NCBI RefSeq assembly: GCF_000143415.4
Contig: NW_003314323.1
Location: 62,001 to 126,000, forward strand
DNA length: 64,000 nucleotides
Direction of reading: 5' to 3'
From: Selaginella moellendorffii
Lineage: Eukaryota > Plantae > Lycopodiophyta
Both the position numbers and the translations under genes were made by a program. Numbering within the stretch: position 1 is the first letter of the stretch; every line of letters begins with the position of its first letter. Under the pieces are notes generated by a model. It searched no databases. It had not been told where the DNA came from and was given only the letters and a program-made list of their open reading frames with translations. Of the stretch, positions 1 to 64,000 are shown piece after piece.

Positions 1-863
1 CGGCCCGAGGGATTGCCTCCTGCGCAGGGAGGGAAGTATGTGGGATTTGGATCCGGTGGAAATCGTCCGCCACCTCCACCGCCTGCGAATGACGTGCTCA
101 AGGACACCATGTCTATTGTTTCTCAGGTAAAAAATGTTTGCTGTTATCTCGGCTAAGCTCGTGGATTTCCAGGGATTTAGCAAGTTATCAGTCGTAGCGT
201 CTTCGGCAGCTCAGTCGGCTGCGGTGGCGGCGTCTACGGTCACCAAAGATCTTTCCAGTAAGGTATGTTGTGTTTGGAGATTTGTCTCTCTCACTCTCTC
301 TCTTATACAATCGATGTGTTTTGATTTTTTTGTAGGTGAAAGATGGAGGATACGACCAGAAAATGAACGAGACTGTTTCGGTGGTGAGTGCGAAGACCAC
401 CGAGATTGGGCATAAAACGTGGGGCCTGATGAAGGGAGTCATGGCTATGGCTTCCAAGACAGTGGAGAACTACACAAAAGAGGAGGCTGTTCGGCTGTAC
501 AACGTTGACGATCCTCACGCGAACAAAGGCTACCAGAAGTTTAGCTCCTCGAGAAGCAACTGGGACGATTGGGACAACGAGAAAGCTGCCGCGAACAACG
601 GTAATCCGGACGGGAACAAGAGCAGCGCTAAGAACAGCAATAGTAGCAAAGGGTGGGACGACTGGGATGATGATAACAATCGCAGGCACCAGGAGCAGGC
701 TAGCAAAGCAAATGGCTCGCAAAACTCTACCTTTCAATCGGTGGATCTTCACGAGTCGTGGACCGGCTGGGACGTCGACAAGGATGACGACGATGCGGTT
801 TCGAGCAGGAGCAAGAACTCTGGGAAGTGGAACGATTTGGATTGGGACAGTGGATTCAAGTGA
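1..863 (+). CDS. ARF GTPase-activating protein (AGD6/AGD7-like), 3' part; 5' end lies outside the window
   Basis: Exons 1-126, 173-262, 336-863 with GT-AG introns. Motifs GKYVGFGS, GFSKLSVVASSAAQ, VKDGGYD..VSAKTTEIGHKTWGLMKGVMAMAS and a C-terminal WDDW-repeat region typical of ArfGAP1-type plant proteins. Confidence 0.85.
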
Positions 864-1005
864 CACACGACACGAATTCTTCGCGAATAAAACTCTTCGA
901 GAGAAAACGAAGATCACCGAGGTGAAAAGAAGAATTTTTATGTACTCTGGATTGATTGCCGCGAAAGAAAATCTATGGCTACTATGTTACACGAAAGCTG
1001 GTTTT

Positions 1006-2322
1006 TCAGTGTGAGACCACTGAGCTCTCGCTCGCTCCAGGTTGTGATAGTTTGAGCCGTCTTTTGGGTGAGACAGTCGCGTTGTTACACGTAACTTCGC
1101 TCGTTTCTTCCGTGTGATCTTCCTCGTGATCCAGTGGCCTTTTCGTCTTTGGCACTGCGAGGCGTGGATTCGCCGCCGCCTCGGCAACGACTTCGTCGCG
1201 TTTGGAAGAACAAGTGGCCTCTGGTTCTCCCTTGTCCTCGCTTTGAATGCTCTTGGTTTGTGTGTGTTTGAGCTTGAGCTCGCCGTCGTGCATTAGCTGG
1301 AGGCGAGCTTCGATCTGGAGCTGGAGCTGGCGTTGGATCTGTGAGGAAAACACACGCAAGCATGTGAAATCCATCCAGGGAAAAAAAAAGGAAGAGCAAT
1401 AAAAACCTCTATGGTTTCGTGAAGTCGCCGCTGGACTTCCATTTGCAGTCGGAGGTTTTCCGTCACCCTGCGATACCAGAAGTTGTGATTCTCCAAGAAA
1501 ACTGAGCGAGCGAGAGAAAAGAAAAACGAGAGTGGAAGATCACTTACGCTGTGGTTTCGGCCAACTTGTTCAATGTGAGCTTCTTCTTCTCGGGCTTGGG
1601 AGCTGTGACACCAAAGAGATGATATAAAACACGGAATGGGGAATGGAAACAAGCTCACCTCCTTCGGGGTCCTCAGGGATTTGCTTGTTAAGTCGATACT
1701 TCTGTAGGTAAGAACACAACGCTTAATCGTCACACTCTATGCTGCATTGCTACTTTCACCTGGAGATGGCTCTTGACGTGGTAAATGGTGATCTCCGGCA
1801 CCGCCATGACGCTAAGAACCGACTTTGGGGTAGCAGCTGCAAGAGCGATCGATCGATCAAATCCAAAAAAAAACGAGCAAGAACATCCAAAAACTTGCTT
1901 ACTTTCGGGGCCGCCGAGGAGAGCCACAGCCTCCACGAATCGCTGGTGAAGCTCCGGCGTCCACCGCAAGCGCTGCTTGAGATTCGGAGAGATTCCACTC
2001 CCACCCGAGCTGCTGCTATTGCTGGGAGTAGCGCTCCCGGAATTGTCCCGGACCTGGACAAACTGTGGCACCACCACCCCTTTCTTGCTCTACCAAACCA
2101 AAATAACCAACAATTATCTCCTCAATTCTTGGAAGAACACAACAAGAAACTCACGGATGATTCCTCGCCATCGCCGCCGCCGTCGCTGGGATTGAGCAAG
2201 CTGGTCCATCCCTCCTGCGCCCACTCCACCTCGTTCTTCATCAACCCGTTCCCACCGCCTCCCTGCTCTTGCGGCGAGCAAAGCATCATCTCCAGCGCCG
2301 CGCTAAACTCGGCATCGTCCAT
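1006..2322 (-). CDS. PHR1/PHL-like MYB-CC (GARP) transcription factor, multi-exon
   Basis: [22 protein letters not shown] / [20 protein letters not shown] (SHLQKY MYB) plus coiled coil [26 protein letters not shown]. Start ATG chosen at 2322, with a TATA-like TTATAT near 2452-2457. Confidence 0.9.
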
Positions 2323-3475
2323 CCTGCCGCTGCCCTGATCCTGGCAGGGCGCCACCGCCGCCGCCGCCGCCGCCGCATTGCCGTGGTCAGGTGAGCTGGG
2401 CCGCGAGGATCCATGGATCAAGAGCATCTGTGCCGCCGCGCCCTCTCGCCCATATAAGGCGAGGCGCAAATTCTTTGCCCTGGATCAAAAGCTCACTCCT
2501 TCCTCACTCATGATTTTTTCTCCTTCTTTTCTCTTTTTTTTGGCGATAAAAAGTGTCAGGGAATCTCAAGGAATGTGACACAGCGTCGTGTTTTCTAGCG
2601 AGAAAATGGCCCCCAAATTCTTTTAATTGCTTTTTCTCTAATATCTTCTCTGAATGCTTTCTCGGCAACTTGGCGCGACACAAAGTACCAATGCGTGTGT
2701 CAATCCAACCACTTCCGTATGAATCGTTGCTATCATCAAGAATTATAAGCTTGCGCGCGTCGACAAAACAGCCACGGAAGCAGTTTTAATCTTTGGCCCG
2801 CCATATTTTACGTCTTTGTGCTTTGTTATCACGACAATAACATATTGTCACACATTGTCCATCTGGTATTACAGCACTTTCTTGCACGCTTCCAACTCAT
2901 CATGTTTCCATCCTCAAAGACATTAGAATTTACAAATCCTTGATCAAAGACAAGGAGAAAAATACCGTATCACCTTTGCGTTCCTTCCTGCAGTTGAATA
3001 TCTTGGGTTAGAATCGGAAAAAGAAACATGAAAAGAAAACATCCGGCTAATGGCATCAGCGATCAAAGAGAAACTTCAGGAGAATTTCAGGTGAATCATC
3101 GAAATATAGACATCAGTTGCCAAAGCACGACGGAAAACGAAAAATTATAGCAACAAAAAGGTGGCATCAGCAAACCATATGGTATAGCTTCACAGTGATG
3201 TCAGCTGAATCATCGAAATCTTACCATCACTTGCCACAGACCAAAAAAGCAAAGAAACAAAAAAATCCAACAGTGCCACAAACAACAACGAGAGAAGGAC
3301 GAAAGCTTACAGTCAAGAACGCTCACGCAGAAGAAACAAAGAAACGATCCTCTGGAAAAATCAAGACAAGCGAGAAAGAAAGTAAGCAACCAAAGAACAA
3401 CTTAAGAAGATCAAAAGAACGAACCAGGTTAGAGAGCGAGGACGAGGAAAAGATCAAACTTTCCCCACGCTACCA

Positions 3476-3943
3476 TCACTTGTCTACTTCGTGCTTCACT
3501 GCTACTCCCATGGATCTGGCAGTCCCCATGATCGACCGGCAAATCCCCTCCAGCGGCTTGTCCTTGCAGTTGGCATCCGTCTTCTTGATCTTGGCGATCT
3601 CGTAGATGTGCTTGTAGGTGACAGTCCCCACCGATTCGTGCCCCGGCTTGTGAGCCCCAATCTCCAGCCCCGCGGCCTTCTTCAAGAAGTAGCTCGTCTT
3701 GGGCGACTTGAGCACGAAATCAAACGTACTATCCTTGTACGCGGTGATGAGCACCGACATTGGGACGTCGGCCCGGATGTGCTGCGTCCGCGCATTGAAA
3801 TCCTTGCAAAACGCCATGATGTTCAGCCGATGCTGCCCCAGCGCCGGCCCGACGGGAGGCCCCGGCTTCGCCTGCCCCGCATTCACTGTCAGCCGGATGT
3901 GCGCTGCGAATTCCTTGGCGGCGGCCTTCGCCGCCTTCGCCAT
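3476..3943 (-). CDS. RPL11: Mitochondrial ribosomal protein uL11 (L11)
   Basis: Intronless ORF with IRLTVNAGQAKPGPPVGPALGQ..NIMAFCKDFNART..IYEIAKIK..GTARSMG. Confidence 0.93.
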   Translation of the reverse strand: MAKAAKAAAKEFAAHIRLTVNAGQAKPGPPVGPALGQHRLNIMAFCKDFNARTQHIRADVPMSVLITAYKDSTFDFVLKSPKTSYFLKKAAGLEIGAHKPGHESVGTVTYKHIYEIAKIKKTDANCKDKPLEGICRSIMGTARSMGVAVKHEVDK

Positions 3944-4075
3944 AGCTGCCAAGAACCCTAAACCTATAAACCCTATGCCCGAATTAAACCCTAGGATTTA
4001 ACTCCAATGCTTTATTTTGACCGTACTTGCTCGAATATTATTGTCGTACGCTTGGCCGTACGATTATAGAAAATT

Positions 4076-7000
4076 TTATGCGAGGGACTGGATTCTCTTG
4101 TCCAGCTCCTCCACTTCCTTTCGTATTCTGTCTAGATAGTGAGGATCAGTGGCCAGTTTTGCCTGGAGCTTCGCGTGGTCGTCCATGAGGCGCTTGTAAG
4201 TTTTGTCCGCGTCCTGGATCGATCAAGCACGGCTGATTCATTCGAGGAAAGAAAGAAAAGAAGAAAGAACGCGACGAACCTTTCTAGCGGCTTTGGACAG
4301 CTCCTTCCCCTCCGCGTTGTGTGTGGGAATTCCTTGCGTGTCAAACTGGCTGTATTTCTCGCTGAGCTTTCTAAAGTACTCGGATGGGTCTCGTGCTGCA
4401 TCCAGCTTTTCCAGTTCTTTCACCTGTGTAAGGTTGAGTCAGAACAAAAAATACAAAGGAAAACTAGCAACCTTCTGTTCTTTCTTTGTCTGACACTTCT
4501 TTCTTTCTGCGTCTGCTGAGGCTCTGAGTTTTGCCTCCCTCTCTCTTTTCAATACTTCGGCATCCTTAAGCTCCCATGAGAAACCTCCATCTTTATCCAT
4601 CAGGCTCACACCTAGATCGACAAGGACACGGTCCCGAAGATCGTCAGAGAGCTCCATGATTCTTTCCTGTCATTCGCCATAAAGCTTTAGCCACCAAGGT
4701 AGAAAATTAAAAACTTACATTGGCCTTCCCAGCGTCACGGACATCTGCCCTGTATTGGCACAGCGTGTCGATCAACTGATCAAGGGTAGGCCCATTTTTC
4801 TCTCCTAAAGACGCTTGAGCTTGTGATGCGAAGGCATCAGATTCATATAAACCTGGACATGATGTGAATAAAGTTAGAAAATTCTTAGACAGTTAAGAGT
4901 CAGCTCACCAAAAACTTGTAACGTTTTCTTGATATAGCTCGCCACCTTCTTCAGCAGTACAGGACTCGGGCTGCTGGAATCGAATTTCTAAGAGTACCAA
5001 AACACACGTCAATCTCTACTGGGAGCTTTTACTTACGGACTGATTCAAGTAGGAGTGGACTCCACCGACGAGGTCGGAGAGACTTTTAAGAGCCCTGGCC
5101 GTGTTGAAATTGTCTTCTAAATGGCTTCTGACCTGTGCACTGTAAATTAGAGGAAAGAGGGAAGTCTTTTATCCAAGAGCTTACTTCCAGTTCAGTTTCG
5201 CGCCGCAATGTTTCTAGTGTTTTTTCATTGTCTCCAAAATTTCCTGGCAGCATCTCATCGGTCTGCACATATGAATTGTAATGCGATTACACTTAGATGC
5301 CAACATGAATTTACCTCCTTGACGATATCTCTGACTTCTCTGAACAAGTTGTCAAACTGTTTCTCCTTTTGTGCAGCTTCACTCATCGCTGACGCACTGA
5401 AATCCATCGGCTAGGAAAGAAGAGTCTCAGTAATAAACTTGTATATGACAAAACTACCTTATCCCACTGATGGAGAAGGAAAAGAAGTCGAAGCTGACTA
5501 GAAGAATAATGTAGTTCTTCCAGTGCCTGCACCATGTTATTAATAAAAATTAGAAAGACAAGACATAAAGCCTCACCTGTCTGATCGTAGTGAAATTCTT
5601 CAAAGACTTGGACATTTTTAGTCCGTTCACTGAGAGGTGACCGCTGTGAAAGAAGTAATTCACCCACTGCACAAATAAAGACAATGAAAATCCTATACCT
5701 TTACCACGAGACGCGTACCTGTGAGCAACTATGGTAAGCTTCAGCCTGAGCTAGTTCATTGTCATGGTGCGGAAATTTCAAATCACTGAGAGATAAAAAT
5801 GCGTGAGCTTATAAGTCTCAAGCCTCTGGAATGAATACTTACGCTCCACCTGAGTGGATATCAATGATCTCCCCAATAACGTCACTGGCCATAGCCGAGC
5901 ACTCGATGTGCCAACCAGGACGGCCAGGTCCCCATGGGGAATCCCAGAAAGGCTCCCCAACTTTGCTTTCCTGCAAACGAATTTGTCACGTGGTGCTCTA
6001 AACTCATAGCGTACCTTCCATAACGCGAAGTCGTTATTGTTTTTCTTGTTTCTGGTTTTGAAGTTCGTTTCGCTCTCAGAAGCCAGACCAACACATCCTA
6101 CAGCTGCCGGATTAAGCTTTCCATAAGTGTGCTTTGTGTTACTGAGAAAAGGCAGGTTAGAAACCGCACAAGAAAAGTTGAGAAGCTTACAATGCTTCGG
6201 TATCGAAGTATACGCTGCCATCGACTTCATAAGCATATCCATTTGCGATGATAGTTTCGACATATTTTACAATCTTCGAAATGTAGCTGCAGTTGAAAAG
6301 GTTTTACCAAAAAGAAAATTAGCAGAGAGAAAAATTTGAGAACTTACTCCGTGACTCTGGTGATAACATCTGGCGGTTTAACCCCAAGACTCTTCATGTC
6401 CTCAAAGAATTCTTTCTCGTATCTGTACATCCCAACTTTCAGAACCTCTCACACCTCAATTACATGTACCTTGATGCATGAGCGCGATATATCCCATGAT
6501 CTGTAACAGTGTGACCGAGATCATCGTCCAATTTCGAAGCCAAAAAGTCGTCAGCATTGTCGCCAAGCAAGTGACTGATGCCATCGTCTCCCATTAAGCC
6601 AGCTTTGTCTCGTTTAAGTTTGAAAGCCTCTTCAGCCTGTCGAACCTTCTCAAGCTTAAGCTCCTCCTGCTTTGCTTTCTGCCCAACACAAACAGAAGCT
6701 AGTCGGAAAAATAACACATCCGAATCACTGTACCTCTTCAAGTTCTTTCTTCTGCGACGCCTTCGCCTTTGCAAACTCATCCTTTGCACTTGCCAGACTC
6801 TTCCCTTGTTTTTCATTCTCCGTATCAAACGCCTTTGTAAGGTCTCGTATAACCTGAAAGCTCCGCGGTAAGCAACACAAACTAGACAAGAAAACGCAGT
6901 ACCTCTGAGGGATCTTTAACTCTCTCCAAGTACATTCTCAGTAGATGGTCCCGACGAGCTCGCTTGATGATCTTATCATCCACATCAGTAACGTTCATCA

Positions 7001-7377
7001 CATAGAAAACATCGTAGCCAAAAAAATCCTGGCCGGAGAAATGAGAGTAAACCAGCTCGTGGCAAGCTCAAAGAAAGAAATATACCTCGAGAATTCTCCT
7101 CAAGATATCAAATGTCACATAGTTCCTGGCGTGGCCGATATGGGAAGAATCATAGACAGTCGGTCCACATATATACCAAGTCACTGGAAGTAGCAATGCT
7201 GGAGAAATCGAGGAAAGCAAAGGAAACATCCTCACCTCGTTTGGATCCATCGCTCGTCGCGAACGGCACCTTGTGGCCGCACAGCGTGTTGTTGACGATC
7301 AATCCCTGAGGAGGAGGAGCTGGAGGCGATGGCGGGATCCATCCTCCTTTGGCGCCATTGGCGCTCTGCGCAGCCAT
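4076..7377 (-). CDS. CysRS: Cysteinyl-tRNA synthetase (cytosolic type), many short introns
   Basis: [18 protein letters not shown] (HIGH), [36 protein letters not shown] at about 5595-5620, [13 protein letters not shown]. Last exon ends KRIQSLA* at 4076. Confidence 0.93.
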
Positions 7378-7681
7378 AGCCGTAGCGTCAAACCCTAATT
7401 CCCTCACGGCCAAACGCCGGAAGGAAGAAAGGCAAAAATTTCTCATGGGGTAGGCAGCGCTGCCTCGATTCGATCCAAATCGCCATAATTTGAAGGTTTC
7501 GATGGAAGCAAGCATTCTAAGTGGAAGATCCGAGAGTAAGACTGGATCATCGTGCGGCAACGATAAACCCTAGCTCGAGAACCCTAATTTGATAAAAGGA
7601 AAATTAGGGCTTTGGAAAAAGGTGACGAGGTGGACTATATAAGTGAGGGGGTTGGGGTAAGGTTTTTCCAGTCCAAGGCAA

Positions 7682-7933
7682 ATGGAGAGGAAGAGCGCTC
7701 CAACTTTTGACGTTGTTGAGCCTCCGCCGGGGCTCAGGATCAAATGCCCGCGCGATCCCTCGCTTTTTGATCCGGATGCGTTGATAGATCGATGTGAGGA
7801 TGCTTTGGATGAGATATCTGAGATTCTCGAAATACTATTCAAGAATTTGGAGTTTCGAGATAGAGGACTCAAGCGTTGTTCTAAAGGAAAACAACAAATG
7901 AAACCTTTTTGTTTGAAGGGTGATAAAAAATAA
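7682..7933 (+). CDS. Possible small protein of unknown function (83 aa)
   Basis: ATG-started ORF about 40 bp downstream of a TATATAAG box (7637-7644), in the gap between CysRS and FtsHi3. No recognisable domain. Confidence 0.35.
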   Translation: MERKSAPTFDVVEPPPGLRIKCPRDPSLFDPDALIDRCEDALDEISEILEILFKNLEFRDRGLKRCSKGKQQMKPFCLKGDKK

Positions 7934-7950
7934 TATAACCTTGGCTTTCT

Positions 7951-9931
7951 TTACATTGTGTTGCTTTGAACGTAGCGTTCTTCCTTTCCGCCTCTCACGC
8001 TCTGGACAAGAGCGCACACCTTCCTCTCAAAATCGCTCAAAAAGTTTGGTTCTTGGCCAATTCCATACTTCGATCGATCGACCGCTTCTCTGAAGTTGTC
8101 GAGATTGACAGCAGATTGTCCTGGAACCAGTGTCACAAAAAAATGTTGGAAATGATCAAAAGAGAAGGACCAGTGATTTTCTCGTTACCTCGTCGAGCGG
8201 CCAAGAGCGCTGCTTCGTTCACCACGTTTGCCAAGTCGGCACCAACAAAGCCCGGCGTGATGCTCGCTACAAATCTCTGGAGCTCTTCCGGATCGCCTTC
8301 TACACGAACGCCCCTCATATGAACAGCGAGAACTTGTCTCCGGCCATCCAAGTCGGGCTCCCTCACGAAAACTTTCCTGGAGAATCGCCCCGCTCGACAC
8401 AGCGCTGGATCCAGCGCCTCGGCTCGGTTTGTAGCTGCGAGGACGAGCACTCCAGTCCCGGATTCGAAGCCATCCATCTCAGTCAGGAGCTGCGAATAAA
8501 GGACGACGAGCTCGCTCACTCAAGAGAGAAAAGAAACTTAGAAGATTTTTGTTCTACCTGGTTGAGAGTTTGGTCCCGCTCATCGTTGAAACCACGTCCT
8601 CTTTGTCCTCCGACAGCATCGAGCTCATCAATGAAGATCACCGACGGTGCGTGCTTCCGAGCCACGGTGAAAAGCTCTCGTATGCGCGCTGCTCCTCGTC
8701 CCACGAACATCTCCACAAACTCGCTCGCCGAGGCCGCAAAGAATGGAACTCCGGCCTCTCCCGCGAGTGCCCGAGCGAGAAGCGTCTTCCCAGTTCCTGG
8801 AGGCCCGATAAGCAGCACTCCTTTTGGAAACTTGGCACCTAAGCTCCGGAAGTTCGAGGCTCCTCTCAAACAAGACACTATCTGGAAGAAAAGAAAAACC
8901 ATGAGAGGAAGACGAAGTTTCTTTCGCAAACTTACCTCGAGAAGCTCGGCTTTCGCAGTGTCAACTCCAGCAACATCCTCAAACTTGACGCTCTGGATGT
9001 TCTTCCTTCGTTTCTTGGACATGTCGGCCTTGCCAGTGATCTGCCGGTGCATCAACCACATCAGTGGAGTGAGCGGGATCCACAAAGTGAGGAGAGTGCC
9101 GATGACCGAGGCAGCAACCGAGCTGAATGATCGAGGAGCCGAGCTATACTCAACGTTGCCAGCTCCATTTCTCAGCAATCCCAGCAAGTAGCTCTCGTCG
9201 TGCCGGATCTTCCTCGTACAAAACTGCCAAGTTTTCTCTCCTGTGCCTTTGCCTCTGCCAGAAGAAGAAGAAGAAGAAGAAGAAGCACTCTTCACGCTCG
9301 AAGTAGCTATGGTGTTTGCTTCTTCTCCGGATCCCACTTTCTCGGCTTCCACTTTCTCGGCAACCATGTTGAAAAAGATTTGAGATGAGCCCTCCTCGAA
9401 CAAAACGCTCTGGACACGCTGAGCTTCCAGTGATTGAATGAGAGTCGAGTAAGAAACGCTGGTCGGAGCAGTAGCAGCCGAGAGCTGGACCAAAAAACTC
9501 CCGGCCGTGAAGAGGCATGCTACAAATCCTCCGCCCAAAATACCCCTCCAGTTCTTCCTCAAAGCTCTCGAGAATCTCGCGGCCGAGAACCACAAAAAGA
9601 GCCTCTTAACCGACCTCCGCCATAGCCGCATTCTAACTCGTAGAACTCGAAGCCATGGCTTTCTTGTTGCCTGGATTTCTCTCTTCCCGTCATTGCTGCT
9701 GCTGCTGCTACTGTTCCTGCCGATTACCGCTAGAGGTCTTCTTCCAAAGTTGTGCTCGCTTTGATACGAGGAACACCTCAAGCTTAACCGGCATCTCTTT
9801 TCGCCTCCACCGCCGCTAGCCCTACTACTGTGAAGCCATAGCCGCGCTCTATGGAAACTATCCGAGCTCGAGGTAGTGAAAAGTGTACCTGTGGTGGAGA
9901 CCTTGTGGAATCCATAGCACGCAGCATTCAT
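7951..9931 (-). CDS. FTSHI3: FtsH-like AAA protein lacking the M41 protease domain (FtsHi3-like, plastid)
   Basis: Transit-peptide-like N-terminus and two TM segments. VKFEDVAG, Walker A GPPGTGKT, Walker [41 protein letters not shown]. Ends soon after the AAA domain with no HEXXH. Three short introns. Confidence 0.88.
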
Positions 9932-10871
9932 TCCGGCTCTCGCTACCTAGAAGGTAGGGCATTTGGTAAGATAAAACTCTTTCACAGCAATAAGAGTTGC
10001 TTAATAGTGGTCAAACAGCCACTTGCCGGTTCGCGGTCAAAGGATGGAATGAAAGACGATGTGGATGACTTTGGTCTTGTGAAGTCGGCTGAGAGATCCC
10101 AGCCAGGTACAAGGGTGACTGGCCGCGCGAGCCATAGCAGGTGTCAAAAGCTTAGGTCGATCTGGTGGCCACAATGGGGGATGGCAAAACAAGATGAGCT
10201 TCACTTCAGCAGGGTAATTTAAATTCTTTTGACAGATCCTGAGCTCTGGCATTAGCCAGATTGTAGAAAAACTTGCTGCAAGCCCAAACTACTCCAACTC
10301 TTTGTGAGAATGTTCTCAAAATTCTAAGTTCCTTGTATTTTTATGTCCAACTGTGAGATGAAAATCTGTTTTAAAATCCTTTTCTAAGCAAATGCTAACA
10401 AAACTTAAGGACGGAGGCTTTTGCCAGCATAGTTATGATTGCAAGATATTACAAAGCTTTGAAGTTGACTTATGTCTAATTGCTTAAACTTACAAAATAC
10501 ATGTTTCCATGCTATCTACTATGCAGTCAGTCCCTGCTTTCCTATCATTTGTGTTAAAAGGAAGTGAGCTAGAGTGATTTAAGATGGAAGGGAGTGATCA
10601 AAAGAAAAGAAGTGTTGGAACCAAGAAACTAGAATTAACTGGCGATTTCGGTCTTACAGTTTTTTTTAGTGTTAACCATCAGTTTAGCGCATCTAAGGTC
10701 TATTTAGTGTTAACAAAATTTAGCACATATTTGCCATTATTGATAATATTTTACATTTTGAGTGAAAATTGACACAAGTAATAAAATAAAAAGTATATAA
10801 ATCAATACATGTTTCATAATTTTTAATATAGACTGCTATATAAAACATTATATAATAAAAGAGTTTTGTAT

Positions 10872-12049
10872 TGTGAATGTTTGGAATATGGAAAGGGAAT
10901 ACAGAAATATGCATATCAATTAGCCCAAAAAACACTAACTTATATACAAGAGCGAGTGGTCTAGATTGAAACCAATCCAATGGCTACCAAAATCCCACTA
11001 TGCTAATATTAGTATACGGCATCGTATCCGTACACTTAGCCCTCACATCATCCCCCCCTCTCGGAATAATGAAAGACCATCAGGGTTCTCTTGTAGATGG
11101 GCTGGGATTTAGAAGAATGTCAGGAGGAGGCATCAGCGGATCTGTAGGTGGTATTAACTGCTCTTAATCCCTTTGTATGAAACATTTCAACCACTGCACA
11201 TATACAATCTTTGGAGGATCGGCCTGCTGGACGTTATGCCAAACTTCATAAACTTGTGGTCCAACTTGCCGCAACACCCGATATGGTTCTTTCCACTGTG
11301 CAAGAAGCCCTTTAGATAAACCACGTATCGTAAGATGGGGAAAATGGATTAACACCAAATCATTCACTTTGTACTCCGCAGGTGCACGATGACATCATCC
11401 CAAGAATAATATATGGCAATCACCATGAACTGATCAAACCAATAGTACACATCATCCCTAAGATTCCCACGAAAGAACTCCAGCTGAACGCGAGGATTAG
11501 CACCAACAACAAAAGGAGTTGGACCACGTGCCGTGAATACCACTATCAATTGAGTTTGGTTGTTCAATTGCAAGCACATAGCATCAAGCAATTGGACCAA
11601 TTGCTAATCTAAAGTCAAAGGAGGAGATTGTTGATTTGCCATGAAAATGGACGAAGAAAGAGCAAAAGAAGATAAACAACAAAAAACAAGAAGGAAATGG
11701 GAAATCTAGACAATGCAAAAAGCTAGATCTAAACCAAAATCCTGAAAAGGAAGAACAAAAGAAAGGAAATGGAAAAAACTAGATCTAAACGATGCAAAAG
11801 CTAAATTTAAACCAAAATCCCAAATTTAAACACTCCTCAGGGACAATCAAAGGTGCCCCTCATCTCCATCAATATAAGTGCTTGGAATATAGAAAGAGAA
11901 TATAGAAATGTGCATATCAATTAGCCCAAAAAAACCCTAACTTGTATATAGGAGCGAACGGTCCGGATTGAAACCAATCCGACGGCTACAAAAATCCCAC
12001 TACACTAATATTAGTATACGGCATCATAGCTGTACACTTGGCCCTCACA
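10872..12049 (-). mobile_element. Internally deleted non-autonomous Ty3/gypsy-type LTR retrotransposon
   Basis: Direct repeats (LTRs) at 10872-11047 and 11873-12049, about 86% identical by eye, with TG..CA ends (one decayed). GTAT TSD at 10868-10871 and 12050-12053. PPT GAGAGGGGGGGATGA next to the 3' LTR and PBS TGATGGAGATGAGGGG next to the 5' LTR. Gag-like (FRGNLRDDVYYWFDQF..YSWDD) and integrase C-terminal GPY/F-like (QWKEPYRVLRQVGPQVYEV..VQWLK) remnants. Confidence 0.88.
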
Positions 12050-12053
12050 GTAT

Positions 12054-13900
12054 GTTATTATAAAATAATATTTTATAAAATTTTTTGACTAAACTTATAT
12101 AAATTTTTTATTCTAACTTTTTTTATATTATTTATTTATTTCTTGTGAAACTTTTATGTTGGCTCACTGCTAGTTTCACATTATTTTATTAAAGCATTTC
12201 TATAGTACATGTTTTAGGCAAAAGTTATGATTAATTAAATACTGTTATAATATATTTTTTGTAGGGAGAAAAATAGAAAAAAAAATTGGAAAAGTCTTCT
12301 CCACTTAGAAAAAAAAACTTCATAATAATACTACTATGAGGAAAAAGTACTTTATTGCTTCTTTTTTTTCACACTTACCTAATCTATATTAACTTTATAT
12401 ATTTAGTTATAAATAATATTTTTATTTTTATCAGTTAAAAAAACTTAAATACTCAAAAATTAATAAAGGAAAAGTTATATAAATTAATCATTAAAATTGT
12501 TTTTAAAAAAGTAAAATATGGCAAGAAAATTAATAGCAGAATAAAAATAATATTTAAAGTCAATCAACCTATTATTTAAACTAGAAAAAAATATTCCATT
12601 CATAATCTTGAATAAAACAGGTTTTTATATAAAAAAAATTAACTAATTTATTAGCTATATTATGTTTAAAATTATTTATTAACTAACCATTTGAATTGTT
12701 TTAGATGGAAATACTTAACAATAAAAATATTTTTAGTAGCAAACATATAATACAATTTCATTTCCTTTTTAGAAAATTTTATAATGACTTTATAACTATT
12801 AAAAATCTTTAATATCATTAAAATAAGTCAGGCTTCAAAGTAGGAAATTTTTCATGATATAACTTTAAAGAAATTAAGAACACCATCATACTAGTTGAAT
12901 TTAATATGCAAGAAATTTTATTCAAGAACTTAATTTACTTTTTGACTTTGTTAATTTCCTTGACTATTACACAGTCATGGATGTAAAACTGATACTATTA
13001 AATGCCGGTGTGTTCCTCATGGACTTTGGGCTGGTCAAAATGGTGAACATTGTCAAACTCCCCATTAATGTTTTTTGTAAATTTTAATTAAAAATTAATT
13101 ATAAATCCATAAAATAAGTAATGTTAAAATGAATTTTTTAAAATTTTCTATATATTAGCAAGTAAGTAACTTAATATTTTAAATAATATATTATATAATA
13201 TTATGATTTACACTATAAAATTTATGACATCAGAAAATGATTTATGACATAAAACTTATAACCTTAAAGTAAAGTTTATAAAAAAATAAATAATTATTTA
13301 TTGTGGTTGAAACGTCTAAAAAGGAACAAAAATGAGAAATAATAAGTTACAACTATGGTAGAATTTTATTTTCATATTTATTTTGTTGTAAAAAATAAAT
13401 AAAAAATTTAATTTTAATTTACTTATTTTTTATTTGTTTTCTTTTATACAAGTTATGAAGTATATAGTTGTGAAAATTTCAAAAAGTTATAGGCTGGAAA
13501 ATAATGTTAAGCTATACAAGTTTTCAGAAGTGATTAGATATGTTAAAGTTTTTCATCTCTTCTCACTTTAAAAAAAATTTAAAATAAATTTTCATATAAG
13601 AAAAGTTGTAAAGTGATATAAATGGTGGGGTTAAACCTATATAATATAGATCATTTATTTAAAACTTAATTTAGTCCATCCATTTTTGTATTTTGATAGG
13701 TAGTATAACTACTATAGTTAACTACATTACTGTAATTAATGTATTATATACTTATAACTGTTTATATCAAAATTAAACATTTATTAAATGTTCCATTTTA
13801 TTTACATTTCTTTAATATTTAATAGTATAGTTTGCAATATGAAATTTATAAGATTGTTAAATCCTAGAGATTCTTAAAGTTAAACTTATTTACCTCATTA
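12054..13900. other. Extremely AT-rich, ORF-free island
   Basis: Sharp compositional shift to very high A+T with no ORF of 60 aa or more across about 1.8 kb, against GC-balanced gene-dense flanks. Confidence 0.7.
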
Positions 13901-14513
13901 TAATTGTTATAGTCCATAAAATAAGGAAGAGTTGTGAAATTGAGTGAACCATCATGAATTAAGTGATGGAAAGATTCACATGATCTATGGAGTGCTTGTT
14001 GCATACAGAACAAGAACGTTTTGATCATTGTTTCCAACACCCTGTGAACCAAATGAGCTTCTCTTAATTTCTTTGGTTTACAGCTTACCTGCATTTGGAC
14101 GAGAAGCTCCGTTTTGATTCGTCTTGTCTCCTTGCTCTCGTTGCCTTCACCACATTGTCCACACAGCGAATCAATCTCGTCCCCTGGCCATTTGGAAAAA
14201 GTTGGCTACGAGCTTCTTGCTCTCCCCCAACTAGATCTAATGAAGAAATACTGTTGTCACCAATTTATCAGTCATACCTAAAGGTGAACCGCTTCTGATT
14301 CCTTTTCATCACAGATGTTCTGGAGATCCCCTAAACAGGCAATTTCATCCTCAGGCATTGCTACCTTAAGTACAATTAAACAGCAATACGGTACACATTA
14401 ACAACATAGAATGTCACCTTGAGATACAAAACCAAGGCCACACTTCAGAGTCACACCTGTAGCCACAGTATATGGCCTTCATTACTCCCCTCATCAATCT
14501 TCTGCGTCCAGCT

Positions 14514-16682
14514 CTACTCGAATCGATCATCCGGGCCACTGGAACCATACAAGTTTGCCAGCAAAACGTATGAGAAGGTTCCTCCGGGATCCATCTCCAG
14601 CGCCTTCTCAGCTGCTCGGACACCAGCAATCTCATCCTTGCTCGCAGCGCAAGCCGCGAGCAAAATCCCCCACACAACGTCGTGAGCTTCGAAAGGCATG
14701 GCCGCCGCAATCCCGTGCGCCAAGATCAGCTGCCCCGACCTCGCAAAGATATCTATCACGCAGCAAAAGTGCTCTCTCGCGGGAGCCACGCCAAAGTCAC
14801 AGGCCATGCCAGAGAAGAGAGCCAGAGCTTCGCAAACCATGCCTCCATGGCTGCACGACGTCAACACGCTCGCGAGCGTCGTCTTGTCCGGCTTGAAACC
14901 AGCCAAGTTCATCACCCTCAAGAGCTGGATCGCTCGCCCCGATCGCGAGTAAGCTCGGATCATCGCGTTCCACGACACTGTGTCCTGGCAAGGCATCTCG
15001 TCGAAAGTAGTCCTGGCCTCTCGGAGGAAACCATTTTGCTCGTAGACCGTGGCCATAGCGTTCCAAGCCGCGACGTCTCGTCCAGGCATGCTCTCAAAAA
15101 CATCCCTCGCTTCGTCAAGAGACCCGTTTTGTCCGAGGCCCGAGACTACCGAGCTCCACGACACGACTTGTCTCTGCGGGATCCGATCAAACAGCGCCCT
15201 GGCCTCATCGAGGAATCCAAACTGGCAGTAAACTCCGATCATGCTGTTCCACGAGACGACGTCCCGCTGTGGCATCTGCTCGAAAGTCTTGCGAGACTCT
15301 TCCCAGAAACCGTTTAGAGCGTATGCCATGATCGCTGCGTTGAAAGACACAACGTTGAGCTGCGGCATCCTCTCCAGCAACACCATGGACTCATCAAACA
15401 GGCCAGCGCGAGCGAATCCGGGGACCAGACTCGTCCAAGAACACATATCCCTCTCTGGAAGCTCGTCAAACTTCGCCTTCGCATCGCCCAACGAGCCGCT
15501 CTGCGCATACGCTGCAATGACCGAGTTCCACGAGACCGTGTTCCTGTGAGGGATCTTCTCAAACACCGCCAGGGCTAGATCGATGCTGCAGCACTGCTCC
15601 CCAGCGATCACCAGCGCCGTCCACGAGATCACGTCCCTCTCAGGCATCTGATCAAACAGAAACTTCGACTCGTCCATATACCCATTCCGAGCATACGCTG
15701 AAACGATGGAGTTCCACGACACCAGATCCCTGTGAGGCATCCTCTCAAACACCGTTCTCGCTCGATCGACATCAAAGTCACAGAGAAAAGATCTAGCCAT
15801 CGTGTTCCACGCGCCGACACTGCGATTCTCCATAGAATCAAACGTCGATTTCGCTTCTAGCACACGGCCATTCTGGGCGAGGAGCAAAACCATCACGCAG
15901 CACGCCACGGAATCCTTCTCGCCCATCGCCTCAAACGCCACCCGCGCCTCGTCGATCAATCCACACTCCGAGAATGTGACGATCATCGCGGTGGCCAAGA
16001 CAGTGTCGTGCTGGGGCATTTGTTCATACACTCTCTTGGCGCCATAGACATCCCCAGCGCCGGCATATGCCTTGACCACGCCAGTCCACGCAAGAACGGT
16101 CAACTTGGGCATCCGGTCAAACAGCCACTTGGCATCCGCCGGTTCGCTGGCGCAAATGAGGCAATTCCAAGCAACCTCGTTCCACGCGGGCATCCGGTCA
16201 AAGATTTTCTTTGCGTAGCTGGCGCACTGCGATTGGGCGTAGCCCGTGACCATCGTGTTCCACGTCACTAGGTCGCGGTGGCGGCGCATGCTTTGAAAGA
16301 GTGTTCTTGCGGCGTCTAGATGCCCTCTCTGGGCATATGCGGAGATCATGGAGTTCCACGAGATTGTATCCGCGACCGGGAGCATTCGATCGAAGAGCTT
16401 CCTGGCCTCGCCCACGAATCCATTGCGGATATAGACGAAGAGCATGATATTCCAGGAGCGAGTGTCGGGGTCGTGGATCATGGAATCGAAGACGAGCGAT
16501 GCCGCGCGGAGGTCCGCGCAGCTGCCATACATGGCGAGGAGGTGCTCGGCGACGATCTTGGAGGCGGCGAGGCGGGGATCGCCCTGGATGTAGCGGTGCA
16601 ACCGCTTGCCCTCTTCCAGATCCTTGGCCTTGACGCAGGATTTGAGGCGAGAGAGGAGCTCCTCGGCCGAGAACTTTCTCAT
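14514..16682 (-). CDS. PLS-class pentatricopeptide repeat protein with tandem short (31-aa) motifs and truncated E domain
   Basis: Intronless. Repeated DVVSWNS(M/I)..AY..NG...EA..LFD.MP units. C-terminus REHFCCVIDIFARSG..WGILLAAC..EKALEMDP..SYVLLANLY, no DYW. Confidence 0.93.
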   Translation of the reverse strand: MRKFSAEELLSRLKSCVKAKDLEEGKRLHRYIQGDPRLAASKIVAEHLLAMYGSCADLRAASLVFDSMIHDPDTRSWNIMLFVYIRNGFVGEARKLFDRMLPVADTISWNSMISAYAQRGHLDAARTLFQSMRRHRDLVTWNTMVTGYAQSQCASYAKKIFDRMPAWNEVAWNCLICASEPADAKWLFDRMPKLTVLAWTGVVKAYAGAGDVYGAKRVYEQMPQHDTVLATAMIVTFSECGLIDEARVAFEAMGEKDSVACCVMVLLLAQNGRVLEAKSTFDSMENRSVGAWNTMARSFLCDFDVDRARTVFERMPHRDLVSWNSIVSAYARNGYMDESKFLFDQMPERDVISWTALVIAGEQCCSIDLALAVFEKIPHRNTVSWNSVIAAYAQSGSLGDAKAKFDELPERDMCSWTSLVPGFARAGLFDESMVLLERMPQLNVVSFNAAIMAYALNGFWEESRKTFEQMPQRDVVSWNSMIGVYCQFGFLDEARALFDRIPQRQVVSWSSVVSGLGQNGSLDEARDVFESMPGRDVAAWNAMATVYEQNGFLREARTTFDEMPCQDTVSWNAMIRAYSRSGRAIQLLRVMNLAGFKPDKTTLASVLTSCSHGGMVCEALALFSGMACDFGVAPAREHFCCVIDIFARSGQLILAHGIAAAMPFEAHDVVWGILLAACAASKDEIAGVRAAEKALEMDPGGTFSYVLLANLYGSSGPDDRFE

Positions 16683-16940
16683 CAAATCCTCGCTCTCCGC
16701 CGCGCATTTTGTCGATCATGGAACCTCCGGAGCTAAATTCCGATGTTGGGCGAGTGAGACTGCGCGTGTATGGCTGCTGGAATCCAGATCGAATAGACTC
16801 TCCATGCGCTCAAAGCGCCAGAGCCATGCCCTAAATTACTGTTCGAGCGGACGGACAATATTTAAATAGGTTTCCCGCAAAGTAGAGATCCACCGTCCGT
16901 TGTGGAGGAATTAGGGTTCTTGAGTAAATCGTGCAATGGA

Positions 16941-18548
16941 ATGGAATCGCTCCTCCACAATCACGCCTCCATCGACATCCACACATACGCCACTCTTCTC
17001 CAGCAATGCGGCGAGCGCCGGGCTCTCGGCGACGGCAAAGCCCTCCACGCCCACATCGCGTCGCGGCTGCCAAATCCCCCACTCTTCCTCTCGAATCACT
17101 TGCTGGGCATGTACGCCAAATGCGGCAGCGCCCGCGACGCGCTCGCGGCCTTCGATTCCATGCGCGATCGCAACGTTGTCTCCTGGACAACCGTCGTCAC
17201 CGCATTTGCCCACGCCGGGCATCCCACCGCCGCGCTGCGTCTCTTCCAGCGCATGCTCGCGGAAGGCATCGCTCCAAACAAGGTGACCTTCGTCGCTGTT
17301 CTTCACGCCTGTAGCGATTCCCGCGAGCTCCTCGATCCTGGGAGGATGATTCACCGCTGCTGCGAGGAGTCCGGCCTCGGCCGCGATCGCTCCGTCGCGA
17401 TCTCGCTCGCCAACATGTATGGCAAGTGCGGGGACGTCGACACCGCCGCCTCGATGCTCGATGAGATGTTCCAGCCGGATGTGATCGCCTGGAGCGCGGT
17501 GATCACTGGATTCGCCCAGCAGGGGCGGAGCTCCGACGCTCTCCATCTCTTCCGGAGGATGCAGCACGAAGGCGTGATCGCCAACAAGATCACGCTCGTC
17601 GCCACCCTCAGCGCTTGCACGGACAGCTCGTCTCTGGCCGATGGGAAGTTCCTCCATTCTTTGATCGTCGAGAAGAAGCTCGAGAGCGATGTGATCGTCG
17701 GCGGAGCTCTGGTCACCATGTATACCAACTGTGGAAGCTTGGACGACGCTCGCCGGGCCTTTGGAGCTGTGAGACGTCCCAACGTCATCGCCTGGACTGC
17801 CATGATCTCTGCCTGCGTCCACTTTGGAGAGCTCGACGAGGCGCTCCAGATCTTCCGCTTGATAGAAGCCCAGTGCCTGGACGATCGCGAGCTCCTCCTC
17901 GACGGTATAGTCTTCGTGCCGCTCATCAATGCCTGTGCTCGTCTCACGGATCTCTCCCAGGGCCGACGGCTTCACGCTCGGATCTCCAGCGATGGAAGCA
18001 TCAAAGTCGACGTCCAGCTCGGGAACGCGCTCGTCAACATGTACTCCAAGTGTGGCAGCGTCGAGGAGGCCGCGAGAGTTTTCGATGGGATGAAGTACCG
18101 GAGCACTGTCAGCTGGAACACGATGATCTCGGCGTACGCGATCGCTGGTCATAGTGAGAAAGTGCTGTGGATGTTTCACAGAATGCAGCAGGAGGGTGTC
18201 GAGCCGGACGAAGTGAGCTTTGTCGGAGTTCTCTCGGCTTGCAATGCTGCTGGGACTGTCGAGGAGGGATGCAAGTACTTCGGACTTTGCTGCGAGGAGT
18301 ACCGCATTTTGTTGGAGCCGCAGCACTTCGGGTGTTTGATCGACTTGCTCGGCCGGGTTGGATATCTGGACGAAGCGGAAAGGCTGCTCAGGAGAATGAA
18401 GGAGCCGGATGTCATGGCCTGGATGATGCTGCTGGACGCTTGTCGAATTCACAACGACTTGACACGAGCTAAAGCTGCTGCCGAGCGTGTTCTTGAGCTG
18501 GATCCTGGAAACAGTGCGGCTTATATCATGTATACTCAATCAAGTTAA
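16941..18548 (+). CDS. PLS-class PPR protein with truncated E domain
   Basis: P-L-S triplets (NVVSWTTVVTAFA / PNKVTFVAVLHACS / LANMYGKCG). E1 QHFGCLIDLLGRVG..AWMMLLDACRIH..ELDPGNSAAY. Head-to-head with the previous PPR. Confidence 0.93.
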   Translation: MESLLHNHASIDIHTYATLLQQCGERRALGDGKALHAHIASRLPNPPLFLSNHLLGMYAKCGSARDALAAFDSMRDRNVVSWTTVVTAFAHAGHPTAALRLFQRMLAEGIAPNKVTFVAVLHACSDSRELLDPGRMIHRCCEESGLGRDRSVAISLANMYGKCGDVDTAASMLDEMFQPDVIAWSAVITGFAQQGRSSDALHLFRRMQHEGVIANKITLVATLSACTDSSSLADGKFLHSLIVEKKLESDVIVGGALVTMYTNCGSLDDARRAFGAVRRPNVIAWTAMISACVHFGELDEALQIFRLIEAQCLDDRELLLDGIVFVPLINACARLTDLSQGRRLHARISSDGSIKVDVQLGNALVNMYSKCGSVEEAARVFDGMKYRSTVSWNTMISAYAIAGHSEKVLWMFHRMQQEGVEPDEVSFVGVLSACNAAGTVEEGCKYFGLCCEEYRILLEPQHFGCLIDLLGRVGYLDEAERLLRRMKEPDVMAWMMLLDACRIHNDLTRAKAAAERVLELDPGNSAAYIMYTQSS

Positions 18549-18636
18549 AAAGCTTGAATTTTTTTTGCACTCACCTTAGTTAAGTCATGCGTACCAAAGA
18601 GCAATGGAAACTTTGCTCTCGAGCCGAGAGCTGCTG

Positions 18637-20270
18637 TTAGGTTTGAGAGTCGTCGACGAATAGAGCTACACAGCTGCAGGCTACGGAAGTTAACACGTAC
18701 CAGACGATGCCAGCAAGAAGTGGCTGCATGCCTGGAGTCGAGGCGAGGTCCTGAACCACTGAGCTGAACCGATCTGAGTGTGCCGCTCCTGAACTGGCCG
18801 CAGCTTGAGATATCTGGGAGCTGGATACCGTTTGAAACTGGACAACCAGAGCCGCAGCCAAAGAGACCGCCACTGGAACAGCTTGTCTTATCATAAAAAG
18901 CTTTTGCTGCTTTTCCGATGGTCGATGGATCCGAGGTGGTGTTTTAGTGGCCGCGTCAACACGGATGGTAGGCGTTGTGGACGTTGATGACGAGTTCTCA
19001 ATGGGACTAGTTACGTTACTGAGAGGTTCCCAGTACTCCTCAGCTTGAGCATAGGAAGATTCCCGTTGTTGAGTGACGGCTTCGTACAAAGCTTTCATCT
19101 TGCCTTGTGCGAACAGTGATCCCCTGAAGGCTTGATTATACACATCCTTAGCGAACCAGCTGAGCGGAACGATTGCTCCCTGCGAGGATCTCACATGATC
19201 GAAGTCGTCCGATGAGGAGTAGCTTTTCCCAACAAAAAAATGCCACCACCTTCCAGCTCGGGCTTGTATAGCATCAGTAGCAGCCGTTCTGTATTTTTGT
19301 GCAGGGTTTTCCTAAAGAAAAGCGTGTGTCAGTTACAAATCAAGTACAAAAAGAACTGCGTACCTTTTCAGATTGAAACTCTGCATTTTTCTTCAAGAAC
19401 TTTTCTGCGCTCTTGAAAACGTCGATTGCACGCTCGCCGGGGCTGTTCTCAGGCTCTATGTTTACCGTATAGCGAGGCTGTTTAGCCATGAGATACTCGA
19501 GAGCTGCTAGTTTCCCTCTATCCACCCACCTATAGAAACAAAGCTTTTAGAAACAGAAAATCTTCAATCACTAGAAAAACTTACGAAATGCAATCCACGG
19601 GACAAGCTCGAATAGCATCGTCGATAACTGGCTTCGAATCACCCCACTGTGAAACTGCCCGAGCTCGACCATAGCGTTTCTCAACAGCAAAAGTGTTGGA
19701 CGCAATGAGAGCACACTTCAAGCAGCCAATGCAGCGTACTTCGTCCACAAAAACGGCCTTTTCTTCGCTTGCTGGTCCCATCCATCTGGAATAGAGCGGC
19801 TCACCCGTGAATCCTTCGAACTGAATCCATTCAGCACGGACCTGTGAAAACAAAGAAGAGAAACTCATGTCTTCCAGAAAAGAAACGAAGAAAGAAAATC
19901 TTACAGCGTCGTATGAACCACGGCTGGTCGGATCGGAGAGAATGGCGTAGGCCTCATTGAGAAGAATCGACATGTCGTGTCCCAGCTCGCCAGCGACATC
20001 CGGATGGCATTTCTTCTGGAGCCATCGGTATGCTTTCTTGATCTCCGGCTGTGGCGCGGAATTCTCGACGCCAAGGAGCTCATACAGATCATAACCATAG
20101 TAGCTCTTGCCGGTGCTGCCGCTGCTGCTTCTACCAGCGTGAGCCCTACATTTGAATCTAGACGGCCGCGGACGAGTACCTTGCCGTGCTCTCACGAGCG
20201 ACGAATCGATCGCGATCCCAGGAGCCAGATTCAAGCCCGAGGTGGAAGAAGCCGCCATCGCCATTGCCAT
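18637..20270 (-). CDS. Plastid DnaJ protein with 4Fe-4S ferredoxin-like domain (DJC76/77, CDJ3/4-like)
   Basis: J domain DLYELLGV..IKKAYR.LQKKCHPD..LNEAY, then VFVDEVRCIGCLKC..CPVDCI. Transit-peptide-like N-terminus and hydrophobic C-terminus. Multi-exon. Confidence 0.88.
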
Positions 20271-21812
20271 CGCCCTGGAGAAACGCAAAAGAGAAGAAGA
20301 GAGCCCTAGCAAGAAAGCTCTCGATCGAGAGAGAAAATATCACACTTGGCGCGTAGGGGACACGTCACGAAGACACGTCATTTGGCACTTTTTACACTTT
20401 TTCAACACCATAGGAATCGAACCCGGGACCAGAAAAAGGTCCAAGGCTCGATCCTCTGGAATCTTCCACAAAAGCCCAGCCCTAAAGTCAAAGTGGATTG
20501 ACAAGTTGGTGTGACCTGCCTCTAGTGTCAACGCAGCGAATTGTCCATGAACGCCTTTAAGCCACTTGCACCCACCAATGCCTCCAGCGTCAAGATCAAC
20601 AAAGGAGGTTAAAATACGACGAAGTGGCCAGCGAGCGAGCAAAAAGCTCATGCCTTTACTCCCCTTCATTTCTTCTGGAGATACCTGGACAATACAAGAG
20701 AGATACCCATAAAACAAGATTTTTCTCCCCACCTTTCAAGCATGGCTGGACCCGAGATTGTTTACGCGTATCGTAGATCCCCAGAGATCCATCCTCATTC
20801 TCCAGCTTTCCTTAGTGCTGGATCAAGCCTTTGTTTAGTCCTGGAGAACGTGTGAGTGTGTCAGGGGGGGCGAAGCTCATCCAGCCTTCCTCTAGAATCG
20901 AAGAAAACATAGAAAAGTCAAACCTGAGAGTGTGGGTGGGGTGATCTCGAGCTCCTCAAAAATCAATCAGTCACCTTGACTGGTTCGGATCTCGTCACTC
21001 TCGTCGCCGCATGACCCCTCTTTTTGGCCACACCGAGGATTTTTCCTCTGCAGGGATCGAGTGCTACCTTTTTCCTTATTTTATTGCTCCGTGAAGAAAT
21101 CTCATCAGACTTTTCTGCGGCCGAATTTTCGCCCACTGTTCACACAAAAATCTGCTAAAACTTGGACCAGGATTGCCGCCACCGTGGACTAAATAAACAC
21201 GAACCTGTAGAGGGAGAGACTTGTTGGAGCATTATTTCTTTGACATCCTTGTGAAGGTGAATGATTTCACTACCTGCAAAGTCTTTAAGTAGATAAGAGA
21301 AATAGACTGCAAAGACAACCATAAGTCTCACCAAGAGCAGTTCTTTTTGTGGCCCCAGACGAGCAGCAGCACGGTTTCTGGCTTGTTTCCAGCTCCAGTG
21401 TCCCAGAGCGTTTGTTGCATGGTCGCAGCTTCTTTTTAAACTCGAAAGAATCCGCCTACACTGCCATGCCCGTTTCCGGAGTGCGCTGCAAGCTCTGCGA
21501 TGCCATAGCCTGGAGAGCAAAGCCGAGAAGAAGGGAAAAAATATATATATGCGTGTGAGTTGTGAGTAAGAGTCTATAGAGCATGCTGAATTGCACAGAC
21601 CTTTAAAATGTGTCAGGCGGCGAATATTTGGTACACACGCTCTTTGCTGTCGAGGTGATGGATGTAGTAGCAGGAGCAGCATGCCCCAAGTGACTGCCTT
21701 GATGAGAACAAACCCCTGCAAGAAATCAATGAATGAGCTATGAATGATCATCTGTAAGTGGAAGTAGTAGTAGCTCTCAACTCACCAGGGACGCGACCAA
21801 GACACCAAAGGG

Positions 21813-23895
21813 ATGGCAGCTTACAATCTCCGGCAGCAGCAAAACCGGCGTTTCTGGTGTTGTTGCAGCCTGCTGCTGGCGCTAATCCTCTTGATAGATG
21901 CTCAAGCACAGCAGCAAAACCAGAGTCAGGATGTGTCCACGTTGCTGAAAATCAAACCTGCCTTGGATACCAATCCGGCTCTGCCGCTGCTGCTAAGTTG
22001 GAGTTTCCAAAATCCTCTATGCAACTGGCAAGGCGTGCAGTGGATGCTCAATGATGGAACGCCGGTGAATTGCTCGGTTCCAGCCACAGCACTCAATGAC
22101 AGTCTTGCTCAAGACCCGTCCATTCTTGTCGAAAGCATCACTCTCACCAAGCTTCAAGGGGCTCTAGTCGGCACCATTCCTCCAGAAATCGGTCTTCTCT
22201 CGGGTCTCAGGAAGCTCGAGCTCAGCAGCAACAACTTAACCGGTCCCATCCCCGAAGAGATCTCCAATGCCTCCAGTCTCGCCTTCATTCACCTTGGTAA
22301 CAATCGACTCAACGGGAGCATTCCTTCGACGATCTGGAAGCTGTGTGGTGTCCTCGCCGAGCTTGACTTGGATCACAACCAGCTCTCCGGAAGCATTCCA
22401 GTTGCCGCAGATCCGAAAGCCAGGTGCTCTAACTTGACGTCTCTCCGCCTCAACAGCAACAATCTTTCCGGCCTGGTTCCATCTGAGTTCCTCAAGTCCC
22501 TGGCTCCAAGCTTGACGGAGCTCGACTTAAGCAACAACATCCTTCTCGGAGGAGTAGTAGCAGCACCGGGAGCAACCAGTATTCAATCCAATGCGGCAGC
22601 TCCAGCTACTTCCCCAGCACTGGTGGCGGCACCTCCCACGGGGTCGAGCAAGTTATCCGCTGGGGCAGTGTCCGGTATCATAATTGGAGTTCTCGTAGCC
22701 ACTGTTCTGCTGCTATCACTTCTCATCGGGATTTGTAGTAGCAACAGATCTCCAATAGCGTCAAAGCTGACGAGTTCTCCGTCACTTCACCGTGAGCTTG
22801 GCGAGGCAGAGGATGCTACGACTGGAAAGCTTGTTGCATTTGAGGGAGGCGAGCGATTCAACGCCGACCAGGTACTTAATGCGTCAGGTGAAGTGTTGGG
22901 AAAGACGAGCTACGGTACCGTGTACAAAGCCAAGCTCCAGTCTGGGCCGATGATAACTCTCAGGCTGCTCCGCGATGGAAGTGTCAAGGACCGGGACGAG
23001 TTTGTGTCCGCTGTCAAGGAGCTGGGACTTATCCGCCATAGAAATCTGGTACCTCTTCGAGCTTATTACCACGGACCAAAAGACGAAAAGCTGCTCGTTT
23101 ACGACTACATTCCCAAGGGAAACCTCCAAGAGCTGATACATAGTAAGTCTTTCTTTCTGCTTTCCCTGCATGGTACATTCAGTAAAGGAAAAGAATGCTA
23201 ACCTTTTGCCTGGATCAGCATCCACCGCTTACGCTCCAGCTCCATCTTGGGCAATACGGCACAAAATCGCACTGGGAGCAGCTCGAGGACTGGGCCATCT
23301 CCACACAGGCTTGCACCTTCCACTGCTCCACGGGAACCTCAAGTCGAAGAACATCTTGGTTGACGAGAACTTCGAGCCACATCTATCCGACTTTGGCCTC
23401 CATTTGCTCATGAACGCTGCGGCAAGCAACGAGATGATCACTGCTCAAGCTACGCAAGGCTACAAGGCGCCGGAGCTTACCAGGATCAAGAAAGCCAACA
23501 CCAAGACCGACATCTACAGCTTCGGGATCATCCTGCTGGAGCTCCTGACAGGGAAAAAACCCGGAAACTTAGCCGCCGGAGACAACGATAGCGTCACGGT
23601 GGTGGACTTACCCACATTGGTGAAAACCGCAGTGATCGAGGAGAGGACGGCCGAGCTGTTTGATCTCGATCTGCTACGAGGATTGCGGAGCCCGATGGAG
23701 GACGGCCTCCTCCAAGCCCTTCAGCTGGCCATGGGATGCTGCGCGCCATCGCCGGCGGTACGCCCGGACATCAAGGAGGTCATCCGGCAGCTGGAAGAGA
23801 TCAGGCCAAAGATCCACTCCCCAATCTTCACGCCGGTGTCGCATTCTCGAAACTCGCCCCGGATTCCACTGTCGCCGCTGAGAGACGCATCGTGA
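21813..23895 (+). CDS. TMKL1: LRR receptor-like pseudokinase, TMKL1-like
   Basis: Signal peptide, LRRNT (LCNWQGV), LRRs, TM, then VLNASGEVLGKTSYGTVYKAKL..ITLRLLRDG (catalytic Lys absent), HGNLKSKN (HRD absent), DFG. One intron 23143-23218. Confidence 0.88.
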
Positions 23896-24143
23896 GAGAG
23901 GAATAGCGCGCCCTAGTTGGAATAGAAAGAAATTTCTCACCTCTTTGTGCCAAAACCCTAATCTAGATTTCTTAGATGGAAGTTTGATTTATTCTTTGGA
24001 GGGAAAATCTTCTCTCTCCGCTCCAAAAAAAGAAAAAAGAAGTTCCAGGAGAAGATTCCAATAATTTCCCAAGACGCGGCAGCCCTTGTGCCTGGTACGT
24101 CCTTGACAATGTTTCTTTCTTCATTAAATTTCACTGTTCTTCG

Positions 24144-26586
24144 TTATTGCCGTGGTGGCATATGCGTATCGTAACGCCTGGAGCCAAAAAACCATTTCTC
24201 TGCGCTGCGCTCCATCGTCCAACCAGCAAACCTACTGTCAGCGACACGATAGCGGCGAGAAGACCAAACCATTTGTCTTGAGCTCCATATCATCAAATAA
24301 CGTGTTGACGTTGTGGCCTTGGATTTGATAAAGACGGTGTCCACAATCTTTCACCTGCAAGGACGAAAGGGAAAAAAAAAAACAAGGAGAAACTGAGCCG
24401 CTCGTCCCTTTAAAGCTGACGAACGAGAAGAAATACTTGGATAAGTTCCAAACTGTGGACCGCCATTTTTCCTGTACAATTTTGTCATTTTCATCAGAAA
24501 CCATCGGTGTTTTTTCGCTGAAAAATCAAACTTTGTGGCACAGTAGCGTTGTTTTTACCATCCTGAAGTGTCTCACGAAGCTTGCTCTTCAAAAATCACA
24601 TCTCGAGTACACTCGAGTGCTTGTATAATTAGTCGCTTAGATTTAGTATACAAACACCAAGAAAAAATGAAGAATTATGTCAACCTGTCAAAGCTTGCGA
24701 GGCATCCTTCACAGCTTGAATTGTCGATTTAACCATCTGCTTCCTGCAGCGCTCAAAAATGCTATCGTACAAAACGTCAAAATGAACGCCGGCACGCTCG
24801 CGATCGATTATAAAAAAGATGTGGTCTGCTTCCAAAACTGTGTAGTACCTGTGAGAAGTCATCCAATTAAACATAGACAAGAAGAGAAACTTCACGGCCA
24901 GCTTACCAGATACCTCGTTTTAATGGTTGATCGTCCTGCAAAGAATCCAACAAAGAATTTGGATGGCTGAATGGAAACCTGGGATAAAGCTGTGATATCG
25001 TGTTCAAAGCCCCATCGTTGTCTTGCCAATCGGCATCTCTGGAAACAAACGCGTAAGAAAACGAAAACCAGAAAAAAAAAAAACTTTTCTACAAAAGCTT
25101 ATACCTGTATCCGGAAAATGGAAGCGAAAGATGGCCGGGATGACGCCACAAGCACATCTCTAAGGTTCGCAAAAGAAGCAAAGGATGGATCCCGCGTAAA
25201 CTCGACGGTATTGTTTTGCCACAGACTTTCATTGTCCTCTGCGTTGCATAACTGCAAAGAAACATCAGTATAAGGTACACAGAAACTACGAGCAAACCTT
25301 ATATAGTACGTATTGGGATGAGTCTTTAGCTTCCGGTTAATTCGTGCTGCCGCTTGAAGGCTCAAGTCTGGCAGTATCCAGTCTCCGGTAGCAAAAGGAC
25401 CAGAGTAACCAGCAATGGACGAAGCCAGACCGATCAATCCAGCTTTCTGCCACTGGAGATTGTAGTGATCAAAACCAAAACTATAGTAGTTCTTAAGGTA
25501 GCTTATGTCCAGCCACTCGTAGACGAGAGCACCCACACGCAATAGCTGCAAAAGGCAGAGAGGTTTTAAGGTGCAACCATCCTCTGGTCTGGTGTTACGG
25601 AGCAACACAAGCATTAGACGAGGATGGTTTGTGAGCAACGTTGTTCTTACTGGATTCCATCGATGTAAACTCGAGTTGTTCCATTGAGAGCACCGGACAA
25701 GGCTGTGATGCTAAGCACCCAGTCCGCGGATGCATTTTCGTAGCCAGGAAATTCCTGTAGAGCCGAGCAATATGACTTTTTCTAGAGGAAGGAAACGAAA
25801 GAAAAGCCGTCTACGCACCTTGTTTTCAAGCATTTCCTGCAAGACTCGTGCCACTTGAGCTCCGGAGGAATGGCCAACAAAATGCACTGGTCGATGTTCA
25901 TCCCACTCCGGAAAATGTCCTGCCAGAATTCCCTGCGATTTTTAGTTCTTCTTTTTGTTACAACTCGCAAGCTACCTTGCTCAAACGTCCTTCCAAATCG
26001 TGCGTGGCCATACTCGGAGCTATGACTAGCACCATAATCAACAGTTCCTCCTTTCAAAAAGTAGAACAGCTCACAAGCACTGCTCAAAAAGAATAAGAAA
26101 ACAAGAACTTAGAAAAACTGTGCCAAATTCGAGGAAAGGAAAGGCTGGAAAGAAGAAAACCGGTCGTGAATACTTGTCAAGGAGCCGAGATCCGGCACAA
26201 GAACTCGTCCATATTTCTTTTCAGCGCCAGCCCAATATGAAATTGTTCCCAGCTTCTATTCAACAATATCAAGCAAACATAAAAAAAAAAAAACAAACAC
26301 TCACCCCTTTCCCAAATCCAAAAATCCCGTGAAGCAAGACAACAGGCGTGACATCCGATCCATCACGGGTGTCGGTGGTGGCAATGCCCCCGTCGATTGA
26401 AGTTGCGACACTCGGATTCACGGCTTCGGATGCCACAGTAATTGCTGAGTCGATCGATCGGCCACTCAATAGATCTGCAAGGACTGCTGATCCAAATATC
26501 ACAAGCCCATAAGCTAGATGCACAGCAGAACTCACAAATAGCTCTGCAAAGAGCAAGAAATGCCACAAGAATTTCTCTCCAGCCAT
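24144..26586 (-). CDS. Alpha/beta-hydrolase lipase (bacterial lipase family I.5/I.6-like plant protein), multi-exon
   Basis: PVVLLHGIFGFG, VPDLGSLTSIHDR-ACELFYFLKGGTVDYG..HS..GHARFGRT, nucleophile GHSSG (GxSxG), EDNE..NDG..SM and DH near the C-terminus. Confidence 0.85.
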
Positions 26587-26837
26587 CGAAATCCAGAGGA
26601 AGCCAGAGATGGATTGATTGTGCTTGAAACCCTAACCATTCAATCATCCAACCCACAAATCCCCACAATGGAATGCCCGCTCAAAACTTGAACCTCTCGA
26701 GGATTTAACAGATTCTGTTAAATTGACGATCTCTCGGGAAACTATTTTAGGTTATAACGAGAACCTTTTTTATCCTTTTTCTAGCTTATATAGCTGGAGC
26801 TCTAAGAGGTTGTTTTAGGGTATAGAAGATTGGAGCT

Positions 26838-27566
26838 ATGGCAGCCAAGGTTTTAGACGCTGGGGAGTTCCCAGTGTTGAGCACGATGAGCAATGCTGCT
26901 GTGACAAGGCAGCAAAGCATTTGGGAGAAGATCTCCTCTGAGGTAAAGGCACAGCCCACGATTGTCAAGTCCAACCATCTAGATGTTGGATCCAAGGTTT
27001 TGGGATCAAAGGTTTTGGAATCGAAGGTCACTGGGACGTCTGGCCATGCTCCAAGATCAAGCTATAGGAAGGCCAAGGTGGTGGAAGATGACGATGAATT
27101 AGAGAGGTCTCTCCGAGCTATCAAACGAGATATCGAGTTGGCTCTCCATGACGAGGATGGTTTCCAAAAGCCCGTGAGGAAAGCTAGCAAGGAATTTCAA
27201 AACTCAGGGAGTGATAGGTCCAAGGGAAAGGGTGTCCAGATTGCGGTGAATAGCTGGGAAGTCTTGGATTTGGAACCTGAAAAGGCTCTTGAACAAGATG
27301 GTGGAAAAGCGAAGAAGAACAAGAACAAGAATCGGCGAAGAAACAAGAAAAAACAAGATGAAACTTCGATTTCGGGTGATTCTTTGGCCATGGAAAATGA
27401 GGCTGAAGCTTTGATTCCAGCTGAGTTTCCCGAGAGAAATCACAATGAATCAGCTGATCCAACTCCTGTGTTGGAGGTGAAAGAAGCAGAAACTCCAGCT
27501 CCAGCTCTTGGGATTATTTCGAAGATTGTAAGATTCATTATCTTTTTCTTGTCACTACACAAGTAA
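26838..27566 (+). CDS. Protein of unknown function (242 aa, charged, basic NLS-like tract, hydrophobic C-terminal tail)
   Basis: ATG in good context (agctATGg), 242-codon ORF with protein-like composition, KKNKNKNRRRNKKK tract. Divergent from the lipase gene. Confidence 0.6.
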   Translation: MAAKVLDAGEFPVLSTMSNAAVTRQQSIWEKISSEVKAQPTIVKSNHLDVGSKVLGSKVLESKVTGTSGHAPRSSYRKAKVVEDDDELERSLRAIKRDIELALHDEDGFQKPVRKASKEFQNSGSDRSKGKGVQIAVNSWEVLDLEPEKALEQDGGKAKKNKNKNRRRNKKKQDETSISGDSLAMENEAEALIPAEFPERNHNESADPTPVLEVKEAETPAPALGIISKIVRFIIFFLSLHK

Positions 27567-27597
27567 ATCATAATTCCAAGTTTTCTTTCCTAAGGTT

Positions 27598-29463
27598 TTA
27601 AGTATCATTGCATCTCTGAAGTATTTCTGATAATGGCTTCCTGCAATTAAACTCAAACATTAGGTCGATTAGACCTTTGTGCAAATCTATGCTGGCATTT
27701 CTATATCTTTCAGTCTCTTTCTCCAAAGTTCCAGGCCTCTTCCCTTCGATGTATCTCTCAAGACAAATCTCATGAAAAGGCATCCATTTCTTAGTCACAG
27801 GCAAGAACAAAGGTGGCAGCACTTGGCACGAATGCCGGAATGGAATCCCCACGATCTCGTCGGGGAGAGGCTTGATCCTCCTGGCATACTCGAAAACTCC
27901 CTTCTTTCCCTTGATCTTCCAGCTGAGATCATCGCCGCCAAGCTTGTAGACGGGCGCTCTCCTCTGGAGCCGGTGCTTGGAAGCGTACATGATCGCCAGG
28001 GACGATCGCAGGACAAACGCCAGGAACACCGTGATCTTCTTGCGGTTGATCGCCAGGCGATAGAAGCCGGCCAGGAGATGGAGGAGATCCGAGACCTGGA
28101 GGTTGGCGTCCTCCTGGCGCGCCTTGAGCAGCCGCAAGCACGGATGGATCTTCATCCTCTGCCCGGCCGGGAGCTCCAGGATCTTCAATCGCGCCAGGCT
28201 CTCCACGCAATGCTTCATGCTGGCCACCAGCCGGATCTTCTGCTTGCTCACCTCCCGCGAGTTCTCTCGGCTCCGAGGAATTCGATGCTCGAGGGCCGCG
28301 TCGGCGCTGGCCTGGATCGTGTGAGCCAGGAATGGAACCTTTTGCGAGAGGTGGAAGATCTCCGGGAAGAGCTCGAGCTTGAGCTTGTCGCGGCAAAACT
28401 CGCGGAGCTTGGCTTCCATCGCGACGATCTCCTCGTCGGCGCCTTTGATCCCCAGGAGAAAATGCCCGGCGTAGCGAACGTACTCCATCGCCTGGCCCTG
28501 CCCCTGCGCGGCGTCGAATTCCTCGATCTCGCGCTCCACGAATCGATCGAGCTCGTCCAGGACGATGTTGAGCAGCAGCGGGCTCAAGATCTTGCAGCTC
28601 CCCCAGTGTGGCGAGTTCTTCCCCTCGATCGGTCCCATGGCGAGGAAGCACTTGAGCCAGAATGGTCGATCCTTCTCCCTCGTCAGGCGATGGATCTCTT
28701 GCTCCATCACTCGCCACTTCTTCTTCTTGGAGAGGAAGTACTCCTCCGGGACGATGGTGTCTCTCGTCTCCACCGAGAGGCCATCCCTGACGAGCTTGAC
28801 GATCAACTCGTCCTGGACGACGCGAGAGAAGATCTCCATCGCCACCTCCAGCTCCAGGCTCTCGAGGATCGACGTCTTGGCGGTGATGAACCACGTACAC
28901 TCTTGGAAGCTGCCAGTGATGTACTTGAGCGCTGTCATCGCTGTTCTTCCGGGCCGAAACGCGAAGGATCGATGCGAGAACCGCGCCTCAAACACGGGCT
29001 CCAAGATCATGAGAAGAACTTCCTGGACTACGCGATCCTGGAGCTCGGGAAGCTTGGTCGGGGAGAGGAACGCTGGAGTGAGATAGAGCGTGCCGGTGCC
29101 GCCCCAATCGTATCGCTGCGAGAGCACCGCTTCGCGCAGTGGATCCAGCTGCGCGGCCAGCTTGGGATGGAGGGGGCGATTCTTGGGGACGAAGAAATCC
29201 AGCGCCCGGCACGATCGCCAGTAGGCCATCTCCCACAAGACCTTGCTCTCCATGGCGCTGGACGCGTTCTTGAGGATCGAGTGCCTGTCCTGGAAGCCCT
29301 GGATCCAGTGCTCACCGCATAGCCGTGCGCAATCGCTCGCCCATCCGCCATCTTTGCCCTGAGAATGATCGATCCAGCGATGGCGGGATTGACGCGCATA
29401 CCTGCGGCACTGGAATGGAGGTGCGAAAGCTCGATTCGTCGGCCGCATTCCGGGGTCTGGCAT
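27598..29463 (-). CDS. nMAT: Nuclear-encoded group II intron maturase, type I (nMAT1/nMAT2-like; RT + domain X, no endonuclease)
   Basis: QDRVVQEVLLMILEPVFEARFSHRSFAFRPGR, WGSCKILSPLLLNIVLDELD, YVRYAGHFLLGI (degenerate YADD), domain X VLRSSLAIMYASKHRL..VYK. Intronless. Confidence 0.9.
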   Translation of the reverse strand: MPDPGMRPTNRAFAPPFQCRRYARQSRHRWIDHSQGKDGGWASDCARLCGEHWIQGFQDRHSILKNASSAMESKVLWEMAYWRSCRALDFFVPKNRPLHPKLAAQLDPLREAVLSQRYDWGGTGTLYLTPAFLSPTKLPELQDRVVQEVLLMILEPVFEARFSHRSFAFRPGRTAMTALKYITGSFQECTWFITAKTSILESLELEVAMEIFSRVVQDELIVKLVRDGLSVETRDTIVPEEYFLSKKKKWRVMEQEIHRLTREKDRPFWLKCFLAMGPIEGKNSPHWGSCKILSPLLLNIVLDELDRFVEREIEEFDAAQGQGQAMEYVRYAGHFLLGIKGADEEIVAMEAKLREFCRDKLKLELFPEIFHLSQKVPFLAHTIQASADAALEHRIPRSRENSREVSKQKIRLVASMKHCVESLARLKILELPAGQRMKIHPCLRLLKARQEDANLQVSDLLHLLAGFYRLAINRKKITVFLAFVLRSSLAIMYASKHRLQRRAPVYKLGGDDLSWKIKGKKGVFEYARRIKPLPDEIVGIPFRHSCQVLPPLFLPVTKKWMPFHEICLERYIEGKRPGTLEKETERYRNASIDLHKGLIDLMFEFNCRKPLSEILQRCNDT

Positions 29464-29543
29464 GGAAATGCTTAAACCCTAGAAACATTTAGAAAGACGA
29501 AAATATATCACATAGTAAGAGTCTGCAGAAGCTTGCATAGCTT

Positions 29544-29625
29544 GTCGCTTTGGCCGAGTGGTTAAGGCGTGTGCCTGCTAAGTACATGGGGTTTCCCCGC
29601 GAGAGTTCGAATCTCTCAGGCGACG
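29544..29625 (+). tRNA. trnS-GCT: tRNA-Ser(GCT)
   Basis: GTCGCTT/AGGCGAC acceptor stem, D arm TGGCCGAGTGGTTAAGGC, anticodon arm TGTGC-CTGCTAA-GTACA, long variable arm GGGG-TTT-CCCC, T arm GAGAG-TTCGAAT-CTCTC, oligo-T terminator downstream. Confidence 0.96.
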
Positions 29626-30135
29626 AGTTCTTTTATTCTTTTTTGCTTTGCTTAAGCAAACAGAATATGCTTGGAATTCTTTTTTGAAGATTATGCTTGG
29701 ATATTCTAAAATAAACAGTTGTTACTTATTTAAATTAATTTTGTATTTATGATTTATAAACATGTTATAAACTTTTTTAGTATATTTTTTTTATTCTACC
29801 AATGCAATAAAATTAAACAAACATGCTTATATTTTATCAATTAGAATAACACTGCTCTTAAGCAAACCAAACGTAATTTTTTTTCTTTTTTATGTACTAT
29901 TTTCTATTGCTAAACACGATGCATGCAAAGCTCAATAATATTCGAGAGATTTTTGCCTCAAAAAATGAATAATAATCAAGATTTACAAAATTGGCAGGCT
30001 TTCTTAGCAGAAAATCGCTTCCCTGGAACAAAAACACTGCGTGTAAGTTACCACCATAGAACGATTTTCGTCATACCTTCGCGGATAAGTTTACATTCGC
30101 TCCTTGCAGCAAATTCTTCCAGGAGGGATTTCGTC

Positions 30136-31140
30136 CTATCGTACTTTTACAGTGGCAGCAGCCGCTGCAGTAGCGGAAGGAACAGCGGCCACAGCATCCG
30201 GATTTGGAGAGCTCTTGTGCTGCGAAAAAAAAGAGAGAAGAATCAATCGATACGCTGAGCAAAGAACTAAGGATTTCTCCGTGAATACCTTCTTCTTTTT
30301 GTGCTTGTGACCATCGCCTTCCTCCTCTTCACCCTCATGCCGTCGCTTCTAAGATCATCCACTTTGTAGTTACATACCACGAAGAAGAGAAGAGCTAGCC
30401 GAGAGTTACCTTCTTCTTATGCTTCCTTTTTTCTTCGCCATTCTCTCCCTTTGCATCTTTGTCCCTGTGCTTCTCCTTACGCTTCTCCTTGTCCTTCTCT
30501 TTGTCTTTGTCCTTGTGCTTGTGTTTATCCTTGTGCTTGTGTTTCTTGTGCTTCCTTCTCTCCTCATCTTTCGTCTTTCCAATCGTTGGTTGCCCTCGAT
30601 CGGCCTGGCCGAGCCACACATTCAGCCAAGAACACAAAGAAAGAACTCTAAAGCTTACTTCTGGCAGAGAAATTGGCCCACTTTCTCGAAACGTGAAACA
30701 TCGTCTCAGCGTCTCCAGATCAAAAGGACGGATGTCCACCGGGAAAGCGTCGCTGGGCGATGGTCTGAGCAATTGCCCAAGCTCCATCCCATCGCCTTTG
30801 CGAATCTCCATGTCTCCGACCACGTCCCGGAGGTACTTGGACTCGGCAATTGACGCTGGGAAGGATTTCTTCGTGTATGTCTCGTAGTGCTCGCGGAGGC
30901 CATAGTGCGTGATCAAATCCACAGCACCGGTGAGCTCTCGCGGTCCTACAGTAGAGCAAAAGAGCGTAAGCAAAGGATCGCGCTCACGCTCTCGTACAAA
31001 AACCCTAGAGAAGGAGAGAGGAAGAATCACTGACTTGGTCCGGGTTTGAGAAGCTTGAATGCTCCACCGCCTTCATTGCTACTGCTCACTGCTCCAGCGG
31101 CGATCCCAGCAGCTCCAGCGCCTCCGGAAGCCATCGCCAT
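30136..31140 (-). CDS. MED19: Mediator complex subunit 19
   Basis: GPRELTGAVDLITHYGL..YLRDVVGDMEIRKGDGMELGQL..FDLETL and a Lys/His/Asp-rich C-terminus. Five exons. Confidence 0.9.
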
Positions 31141-31197
31141 ATCTCCGACTAGTGTTAGCCCTAGAATAAGGGGAAATTTCTAGGGTTTATCGAGGAG

Positions 31198-32652
31198 ATG
31201 CCCAAGAGAAGAAGGCGATCGAACGTTTCCTCGATTGCGCAGGCTGGGGAGGTTGATCGATCGCGCGCTTTGCTCTCACTCCCTGGATTGATCGATTGCA
31301 GGAGGTAAAGGAGCAGCATTGTGAGGAAGTAGAGCGAGTGCTTGAAACCGCTGGCGCCGCCCCTGTGGATGCCGGCGAAAATGTGACGCCATCGCGAAAA
31401 GAAGCCTCTTCCAGCAAGAGATCTGCCAAAGCAATTTCTGATGTCCGTGTGGTCGATGAGCAAGTAAGCCGGGATATTTCCTCCTGCATTCTCGATCTAA
31501 TCTCCTCTTTTCTTCTTTTCTTTCCAGGAATTGCGAGCGGCTTTGGCACAGCTCGTTCCAAAGCACCAGGTGGAGCAAGCACGCCTTCTCGACTCCTATA
31601 AAGAATCTTATCCACACTGGTTCTTTCAGCTGAAGTTGCTAGTTATGTTTCTGGATGAGATTCTTCTCTAACTCTTTCGTTTTCCTAGATGCGGTTTTGG
31701 ACTTTTGATGTATGGATTTGGATCCAAGAGGCAGCTTCTTGAGGATTTTGGATCCACAGCATTGACTGATGGTGCTGCTGTTGTGGTAAATGGCTTTCTT
31801 CCAACGATCAACTTCAAACAGGTAGCTTCTTTCTAGAGCTTATCAAGACTTTTGCAGCAAATCTTTGCCAGGTTTTGCGTACTTTGAAGCAAAGTTTGTA
31901 TGGAAGCTCGGGCACGACGAGTGCCACAAGCGTGGAAGACATGGTGGCCTTACTCTCTGGCTATCAGGGTGACTCGATCGTTTATATCATCGTTCACAGC
32001 ATCGATGGTCCTGGTCTGAGAGATGGCGCTACGCAGCAGCAGCTTGCCAAGCTAGCTTCGTGCTCGCATTTCCGGATAGTTTCTTCCATCGACAGCATCA
32101 ATGGTCCATTATGTAAGTGAATCTTTTCCTCGTTTTGGTTTTCATGCAACGTTGTGTTTGTTCTTTGTCCAGTGTGGGATAAACGCATGGCGAACACGCA
32201 GTTCAATTGGTGGTGGCATCACACCCCGACTTACGCTGCTTACGATGCCGAGGCCTCTCACGTTCCGCTACTGCTTTCTTCCATGGGGACCAGCAAGAGC
32301 GTCCGCAGTGCACTGCTTGTTTTACAAAGCTTGACAACGAATGCTCAGAGCGTCTTCAAGGTTCTAGCCGACCACCAGCTCGCAAACCCGGAGGACGAAG
32401 GTGGGCTCTTTTTCTAGTATTCTCGTCCTGATGGCGTTTAGGAAACCAGGAATGTCGCAGTACCAGCTCTACAACAAATGCAGGGAGCGTTTCCTGGTGA
32501 GCAGCGAGCTGACACTCCGAGCTCACCTCACGGAGTTCCGAGACCACCAGCTCGTTCGCTGTAAGAAAGGCTCAAACGGACAGGAGTGCTTGCAGATCAC
32601 TCTATCAAACGATGCTCTAGCGAAGATGCTGGAAAATCTGTGTCCGAGCTAG
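31198..32652 (+). CDS. ORC2: Origin recognition complex subunit 2
   Basis: [95 protein letters not shown]. Start ATG 31198 inferred. Confidence 0.92.
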
Positions 32653-33202
32653 CACAGCCAGCAAAAAGCATCGATCCAGCTTCATCATTCCCGGGAATCC
32701 GGTAAGTCATCTCCTTTAGAGCGCTCCTTTGTGATTTTTCTTCTCAACAGGGAAAGACCACTGCCACGGGACGCCGTTGGATACGGCATCTATCCAACGG
32801 CCCACGACTGTTCTCATTTTTTTTAACGAACTGTGGGAAGAGGCGCGCATGCTGGTCCTCGAAGAAACGGCGCAACCGCTAGCTAGCTGCTGCCAAAAGC
32901 AAAAGAAAAAGAGAAAAAAAAAGAGTCCTGCGAAACCAGCAGCAGCCTACACTGGAAGATCCAGCTCGCCGAATCGAAGCTCCAGCTTTGAGCTCAGGAG
33001 AAATCGAGGTGAGTGGAAAGTCTCCTTCTCGAGCTTGCATTCGCCGGTACGCTGAGGAACTCACTCACTCACTCTACTCTCTTGCTTGTAGCTGCCGGGA
33101 GCTGAGCTCAATTCCCGGAGAGCTCATCGCGCTTGCCCTAGGGAGCTCCGGGATTTGTTTCAGCTGAATTCGGTTGAGAAACGAAGGGAGCTGGACAAGT
33201 CG

Positions 33203-35809
33203 ATGATGGATTTCCTAAGCTTGGTGGAGGCCCCCCGGAGCCAGGCAGCTAGCATCAACGTTAGCAGCGATACCACCACCAACGAGAAGAACACGGATAT
33301 GGAGGTGGAGATGGTCGTGGAGGAGGAAGAGGAGGAGGATAAGAGCAAGCTGGGAGCTCAGGTCAATGGCCAGTTTAGCGAGCTCGTCGATATAGACTTG
33401 CATTGCGACGAGGACCTCGGGCGTGATTGGTCACCTCCAAGGAACCGTCCTCCTCCGGCTCCTGTTCTTCCTCAGCTTCTTCAAGCCAAGCCGGCTCGAT
33501 CAGTTGAGGACGACAGTAGCATCCAAGTGAAGGTGATCGAGGAAGTTGTGATCACGAGCAGCAGCACCGTGAAGTCGTCCGGAGAAGAAGGTGGAGGCGA
33601 CAAAGATTGTCTTGTGGTGACGAAAGCGAGCTCGGACGAAGAGGTGAATGTCAACAGCAGTAGCAACACGGGCGTGCAAGAAGTTGTCGTGAACTCTTCA
33701 CAGGTCGCGGTAGTGGAAGATCACAGCAGCAGCAAGGAGCTGCAAAAGAAGGAGCATTCACTCTACGCTCTACGGAGGAACCCGAAGCGCAGCCGGAGAT
33801 TCATAGACCAGGAGTATGCTCTCGACATCCTTCCAACTTCTGGGAGCTCGTCATTTCATCCAATCTCGTCGCCAGTAACTCCTGGCGGCTGCGGAGCAGG
33901 AGCAGTGGCGACTCCAAAGAAGAACTCCAGCGCCGCTACCGTCAACAACGCAAACTCCAACTCTTCCATCTTTGCGGACAAAGCAAGAGCTTGTACCGAG
34001 TGTGGCAAGGAGTTCTCGTCGTGGAAGGCGCTGTTTGGACACATGAGGTGCCATCCAGAGCGAGAATGGCGGGGAATCCAGCGGCCTGACAATCTCTCCG
34101 ACTACAAACTATCCAAGTCAGGAAGCGTTCGCAGAAATTCCAGCAAGAAGTCGAGGCAAGCACCGCCGCCAGCAGCAGCACCGTCGTCCTTCCTGCTCGA
34201 CGATGATCCAGACGACGAGCTCGAAGCTCTCTATATCAAAGTCGTGCCTTCGGATAACGAGAGTGATACGGAGAGCATCGAGGCGGCATATATCAATGGA
34301 AGCTGCAACAGCTCCGGAGGCTTTAGCAGCAAAGGGAAGATCATCACTGGGAAACGGTCCAAAAGACCGAGGCAGCCGCCAGCGGAGATCAAAGAGGAGC
34401 GAGACATGGCAAGGTGCTTGGTGATGCTCGCCTGCGCAGGACGAAAGTCGAACAGTAGCTTGGGATTTGAGGACGAAGATGAGGACGGAGAAGAAGAAGG
34501 AGCCGTGGAAGGTGGTCGACAAGAACATCAGGCAGAACAACGAGAAGAACACGAGGAAGACGATGGCGAAGAAGGCGCGGAGGAAGAAGACGATGAGGAA
34601 GAAGAAGAAGAGCTCGAGGACGAAGGAACTTCCACGACTAATAACAACGTAGTCGCGGACTCCACTGCCACGAACAACGCAGTAACTTCAACACCGGACA
34701 ACGCAATGGTGGTGCATGAGAGGAGCATCGTGAGGAACTGCAGCGCGGTGAACTTTGGATCGTCCAACGAGATGATTGAAGATTTGGAGGACCTGGAAGA
34801 GGTCGGGATCGACGAGTCCAGCTTGGTGTGCTCTGCTGCGGAGCTCCTGGACCACGACTTTGATGGGATCAGGATGAAATACGAGTGCTCGACGTGCAAG
34901 AGGATCTTCAAGTCGCACCAGGCACTTGGGGGACACCGAGCGAGCCACAAGAAAGTTAAAGGATGCTTTGCAAAGACGAGCTTGAGCGGTGGCAGTGATG
35001 GAATCATCCAGCCGCAGCAACAGCAGCAGCTTCCATTCCAGCAGCAGCAGCAAGTGATCCTCCATCACCAAATTCATCAAGCTCATCAACTCCAAGCTCA
35101 CCACCAAGCTTCCCAGCAGCAGGAAAGTGCCGAGGAGGACATCACCGACGAGGAGTTCTTGAGGTCCGAGGAGCAACTTTTGCCGCTAGACTTCCACCAC
35201 CATCACCACCATCACCACCACCACCACCACAACCACAGCCACAGCCACATCCACCATCTCCCGCTGGCGAGCAGCTTTCGATTGAAGGACGAGTTTAGCT
35301 ACAGCAGCAGGAAGATGAGCATCAAAGGCCACGAGTGCTCGATCTGCCACCGGGTTTTTACGTCGGGCCAAGCTCTCGGGGGACACAAGAGATGCCACTG
35401 GGGTGGGAGTGATCGTCCACTGTCGTCGGAGCCACCATCGCAGCAAGTAGTAGCGGTAACTTCTTCGATTGTGGCGACGACGATCGGAGCTCCAGCATCG
35501 AGTTTATTGCCAGCTCCAGCTCTAGTAGCAGCGGTTGTAAATCCAGTTCCAACTCTTCCAGCAGCGGCAGTGGCCCCTACTCCAGCAACAACAGCAACAG
35601 CTTTAGTTCCGGCTCCTCCAGTTCCAGCGGTGATTCCAGCGATGATCCCAGCAGCAGCGACGGTTGGCCGAGAAGAATTCGCAGCTGCGAGGGAGGAGTT
35701 TTTGGATCTGAATTTGCCGGCGCTGGTGGAAGAGGAAGAAGAGTGTGAGGACGAAGACGATGGCGAAGACGAGCTAGAAGATACTAGCTTTGTCAGTGTT
35801 CCAAGATGA
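33203..35809 (+). CDS. DAZ1: Three-finger C2H2 zinc-finger EAR repressor, DAZ1/DAZ2 (ZAT2/3)-like
   Basis: Finger 1 [33 protein letters not shown] motif, two QALGGH fingers (HKKVKGCFA; GGHKRCH), C-terminal LDLNL EAR motif. Poly-E, poly-Q and poly-H tracts. Confidence 0.85.
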
Positions 35810-35952
35810 GATAGTTAAAGATATAATCCTCCTTGGATAAAATCGCTTATTTGGTTTAGGGCTTTAGTATCTAGGCGCGCATTTCTAGCGTCTTCGCGAT
35901 CGGCAATCCAGGGTTCTTGCGATCAGAGCGGCGGCAGCAGCAGCGATTGGCA

Positions 35953-37420
35953 ATGGCGTGCAGGATTTCTGTGATTTCCAGGCATATTTCTTCGCCGCCG
36001 CTGGAACACCTCGACGATCTGGGGGTTCGTGTTGCGCCTGAGGTTCGATCGGCTCTTTCCAGTGGCGTCGGTGTGGTTGCACTGGAATCGACCATTGTAT
36101 CGCATGGTATCGCGCTTGTTAATTTCCTCCGACTTCCATTCGAGTGATTTTCTTGCTCTTTGCCAGGAATGCCTTACCCGCAAAACTTCCATACAGCTCA
36201 AGAGGTTGAATCCATTGTGAGAGCGAATGGGGCCGTGCCGGCAACCATAGCCATCTTAGACGGTGTCCCATGCATTGGTATGCTTTTGTTTCGTTTTCTG
36301 GTTCTCTAACACAGCATGCATAGGCTTGAGCTTGGCGGAGCTCGAACGGCTTGCGAAGCTTGGTACCATGGTTTCAAAGACCGCTAGGCGCGACATTCCT
36401 TACGTCGTAAGCTCTTTTTTCACTTGTTCTCCACAGTTAGTGTTTTTCTTTCCCAGATTGCTCGTCGGGGAAACGGAGCAACCACTGTTTCAGCAACAAT
36501 GTTTTTCGCTTCAAAGGTAGTTTCTACAGTGGGAAAAAGAGGAGTCTCTGATGGATTATGTTCCAGGCGGGAATCAAAGTGTTCGTAACTGGAGGTATTG
36601 GAGGAGTTCATCGACAGGGCGAGTCAAGTAAGGCCAATGTTCTTTCTTATGTCATACTTTTGTGTCTTCAACTTTGTTTTTATTAAGCTATGGACGTGTC
36701 CTCGGACTTGACAGAACTGGGTAAAACTCCAGTTGCGGTGGTTTGTGCAGGGGTAAAATCAATCCTTGACATTCCACGAACACTCGAATACCTGGTAAGA
36801 CCATCGTATAGCGCACGAGTGTTTTAATATGAAACAATTTGCAGGAAACTCAAGGAGTGACGGTTGTTAGCTACTCAACTGATGAATTTCCTGCATTTTT
36901 TACTCCTAACAGTGGCTGCAAAGCACCTTGCCGAGCAGACAGCGTGGAGGAATGCGCAGACATCATAGGTAAGCTCTAGCCATCGTGGTTATCGATTCTA
37001 ACTTGACACTGCAGAGGCAAACACGAAGCTTGGATTGGGTTCAGGCATTTTGATCGGGGTTCCAATACCCGCAGAGCATGCAGCAGCAGCTAAGAACGTG
37101 GAATCGGCCATACAATCGGCATTGCATGAAGCAGAGTACGTCTCAGTGACCTCTCTTGCTATTCCTACGTGTTTTTTTTTTTATAGGAGCAGAGGTATTG
37201 CCGGTAATTCTGTGACGCCATTCTTGCTCAAGCGCGTCAACGAGCTCACTGGAGGCGATTCATTGGCTGCAAGTATCCTTTTGTTTGGTAGTCCTCCTGT
37301 GGTAGTTTTTCTTTGCTACAATTGACAGATATCCAGCTCGTGAAGAATAATGCACTCGTTGGTGCGAAGATTGCAACGGCTCTGACAACAAGGCTGAGTC
37401 GCTTCACTAAATCGTCTTGA
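35953..37420 (+). CDS. PUMY: Pseudouridine-5'-phosphate glycosidase (PUMY / PsuG / IndA family)
   Basis: [101 protein letters not shown]-terminal PTS2-like RISVISRHI. Confidence 0.93.
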
Positions 37421-37921
37421 CACTCGGCCCCGATTGGTGTAAATGCCATCCACAAAACGCGTACGTGAGAACACTGTTTCTTTTTCCCATCTGTTGGGTT
37501 CGCCACTCTTTGCCTGTTTCTTTATTTCTGTGCTTTCAACAGATTATACTTCCCGCGGCATGTCGCTGGGTAGTGGCAACGGACAAAACATCACAGCTGT
37601 TAATGCCAGACACGGAAAAACTAAACTACTTGAAAGTGAGGTACTTACGAGGTAGAGACGATCAACATCAACACGTTTATTGGTTTTGATTTTCGTCTTG
37701 CTGTGTTGGATTACAGATGGGCAACGAGCTCAGTTTTTCTCACGAGAAACTTCTTGCCACACAGCCAATCCTCTCTTGCCATTGGAGACTCGCTCGCGCA
37801 GAAGTTTCCTCCCATACCAACAACATATGGCGACGTTACTCTCTCTTGAGCTGGATCTTAGTAAGCCTCCAACTCATTCTTCTCCCGATCACGCGTTTAT
37901 TCCGCGGCAATGGCTACATCC

Positions 37922-37928
37922 TATAAAT
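37922..37928 (+). promoter_or_regulatory. TATA box of XTH gene
   Basis: CTATAAAT about 130 bp upstream of the XTH ATG, followed by a pyrimidine-rich leader. Confidence 0.55.
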
Positions 37929-38055
37929 CTCCATCACCACCCCAGTGTCAACCATTGCAAACTCCATCCCGTCTGCTACCAGTCTTCGAAGTTTCATCCA
38001 TCCAAGCCTCTGATCATACAAGTCTTCTGTTCTTGCCAGGACTTCCGATCGAGCA

Positions 38056-39037
38056 ATGGGTGCTCTCAAAGTCATTGCATTGCTGTTGTTGGTCGAGCTT
38101 GCGCTCTCTGCTCGTCTCCCACCAAAGTCAGATGTTTCTTTCTCTGAGAACTACTATGTCCGATGGGCCAACGATCATACGCGAGTCCTCAACGGTGGCA
38201 CCGAAATGCAGCTTGTTCTCGACAAGGCATCAGGTAACAATCTCTCTTTCTTTCAAAGCTTCTCTTTTGCTGATCAAGTCCTGTTGCATGATAGGTGCTG
38301 GATTTGGGTCCCGCAGCAAATACTTGTTCGGTCATGTCAGCATGAAGATCAAGCTGGTTCCCAAAGACTCTGCTGGAACAGTGACGGCATTCTACATGTC
38401 ATCCGAGACCGACAAGCACGACGAGATCGACTTTGAGTTCTTGGGGAACGTTTCCGGGCAGCCATACATCGTCCAGACCAACGTTTTCGCCAATGGCGTT
38501 GGAAACCGGGAGCAGCGACACTACCTCTGGTTCGACCCCACTCAGGACTTCCACAGCTACTCCTTCCTCTGGAACAAGCAGCAGATCATGTAAGTTAGCC
38601 CTCTATAGCTACTCGATCGATCATTGCTGAAACTGTGGTTTTGATCCCTCAGATTCTACGTGGACGATGTCCCTCTGCGTGTCCACAAGAATAACGAAGC
38701 CATTGGGATCCCATTCCCGAAGAGCCAGCCCATGGGGATCTACTCGAGTCTGTGGAATGGAGACGACTGGGCTACTCGCGGCGGGCTGGAGAAGATCAAC
38801 TGGGATCACGCTCCATTCGTGGCGGCGTACAAGGGATTCAGCGTGGATGCTTGCGCCGGGGGCGTGGAGTCTTGCAGCGCTCCCAGGGGCAACTGGTGGG
38901 AGCAAAAGGCATTCCAGCGCACCGACAAGGAGACCAAGAGCAAGCTCAAGTGGGTCAAGGACAACTACATGATCTACAACTACTGCAGCGATAGCAAAAG
39001 ATTTCCCACCACTCCAGCCGACTGTGGCCAGTTTTGA
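38056..39037 (+). CDS. XTH: Xyloglucan endotransglucosylase/hydrolase (GH16, group I/II)
   Basis: Signal peptide, catalytic [51 protein letters not shown]. Two introns. Confidence 0.95.
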
Positions 39038-39117
39038 GAGCTTCCATGTACTTACATTCTTTTGTACAAAAAAACACACATTTTTTTTACCAGACTTTGC
39101 ATGCTTCCTCCGTAAAA

Positions 39118-40443
39118 TCATGCCATAGTTGCCTGGCTCTCATCGAAAATCGGTGCGAGATACCACGCGTAAGGAAGGCCTTTCTCCTCGGAGGAAGTGT
39201 TGTAAGAGGCATGCGTGATTTTTCGCCTTCTAAAGTATTCTCCCCATGCGTACTGTACTATGAACCTGCGGGAAGAAGAAAGTGTTTGTGAAAAGGCACG
39301 AGCTTGAATGAGAAAGTTTTTTTAAAGTACCACAAGACGATGGCGATCGCACAGAGGGAGATGAAGAGTATCGCTGTGACTTGGGATTCTCCAGAGTACT
39401 TGATCCATCCGATGACGATCATGCTCAGGAGGAAGAGAGAAACACCTGCGGCGGAAGAAAGCAAAGGATTTGGCAAGTGTTTTGCACGGCTTACCGAAAG
39501 AAAAGGAATGGAAAGCTTGCTGCCAGGTAGTCTCACATCTGCGTCGCCAGCAAGATCATGAGAGAGTGTACTTACGACAGAAGAAAAACAAGGAAAAAGA
39601 ATGAAAAATCTACCTGCAATACCAAAAGGCTTCCAGAGTTCTCCTGGGCGCAGGAGGATGATCACCTGGATTGTAGTTTCGACAAAAGTCTAAGCAGCTA
39701 AAGATGAATTCCTCCTCGGCTTCTTCGTTGACATAAGTTCTGCCAATCTTGAGAATGCTTCCTAGAATAAGCGTACAGGTAACCATTGACATGATCATCA
39801 ACCCTTCCTGCAAGAAAAGAGTGAGCTGAATTTTAGGTAGATTAGGAAATCTCACCACAACAGCCGTGAGGACTCCATACACTCCAAACAAGGCCTACTG
39901 CGAGAAACAATGAGTTGAGGAACCGCGACAAATAACTTCGAAACAATTAACCTTTGAAAACTTCATTTGTGGTTGGAACTGCGTAAGCGTGACGATAGCG
40001 AAGCCTGCAAAGAGCGCTGACAAGTTTGACACTGCCTTGAGAAGCTCCGATTTCTCTTCCACATCTCGACGATTCCTCTCCACAAATCTGCCAAAGAGTT
40101 GCTATAGACCAAAAGAATAAAACCAAACAAAGCACAGAGCTTGCCTTAGCCAAAGGCAGCGCGCATTCTCCAAATTCCTATACTCCAGATTCTCCTGCCT
40201 CCACCTGCGATCGATCCATCACTGCAAGAAATCCCTTGTTCTAGACCCTCACCACCGCTTGCTCGCGCGCAATTCGGCGTCGTCCTTCCTCACTCGGCGC
40301 TCCACACGCATCCACTCCACATCCTGCGATCGCGCCTCGTGAATGTGCGCCCGCCAGGCCGCGTCCTCCTCCCGCCACGCCCGGTTCATGCCGCTGTCCA
40401 GCGCCGCGAGGATGCCCTGCGCTGCGTCGCCCGCGCTCGCCAT
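39118..40443 (-). CDS. ORAI: Orai/CRAC calcium-channel family protein (4 TM), eight exons
   Basis: TM1 LLKAVSNLSALFAGFAIVTLTQFQ aligns to Orai1 [24 protein letters not shown]. TM3 GVSLFLLSMIVIGWIKY aligns to GTLLFLAEVVLLCWVKF. Exons join in frame using a GC-AG intron (40088-40144) and a CAG-TAG tandem acceptor near 39897. Confidence 0.8.
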
Positions 40444-40449
40444 AGCTGG

Positions 40450-40544
40450 CAAGAACCCTAAACCTTTAAAAAAGTATTACACGCTGGCATTAAAATTTCC
40501 AAGAACCCTAAACCTTTAAGACAACTTTACACGCTCGCATTAAA
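40450..40544. repeat. Tandem 50-bp duplication upstream of Orai
   Basis: CAAGAACCCTAAACCTTTAA..TTACACGCT.GCATTAAA present twice with period 50 (40450 and 40500). Confidence 0.85.
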
Positions 40545-40597
40545 TCCCTTTTAAAACGTAAGGAGAAAAAGTATACAAAGGTTTATAGGTCTACCAA

Positions 40598-41725
40598 TCA
40601 ATCAACTGGGATTGGTACCATAATGCTATCATTTCTTGCACTTGCAAAGATCAGTTCTTCCAGCTCCCCTTCCTCCGAATCCACATGATCTAGAAAAACT
40701 CACAAAGAATGAATCAAAGATCTTACAACTTTGCAAAAGCTCGGCTTTTCATCGTGCTAACCTGGATCTTCGTCGAAGAGGATAGCTTTGCTGGTGCCAC
40801 TGCTCTTGAAAACCTCCATCTTGATCACGCGATTGCCTCCAAACACCTCCAGATGCACGAGATCGCCAGTCTCGAGCTCTTGATCCTCCACAAACTGCCT
40901 CCATTCATGGCGCTTCACCATGAATCTCCTCCCGGAGCTGTGCACGCTCAGCGATTGGCAGCTCCCGCCATTGATCACGCGGTACTGCATCCCGATGTTG
41001 ATGTGCGCGCGCACGAATCCTGGGGGCAAGTTCTAGAGCACACACAAGCAATCACAGAGAAGCCAAGGTTGAAGGAGAAAGATCATAGAATCCCAGGGGA
41101 AGATCGATACCAGAGTGAAGCTGGGCGACAAATGCGACCTGGTGATCTTGATGTCGATGCTGGGCTTGTCCGTGTCGCTGCAGATCGTCACGCTCGACGG
41201 CCTGCCATTCCCCTTTGCGCGTTTCCTGGCTGGCGGCGACGCACTGTCGTCATCTCCCGAGACTTTGGAGCTGGAGTCCAAGCTCGCCGCCGCCCGGTTC
41301 TTGGCACCGCCGCCGCCGCTCCTCCGCCTCTTCCTCCTCGGTGCTTTTTCCTTCTCCGCCTCTTCCTCTTCCTCGTACTCCTCCTCCTCCTCCTCGTCTC
41401 CCCCCGGGCGAAACCTTTGGAGAAGCTCCAGCTGCTCGTGCTGGCTATGGCGATCATCGTAATCGCCATCACCCTCCTCGTCATCGTCGCCCTCTTTCTC
41501 TTCCTCCGGGTCCTCTCCCTCGTCTACCTCTCGATGCTGCGCTTGGAGATGGCGATAGTTCGCGTCGGGATCGCCACCACCGTCGCCCACACTCTTCACT
41601 CGCAAATTCCAGCCATGCTCGCCTCCTCCATCTTTCTTCGTCAAGCTCTTCCTCCGAATCACAACGCTTGCTTTCACCTCTAGCTCTTCCTCCGCGCCGA
41701 GCGCCCGATCGAGACTATTTCCCAT
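40598..41725 (-). CDS. Divergent B3-domain-like protein (copy 1)
   Basis: Acidic/basic N-terminal half, then IKITRSHL..LPPGFVRAH..EWRQFVEDQELETGDLVHLE (B3/REM-like). Three exons join in frame. Confidence 0.65.
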
Positions 41726-42166
41726 ACAAACTCCACCTAAAAAGCCTGGTTGAAAAAACCAATGCGTCTACCTCACCACGAACCCTAAAAACCACCCCTC
41801 ACACACTTGTCCCCCATACAAACACTTATATAATGTTTGAAAGTTTAACAATACAACAAACCAATGCTCTATGGAGCCCTCGGTTACAAAGAAAGTGATT
41901 TTCTGTAGGAACAGTGTCTCCAGAGAAGAAAGGGAAACGAAGAACGAAGAAAAAAAAGCACCAAGATGACCGGAAATTAATCTTAAGCCGCGACGCCTTC
42001 TGCTGGGGAAGATTCAGGCCCGGCTGCTGCTGCTGCTGTTGCTGTTGCTGTTGCTACTCCTGCTGCTGCTGGTGTTGCTGCTCCCGATGTTGCTGCTCCT
42101 GCCGAATCTGGACATGAAACTGAGCTAGCAACAAGCGTGTGAGTCAAGAGCGAAGTACAAAACCTG

Positions 42167-43351
42167 TTACTCCCGGCGAGTAGAGCTCAGCGCCGCCAGG
42201 TCCTGGAATGCCAAGAACATTAGCTCTAGAACACCTGAGAGAAGCAAGAGATCCAGCAAACCAGACAAGAGATCCGAGCAAACCAAACAAACAGATCTGA
42301 GCAAACCAGACAAACAGATCCGAGCACACCAGACAAAGAGAGCACACGGACCTGTGTTTGGGTAGGGAGGTGGAGACGCTGACGGCTCCGCTGGAGTGTA
42401 CTGCGCGAGCGAGTGACCCTTTTCGATCCGGAGCTTGGACTTGCCCTCCATCTCGAAGTGCACAGTGTCGTTGAGCTGGAGATTGTGCTCGTGGACGATC
42501 TGGGCCCAGTGCTGCTTCTTAAACTTGAACCTCGTCTTGGTGATCTCCTCGATCTCCAGGGACTTGCCCTGCACGCCGTTTGAGATTTCGAAGAAGCTCC
42601 CGTGCATCGCAACGAACTCTGGCGGCACAGTCTGCGAGAGCAAGCAAGTCAGACATGGATAGATGGTAGAGAAAGCTCTAAGCTTCGAATCAAGCACAGA
42701 GAGAAAGAAGGTATCCATAGAGCAAACTCCAAGTCAGACATGGATGGATGGACAGGCTAAAACTAGAGAAAGCTCCAAGCCTCGAATCAAGCACAAATAT
42801 CAGCAAGAAGAGAAAAAAAGCACAGAAAGGGAAAAGGAAGAAAAACAAGCTCACACAAACCACACAGGGGAACAAAGCAGGAGCAAGAAGAAAAAGGAAG
42901 AAACTAGCTCAAGAACACAAAAGGGAAGAGTGTGAGGACTTACCACATGGAAATTTGGAGAGAGGTGTGACTTTAGCACGCTCATGTCCAGGCCGGAGTT
43001 ACTCCACTTCATACACGAAGTCTTCCTCCCAGCGTAGCGCCCCGTCCGCGGCGTCGCCCCTTCCTCCAGCGGCTGCTGCTGCTCGCTATCGCTCGAATTC
43101 GCCTCGTCCAGCGCCCCCACCTTCAAAATCTTGCGCGCTCGCATCGACCGGTCGTCGGCGCTCTTGCGCGCCCTGCTGTCGCCGTTGGGCACCGCGTACT
43201 TGGGCATTGCCTCCGCGGCGGGCGTCTGCTCGGCATTCCCATTCGCAGCGCCATTCGCCTGCTGCCCGCGGCCGCCGTGATCCACCTTCTTGATGCGCAG
43301 CGTCACCTCATACTCGTCGTCCCGGAATACCTTCTCGAGATTGTTGCCCAT
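42167..43351 (-). CDS. Divergent B3-domain-like protein (copy 2); 3' end uncertain
   Basis: Same MGN-L start and SHLSP.F exon boundary as copy 1, then VPPEFVAMH..HWAQIVHEHNLQLNDTVHFE. Terminal exon frame is ambiguous and may extend to about 41980. Confidence 0.6.
42249..42340. repeat. Intronic minisatellite, about 4 x 23 bp
   Basis: Unit AGATCCGAGCAAACCAGACAAAC repeated with variants inside an intron of B3 copy 2. Confidence 0.8.
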
Positions 43352-43705
43352 CTCCGCCAAGAATCGCCGCCGCCGCCGCCGCCGCGAGATCCACAGCTCC
43401 TCCTTCTCCCGCCGAATCGAGGAGCGCGCTCACATTCTCTCCAAAATCCCGCTCCAGATACCCCAATAAGAGAACCCCTGAGCCCTAAAACTCTGCTTCC
43501 ATTTCTTGATAAAGACGATTCCATGGGATATTCCCCCACCACGTTATTTCCCTGTGTAAGTAATTGATTGCGCAAGAACAAGGCCGTGTTCTTCCTTTCT
43601 CCGCTCGCTACTAAAACGTATCACTGTGGTCTCTGTTATTTTTCTTCCGCGATGGAATGGATCGATCGAGAGAGCGCGAGCGCTCCTCCATTCTTTTTTG
43701 CTGGT

Positions 43706-44576
43706 TTATAAAATCTCCCACTCCGAGTCTGATTCTTCCTTGGGATTTGTCACGGCGGTAGCGCTGCTGTCCCAGTTTTCCACGATGCCAGAGCTTTTCT
43801 TGTACTCGTCCGTGATGTACCACTGAGCAACTTGGTCGCCGGCTTCCACCACGGTATCGCTCTCCTCGGCCTGGGAGCAATCGAAAACATGAATAACACG
43901 AGAAGCAAATGATTGGAGAACCTGTGATCCGGAAGAAGTTGTTTGGGCTTGGGTCTCCGCGAGCTCTTCGATCTCGGGCGCTTCAATCTCGGGACCACGC
44001 GTTTGATGGAGCTGAGCATCACCTCCTGACAAAGCAAATCCATTTAGCCACACAAGCTAGTAATCCAAAAAACTTGGAAAGCTTTCCGTACCTTGCGAAA
44101 CTCCTCCTGTTTCTGCCTGTGTTTGCGAATCCTCTTGCTTGACAGCGGCTTTTTTCTTGCTCGCCTCGCATCTACACTGGCACTTGTCGACGTGCTTGCA
44201 CTCGTCCTCGGCTGGAAGCAAGTCACGGATGAGCTCCGAGCACACCTTTCTCATGGTTGCTCCAGCCGTCGATACTTGGGTCTCGAAGTACTTCCCAGCC
44301 TCCTGGAATCGCAAAACATAACAGAGCTTGGAGCTTAGACTTGGAAACAAACGCTTAGACTTAGAAAGAGAGAGAAAGAAAGGAAAAAAAAAAGAGGCTC
44401 TAGCTCCAGTACTCTAGAGCCTATCTCTTTGAGAAAAATCCTCTCACCTGGAAAAGGAGCGAAGGGTTCTTGTCAGCCTCCACGCAAATGGCCTCGATCT
44501 TCATATACATCCGGTCCATGAAAGATGCCTCCTTGGATGGAGCTAGAGTCTCATCGGCTTCGGGCTTTTGATACAT
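43706..44576 (-). CDS. ATI3-like protein with C-terminal ATG8-interacting motif
   Basis: Four exons join in frame: FMDRMYMKIEAICVE..Q|EAGKYFETQVSTAGATMRKVCSELIRDLLP ... EESDSEWEIL*. Both the N-terminal block and the acidic-WxxL end resemble the ATI3 family. Confidence 0.7.
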
Positions 44577-45148
44577 TCTTCCTCCAATCGCATTCCCTAC
44601 GAAGCCAGGAGGAGAGATTCAGCCATCGCAGCACTATTCAAGCGGCAAAGACGACCCTAGAGGAGAAAGGACCAAAAACTGGGAGGAATCCATCGCGCGA
44701 GCGCCAAAACCGAGAAAAGAATCCGTAATATCGCTAGGGGAAGGCTCTCCAGGATCATCGCGGGGACGATCGAGGCCAAAAAACAAGACGATCGTTACCT
44801 GTTTGCGAGCTCCTCCTGCGCCAATCCTCGCCTGGATTGCGAGAGCTAGAAGAAATCGCGCAGGATCAGGGCAGCGGCATACGCACCGCTCGTGGCTCCC
44901 AAATTTCCACGATCGCTTTGGCGAAGAGAAGAACTTTCAGGCGGCCGAGAATTATCCCCGGCGCCCGTCAATGTGCCCGTCGCGGCCTCTGACGTGCTGA
45001 CGGGCGGCCGTCATGACACTGGACTGGCGTACACGTGTTGGAAATGTGCCGTACGCCACTGGGCCGGGTGGCCAAAATTCCCTTCCAAGCTATGGAGATG
45101 TTTGGATAAACCCTAGTGAGCTCTAGGGTTCTTCGCGAGCGCTCGGCG

Positions 45149-45562
45149 ATGGATAAGATTTTCGGCCCAGCGTATCGCGGCGATCCTGGCGTCCCGCATT
45201 CCGGGAAGGAGAATTTCGAGAACATCTTCATGGCATCGGTGGGATTCACGGTCTACACTTGGTTCTTCCCATACTACTGGGAGCAGTCGCATTTCCTGTA
45301 CAAGTGAGTGGCCATTTCATCTTCTCTCCATTCCAGATTCATTCGTTTCGCAGCTTTCACGACATCGCGATGTGCGCCGAGCATCACCAGTGGAGGAAAG
45401 CAATGCAGAAGGGCGAGCGCTACGAATTCAAGGTAAGACCTCTTGTGCTTCTCTCAAATCTCTCACTTTCTTGTTTTCTTTTGTTCTTCCCAGTGGAACA
45501 AGTTCATGAAGCCAAAGGAGCGACGCTCTTACTACTACCGCTGGAGAGATTACTACCCCTGA
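45149..45562 (+). CDS. Conserved small plant membrane protein (about 100 aa, YRGDPGVPH family), function unknown
   Basis: Three exons: MDKIFGPAYRGDPGVPH..FTVYTWFFPYYW / FHDIAMCAEHHQWRKAM..YEFK / WNKFM..RSYYYRW..YP*. Confidence 0.75.
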
Positions 45563-45698
45563 AAGGAAAGAAGAGCGTTTCTCTGGATAACTTCATGGAA
45601 AAGTTCAAGCTCAATCACAGCAAAGAACTTCCAGGTCCTGTTTTGTTTTTCCTTTTTCAGTTCTTTCAATTGCAGACAACGGGAAGCTTTCTAAGTGT

Positions 45699-46589
45699 TT
45701 ATAAGTCTCCATAGCGACGACCATCGTCTTGTTCCTGGAAGCTACTCCCATTCCCGACGAAACCATTTTGGAGAGCAGGATAAACTCCATGTCCATACAA
45801 CTCTGGCCTCAGGTATGGAAACTGGAATGGACAATCAGTCGAGTACTGACTTTGCTGTGTGTAGAAATCCAGCTGCTGATCGCCGGGTGGCGTCCAGTCA
45901 TACGAATCGATGGAGCTCCAGGCAAAACCACAGTCATAAATCGCAGCCTCGGCCAGCTGCTTGTGCTGGAAGTTATCAGCCTTTTGGAGCTCTGGAGAAC
46001 AAGGGAAGAACTTAGCAACGAAAGCGAGGAAAGAGAACAACTTACCGCCAGCTCCATGAGCAAAGTGGCACTTACCACCGAACGAGCAGCGGCCGGAGCT
46101 CTCCCACTGGTTGCAAATCCGGGTCTTCCAGTTCGGTGGCCGGATGGAGCTGTGATCGATGCTGCTACATGACGATGACGGTGCCTCGTCGTGGAGAAAC
46201 GTGCAGCGATCAGCGTAGGGGCAGCTTCCTTCTCGGAAGAACTTACAGGGCCGGGTCTTGAAGCTCTGGGAATGAACTCCAGCAGCTGGATCGAGTGGAA
46301 ACGATGGTCCTGCGGCGACGAGATCAGCCGCTGGCCTGCGAAGCTCCTCCACTCCGTGAGCAAAGTTACACCTCGCCTCGAAGGGGCAGCTCCCAGCTAT
46401 GAACTTACTGCACAGCTTGGTCTTGTAGAAGACCTTTGCCTTGCTTGAATCCATCGCCATCGAGGAGGAAGTTTGATGATCAACGAATTCATACCACGAG
46501 CTTTCCATCATCGTTCTCTGCGAGCTCGCTGTGATAGAATCATCACCCAGGAGCTTCTCTCCATGATCTTCCTCGCGCAATTCCTCCAT
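45699..46589 (-). CDS. Tandem CCCH zinc-finger protein (three C-x8-C-x5-C-x3-H-type fingers)
   Basis: YKTKLCSKF..CPF..CNFAHG, FKTRPCKFF..CPY..CTFLH, WKTRICNQW..CSF..CHFAHG. One intron near 45990-46044. Start codon uncertain. Confidence 0.85.
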   Translation of the reverse strand: MEELREEDHGEKLLGDDSITASSQRTMMESSWYEFVDHQTSSSMAMDSSKAKVFYKTKLCSKFIAGSCPFEARCNFAHGVEELRRPAADLVAAGPSFPLDPAAGVHSQSFKTRPCKFFREGSCPYADRCTFLHDEAPSSSCSSIDHSSIRPPNWKTRICNQWESSGRCSFGGKCHFAHGAGGKLFSFLAFVAKFFPCSPELQKADNFQHKQLAEAAIYDCGFAWSSIDSYDWTPPGDQQLDFYTQQSQYSTDCPFQFPYLRPELYGHGVYPALQNGFVGNGSSFQEQDDGRRYGDL

Positions 46590-46821
46590 CTCATCTTCCA
46601 ATCGATCGCGAACAAAGGCCAACCACCAAATTTTCGTTTCGGCATGAAAAACCGTCAAGTATATTCCGTCATCGTCAAGCACAGAGGGTAAAAAAGTACT
46701 AAAAAATATTCACTGGAGGAGAGGAAGAAAAAAGAAAAAATGAAACAACAAATGTGACACCGATCATCGAATCTACGTAAATTTTCCCTTCTTTTCTCCT
46801 TCGTTGCAAATTTTTTCCTCC

Positions 46822-47928
46822 CTAGCAGCAGCCACCCTTCTGGTTGAGAGGTTGCCCCTTGTTGAGACTGACGTTGTTGGGCTTGTTGCTGTTCATCGCC
46901 GGTTGGCTCGCCATCCTGGAAACAATCACGAATTCTTCCGCTTAGATCGTGATCCCTTTGATCTTTTCTACATACCTGTTCTTGATCTCCGCAGCCATGG
47001 TCATGAATGCCTGCTCTACGTTGGTCGCATTCTTGGCACTGGTTTCTAGGAACGGGATTCCTATCTCGTCTGCGAAAGCCTGGAAGTAGAAGCCTTTTAA
47101 GATCTTGTCTTGCAAAAGGAAGAATAGAAAGGCACAAGAAAAGTAAACAACTTGCCTTGGCAGTCTGGGTGTCGACGACCTTCTTGGCCGTGAGATCGGC
47201 CTTGTTACCGACGAGGAGCTTGTTCACATTCTCGCTCGCGTAGCGATCGATCTCGTTCAGCCACTGCTTGACGTTGTTAAAGCTTTCCTGGTCAGTCACG
47301 TCGTACACGACCTGCGCGAACGAGCAAACGTGTCAGGGAATTACCATCGTGTGGAAAAACTATAGGCCAGCTTACGATAATCCCGTGAGCGCCACGATAG
47401 TAACTGCTGGTGATGGTCCGGAAGCGCTCTTGCCCAGCGGTGTCCCACTGTTGTTCGCAATTGAAAAAGAAATAGTTAGAACTATACAAAACCTTTCCAA
47501 CTGTCTTACAATTTGGAGCTTGATGGTCTTTCCTTCCAGCTCCACTGTGCGAATTTTCTGTAACAAGGAAGCCAAGCCGTCAGCGAGAGGACTGACACGG
47601 CTAGCGAATGCGTGATACTTACAAAATCCACCCCGATAGTGCTGATGTAGCTCTCAAGGTAAGAATCGTCCTACAAACAAGCAAAAGAAAAAGAAAATTC
47701 ATCAATTCATCTCAATCACAGCATGCAAAATGTAGAGCCGCTTACCGCGAATCGCAGCAACAGGCACGATTTTCCCACGCCGGAGTCGCCAATTAGCAAG
47801 AGTTTGAAGAGGTAGTCACTGCAAAGGCCAGGCGCCAGGGAGGAGAGAGGTCAATGACTGCCGAATCTAAACCCTAAAAAACAGCTGCGCCGGGGATGGA
47901 AAGAGGGCGCTTACTACTCGGGATTCAT
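46822..47928 (-). CDS. RABD: Rab1/RabD small GTPase
   Basis: [66 protein letters not shown]-terminal GGCC. One GC-AG intron at 47080-47155. Confidence 0.96.
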
Positions 47929-48474
47929 AGCTGCCGCTGCCGCCTTCTTCTCAGCTCCAAGCTCCCCAAAATCCCCGAAATCCCTGCAAAAGACCTGTGG
48001 ATCTCGCGGCGCCCTGGCTGGAGCAGTCCCTTAGGTCGTGGATCGAAAGCGCCGCAGCTAGATCTGACCCAGCTCGCGATGGCGCGCGCACACCGCTTTC
48101 CCTTCTTTCCTGGCGGATTCGGAACAACAGGGCAACTTGTGAGGCCTGTTAAATATACATCGCAAACCCCAACTAATCCAGGCCGTCCAGGCCCCGCCAT
48201 CCAACGGCATGCACTAGCACACGCGGGCAAAGGGCATATGCGGTAAGACGTCGCAAACGACCGTAATGTAAGTATCGCTGCCGCTAATCCGAGGCCATCC
48301 AACCGCCCCAAGCAGCGAGCGTGGGCTTTGCACCACCGTCGGATCTCATCTTCCTACATTTATGGTGTTTCTGGTTTTGGTATTACAACAAAAGAGTTCT
48401 TCTGGCGAGCCTCGGCCATTTAAAAAAAAATTGAGGAGAATGTTAGTCACGGCTTAAACAATCACACGTACTTT

Positions 48475-50402
48475 TCATGGAGTGAATTGCTCTAAATCCA
48501 TCGATGGTAGCACGGAAGCATGCTGCTGGACGCTTCTTATCTCTCGGAGTAGAGCTTTGGCCTCCTCTTTAGCCTGTGGAGAACGAGAACTTCCTCTTAG
48601 AACCAACACGAAGAAGTATCAAAGAGAGAACTTACCGGGCCGCCATAGTCGAGGAGTCTCATACAGTACATCTCACTGTCGTCTAGAAATCCCTGGTTCT
48701 TGGAGTGCGTCGCCAGGAAGAGCAACGCATCCACCACGTCCTGTCCTTCACTTTGATCCGCCTCGAGCCTCTCGAGATTTTTCTTGTAGTAGTAAGAGGC
48801 CTGGTCCGCCTGTCCAAGCTGGCTGTGTAGCTTCGCAAGCTTGTTGAGCGCTATGCCTTCACGATCGTTGTTGTTCACGGCCCGGCGGTAGCACCGGATA
48901 GCGGCATCAAACATCTGGAGCTGCTCGTTCTCGTAGCACTGTCCCATGGCACACCACATCCGAGCGTCGTGAGGACGGAGCTGCGCGGCACGCCGGTAGT
49001 AGTAGAGCGCGTAGAACGGCATGATGAGAAGCTCGTAAGTTTGTCCCAGGCCATACCACGCGCGGTAGTCTCTGGGATTGATATCCACAGCTCTGCGGTA
49101 CGCGTCGATGGCTGCCGGAGTGTTCTTCATTTCCACGTACTCGTGACCCATGAGAGTCCACGCTGATAAGTACTTCCGGTTGAGCTTGAGAGCTCTCTTG
49201 AAGTAGAGCACCGCCTTCTCGTGCTGGGCTTTCAAGCTGTAGTAGTTCCCGATGATGCAGCACGTTTCGGGCCGATACTTGTCCGTTAGCACCGCCTTGT
49301 GAGCAAGATGGCTCAGAGCTGCGAAGCACTCTTTGACGTAGAGAATGTTGGAGTACATGTCCATGCCTTCGATGCGATACGGGTCCGTCCGGAGGAGCTC
49401 CTCGAACAGCCCCTCGGCTTCGTCAAACTCTCGGAGGTTGTAGTGTGCTGTGGCTGTCTGCGCGAGAACGTAGTCACTGACTGGAAACATCGCGTGGAGC
49501 GAGCGGTAGCACGCCAGGCCTTCGGAGTTCTTCTGGAGATCCAAGTAGACGCTGGCTATGAAGAAGTCACGCATCCAATGGTCCTCGAGTCGCAACGTTG
49601 GTAGGATCTCTGGGTCTGTGCATAGAGCTTGGAGCTCCAGCCATGCGCTCCAGTTCCAAGGATATGTGTTGACGGATGCACAGAGAACGGCCCTAGCCTC
49701 CGACTTTCGGTCCCTTTCATGGAGGACCACCCCGTAGAGATAGTTTCCAAACGCATCAAGAGTTCCTTTTTCACTGTGTGATGTCAGCTCCTGTTCTAAT
49801 CCGGCTAGCTCGGGATTTACAGCATCACTCCTTCCCAAAGGACCACCCAGCTCGATAATCTCCTCTTCTTTCCTTTTCTCCCCGGCCTGAAATCGAAGAA
49901 GCAAAGATGAAAGCGATTAAGTTTCGTAGACCAAAAGAGAAGAAAGTCTAGTCACACTAGAGTTTTTCTACTAGAACGAAAAAATGGAGCTAGCTTACCA
50001 GGTAAGTCGCGTAACATCTTAGAAAAAAAGATTTCTTGCCAGTAGCACCCCTCAAAGCGTGTGCTGCTCTTCGATACTCCCGCATATCAAAGAATGCCTT
50101 TGCGAGTAGAAACACGTCTCCATCGCCGCCGTCCTCCTCGTCGGGCACTGGCGCTGGACCTACATTCTCACGATCCTCCGGAAGCCCGACCAGTTGCTCG
50201 GCAGCCCTATTCACGCCCGCTAAACAGAGCTAGTTCAATAGCGAAGAATACAGCAGCGAGCGCTCAAAGAAAACGCGATCGCAAAAACATCGAGAATCGA
50301 GAGTTAGAACACGCACCATTTCGCGGCTGTGTAGAGTCCTCTGTCGCGGAGCTCGCGAATCGCCCGGCGGAGCTGGAGCCTGTGAGACGCGCCTGCCGCC
50401 AT
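48475..50402 (-). CDS. APC8: Anaphase-promoting complex subunit 8 (CDC23)
   Basis: RELRDRGLYTAAKWAAEQL, LAKAFFDMREYRRAAH, YLAGEKRKEEE, TPRs DKYRPETCCIIGNYYSLK, AWTLMGHEYVEMKN, DYRAWYGLGQTYE. Confidence 0.96.
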
Positions 50403-50465
50403 AGCGCAGCAGCAGCACTTCTCAGAACTAGGGCATCGTCTAAACCCTGAGAATGTTTTAGCCAA

Positions 50466-50500
50466 TCCAACGGCTCACAACTGGTAGCTATCCAACGGCT
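50466..50500. promoter_or_regulatory. Two MSA-like elements (TCCAACGGCT x2) in the APC8/ARM bidirectional promoter
   Basis: Identical 10-mers at 50466-50475 and 50491-50500 match the MSA core YCYAACGGYY bound by MYB3R factors. Confidence 0.5.
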
Positions 50501-50611
50501 GCGATCTTGCACACCGGGAAATTTTGAATAGATCGACGGTTGAGTTTGCTCTAGGTTCCAATATAGAAAAATTTCCTCGCTTTAGGGTTTTTGCGCGGAG
50601 GGGGGAGGGCC

Positions 50612-51532
50612 ATGGCTGCTGTGAGATCGATTTGTCGGCTTGGAGCTGCGATCCAGGTAGAGATTTACCCAGCTCTAGTGAAGCGCCTAAATTTCTGGGA
50701 CAGGGCTGGCATAGAAATCTCATAGCAAAAATTCCAGTTCCCAAGCTTGGTAAGCGTCCTACATTTTTTCTTCTCTTGGAGTAATCGAGGAGATTTTCTC
50801 TTTTCCAACAGCGTCGGAGTTTAAGCCTCCTCCTGTGAACGAATCTGGAGAAACAAACGCCAGGCCTGGATGGCTTCGTGTTACTGTGACCGCGGCTTTT
50901 CTTGGATACATGAGCATGAACGCTATTCCAATAATTGGTATGTGAAAAAAAAACTTGCTTTGTTCTTCCATAGCTTCTTAACGAACGGGAACTTTGTTTT
51001 TCTAGCCGAGGGTACTGTGAAACATCCGGTGCTCTTGCTCAAAGTGAAAGATCCCTTCTTCCAGCGAAGTGGTGCTTCCAGATTGATTTATCTCACTCTT
51101 ACCGGTAAGTTCTCGCTTGTAAATCAAGCTCTTGATATTCATGCGTGTTTGCTTCTTTTTTAGATGGAAGGAAGCAGGCAGCAGTGAAATACGGAGCCAT
51201 CGGATTGCTCCTGGAAATGCTTGAGTCGGCCACCGATGACAAAACACGCATCGCTGCTCTCAAAGCAATGAACGCCCTTGCTCAATGCGGTACTTTTTAC
51301 ACTTTTCCTTGTTCTCTCTCTCAAATCCCCTACTTGTTCTTGGACAGATTTGGCGATCAAGGTGCTTCACAGGCGAGAAGGAGGTGCTGCTCTCGAAAAG
51401 ATGGCCGAGTCTACTGCCAACCTCGAAATCCTGTCGCTTATTACTTCCATTCAAGACAAGATGAGGAGGCCGCTTGTGCTGGACGAAGAGGACGACCTTT
51501 TAGTGGCTACTCCGGCACTGGCTATGTCGTAA
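50612..51532 (+). CDS. Small ARM-repeat-like protein with organellar targeting-like N-terminus, multi-exon
   Basis: MAAVRSICRLGAAIQ.. exons with LLLKVKDPFFQRSGASRL, AAVKYGAIGLLLEMLESATDDKTRIAALKAMNALAQ, DLAIKVLHR. Confidence 0.65.
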
Positions 51533-51998
51533 GCAGCAACAGCGATGCACGAGTCGAGAGCTCGGTGCAAATAAAACCCGGGCTTGTGAAGAACAAAGAA
51601 AACTTGATATGAACTTCGTGTTTTGTGAATGTAAAAAACCATTTTGTGGACAGGATCATCTCTCGCTCAAGTCGAGCTTTGCTCTTGAGTGAGCGATTGA
51701 AGAAAAGAATAGAAAGAAGCTAGCTAGACTTTAGCTCGAGCTACGATCTCACAGAACTTTGGAGCTTGCATTTGATCTCGGCGAAGAGAGAGACGAGAGA
51801 AAAAATCACGTCGCCAACGATTGCAGCCTTGATCTGGCCCCTCCTTCGCAGCTTTCTTCTTTGCAACCTCTTCGGATCATGATCCGGCGAGCAAATCGAA
51901 ACCAATCCTTGAATCAAAACCTCCATTTTTTCTCTTTTGCGTTCTTCCTCTCCCGGCGAGAAGAGTACCACTTATATTGACGAGACCAAAACAAAAGA

Positions 51999-52890
51999 CA
52001 AACGAAGAATCAAAGCGATACAGCTGTGAGTTGGCTGTGGTTTCATACGCGATTGGAATGTTTAATCGTGTTAGCGATGTCAAAATCGACATCAGCCAGG
52101 ATGGTAGCGTGAAAAACAAGGCCTTGACACTTTTTTTTGCTCAAATGTGTCGACTGAATCGCGAGTCCACCAAGCACGGTCGGGCCAGCTCTCGATTTCG
52201 TGACCCCAACAACCGATCAAACTTTAAACTTTGTCGTACGGAAGTTCCCGAACTTTGCCGAAGAAACTCTTTTCACAACTTTTCAAAGTTTCAGCCATGA
52301 GCACGTAGCTGGCGCTGTTTCGCTTGTCCATTTCTCTGATGGCTTGGAAAGCGGCACTTCCCACTTGCAAATTCCCCACTTTCGACTGGCATCCAGCAGC
52401 GTCGACCAGATCTCTCACGCCACGGTATTGTTTTTGCCGAGAGAAAGCCATCCTCCAGCCGGTTTGCTCGTACGAGCATGTCAATCACGCAGTTGTAATG
52501 CTCCATTGCTGGTTTTAGTGGATGCTCTGGAGAACTCACGTTTTTCCTCAGAAAAAACAGATCCTTCCCTCGATCGACGATCCAGGCGTGGCTATAAGCG
52601 GCTAGAACCGAGAGAAGAGTGACGCTGTCCGGTTTGACACGCTCCTTTCTCATTGTTCCAAGGAAATCGAACATGCTTCGAGCATCGCCATTGTGGCTAT
52701 AACCCGAGGTGAACGAGCTCCGTCACTGGATCGCTTTTGTCGCTGGAAAGTCTAAAAAACCTGTTATGCGTTGACATCTGCCGTCAAAGTCGATTGCAGG
52801 GAAAACCACGGCACTGTCTTCTCCCAGCTCGGCCTTGCAAGTTTCCGAGTTTCCGATGTTCACAGCCGCCATCTTTGCGCAAGCTTTGTT
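51999..52890 (-). pseudogene. Degenerate partial duplicate of the 3' end and flank of the PPR gene at 55420-57888
   Basis: 52136-52890 aligns directly with about 55285-56065, with indels and frameshifts (KPAMEHYNCVIDMLVRANRL). 51999-52124 is the reverse complement of about 55170-55289. Confidence 0.9.
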
Positions 52891-52979
52891 CACAAATCCA
52901 GAACTGGACTTTGAAGAAGCTCATGAGCAAGGGATTCCGTAAAATTCAGAACTTACCCTTAAACGGCATACAACTCTAT

Positions 52980-54470
52980 TGACAAAAATCAAAGTAATTC
53001 GTATTAAAGATCATGAAAGAAATTATTGTGTCAAAATAAATTATCTCCTTATTTTTATTCAATAAATAAAATAAATGATAAAGATTGTATTAAGCAAGTT
53101 ATGATGATTGTACCATCACAAGAAAAAATTAAAAACTAATTTCACAAAAGTTACAATTACAATCTATCTTCAATCACAATAAATTAATATTATATATTTT
53201 CCAAATGCTATAAAAATTATTTAAAAATGAGATGATAAAGATATTTTAATCCAAGTTTAGCCCCCTAAATTACTAAAGTGCCCAATGTTGCTGGAAAAAA
53301 TGCCTAAGGTGGCTATAAAAATGTTTAGACGAACTCACAAGTACTTGGTGATAACACTGGTGATGATGCTAGTGATAAAAATGGCGATGGCAAAGAGTGT
53401 AATTACTAAAATAAATACAAAAAGGTTGTTAAAGGAAGAATAAGAAAAAAAAAATTGAAGCAATCAAATGAAAAAAACTTACCTTTTGTGACATTATTAT
53501 TTCATTTTTCACTTGCATATTAGATCTCTCATACTTTTGATTTTGCATTCTTTCATACTTGATGTTTTGCATTTTTGCACATTTATTTTTGACAATAAGT
53601 ATTTTTAAAGTCAAAATAAATTCCAAATTTAGTTTTTTAACTTCATTTTTTAATGTTATAGTATAATATAAACAATAAGTGTATTAAATAACTAATTTAA
53701 TTATAGTTATTGCATTATTTAATTATGTTTATCTCCATGATTTACACATTAAAATTAAAAAAATTTATTATACAGTTAGATGTTATTAACTTTAAAACGT
53801 TAAACTTAAAGTATTATCTTTTTTTCAATTGAGGAATCTTTTTGATGAGCTTTATTAGCTCCTCTCTCAACTTTTCAAAAATTAAACTAAAAATTTAGTT
53901 AAACATTATTTTGTCCAAAAATTTTAAACTCTAATTTTTATAAATTTCAACCAAAAATTTAGTTATAATAAAAATGAAAGTTTGGAAGTGTAAATTTATG
54001 GAATTCCACTTTATAAAAGTCTATGTGATAGGTAATTTAATAATATTAATTTAAATTATTTTTTATGTAATAAACTTACATAAATTATTGAGTGTGGTTT
54101 TTACCTTCACCTTTTTTATTTGTTATATTTTAAAAACATGGAGAATAAAATATAATATTAATTCATCAAAGAACTTTGGCTAAACACAAATTTTATATGG
54201 ATCTTAAAAAAATGAAAGTGGTGACATTTAGATAAAAGTAGCAGAATGGTAATATTTGGACAAAAATTGGCTTATCTTTTAACTTTATTAAATTGTTAAA
54301 TAATTATGTAATTCCTTAAAAAATTACCTTTAAAAAAATTATAAACATTTAACGAGCTAACTTAAAATATATTCTAAATTCAAATTTCTTTTAATAAAAA
54401 TGATATATTTAATATCAAATTTCCTCAACAATCTTGTGCAACAAAAAAAATAAATAATTGGCCACTAAAA
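52980..54470. other. Extremely AT-rich island
   Basis: Abrupt very high A+T segment with no credible ORF, separating the PPR pseudogene from its parent. Confidence 0.7.
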
Positions 54471-55419
54471 TAAGTCTTGTTGTATTTTATATCCTTTTTT
54501 GGCAAACCTAGGGCAAACAACAAAAAGCTTAGAAGAGCTGAGAAGTTGAACACTTGTGATCTCCAATAATCTCCAAGCTCTCTGGTAAGCTATTGACAAT
54601 TTGCAGAAGCAGTCTTCTGCCACTCTTCTGCTCGGATGAACATAAAGCCTCAAAAGCCAACTTACATTTCTTACACTTTTTGATGCTTTCTTGAGAGCTC
54701 GTCACAACAAGCTCACCATAGTGGCTGCTAGAAAAAGCATTCAGCTTGAGTTCGGCCTTCTCTCCCCACACATGCGATTGCTCTAGCCGCAGCGACGGGG
54801 TACAATCGTCATCTCCTCGCCAGAGCCCACGATTACTTACTGGAGACCTCGGCCCAGGACATCCGTTATACCACATTCAATCAGCTAGAGTTACTGAAAC
54901 ATCCGGCGCAGACGGATATGTTCTTGCTCAACGCAAACGGCATGGCTACTCGTTCTACGACTTGGCTGGCCCTACAAGAACCTAGAAAATTGAGTCTAAA
55001 GTATTCGACATATAAACGAAAAGCTCATTTGGAATGGAATCAAGAATGCAAGAACACCGCAATATGAACGTGAGGTTCTTAGCTTAATATAGAGCGGAGA
55101 AAAGATCTGACAGAAATCCTTGAACAAAATTTTTATTCCTTGCGTTCTTCCTTTTCCGGACTGTCGCCCGAGGCCATTTTTTTCCACGCTATCATCCTGG
55201 CTGGTATCGATTGACATTGCTAACACGATTAAAACGTTCCAAATTCGCAGAGCCAACTCACAGCTGTATTGCTTTGATTCTTCGTTTGCTCAAATGTGTC
55301 GACTAAATTCGCGAGACCACCAAGCACGGTCGGGTCAGCATTCGATTTCGTGGCCCAACAACCGATCAAACTTTAAACTTTGTCGGACGGAAGTTCCCGG
55401 ACTTCGCGGAAGAAACTCT

Positions 55420-57888
55420 TTAGCAACTTATCAAAGTTTCGGCCATTAGCACGTAGCTGGCGCTGTTCCGCTCGTCCATTCCCTTGATGGCTTGAAACGC
55501 GGCTCTTCCCACTCGCAAATTCCCCCACTTTCGACTGGCATCCAGCAGCGTCGTCCAGATCTCCACACTTGGCTTCCACGGCATTGTTTTTGCCAAGAGA
55601 AAGGCATCGTCTAGCCGGTTTGCTCGTCCGAGCATGTCAATCACGCAGTTGTAGTGCTCCATCGCTGGTTTTAATCCATACTCCGGAGAACTCATCGAGA
55701 AAAACAGCTCCTTTCCTCGATCGACGATCCCGGCGTGGCTACACGCGGCTAGAACCGAGAGAAAAGTGATGCTGTCCGGCTTGACACGCTCCTTTCTCAT
55801 TGTTTCAAAGAGATCAAACACTCTTGGAGCGTCGCCATTGTGGCTATAACCCGAGATGAGCGAGCTCCAAATCACTGGATCACTTTTGTTGCTGGGAATT
55901 TTCGTCACGCAATCAAACACCTGTTTTGCGGCGACCATGCTGCCGCATTTGCCGTAGAAGTCGATCGCAGCGCAAGCCACGGCACTATCTTCTCCCAGCT
56001 CGGCCTTGCAAGCTTGCAAGTAGAGTTTTCTTCCGGCGTCCACGGCCGCCATCTTTGCGCAAGCTTTGATCGCAGCAGCGTAAGTCGAAGCATTTGGAGA
56101 GTGGCCTTCGCGTTTCATGCTCGAGAGAAACGCGAGCGCCATATCTGGAGCTTGGCTCTGAGCATAGCCGGAGATCACTGCCGTGAAAGAGACCACGTCG
56201 TGAGAGGCCATCTGATCGAAAACCCGGTTTGTTCTCTCCAGGTTGCTTCCACCGCACTTGGAGTAGAGATCGAGCAGCGAACTGGTAACGAAAACGTCCT
56301 CTAGATCGTTCGTCCTCGCAGCTTGAGCGTGGAGTTCCATTGTTCTCCCTAGAAGCCACGAAAGTTTGGAAACTTTTCCACTGGATTCTTGTCTTTCTGC
56401 TGCTAAGCTCGAGCAGGCAGCGAGAGCAGCGACGAAAGCTCGAGCATTCGGTCTCAAACCGGCACATTGCATGCGCGAGAACAGCTCGAGAGCGATCTCT
56501 CCTTCGCCACCCTGTGCATATCCAAGAACCAGGCTCGTCCACAAGACGACGTCTCGTTTTGCCAGTGGAATCCTGTCAAAAACCCTTCGAGCCTCGATCA
56601 TGCTCCCACACTTGGAGTAGAAATCCACCAGGCTGCTGCTAACATATCTGTCCAGCTCCAGTCCGAGTTCTACGATCTGCGAGTGAATCAATCGTCCCTT
56701 CTCCAGAAGTTCTCGATGATCATCGTCGTCAACTTCCGGCCTGATTGATCTTCTCGTTGCAAGACTCGTGCAAGCAGCGATCGCGGCAACAAAGGTCCGA
56801 GCATTCGGTCGAATCCCACCTTCACTTTTCATCCTGCAGAAGAACTCTAGAGCTAGCTTTGCGTCGCCAGCCCGAGAGTAACCAAAGATCATAGCAGTCC
56901 ACAACGCAACATCAGCCTTTTGTGCTCCAACTCTCTGGAACACCCGACGAGCTTCTTCCATGCTTCCACACTTTGCGTACATGTCGACCAAACTGCTCGC
57001 CAAGAACATATCCTCCAAGTCGAGCCTCTTCTTCGCAGCGCGAGCGTGAATCCTCTTCCCGATCTCTAGAAACTCTTCTCTCGATCCAACAATTCCAGCC
57101 TTCTCAGCACCACTGGCGCAGGCGTTCAAGGCCGCTACGAAAGTCCGGCCATCCGGCTCGATCCCAGTTGTTTCCATCCGAGAGAAGAGGCCGAGAGCTC
57201 GATCGCCATCGCCACCTTGAACGTAGCTTCTGATCATAGCGTTCCAAGCCACCAAGTCTGGAGCGACCATCTTCTCAAACACCGAGCGAGCGCTTTGCAA
57301 GCTTCCACACGCCGAGTACATATGGACGAGTGCGCTGGCCACGAAATCGTTCGATGCTTCGTCACTGTCCAAGCGAGAATGGATCTCCATGCCGATCTCA
57401 AGCTGCTTGAGATTGCTGCAAGCCTTGAGCGCTGCGAGGATCAAAGAAATGCCTGGAGCTGATCCTTGTTCTCGCATTCTAGAGTAGAGTTTGAGCGTTT
57501 CTTGGTCTGATGGAAGAACGTTGGAGCGATCTTTGGTGCCGAGAGACTCGAGCTTGATTGGCACCCAGCTCGGGCAGCCGCAGGAATCAATCCACAGGCC
57601 TTCCCACGTGAAGACGTGGACGAAATCTGGATCCTTGGGAGATTTCTACACGGAAAAAGAGTCCTCTAGCGTGGTTCCTTCGAATTATCAGGCTATGGCG
57701 TGTTAGCTTACCTTGGATGATCGATTGTCCGACCACTTTGCTGGATCGTCGAACAGCTGCTGCCATTTGCGCTCTTCCGATCTGGCTGTGTGCTGCTCTC
57801 TCGAATTCCCAGGACCATTGTTCCTCCTCTTCTTCTTTGTGAAAGAAATCGCTCCGAAAGAAGGGAGCGAGGATGTAATGCCCTCCAT
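55420..57888 (-). CDS. PLS-class PPR protein (truncated E) with an N-terminal OSB-type PDF motif
   Basis: Exon 1 57888-57712 (59 codons), intron 57711-57646 (GTAAGC..GTAG), exon 2 in frame with the 714-aa PPR ORF. Junction reads WQQLFDDPAKWSDNRSSK|KSPKDPDFVHVFTWEGLWIDSCGCPSWVPIKL. Confidence 0.85.
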
Positions 57889-57922
57889 TTCGTAAGAACC
57901 CTAATTTCTAGGATCTGTCTAA

Positions 57923-57994
57923 GCATCAGTAGTCCAACGGTTAGGATAATTGCCTTCCAAGCAATAGACCCGGGTTCGACTCCCGGCTGATGCA
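57923..57994 (+). tRNA. trnG-TCC: tRNA-Gly(TCC)
   Basis: Acceptor GCATCAG/CTGATGC, D arm GTCCAACGGTTAGGAT, anticodon arm ATTGC-CTTCCAA-GCAAT, T arm CCGGG-TTCGACT-CCCGG, TTTT downstream. Confidence 0.95.
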
Positions 57995-58642
57995 ACTTTT
58001 AAATATCTCCTCCCGCGGTTTAGGTTAGGGCTGCCATGGATGAGCATCGCGTGTGGGTTGCCTATGGCGGCTTCTCTTGTCTTCTACTGCGAGGCAGGCG
58101 GTGGGCTCATCGCTCGTCGGCAAGTGCCAGATCCAGTTGTGGGAGCGAGCTCGCCACTTTGGCCTCTGGCCGTGGACCGCTTGGATCGACGGCGCTGGTC
58201 GGTATGGCGAGCTCGCTGTCGATCAAGTCCAGCGCTTGTCTGGGAGGACGGGCAGGAGAGACCAGCCATTCCAGATTTGCGGGTACTATGCTCCATTCTC
58301 GAGGTCCTTTTGCTCGTGGCCACCACCAGGCTCCATCCTCGATCTCGAGATCGTGGAACCGCTATACATATCCCTCTCTGTGGCGACTTACAGCACTGTG
58401 GTCGCTAGCACTGGCGAGTATGCTGTCCTCAAGCTGGACTACGACCCAAACCGGAGTGCGTGCATGAAGCTCGGGCTCGAGTGGGACACGCTCTCGGAGT
58501 TACGCGACACAGGTATCATTCTTTCAGCGCAGCGGGCGTGCTCAGCCAGACGACCTCATTGGTTTCTACCACCTGAAAAGCCGAAGGGTTAGTTCTTCTC
58601 TTGCACGTCAATTAGCTGACAACGCTGTATCGTTTCTGCCAG

Positions 58643-59247
58643 GTCATGAGCCAACTAGAGCTGGAGGATGAGGTCCAGACAGATCTGAAGCGAGGCACCG
58701 GAGAGTTCACCAAAGACGGCAACGACACCAAGAAGCGCAACCGGGTGCTTCAGCTCACAGGCTTCAGTGATCTCGTGTATTCTTGACGGTGCACCAGTAC
58801 GACATTGAGCTGGACGTGACGGTGACCAACCGGACCAAGGAGACGCTCCAGAACCTGTGCCTGAAGCGACCATGGGCGACCTGAAGCTGGTTGAGCGGCC
58901 ACAAAACTACACGCTTGTCCCTGATGCATGCAAGCAAGCATATCAGCGCAAAGGTCAAGGTTTGATCCATTCGAACTCGGCCCAACGTCGGAGGCGGGCG
59001 AGATGTAGTCCATGATGTCAATGCGGATGTCAACGTTGCGGTCCAGTGCGCTGCTTAGACTCGTATACGATGTTCCCGAATATCACTCCAGAACAAGGTA
59101 CGTGAGTTCTTTTCTTTTCATTTCTTTTCTCGATCGGTGGAAGCATCTGCTTGTGTTGCTGGTTTCTATCAGCTCGACCATGAAGGACGTGAAGCAGTTC
59201 CTGGATCACAACGTTACGTCCACAAACATGAAGTGCTTGACTCCACG
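58643..59247 (+). pseudogene. COPB: Coatomer beta subunit (beta-COP) appendage-domain fragment, frameshifted
   Basis: GMSQLELEDEVQTDLKR..NRVLQLTGFSD, TVHQYDI.LDVTV.NRTKETLQNLCL, MGDLKLVERPQNYTL, FLDH...TNMKCLT spread over different frames, with a stop. Confidence 0.85.
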
Positions 59248-59860
59248 GTACGTTGTCTTAGATCTAGCCTAGCTTGTCTCTGGGATTCTAACAGATCGCA
59301 ACTGGAGATTGTAGGCTTGGCTTCACGTTAAGGCATTCTTCCAAGCTTTAGAATTTGCTGGCTTTAAAAATTGGCAAAAAAAGCACAAATAAATAATAGA
59401 AATTTTTATAAAGCATGTCATTTCTTACAACTACAAGAGTGCATGAAAGAAAATTCTCAGTCAGTCTTTCGTCGGAATGATAATGATGCTAAAATCGCAG
59501 CTTCAACTTGTAACTCCGGTTTGTTTTGATTTAATGCATGCATGCCTCACTCTAACTTGATCAGTTTGAATAGAAGCTTTGAACTTCCATCAAAGCTGGA
59601 AAATAAAAAAGAGAAAAAAAATGAAAGTTTACAAACTCTAAAATACATACCTACGGAAACTTGTAACGCTTCAAAATTTTCTCCAGCTCATAGCTCCTTG
59701 ATATTTCGACAAGAACACAATGCATAGGTCTATAAAAGAAAAAGAAAAAAAGATCTCACAAAAAGAATTTCAAACTGGTCTTGATTTTCTGCAACAAGGT
59801 GGATATATCTGGGACAATGTAATTCCCTTATCACCTTTCGAGCACTTCACTGCCAAATGC

Positions 59861-61980
59861 TCAACAGCGGGCAGGCAAAATTTTGAAATAGATCCGACGC
59901 TGTAGATAAAATTCCGGGCGGGAACAAAACGGAGATAACCTCATCAAAGAAACCTCCGGGGAAACACGAGCTTGAAGATGTAAGTGACGAGCTTTACTGG
60001 CGATCGGATAGAGCTCCCCTTGAAAAACACTGGATCCACTGCCGTGGAGGACTGGAGGAAGAGGAAATTGTCGCGACCAGCTCGTTCTACCTGTGAGAGC
60101 CAAAGAAGAACAAACTTAACATCACTCGAAAATCGTGAACGAGATCAGTACCCACTGGCAAAATTCGATGTTGGTCATGGTGAGAAGCACCACAAGTCCA
60201 CTGTGGAGTAACTTCTGCGTCACTGCCAAGAAGTGGAAATCTCCTGGAAGAAGACCTTGTGTTGATCTGAATCGCTGATGCTCCTGAGTGGAAAGTTCAA
60301 GACGATGCACTTGACTTTCGTCCAGTCTGGGAGCTCTCTCGCTTCTTCCGCAGAAGAAGTAACCAAAGACGATGCTTTGAGCCCCCAAAGGATCTGAATT
60401 CTCGAAGGCAAGTCCAGGATCACGGTGGAGAGAAATGGATCATACTTCTCTGCTTCTAGATGAGAATCTTCGTTGCAAGCTACCGCGATGGATGCAGTAG
60501 CAAGATCTTGCAGCTGATGGATATAAGACAGTACCTCCCTTCAAAAACTAGCATGGTGCCCTCCAAGTTTCGAGTGGAAGAACACAGCACCGTAGGAAAC
60601 TGAGCTACGTCTTCGTCAAGCTCAAGACGATTGTGTCCCAGCGTGGAACATCCGAGTCGTGCTTATATCGACAATGACCACCATAGCGACATCCCTGCAA
60701 TACAATCGCTTGAGAACAATGCGAGTTAAAAAGCTGACACTTACATCCCCGGACAAGAAAAACTTTCATACTGCTGGCGTGGAAGAGACAGAGTGTGAGA
60801 ACTCACAGCCGTTTCCTTTAGCCCAAAAGCCTCTACGGAAGTACACGCATTGCACTTCCCCGTCCTCTTCTTTGCGAAAATGGATCGACTCGTAATTACT
60901 CTGCGGTTCTAAGTATCTTGCCTGAGTCTGAAACAGTGGATCGTAAGTGTTGGAAAACCAAAGCACGGGTTCAAACAAGTTACCTCCACAATGATCTTCA
61001 GCAAATCTGACTGGTTATTCTCGTTGTGGAAGCTCCCGTTTGAAACATACGGCACGACTCGTCGTCTTGGCTATGAAAGCAGAGGTGCTGGAAGGAGAAA
61101 ACCGTAGAATAAGATGGAGGTCCTGTTAGAAGCTTTATTGACTGTGGTCTCCACCGATGCATAACTTCTAGCACGGAACTAGCTGCCTCAAAAACAAGCA
61201 AGCATCAAGTTTGGTTCTAAAACTCGAAAGACTTACAGAGCTCAGCGACAGCGTTGAGTGAAAACAAAGAAAGGTGATGCTGTTTGCAGAATTCCTTCTC
61301 CGACTCCTCTCCATGAATGGTGACGATCGTTGAGGATAAAAACTCGTGCGACAGCTTTTGCCACCGATAGTTGTCCTGTGTGAAAACCATCAAGGAGAGA
61401 CAAGGAAAAGAAACAAACGAAGTCGTACCTTCAAGACGTACTGCCAGAATTCAAACGCGCAGAGGTTGCCAAGAAGAGCAGCTTGATGAGATTGCCTGAC
61501 ACCATTTTGTGATTCCTGGAAGTACTGAAAAGAATAGTGTGCTGCAGTGCTAGCTCCGAAAGGCAGGATAATCGGACTCGGCGTAGTGTCTAGCACAGAA
61601 GCTATGACAGCACACTCATTCAGGTACCCGCGTTCGCAGCCCTCCATGACAAGCATAGAAGCCTCCAAAGATAGTGGAAGACACGCAAGTATTCGTCCGT
61701 ATGGAGTCGGCAACTTCTTCCCTCTAGCATCGCGCTGTAGAGCGTTCAGTGCTTCAAGTGATTCCAAAGCATCATAAACAGTGTCTGGATAACCCTTCCT
61801 CGAGCAGCATTTGTGGGACTTGCGAGACCCACATTCCCTTGCTAAGCTCCGAAAAGAGGGGTAATCCGAGTAAAGAAGAGGCAAACCTGAGCCAGTCTCG
61901 GCGAGGATGATCGTGACCCGGTTCATCTCCACCTTCTGGACGATCGCCACCTTGAGGCGCCGCACGGGCTGCCGGGAATA
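59861..61980 (-). pseudogene. Internally deleted DExH-box RNA helicase with CCCH fingers (DExH8/C3H31-like)
   Basis: VQKVEMNRVTIILAETGSG..SQVPQMLLEEG abuts HA2-region PDTVYDALESL..PTPYGRILACLPLSLEASML, so the helicase cores are missing. First CCCH finger has Cys->Trp (CVYFRRGFWAKG), and a TGA at 60766 replaces a Cys of the second finger. Confidence 0.8.
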
Positions 61981-62229
61981 TTCACGTTCAATTTTTTCAC
62001 CCTAAACACTAGGAATTGCAAGATTTCTTGCGCACCCGCTGCATGGCGGACGATGGGGAGGGGTTGCGATCCATTTTAGTGCTAATTGGTTTAAAAGGAA
62101 ACCTAAAGGTGAAATGACGGCACCGGGAATATTTTGGTGCCGCTAATATTCGATTAGTCTGATTTCCTGGGTATCTTAACATCGACTAAAAATTTTTCGT
62201 GTATCTCCAATTCCTTGGCAATTTCGCAG

Positions 62230-63123
62230 TCAGTACATTGGCACGGAAGCTTGTCCTCCCATTATCAATTCAGTTCTCACTTCGACTTCCACCTTTGTTT
62301 CTGGGGCTGGCCTATTGTAATGTTGAGTGATCCGCTTGATCCACGGATGTTCCAAGATCTGGGCTGCCGTCAATCTTTTTTTCTTGTCCAGATTTAGCAT
62401 CCCCAGCATCAAATCCTTGGCTAACACCGGAACCCTCGACCAGTCGAAGAGAATAAGGGGCAAATCTTCATACCTCTCCAACTCGCTGAGAACCTGAGGT
62501 GTTTGAAGCTCCTCATATGCAATCTTTCCCGTGAGCATCTCATACAAAGTCACACCCAGCGCCCAAATATCACAAGATTCTTTGAACCTTTCCCCAGGGG
62601 GCATGTACCGTGCAGTTCCACCGCGCATCAATGCCCCCTTTTCCTGCCCCTTCTGCCAGGAGAGGCCAAAATCCGCCACCTTTACCTCACCGTCATAGCC
62701 GACTAAAATATTTCCCGGTTTTATGTCGTTGTGAGCCATCCCTAGGGCGTGCATCCGCTGCAACGTCCCCGCCACCTTCGCCACCACAAGTGCCGCCTCA
62801 TCCTCGCCCAAGGGAAGCCTCGAGAGGAGTGTTCCTTCGCACAGCTCCATTATGATGTGGCAGAAACCCAAGTCACGCACAATGCCGATGAGACGAACCA
62901 CGCCTGGGTCATGCCTGAGTTGGGCCATGATCTTGAGCTCTTGCAGTATGAGTTTATCGTCGCCCATCATGCTGTTCGTCTTGCACGCAAAGTGTTTCCC
63001 ATCTCTCAAACGGATCACCTCAAACACCCTCGAGAATCCACCCATTCCTATAGTCTTTGTTACCTGGTACTTGTCTAGCAGATTGGGGAACAATATCTCC
63101 ATCGTCTTTGCGTTCATCTCCAT
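62230..63123 (-). CDS. Intronless Ser/Thr protein kinase (CAMK-like, non-RD)
   Basis: IGMGGFSRV, FACK, HIIMELC, HNDIKPGNIL, DFG, GGTARYMPP, DIWALGV, RLTAAQILEHPW. Start taken at 63123, downstream of a CTAGGGTTT telo-box. Confidence 0.8.
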   Translation of the reverse strand: MEMNAKTMEILFPNLLDKYQVTKTIGMGGFSRVFEVIRLRDGKHFACKTNSMMGDDKLILQELKIMAQLRHDPGVVRLIGIVRDLGFCHIIMELCEGTLLSRLPLGEDEAALVVAKVAGTLQRMHALGMAHNDIKPGNILVGYDGEVKVADFGLSWQKGQEKGALMRGGTARYMPPGERFKESCDIWALGVTLYEMLTGKIAYEELQTPQVLSELERYEDLPLILFDWSRVPVLAKDLMLGMLNLDKKKRLTAAQILEHPWIKRITQHYNRPAPETKVEVEVRTELIMGGQASVPMY

Positions 63124-63225
63124 CTCCCTTTTCTCTGTTGCAAAAAAATGCCAAACCCTAGAGGATACCCTTCCGCTTTTAACTTTAAAGGCCACATAAG
63201 TCACCTTTTCTTCCGAGCTTGAAAA

Positions 63226-64000
63226 CTGGTTTAGGGCTTTACAATTTCTGCTCTTTCCAGTGTTGCGCTGGAATCCACCATTATATCGCATGGCATCGCG
63301 CTCTTTATTTCCTCCGACTTCCATTCGAGTGATTTTCTTGCTTGTTTCCAGGAATGCCTTACCGTAAAAAATTCCATACAGCTCAAGATTGTGAGAGCGA
63401 ACGTGGCCGTGCCGGCAACCATAGCCATTTAGGCGATGTTCCGTGCATTGGTATGCTTTTTGTTTTTTTAATGCTCTAACACGTGGCTGAGCTTGAACAT
63501 CGGTTTCAAAGACGGCCAGCCACGACATTCCTTACGTCGTAAGCTCTTTTTTCTCTTGTTCTCCACAGTTAGTGTTTTTCTTTCCCAGATTGCTCGTCGG
63601 GGAAATGGAGCAACCACTGTTTCAGCAACAATGTTTTTCGCTTCAAAGGTAGTTTCTACATTGGGAAAAAGAGGAGTCTCTGATGGATTATGTTCCAGGC
63701 AGGAATCAAAGTGTTCGTAACTGGAGGTATTGGAGGAGTTCATCGACAGGGTGAGTCAAGTAAGCCCAATGTTCTTTCTTATGTCATACTTTTGTGTCTT
63801 CAACTTTGTTTTTATTAAGCTATGGACGTGTCCTCGGACTTGACAGAACTGGGTAAAACTCCAGTTGCGGTGGTTTGTGCAGGGGTAAAATCAATCCTTG
63901 ACATTCCACGAACACTTGAATACCTGGTAAGACCATCGTATAGCGCACGAGTGTTTTAATATGAAACAATTTGCAGGAAACTCAAGGAGTGACGGTTGTT
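63226..64000 (+). pseudogene. Duplicate of the PUMY gene, 5'-deleted and frameshifted; runs off the window
   Basis: TGGTTTAGGGCTTTA matches the PUMY upstream region (about 35852), then jumps to the match of 36052. Introns are retained. 63540-64000 is nearly identical to about 36405-36868. Confidence 0.9.

Follow-up and report, generated by a model that had tools for sequence, protein, structure and literature searches.

The Selaginella moellendorffii gene LOC9644061 raises the question of what an Orai protein does when the residue that confers Ca2+ selectivity on animal Orai has been replaced by the very substitution that kills the channel in the laboratory, while the pore helix remains strongly constrained. 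The same combination is seen in the streptophyte Orai proteins sampled here. Reviews of plant calcium biology describe Orai as a Ca2+ channel that was kept by early land plants and lost in flowering plants, and they raise the question of store-operated Ca2+ entry in plants (PMC8318260, PMC11894410, PMC7016017). It had also been published that Physcomitrella and Selaginella have Orai, that angiosperms do not, and that STIM is lacking (PMC7016017, PMC11085791, PMC8318260, PMC11894410); each of these papers cites Edel et al. 2017 or Collins and Meyer 2011. We found no statement about the filter residue of plant Orai in the literature searched; those two cited sources fall outside that literature, and an earlier notice is possible. 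At stake are the role of Orai before STIM existed and what the flowering-plant lineage really lost.

LOC9644061 lies on the minus strand of the window, by which we mean the whole stretch of 64,000 nucleotides that was analyzed. Its coding span (39118-40443) has exactly the boundaries of the original prediction and encodes 308 amino acids, from an ATG at 40443-40441, the first in frame after an upstream stop, to a TGA at 39120-39118. Assembled transcript contigs from four public runs belonging to four studies, placed on window positions 38700-41000, resolve eight exons and seven introns of 48-76 nt, six of them GT-AG and one GC-AG. Every exon junction is backed by spliced contigs from these four runs. 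Because the contigs lack introns, they must originate from mRNA, and the gene is thus transcribed and spliced. Together the exons total 927 nt and hold a single frame of 308 intact codons. The features are as follows.

40444-40501, minus strand: 5' UTR, a minimum extent; the contig of one run reaches 40501
40253-40443, minus strand: exon 1, residues 1-63, an N-terminal helix with many Trp, Arg, Glu and Asp residues; from contigs, a frame check and an exact protein match
40145-40204, minus strand: exon 2; joint 40087/40145 in four runs
40088-40144, minus strand: GC-AG intron after exon 2; joint ends CT..GC on the plus strand, four runs
39952-40087, minus strand: exon 3, the pre-TM1 motif NRRDVEEK and pore helix TM1; Pfam Orai-1 E 4e-11 from exon 3 alone
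40024-40026, minus strand: Asn105 codon AAC, at the R91 position (Drosophila K163) by HMMER alignment
39979-39981, minus strand: Gln120 codon CAG, the filter site (human E106, Drosophila E178) by HMMER against Drosophila Orai structures
39856-39894, minus strand: exon 4, 39 nt and 13 amino acids, the start of TM2
39614-39807, minus strand: exon 5, the remainder of TM2 and a conserved intracellular loop with a PPxP motif; Pfam Orai-1 E 4e-7
39798-39796, minus strand: Met146 codon, at the H134 position
39495-39538, minus strand: exon 6, a 44-nt micro-exon, residues 208-221, the start of TM3; joints 39443/39493 and 39538/39614, four runs
39331-39445, minus strand: exon 7, TM3 and the start of TM4; from contigs, a Pfam piece and HMMER alignment
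39425-39423, minus strand: Ser229 codon, at the E190 position
39118-39265, minus strand: exon 8, the end of TM4, a tail with GLPYAWY (family motif GLPxxW) and the TGA stop

The micro-exon keeps exons 5 and 7 in a common frame, and a model without it contains a frame conflict. The original GenBank model, EFJ14511.1 (184 amino acids), is truncated. Spliced LOC9644061 mRNA was found in many Selaginella runs. The transcripts of the four mapped runs show seven synonymous coding differences and one non-synonymous difference. At the CAG codon (39979-39981), the transcript contigs of the four studies show no base difference. Correction of this codon at the RNA level was considered and rejected, because the transcripts themselves read CAG.

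The peptides of the eight exons occur exactly and in order within XP_002984461.2 (“uncharacterized protein LOC9644061” of S. moellendorffii), a protein found through an exhaustive HMMER search that used the TM1 exon and a word search that used the best full-length relative. The corresponding gene on scaffold GL377627.1 sits between a B3-domain gene and a xyloglucan endotransglycosylase gene, matching the window. A further locus, LOC9636777, encodes a protein identical at 307 of 308 positions, the sole difference being S179N; since this change also occurs in two RNA runs, LOC9636777 represents the other haplotype of the assembly. Two Selaginella Orai genes were recovered in all, each on two haplotype scaffolds. 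The second (LOC9653726/LOC9632197) is 53% identical to LOC9644061, with which it shares its architecture and its Gln.

The convergent xyloglucan endotransglycosylase gene on the plus strand has its stop at 39037, 80 nt from that of the Orai gene (39118, minus strand), and assembled transcript contigs span the two genes (window 38700-39265), so their 3' ends probably overlap. Just past the 5' end of the Orai gene is a B3 DNA-binding-domain gene (40760-41029, minus strand), with an intron at 40690-40761 in one run. Elsewhere in the window, a 621-amino-acid open frame (27601-29463, minus strand) shows weak matches to reverse transcriptase and group II intron maturase and looks like a nuclear maturase-type gene. 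Two adjacent pentatricopeptide-repeat genes lie at 14517-16685 (minus strand) and 16902-18545 (plus strand), the latter with a probably spurious 542-amino-acid open frame on its opposite strand.

The original prediction that this gene encodes a plant Orai homolog is borne out by both profile and structure searches. The whole protein matches Pfam PF07856 (Orai-1) with 141.6 bits against a cut-off of 25 (E 2.6e-41, profile positions 2-170 of 173), and three separate exon pieces match the same profile in colinear order (E 4e-11, 4e-7, and 4e-6). An AlphaFold2 monomer model built from an input alignment of 35 sequences (pLDDT 88.4, pTM 0.70) has the four-transmembrane-helix Orai fold, and its best eight Foldseek matches are all Drosophila Orai, with a probability of 1.00 and TM-scores by target of 0.59-0.75. 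The family profile searched against the PDB reaches Drosophila Orai with an E value of 2.6e-13, and its filter column falls on E178. The full protein also reaches this structure, whereas the TM1 exon alone found no match in a phmmer search of the PDB; a protein atlas search with a 45-amino-acid exon gave weak leads only. LOC9644061 is a real, expressed, full-length Orai-family gene.

Pore residues were mapped by aligning the protein with HMMER to chains 4hkr, 6aki, and 6bbf of Drosophila Orai, with no gaps in TM1; for the correspondence between Drosophila and human numbering, we assume the textbook equivalences. Gln120 aligns with Drosophila E178 (human E106) in both single-sequence and profile HMMER alignments, and the outer-pore glutamate ring of CRAC channels is therefore missing. 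Leu109, Gly112, Phe113, and Val116 occupy the positions of L95, G98, F99, and V102, meaning that the hydrophobic gate and hinge glycine are kept. The basic inner pore formed by R91, K87, and R83 is represented by Lys101 (the K87 position) alone, with Asn105, which aligns with Drosophila K163, in place of R91 and Ser97 in place of R83. Met146 aligns with Drosophila H206 (human H134). Ser229 aligns with Drosophila E262 (human E190), and the TM3 glutamate of CRAC channels, which influences their selectivity, is therefore also gone; Asn or Ser is found there in green-lineage relatives. Beyond TM4, the AlphaFold2 monomer has almost no helix after residue 277, a region of low confidence, and no C-terminal coiled coil of the type through which STIM activates CRAC channels is evident; this end of the protein carries a different conserved motif, GLPxxW.

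These alignments agree with the residues first assigned by eye, namely Gln at E106, Asn at R91, Met at H134, and Ser at E190, along with the retained L95, G98, F99, and V102. E178 is the selectivity glutamate of Drosophila Orai (PMC11085791), and we asked whether a corrected alignment might restore an acidic residue to this site. It does not: because residues 120-129 (QFQPQMKFSK) lack an acid, no realignment can place one at the filter. The TM1-TM2 loop as a whole contains no acidic residue and two lysines. A proposal that Asn at the R91 position compensates for Gln was rejected, since Asn is usual there in Gln-type and Glu-type non-animal relatives alike.

Relatives of LOC9644061 reveal how widespread the exchange is. 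The filter column is Gln in 76 and Glu in 44 of the 120 significant matches to the TM1 exon, and further searches extend the set to 323 relatives, of which 322 have Glu or Gln (179 Gln and 143 Glu) and 1 has Asp. For many of these relatives a source name was obtained. All named streptophyte Orai proteins sampled carry Gln in a near-invariant TLTQF motif. They come from lycophytes and seed plants (Selaginella and Diphasiastrum, with two genes each, Picea sitchensis, and Ginkgo biloba), from mosses (Sphagnum, three groups; Ceratodon, two; Physcomitrium), and from streptophyte algae (Chara braunii and Closterium, the latter with two groups). Three EukProt proteins with “SM000...” locus names, which we take to be from a zygnematophyte alga, also have Gln. 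Among other green algae, Gln is found in Trebouxiophyceae (Chlorella, Micractinium, Coccomyxa, Apatococcus, and Myrmecia) and Sphaeropleales (Tetradesmus, Enallax, and Chromochloris). Glu is retained in Chlamydomonas reinhardtii (the published “Orai”, CHLRE_01g025000), C. incerta, Volvox, Pleodorina, Tetraselmis, a pedinophyte, Cymbomonas, Pycnococcus, and Ostreococcus.

Among the named streptophyte matches, neither the exhaustive HMMER search based on the TM1 exon nor either of two word-based searches yielded a Glu-type Orai; the Glu-type proteins with a source name belong to chlorophyte algae only. A Glu-bearing paralog in the same genome had been considered, and both recovered Selaginella paralogs instead carry Gln. 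The named matches of all searches come from non-flowering green plants or green algae, with no angiosperm among them, as had been expected. Judged from these sequences, Gln is the fixed streptophyte state rather than a private mutation. We dropped the idea that the exchange from Glu to Gln tracked a move from the sea to freshwater or land, because the freshwater algae Chlamydomonas, Volvox, and Pleodorina keep Glu. A speculative link to flagellate sperm is weakened by the several copies in Closterium, the one copy in Picea sitchensis, and the breadth of Selaginella runs with the mRNA. Closterium lacks flagella and the sperm of Picea are non-flagellate, so a sperm-restricted role fits poorly.

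Two further observations concern the chlorophyte proteins. In their Gln-types, LQFD usually stands in place of the LEFQ of Glu-types, as though the acid had shifted two places outward, and streptophytes do not share this pattern. In addition, proteins of Chromochloris zofingiensis (433 amino acids) and Myrmecia bisecta (532 amino acids) contain tandem double Orai domains, both with Gln; they represent natural concatenated subunits or else fused gene models.

In a maximum-likelihood tree built from 46 Orai domains, the streptophytes occupy a single clade of 21 sequences, all with Gln (support 100/99). Within it are two land-plant subfamilies. LOC9644061 falls in one of them (100/97) with Ginkgo and one copy each from Diphasiastrum, Sphagnum, and Ceratodon. 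The second Selaginella gene falls in the other (93/81), with the remaining Diphasiastrum copy, a different Sphagnum copy, and the Picea cluster. Because zygnematophyte sequences group with each subfamily, the duplication that separated them is older than land plants. The Glu/Gln state requires three changes on the tree, with the Sphaeropleales Gln group sister to the Chlamydomonadales Glu group (98/96), and a single Gln clade is rejected at a cost of 36 log-likelihood units (AU p = 0.015). As reconstructed from this tree, Gln had three or more independent origins in green algae and was kept thereafter.

Conservation was scored as mean top-residue frequency per segment in the 35-sequence alignment. 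Among streptophytes, it is highest in the pre-TM1 segment (0.94) and TM1 (0.88), and lowest in the outer loop (0.30); the tail scores 0.38. TM1 of Gln-type streptophytes is at least as conserved as in the family overall, and the gate and hinge residues are invariant or nearly so in both types. Green-lineage Orai proteins of both types also share elements that animal Orai lacks. These are N-terminal repeats of the WREED kind, modeled as one continuous helix with TM1 (residues 2-120), the invariant pre-TM1 motif NRRDVEEK, conserved cysteines and a PPxP motif in the TM2-TM3 loop, and a C-terminal GLP[FY]xW[HY] motif, which 117 of 139 long relatives contain.

We favor the reading that LOC9644061 encodes a working, STIM-independent Orai pore subunit that lacks CRAC-type Ca2+ selectivity, and we assign it a probability of roughly one half. 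Oligomeric assembly, conduction, selectivity, and the mode of gating are the parts of this reading that we infer. A site restricted to Glu and Gln, a swap that recurs and becomes fixed, and a pore helix that is not relaxed together argue that Gln is a functional alternative in a working pore. TM1 packs on TM2 and TM3, so its conservation could instead reflect assembly. The literature searched contained no electrophysiology of green-lineage Orai. STIM is reported to be absent outside animals and choanoflagellates (PMC11085791), and its absence from plants, assumed from the start, agrees with published accounts (PMC11085791, PMC11894410). Of the three roles originally proposed for this protein, a STIM-independent channel of different selectivity fits best.

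By homology with the hexamer of Drosophila Orai, the protein would form an oligomer with a pore lined by TM1. The pore would retain the gate (Leu109, Phe113, and Val116), the hinge Gly112, and one basic ring (Lys101), and it would combine them with a neutral outer ring of Gln120, Ser in place of the TM3 glutamate, and an acid-free outer loop. Since such a pore would have no acidic Ca2+-binding ring and no high-affinity Ca2+ site, CRAC-type selectivity should be lost, and ions would most likely pass with a different, weaker selectivity. Gating would proceed without STIM, and more likely through cytosolic elements conserved across green-lineage Orai. Candidates are the long N-terminal Trp/Arg/Glu/Asp-repeat helix that runs into TM1, NRRDVEEK, the Cys/Pro-rich TM2-TM3 loop, and GLPxxW. 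Plant Orai proteins probably differ in their working from the animal calcium channel after which they are named.

A bolder version holds that the exchange from Glu to Gln was a recurrent, adaptive re-tuning of selectivity, and that plant Orai proteins are channels not selective for Ca2+, passing monovalent cations or even anions under their own STIM-independent gating. The independent events would have taken place in the streptophyte ancestor, Trebouxiophyceae, and Sphaeropleales, with Gln kept thereafter. Vegetative cells in all three groups are mostly walled and non-motile. We regard this extension as tentative and, as a whole, unlikely. If it is true, plant Orai proteins should not be counted as Ca2+-entry channels.

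A silent pore is a reasonable default, because human Orai1 E106Q is pore-dead and is used as a dominant-negative (e.g., PMC3050638, PMC5190020). The Gln ring might shut the pore permanently, leaving a protein that survives as a membrane scaffold, sensor, or regulator in the manner of Jiraiya/TMEM221, an Orai derivative without Ca2+-binding residues (PMC7016017). The loss of both pore glutamates would suit such a protein, and the strongly conserved cytosolic motifs could be its binding sites. However, conservation peaks in the pore helix with its gate and hinge, which is unrelaxed in Gln-type streptophytes, a site that accepts only Glu or Gln does not resemble one released from constraint, and Gln was gained at least three times and then retained. 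The scaffold role entertained in the original prediction therefore fits poorly, and we consider a non-conducting protein somewhat improbable, although it is the main rival.

A pore that still selects Ca2+ seems quite improbable. Ca2+ would then be bound by the carbonyl oxygens of Gln or by acids elsewhere at the pore mouth, for which the Asp usually found two residues past Gln in chlorophyte Gln-types (LQFD versus LEFQ) and the Asp or Glu found 4-6 residues past Gln in some streptophyte orthologs might serve. Yet LOC9644061 and its Diphasiastrum ortholog have no acid in the TM1-TM2 loop, where LOC9644061 has its two lysines, this loop is the least conserved segment (0.30), and the TM3 glutamate is missing as well.

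Selaginella has more than one Orai gene, and mixed Orai assemblies and a dominant-negative E106Q are known in animals, which would allow LOC9644061 to act as a regulatory or dominant-negative subunit by co-assembling with a Glu-bearing Orai of the same plant. No such partner was seen, however: Gln is present in both Selaginella paralogs, both Diphasiastrum copies, all Sphagnum and Ceratodon copies, and the other named streptophytes, and Glu-type proteins among the named matches are confined to chlorophyte algae. We think this role very unlikely. The unusual residue and the truncated first GenBank model might suggest a decaying gene, an assembly error, or an RNA-corrected codon, but we can practically dismiss these given the intact 308-codon frame with all junctions confirmed, the unchanged CAG in transcripts of four studies, the mostly synonymous differences among alleles or samples, and the same Gln in orthologs from Chara to Ginkgo.

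At least three natural swaps, together with close Glu-type relatives in Chlamydomonas and Volvox, make reciprocal Glu/Gln exchange straightforward. LOC9644061 shares its Pfam family and four-helix fold with animal Orai/CRAC channels (human Orai1-3; Drosophila 4HKR, 6BBF, and 7KR5), as well as the TM1 positions L95, G98, F99, V102, and K87. It differs from them in having Gln for E106, Ser for E190, Asn for R91, Ser for R83, and Met for H134. Its N-terminal helix is also much longer (residues 2-120 in the model), its tail after TM4 is mostly non-helical at low confidence, and plants have no STIM partner reported in the literature. The human Orai1 mutant E106Q carries the identical change at the position of Gln120, engineered there and natural and lineage-wide in plants. 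Because the LOC9644061 pore also lacks R91 and R83, the behavior of that mutant is not simply transferable.

Closer comparisons lie within the green lineage. Orai of Chlamydomonas (CHLRE_01g025000) and of the prasinophytes Ostreococcus, Pycnococcus, and Cymbomonas belongs to the same green-lineage subfamily and shares with LOC9644061 the N-terminal repeats, NRRDVEEK, the loop motif, GLPxxW, and Asn at R91. These proteins keep the filter Glu in the form [FL][LV]E[FLM], in contrast to the streptophyte TLTQF. The second Selaginella Orai (LOC9653726/LOC9632197) has Gln too, but belongs to the other ancient streptophyte subfamily. Jiraiya/TMEM221 is likewise an Orai-derived membrane protein without the Ca2+-binding residues (PMC7016017). 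Jiraiya is an animal-only offshoot, whereas LOC9644061 matches the Orai-1 domain in full and retains the gate residues of its pore.

What the first reader, a model, noticed from the sequence alone, without database searches (positions are those of the whole stretch)
55420..57888. PDF(OSB ssDNA-binding motif)-PPR fusion gene, hidden by a 66-bp intron
Seen: splicing GTAAGC(57711)..TAG(57646) joins a 59-codon exon in frame to the PPR ORF, giving W-x3-F-x2-P-x2-WSDNR-x2-K-x2-P-x2-PDF-x-H-x2-T-x-E-x-LW..P-x-WV. Knowledge: this is the PDF motif of plant organellar single-stranded DNA-binding (OSB) proteins, which binds ssDNA, while PLS-E PPRs are sequence-specific RNA-editing factors. Inference: a protein combining an ssDNA module with an RNA-recognition array could tether editing to nucleoids, transcription bubbles or R-loops, in a lineage with extreme organellar C-to-U editing. 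A KKKRR stretch upstream leaves the localisation open. I cannot confirm that this architecture is unreported.
Basis: partly seen in the sequence, partly recalled or inferred. Interest (0 to 1): 0.85.

Follow-up and report, generated by a model that had tools for sequence, protein, structure and literature searches.

The report
PPR editing factor with PDF module
This spikemoss gene for an organelle RNA-recognition protein (PPR repeats, no deaminase of its own) really does begin with the small 'PDF' single-stranded-nucleic-acid-binding module of plant OSB proteins, an old pairing also found in liverworts, peat mosses, clubmosses and a fern that I found in no paper and whose function is untested.

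Summary
Confirmed. The gene has exon 1 (57888-57712), a 66-bp phase-0 intron and exon 2 (57645-55420), and it equals the 800-aa NCBI Selaginella moellendorffii model. An HMM built only from OSB proteins matches each exon separately (E about 1e-6) at adjoining profile positions across the intron. The same intron lies at the same codon in three Selaginella paralogs, a liverwort, a peat moss, a fern and an angiosperm OSB2 gene.

The PDF-PPR architecture is old and widespread in seed-free plants and has no Pfam model. I found no paper on it. This scan noted it before at about ten other places in this genome, mostly on DYW genes.

This copy has 17 PLS motifs, E1 and a 14-aa E2 stub, with no DYW. 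Its PDF keeps the core, but two conserved lysines are valines, and about 95% of the closest Selaginella paralog models lack a PDF.

Best reading: an editing specificity factor with an accessory single-strand grip 5' of its RNA site. DNA or R-loop tethering is possible but unshown.

The parts
57712..57888 (-). Exon 1, 59 codons: N-terminal extension plus first half of the PDF motif
57775..57888 (-). 38-codon N-terminal extension, Ser/Thr-rich start then KKKRR (57837-57823); possible organelle targeting peptide, not tested
   Evidence: inference
57712..57774 (-). PDF motif, first half (helix, W-x-D-N-R-x-x-K), profile positions about 1-23
57646..57711 (-). 66-bp phase-0 GT-AG intron inside the PDF motif, five codons before P-D-F; same position in paralogs, a liverwort, Sphagnum, a fern and an angiosperm OSB2 gene
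57541..57645 (-). PDF motif, second half (PDF-V-H-V..LW..P-x-WV), profile positions about 24-56
57451..57540 (-). Linker and partial P-like helix before the first L1 motif
   Evidence: flexible linker in the paralog model, pLDDT <50
55567..57450 (-). PLS-type PPR array of 17 motifs: L1-S1-(P1-L1-S1)x4-P2-L2-S2; three L1 motifs are lengthened to 47, 51 and 50 aa
   Evidence: Pfam PPR_2 E 3.6e-67; motif split by hand
55465..55566 (-). E1 motif
   Evidence: (E_motif, weak)
55420..55464 (-). 14-residue stub of E2, then stop; no E+ or DYW in the three downstream frames

Best explanation
A nucleus-encoded, organelle-imported PLS-E PPR protein that specifies a C-to-U editing site and borrows a DYW deaminase in trans. 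It carries an ancient accessory PDF module taken from an OSB-type gene early in land-plant evolution. PPR arrays bind RNA N-terminus to 5', so the PDF would sit just 5' of the PPR footprint. There it would act as a sequence-independent grip on single-stranded nucleic acid, most simply the same transcript, raising affinity or keeping GC-rich RNA open. In this copy the grip is probably weakened or altered (two Lys to Val). SHOWN: gene structure, homology, conserved intron, purifying selection, distribution, lack of DYW. INFERRED: organelle import, a role in editing, trans-deaminase use, RNA rather than DNA as the ligand.
For: Splice and homology. Intron shared with OSB2 and with fusions in four seed-free lineages. 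A paralog's PDF model matches the OSB cluster at TM 0.92 and PPR clusters of 127, 63 and 57 members at TM 0.83-0.92. The PDF codons show purifying selection against paralog P0038: pS 0.81, pN 0.23 over 51 codons, lower than pN 0.35 in the PPR/E end. Canonical code residues at positions 5 and last, and a normal P2-L2-S2-E1 end. Many fusions end in a DYW domain. E-type PPRs recruit deaminases in trans in Arabidopsis (PMC9522420, abstract). Selaginella mitochondria have 2,139 sites and about 68% GC (PMC5654404). Volvocine algae have proteins made only of four PDF repeats, of the size of the RNA-binding protein RB38/RBP40, which is reported to open a stem-loop in the psbD leader (PMC3555230).
Against: The only PDF proteins with binding data I could read about, AtOSB1 and 2, prefer ssDNA over RNA (PMC4166229). 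I could not confirm by name that the algal four-PDF proteins are RB38. Only 4 of 75 other Selaginella homologs carry a PDF, so it is dispensable for the subfamily. Lys32 and Lys34 of the profile (85% and 93% in OSB motifs) are Val here. No target site, localisation or expression was tested.
Confidence: 0.45

Rival explanations
1. In this copy (and paralog P0038) the PDF no longer binds nucleic acid. It is kept as a protein-contact, oligomerisation or folding module, or is on its way to loss, and the protein works as an ordinary E-class PPR.
For: PDF-K-H-K became PDF-V-H-V-F with nearby Gly to Trp and Trp to Ser. Most paralogs lack the module. AtOSB2 is a tetramer (PMC6963530).
Against: All near-invariant Trp, Asp, Arg, Lys, Pro, Phe and His residues are kept, and the net charge (0) is within the OSB range of 0.7 +/- 1.9. 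Purifying selection holds. Val after PDF also occurs in the algal four-repeat proteins.
Confidence: 0.25
2. One reading: the PDF binds ssDNA (nucleoid, transcription bubble, displaced strand of an R-loop) and holds the PPR factor near nascent RNA for co-transcriptional editing.
For: The PDF motif of AtOSB1 is sufficient for ssDNA binding (PMC6963530). OSBs prefer ssDNA to RNA (PMC4166229). Group I OSBs carry a single PDF (PMC13393729). The motif descends from OSB-type genes.
Against: No direct evidence. Basic residues are lost in this copy. The module is absent from most editing-type paralogs. This protein has no deaminase to tether.
Confidence: 0.2
3. The protein is not an editing factor but a sequence-specific ssDNA-binding protein (PDF plus PPR on one DNA strand) that replaces the missing OSB in guarding organelle repeats against recombination.
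For: One survey lists OSB and RecA as not detected in S. moellendorffii (PMC4166229). Designer PPRs can bind ssDNA (PDB 5orq title). No DYW here.
Against: PLS-E architecture, many DYW-bearing relatives with the same module, and the fusion also exists in bryophytes and other lineages for which OSBs are reported.
Confidence: 0.06
4. Annotation artefact or dead gene: exon 1 is not spliced to exon 2, or the gene is a pseudogene.
For: No reads were examined. The E2 motif is cut short. A decayed partial copy lies 2.5 kb downstream.
Against: Profile halves abut exactly at the intron. The intron position is conserved across land plants. The NCBI model is identical. The 741-codon frame is intact, and most paralogs end similarly in or after E2.
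Confidence: 0.04

Closest known systems
OSB proteins (Arabidopsis OSB1-4; Zaegel et al. 2006, read only through reviews PMC6963530, PMC4166229 and PMC13393729)
   Same: The 50-55-aa PDF motif: profile match, same predicted fold in a paralog (TM 0.92), same internal phase-0 intron as a Drosera OSB2 gene.
   Different: No OB-fold. The PDF is N-terminal and single, and is followed by a PPR array. Two conserved lysines are valines.
PLS-class E-type PPR editing specificity factors
   Same: P-L-S triplets, P2-L2-S2-E1 end, canonical code residues, no DYW.
   Different: Extra N-terminal PDF module, three lengthened L1 motifs, and an E2 cut to 14 residues (common in this Selaginella subfamily).
PPR proteins with accessory domains (RRM, SMR, LAGLIDADG, NYN, CBS, SAP, MORF fusions; PMC9459714, PMC13386178)
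   Same: A PPR array joined to a second nucleic-acid-handling module.
   Different: PDF is in neither paper (0 occurrences). The described accessory domains are mostly on P-class proteins.
Chlamydomonas RB38/RBP40
   Same: Probably built of PDF repeats. Reported to bind U-rich RNA and open a stem-loop, guided by the helical-repeat protein Nac2 (PMC3555230).
   Different: A separate protein acting in translation. Its identity with the four-PDF algal proteins found here was not confirmed by name.

Membership tests
OSB proteins | PDF motif homologous to that of OSB1-4 | tested here: met
   OSB-only HMM hits both exons, E 5e-7 and 1.4e-6; reciprocal search retrieves named OSB1 and OSB2
OSB proteins | OB-fold (SSB-like) domain before the PDF motifs | tested here: not met
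   No SSB hit in either exon; only 38 residues precede the motif
OSB proteins | PDF motifs at the C-terminus | tested here: not met
   Motif is N-terminal
OSB proteins | ssDNA binding | not testable with these tools
   Core residues kept, two conserved Lys replaced
PLS-class E-type PPR | Array of P1-L1-S1 triplets ending in P2-L2-S2 | tested here: met
   (motif types assigned by hand from length and consensus)
PLS-class E-type PPR | E1 and E2 extension | tested here: inconclusive
   E1 complete, E2 only 14 residues; Pfam E_motif E 0.029, below cut-off
PLS-class E-type PPR | Organelle targeting peptide | not testable with these tools
   38-aa Ser/Thr/Arg-containing extension with KKKRR and four Glu in the first 40 aa; no predictor available
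PLS-class E-type PPR | Specifies a C-to-U editing site | not testable with these tools
   Organelle genomes and editomes not available in the tools
PPR-DYW deaminases | C-terminal DYW domain | tested here: not met
   Stop after the E2 stub; none in the downstream frames
RB38/RBP40-like proteins | Tandem PDF repeats without other domains | tested here: not met
   Single PDF on a PPR array; RB38 identity of the algal proteins itself unconfirmed

The most novel reading that the evidence does not exclude
PDF-PPR proteins are an undescribed, land-plant-old class of editing factors in seed-free plants that use an OSB-derived ssDNA module to couple RNA recognition to organelle DNA (nucleoid or R-loop). 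That would give a physical link between organelle DNA maintenance and C-to-U editing.
Probability: 0.2. Interest if true: 0.85.

Novelty: new variant of a known kind. Interest (0 to 1): 0.55.

Why it matters
PLS-class editing factors are described as targeting peptide, PPR array and E/DYW only. An extra nucleic-acid-binding module that has travelled with them since liverworts and vascular plants split has been missed. The likely reasons are that PDF has no Pfam model, an intron cuts it in half, and the OSB survey I read kept only proteins with an OB-fold. If the module raises editing efficiency on structured, GC-rich RNA, or links editing to organelle DNA, it bears on how hyper-editing lineages cope with thousands of sites. 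It would also be a ready part for synthetic PPR editors. This particular gene adds a DYW-less member with a naturally altered binding face, a useful contrast for binding assays.

Tried and rejected

P0001 came back as a hit and was only read and compared locally. It was never used as a query, folded or placed in a tree, so the fold and the PDF tree come from homologs.

Pfam gives nothing for the PDF motif. There is no solved structure by sequence or by fold (best Z 2.4; Foldseek found only the PPR helices). The Atlas feature search was blank.

Literature: no paper holds PDF domain/motif together with a PPR fusion. Two OSB or PPR surveys of 2026 do not mention it. Zaegel 2006 and Schwarz 2007 were not held, and Cheng 2016 and Gutmann 2020 were not read, so a passing mention cannot be excluded.

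The RB38 link stayed unconfirmed by name. Trees are weak. The PPR C-terminal tree does not group the Selaginella PDF carriers. The 61-column PDF tree does not reject a single origin (p-AU 0.71) but does not show one.

Rejected: chance motif, a Selaginella-only fusion, a hidden downstream DYW exon within about 500 bp, and membership in the OSB family.

Full report
OBSERVATION. On the minus strand an ATG at 57888 opens 59 codons to 57712. A 66-bp GT-AG intron follows (57711-57646, four in-frame stops), then a 741-codon frame ending at 55420. A search with the first 45 residues of exon 2 returned one protein, an 800-aa NCBI model from Selaginella moellendorffii named only as a PPR protein. It begins with the exon-1 product and ends with the exon-2 product exactly. 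The genome is therefore S. moellendorffii, and the annotators made the same splice but did not name the module. As the operators asked, I searched exon by exon by reference and left the joined step out; P0001 was never used as a query.

IS IT A PDF MOTIF? Of the 119 other best PPR homologs, 16 carry a whole or partial motif of the same pattern. They come from Selaginella, Diphasiastrum, Sphagnum, the liverwort Calypogeia and unnamed assemblies. A profile of 12 of these motifs scored each exon separately. Exon 1 covers positions 1-21 (E 8e-7) and exon 2 covers 23-55 (E 1.4e-8); the best other piece of the window scores E 0.07. The same profile found 1,179 cluster representatives among 1.84 billion proteins. 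These include proteins named OSB1 (Populus) and OSB2 (Drosera), and proteins with a Pfam SSB domain. A second profile built only from 131 motifs of 51 OB-fold proteins again hit the two exons at adjoining positions, E 5e-7 and 1.4e-6. An AlphaFold model of a paralog's motif (pLDDT 92.6; helix, small beta sheet, helix) matches an SSB/OSB cluster at TM 0.92 and three PPR or DYW clusters of 127, 63 and 57 members. It matches no solved structure. Pfam has no model for it.

THE INTRON IS ANCIENT. A phase-0 intron five codons before P-D-F is present in all three Selaginella paralogs checked (57, 70 and 54 bp). It is also in Calypogeia, Sphagnum jensenii, both PDF copies of an Adiantum PPR gene and both copies of a Drosera OSB2 gene. 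It is absent from one S. fallax fusion, Populus OSB1 and a green-algal gene. A phase-1 intron precedes the module in several of these genes, which would suit exon shuffling (inference). This is the best available evidence that the splice is real and that the module shares descent with OSB genes. A short tree places 22 of 26 fusion motifs together next to OSB-type motifs, and a single origin is not rejected (p-AU 0.71), but 61 columns cannot prove it.

ANATOMY OF THIS COPY. After a 38-residue extension come the PDF, a linker (flexible in the paralog model), 17 PLS motifs, E1 and 14 residues of E2. There is no DYW in the downstream frames. Ending in or near E2 is usual in this subfamily; 96 of 118 homologs lack a DYW-type end. 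The code positions are canonical (S,D; N,D; T,N; N,S), as expected for RNA recognition. The PDF keeps every near-invariant residue. However, the two lysines of PDF-K-H-K (85% and 93% of OSB motifs) are valines (1% each), and the second Trp of WWDNR is Ser (3%; also seen in a Diphasiastrum fusion). Paralog P0038 shares the valines. Against it the 51 PDF codons show pS 0.81 and pN 0.23, so the module has been under purifying selection. Only 4 of 75 other Selaginella hits carry a PDF, scattered in a poorly resolved tree; some models are N-terminally incomplete. The pattern fits an ancestral accessory module that is often lost.

MECHANISM. Shown: structure, homology, age, selection, no deaminase. 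Inferred: import into an organelle, site recognition by the PPR array, and a deaminase supplied in trans as for Arabidopsis E-type factors (PMC9522420). PPR arrays bind RNA N-terminus to 5' (own knowledge), so the PDF would lie just upstream of the footprint. I favour a non-specific grip on the same single-stranded transcript (0.45), which would help in mitochondria with 2,139 sites and about 68% GC (PMC5654404). That preference owes something to an earlier scan note (s1-402668) on RBP40. I found volvocine proteins of 357-406 aa made of four PDF repeats, of RB38's size, but could not confirm the name. RBP40 is reported to open a stem-loop when guided by a helical-repeat protein (PMC3555230). 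The valines keep alive a protein-contact or decaying role in this copy (0.25). Minor rivals are a sequence-specific ssDNA guard replacing the OSB not detected in Selaginella (0.06) and artefact (0.04).

COMPARISON AND NOVELTY. It is not an OSB (no OB-fold, N-terminal motif) and not a PPR-DYW. It is a PLS-E PPR with an OSB-type module. Full-text searches found no description. A 2026 OSB survey kept only proteins with both PDF and OB-fold and never mentions PPR (PMC13393729). A 2026 survey of editing-factor fusions and a Physcomitrium PPR review never mention PDF (PMC13386178, PMC9459714). The founding OSB paper and the main PPR classification papers could not be read, so a passing mention is possible. 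This scan has noted the same architecture at about ten other places in this genome, mostly with DYW. Those are AI notes and I did not count them as support; the distribution was re-derived here.

VERDICT. Real, old, apparently undescribed domain architecture; a new variant of a known kind; function untested. What this locus adds is the intron shared with OSB genes, a DYW-less member, and an altered basic face. Interest 0.55.

Noticed in passing
window 57923-57994 (+): A tRNA-Gly(TCC) gene lies head-to-head only 34 bp from the ATG, with a TATA-like stretch near 58005-57996 on the minus strand. The PPR transcript may start inside or antisense to the tRNA (inference).
   Followed up: no
window 51999-52894 (-): Decayed copy (about 82% identity) of the 3' end of this gene and its flank, with frameshifts and no PDF part. 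It reads 16 codons beyond the point where the intact gene stops, without DYW.
   Followed up: partly
window 57150-57010, 56802-56650, 56445-56296 (-): Three L1 motifs carry 12-16-residue insertions between their helices. Similar insertions recur in many Selaginella paralogs; my one literature search on it was blank.
   Followed up: partly
Atlas rows 5 and 7: Phage hypothetical proteins (187-199 aa; clusters of 54 and 122) match the PDF model at TM 0.65-0.70, a possible lead on the module's origin.
   Followed up: no
P0122, P0146, P0367-P0369: Proteins made only of PDF arrays occur in dinoflagellates (Effrenium, 9 copies) and volvocine algae (4 copies), outside the green-plant-only range given in PMC4166229.
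   Followed up: partly
P0086, P0138, P0160, P0189, P0200: Some fusions carry two or three PDF copies in front of the PPR array.
   Followed up: partly
window 27598-29463 (-), 29543-29626 (+): A maturase/reverse-transcriptase-like ORF (by eye, not searched) next to a tRNA-Ser(GCT) gene.
   Followed up: no
window 14514-16685 (-), 16902-18548 (+): Two further PLS-type PPR genes without any PDF signal.
   Followed up: partly
L001 6436-7030: The closest PDF-sharing paralog (P0038) also has tRNA genes nearby, three of them downstream.
   Followed up: no
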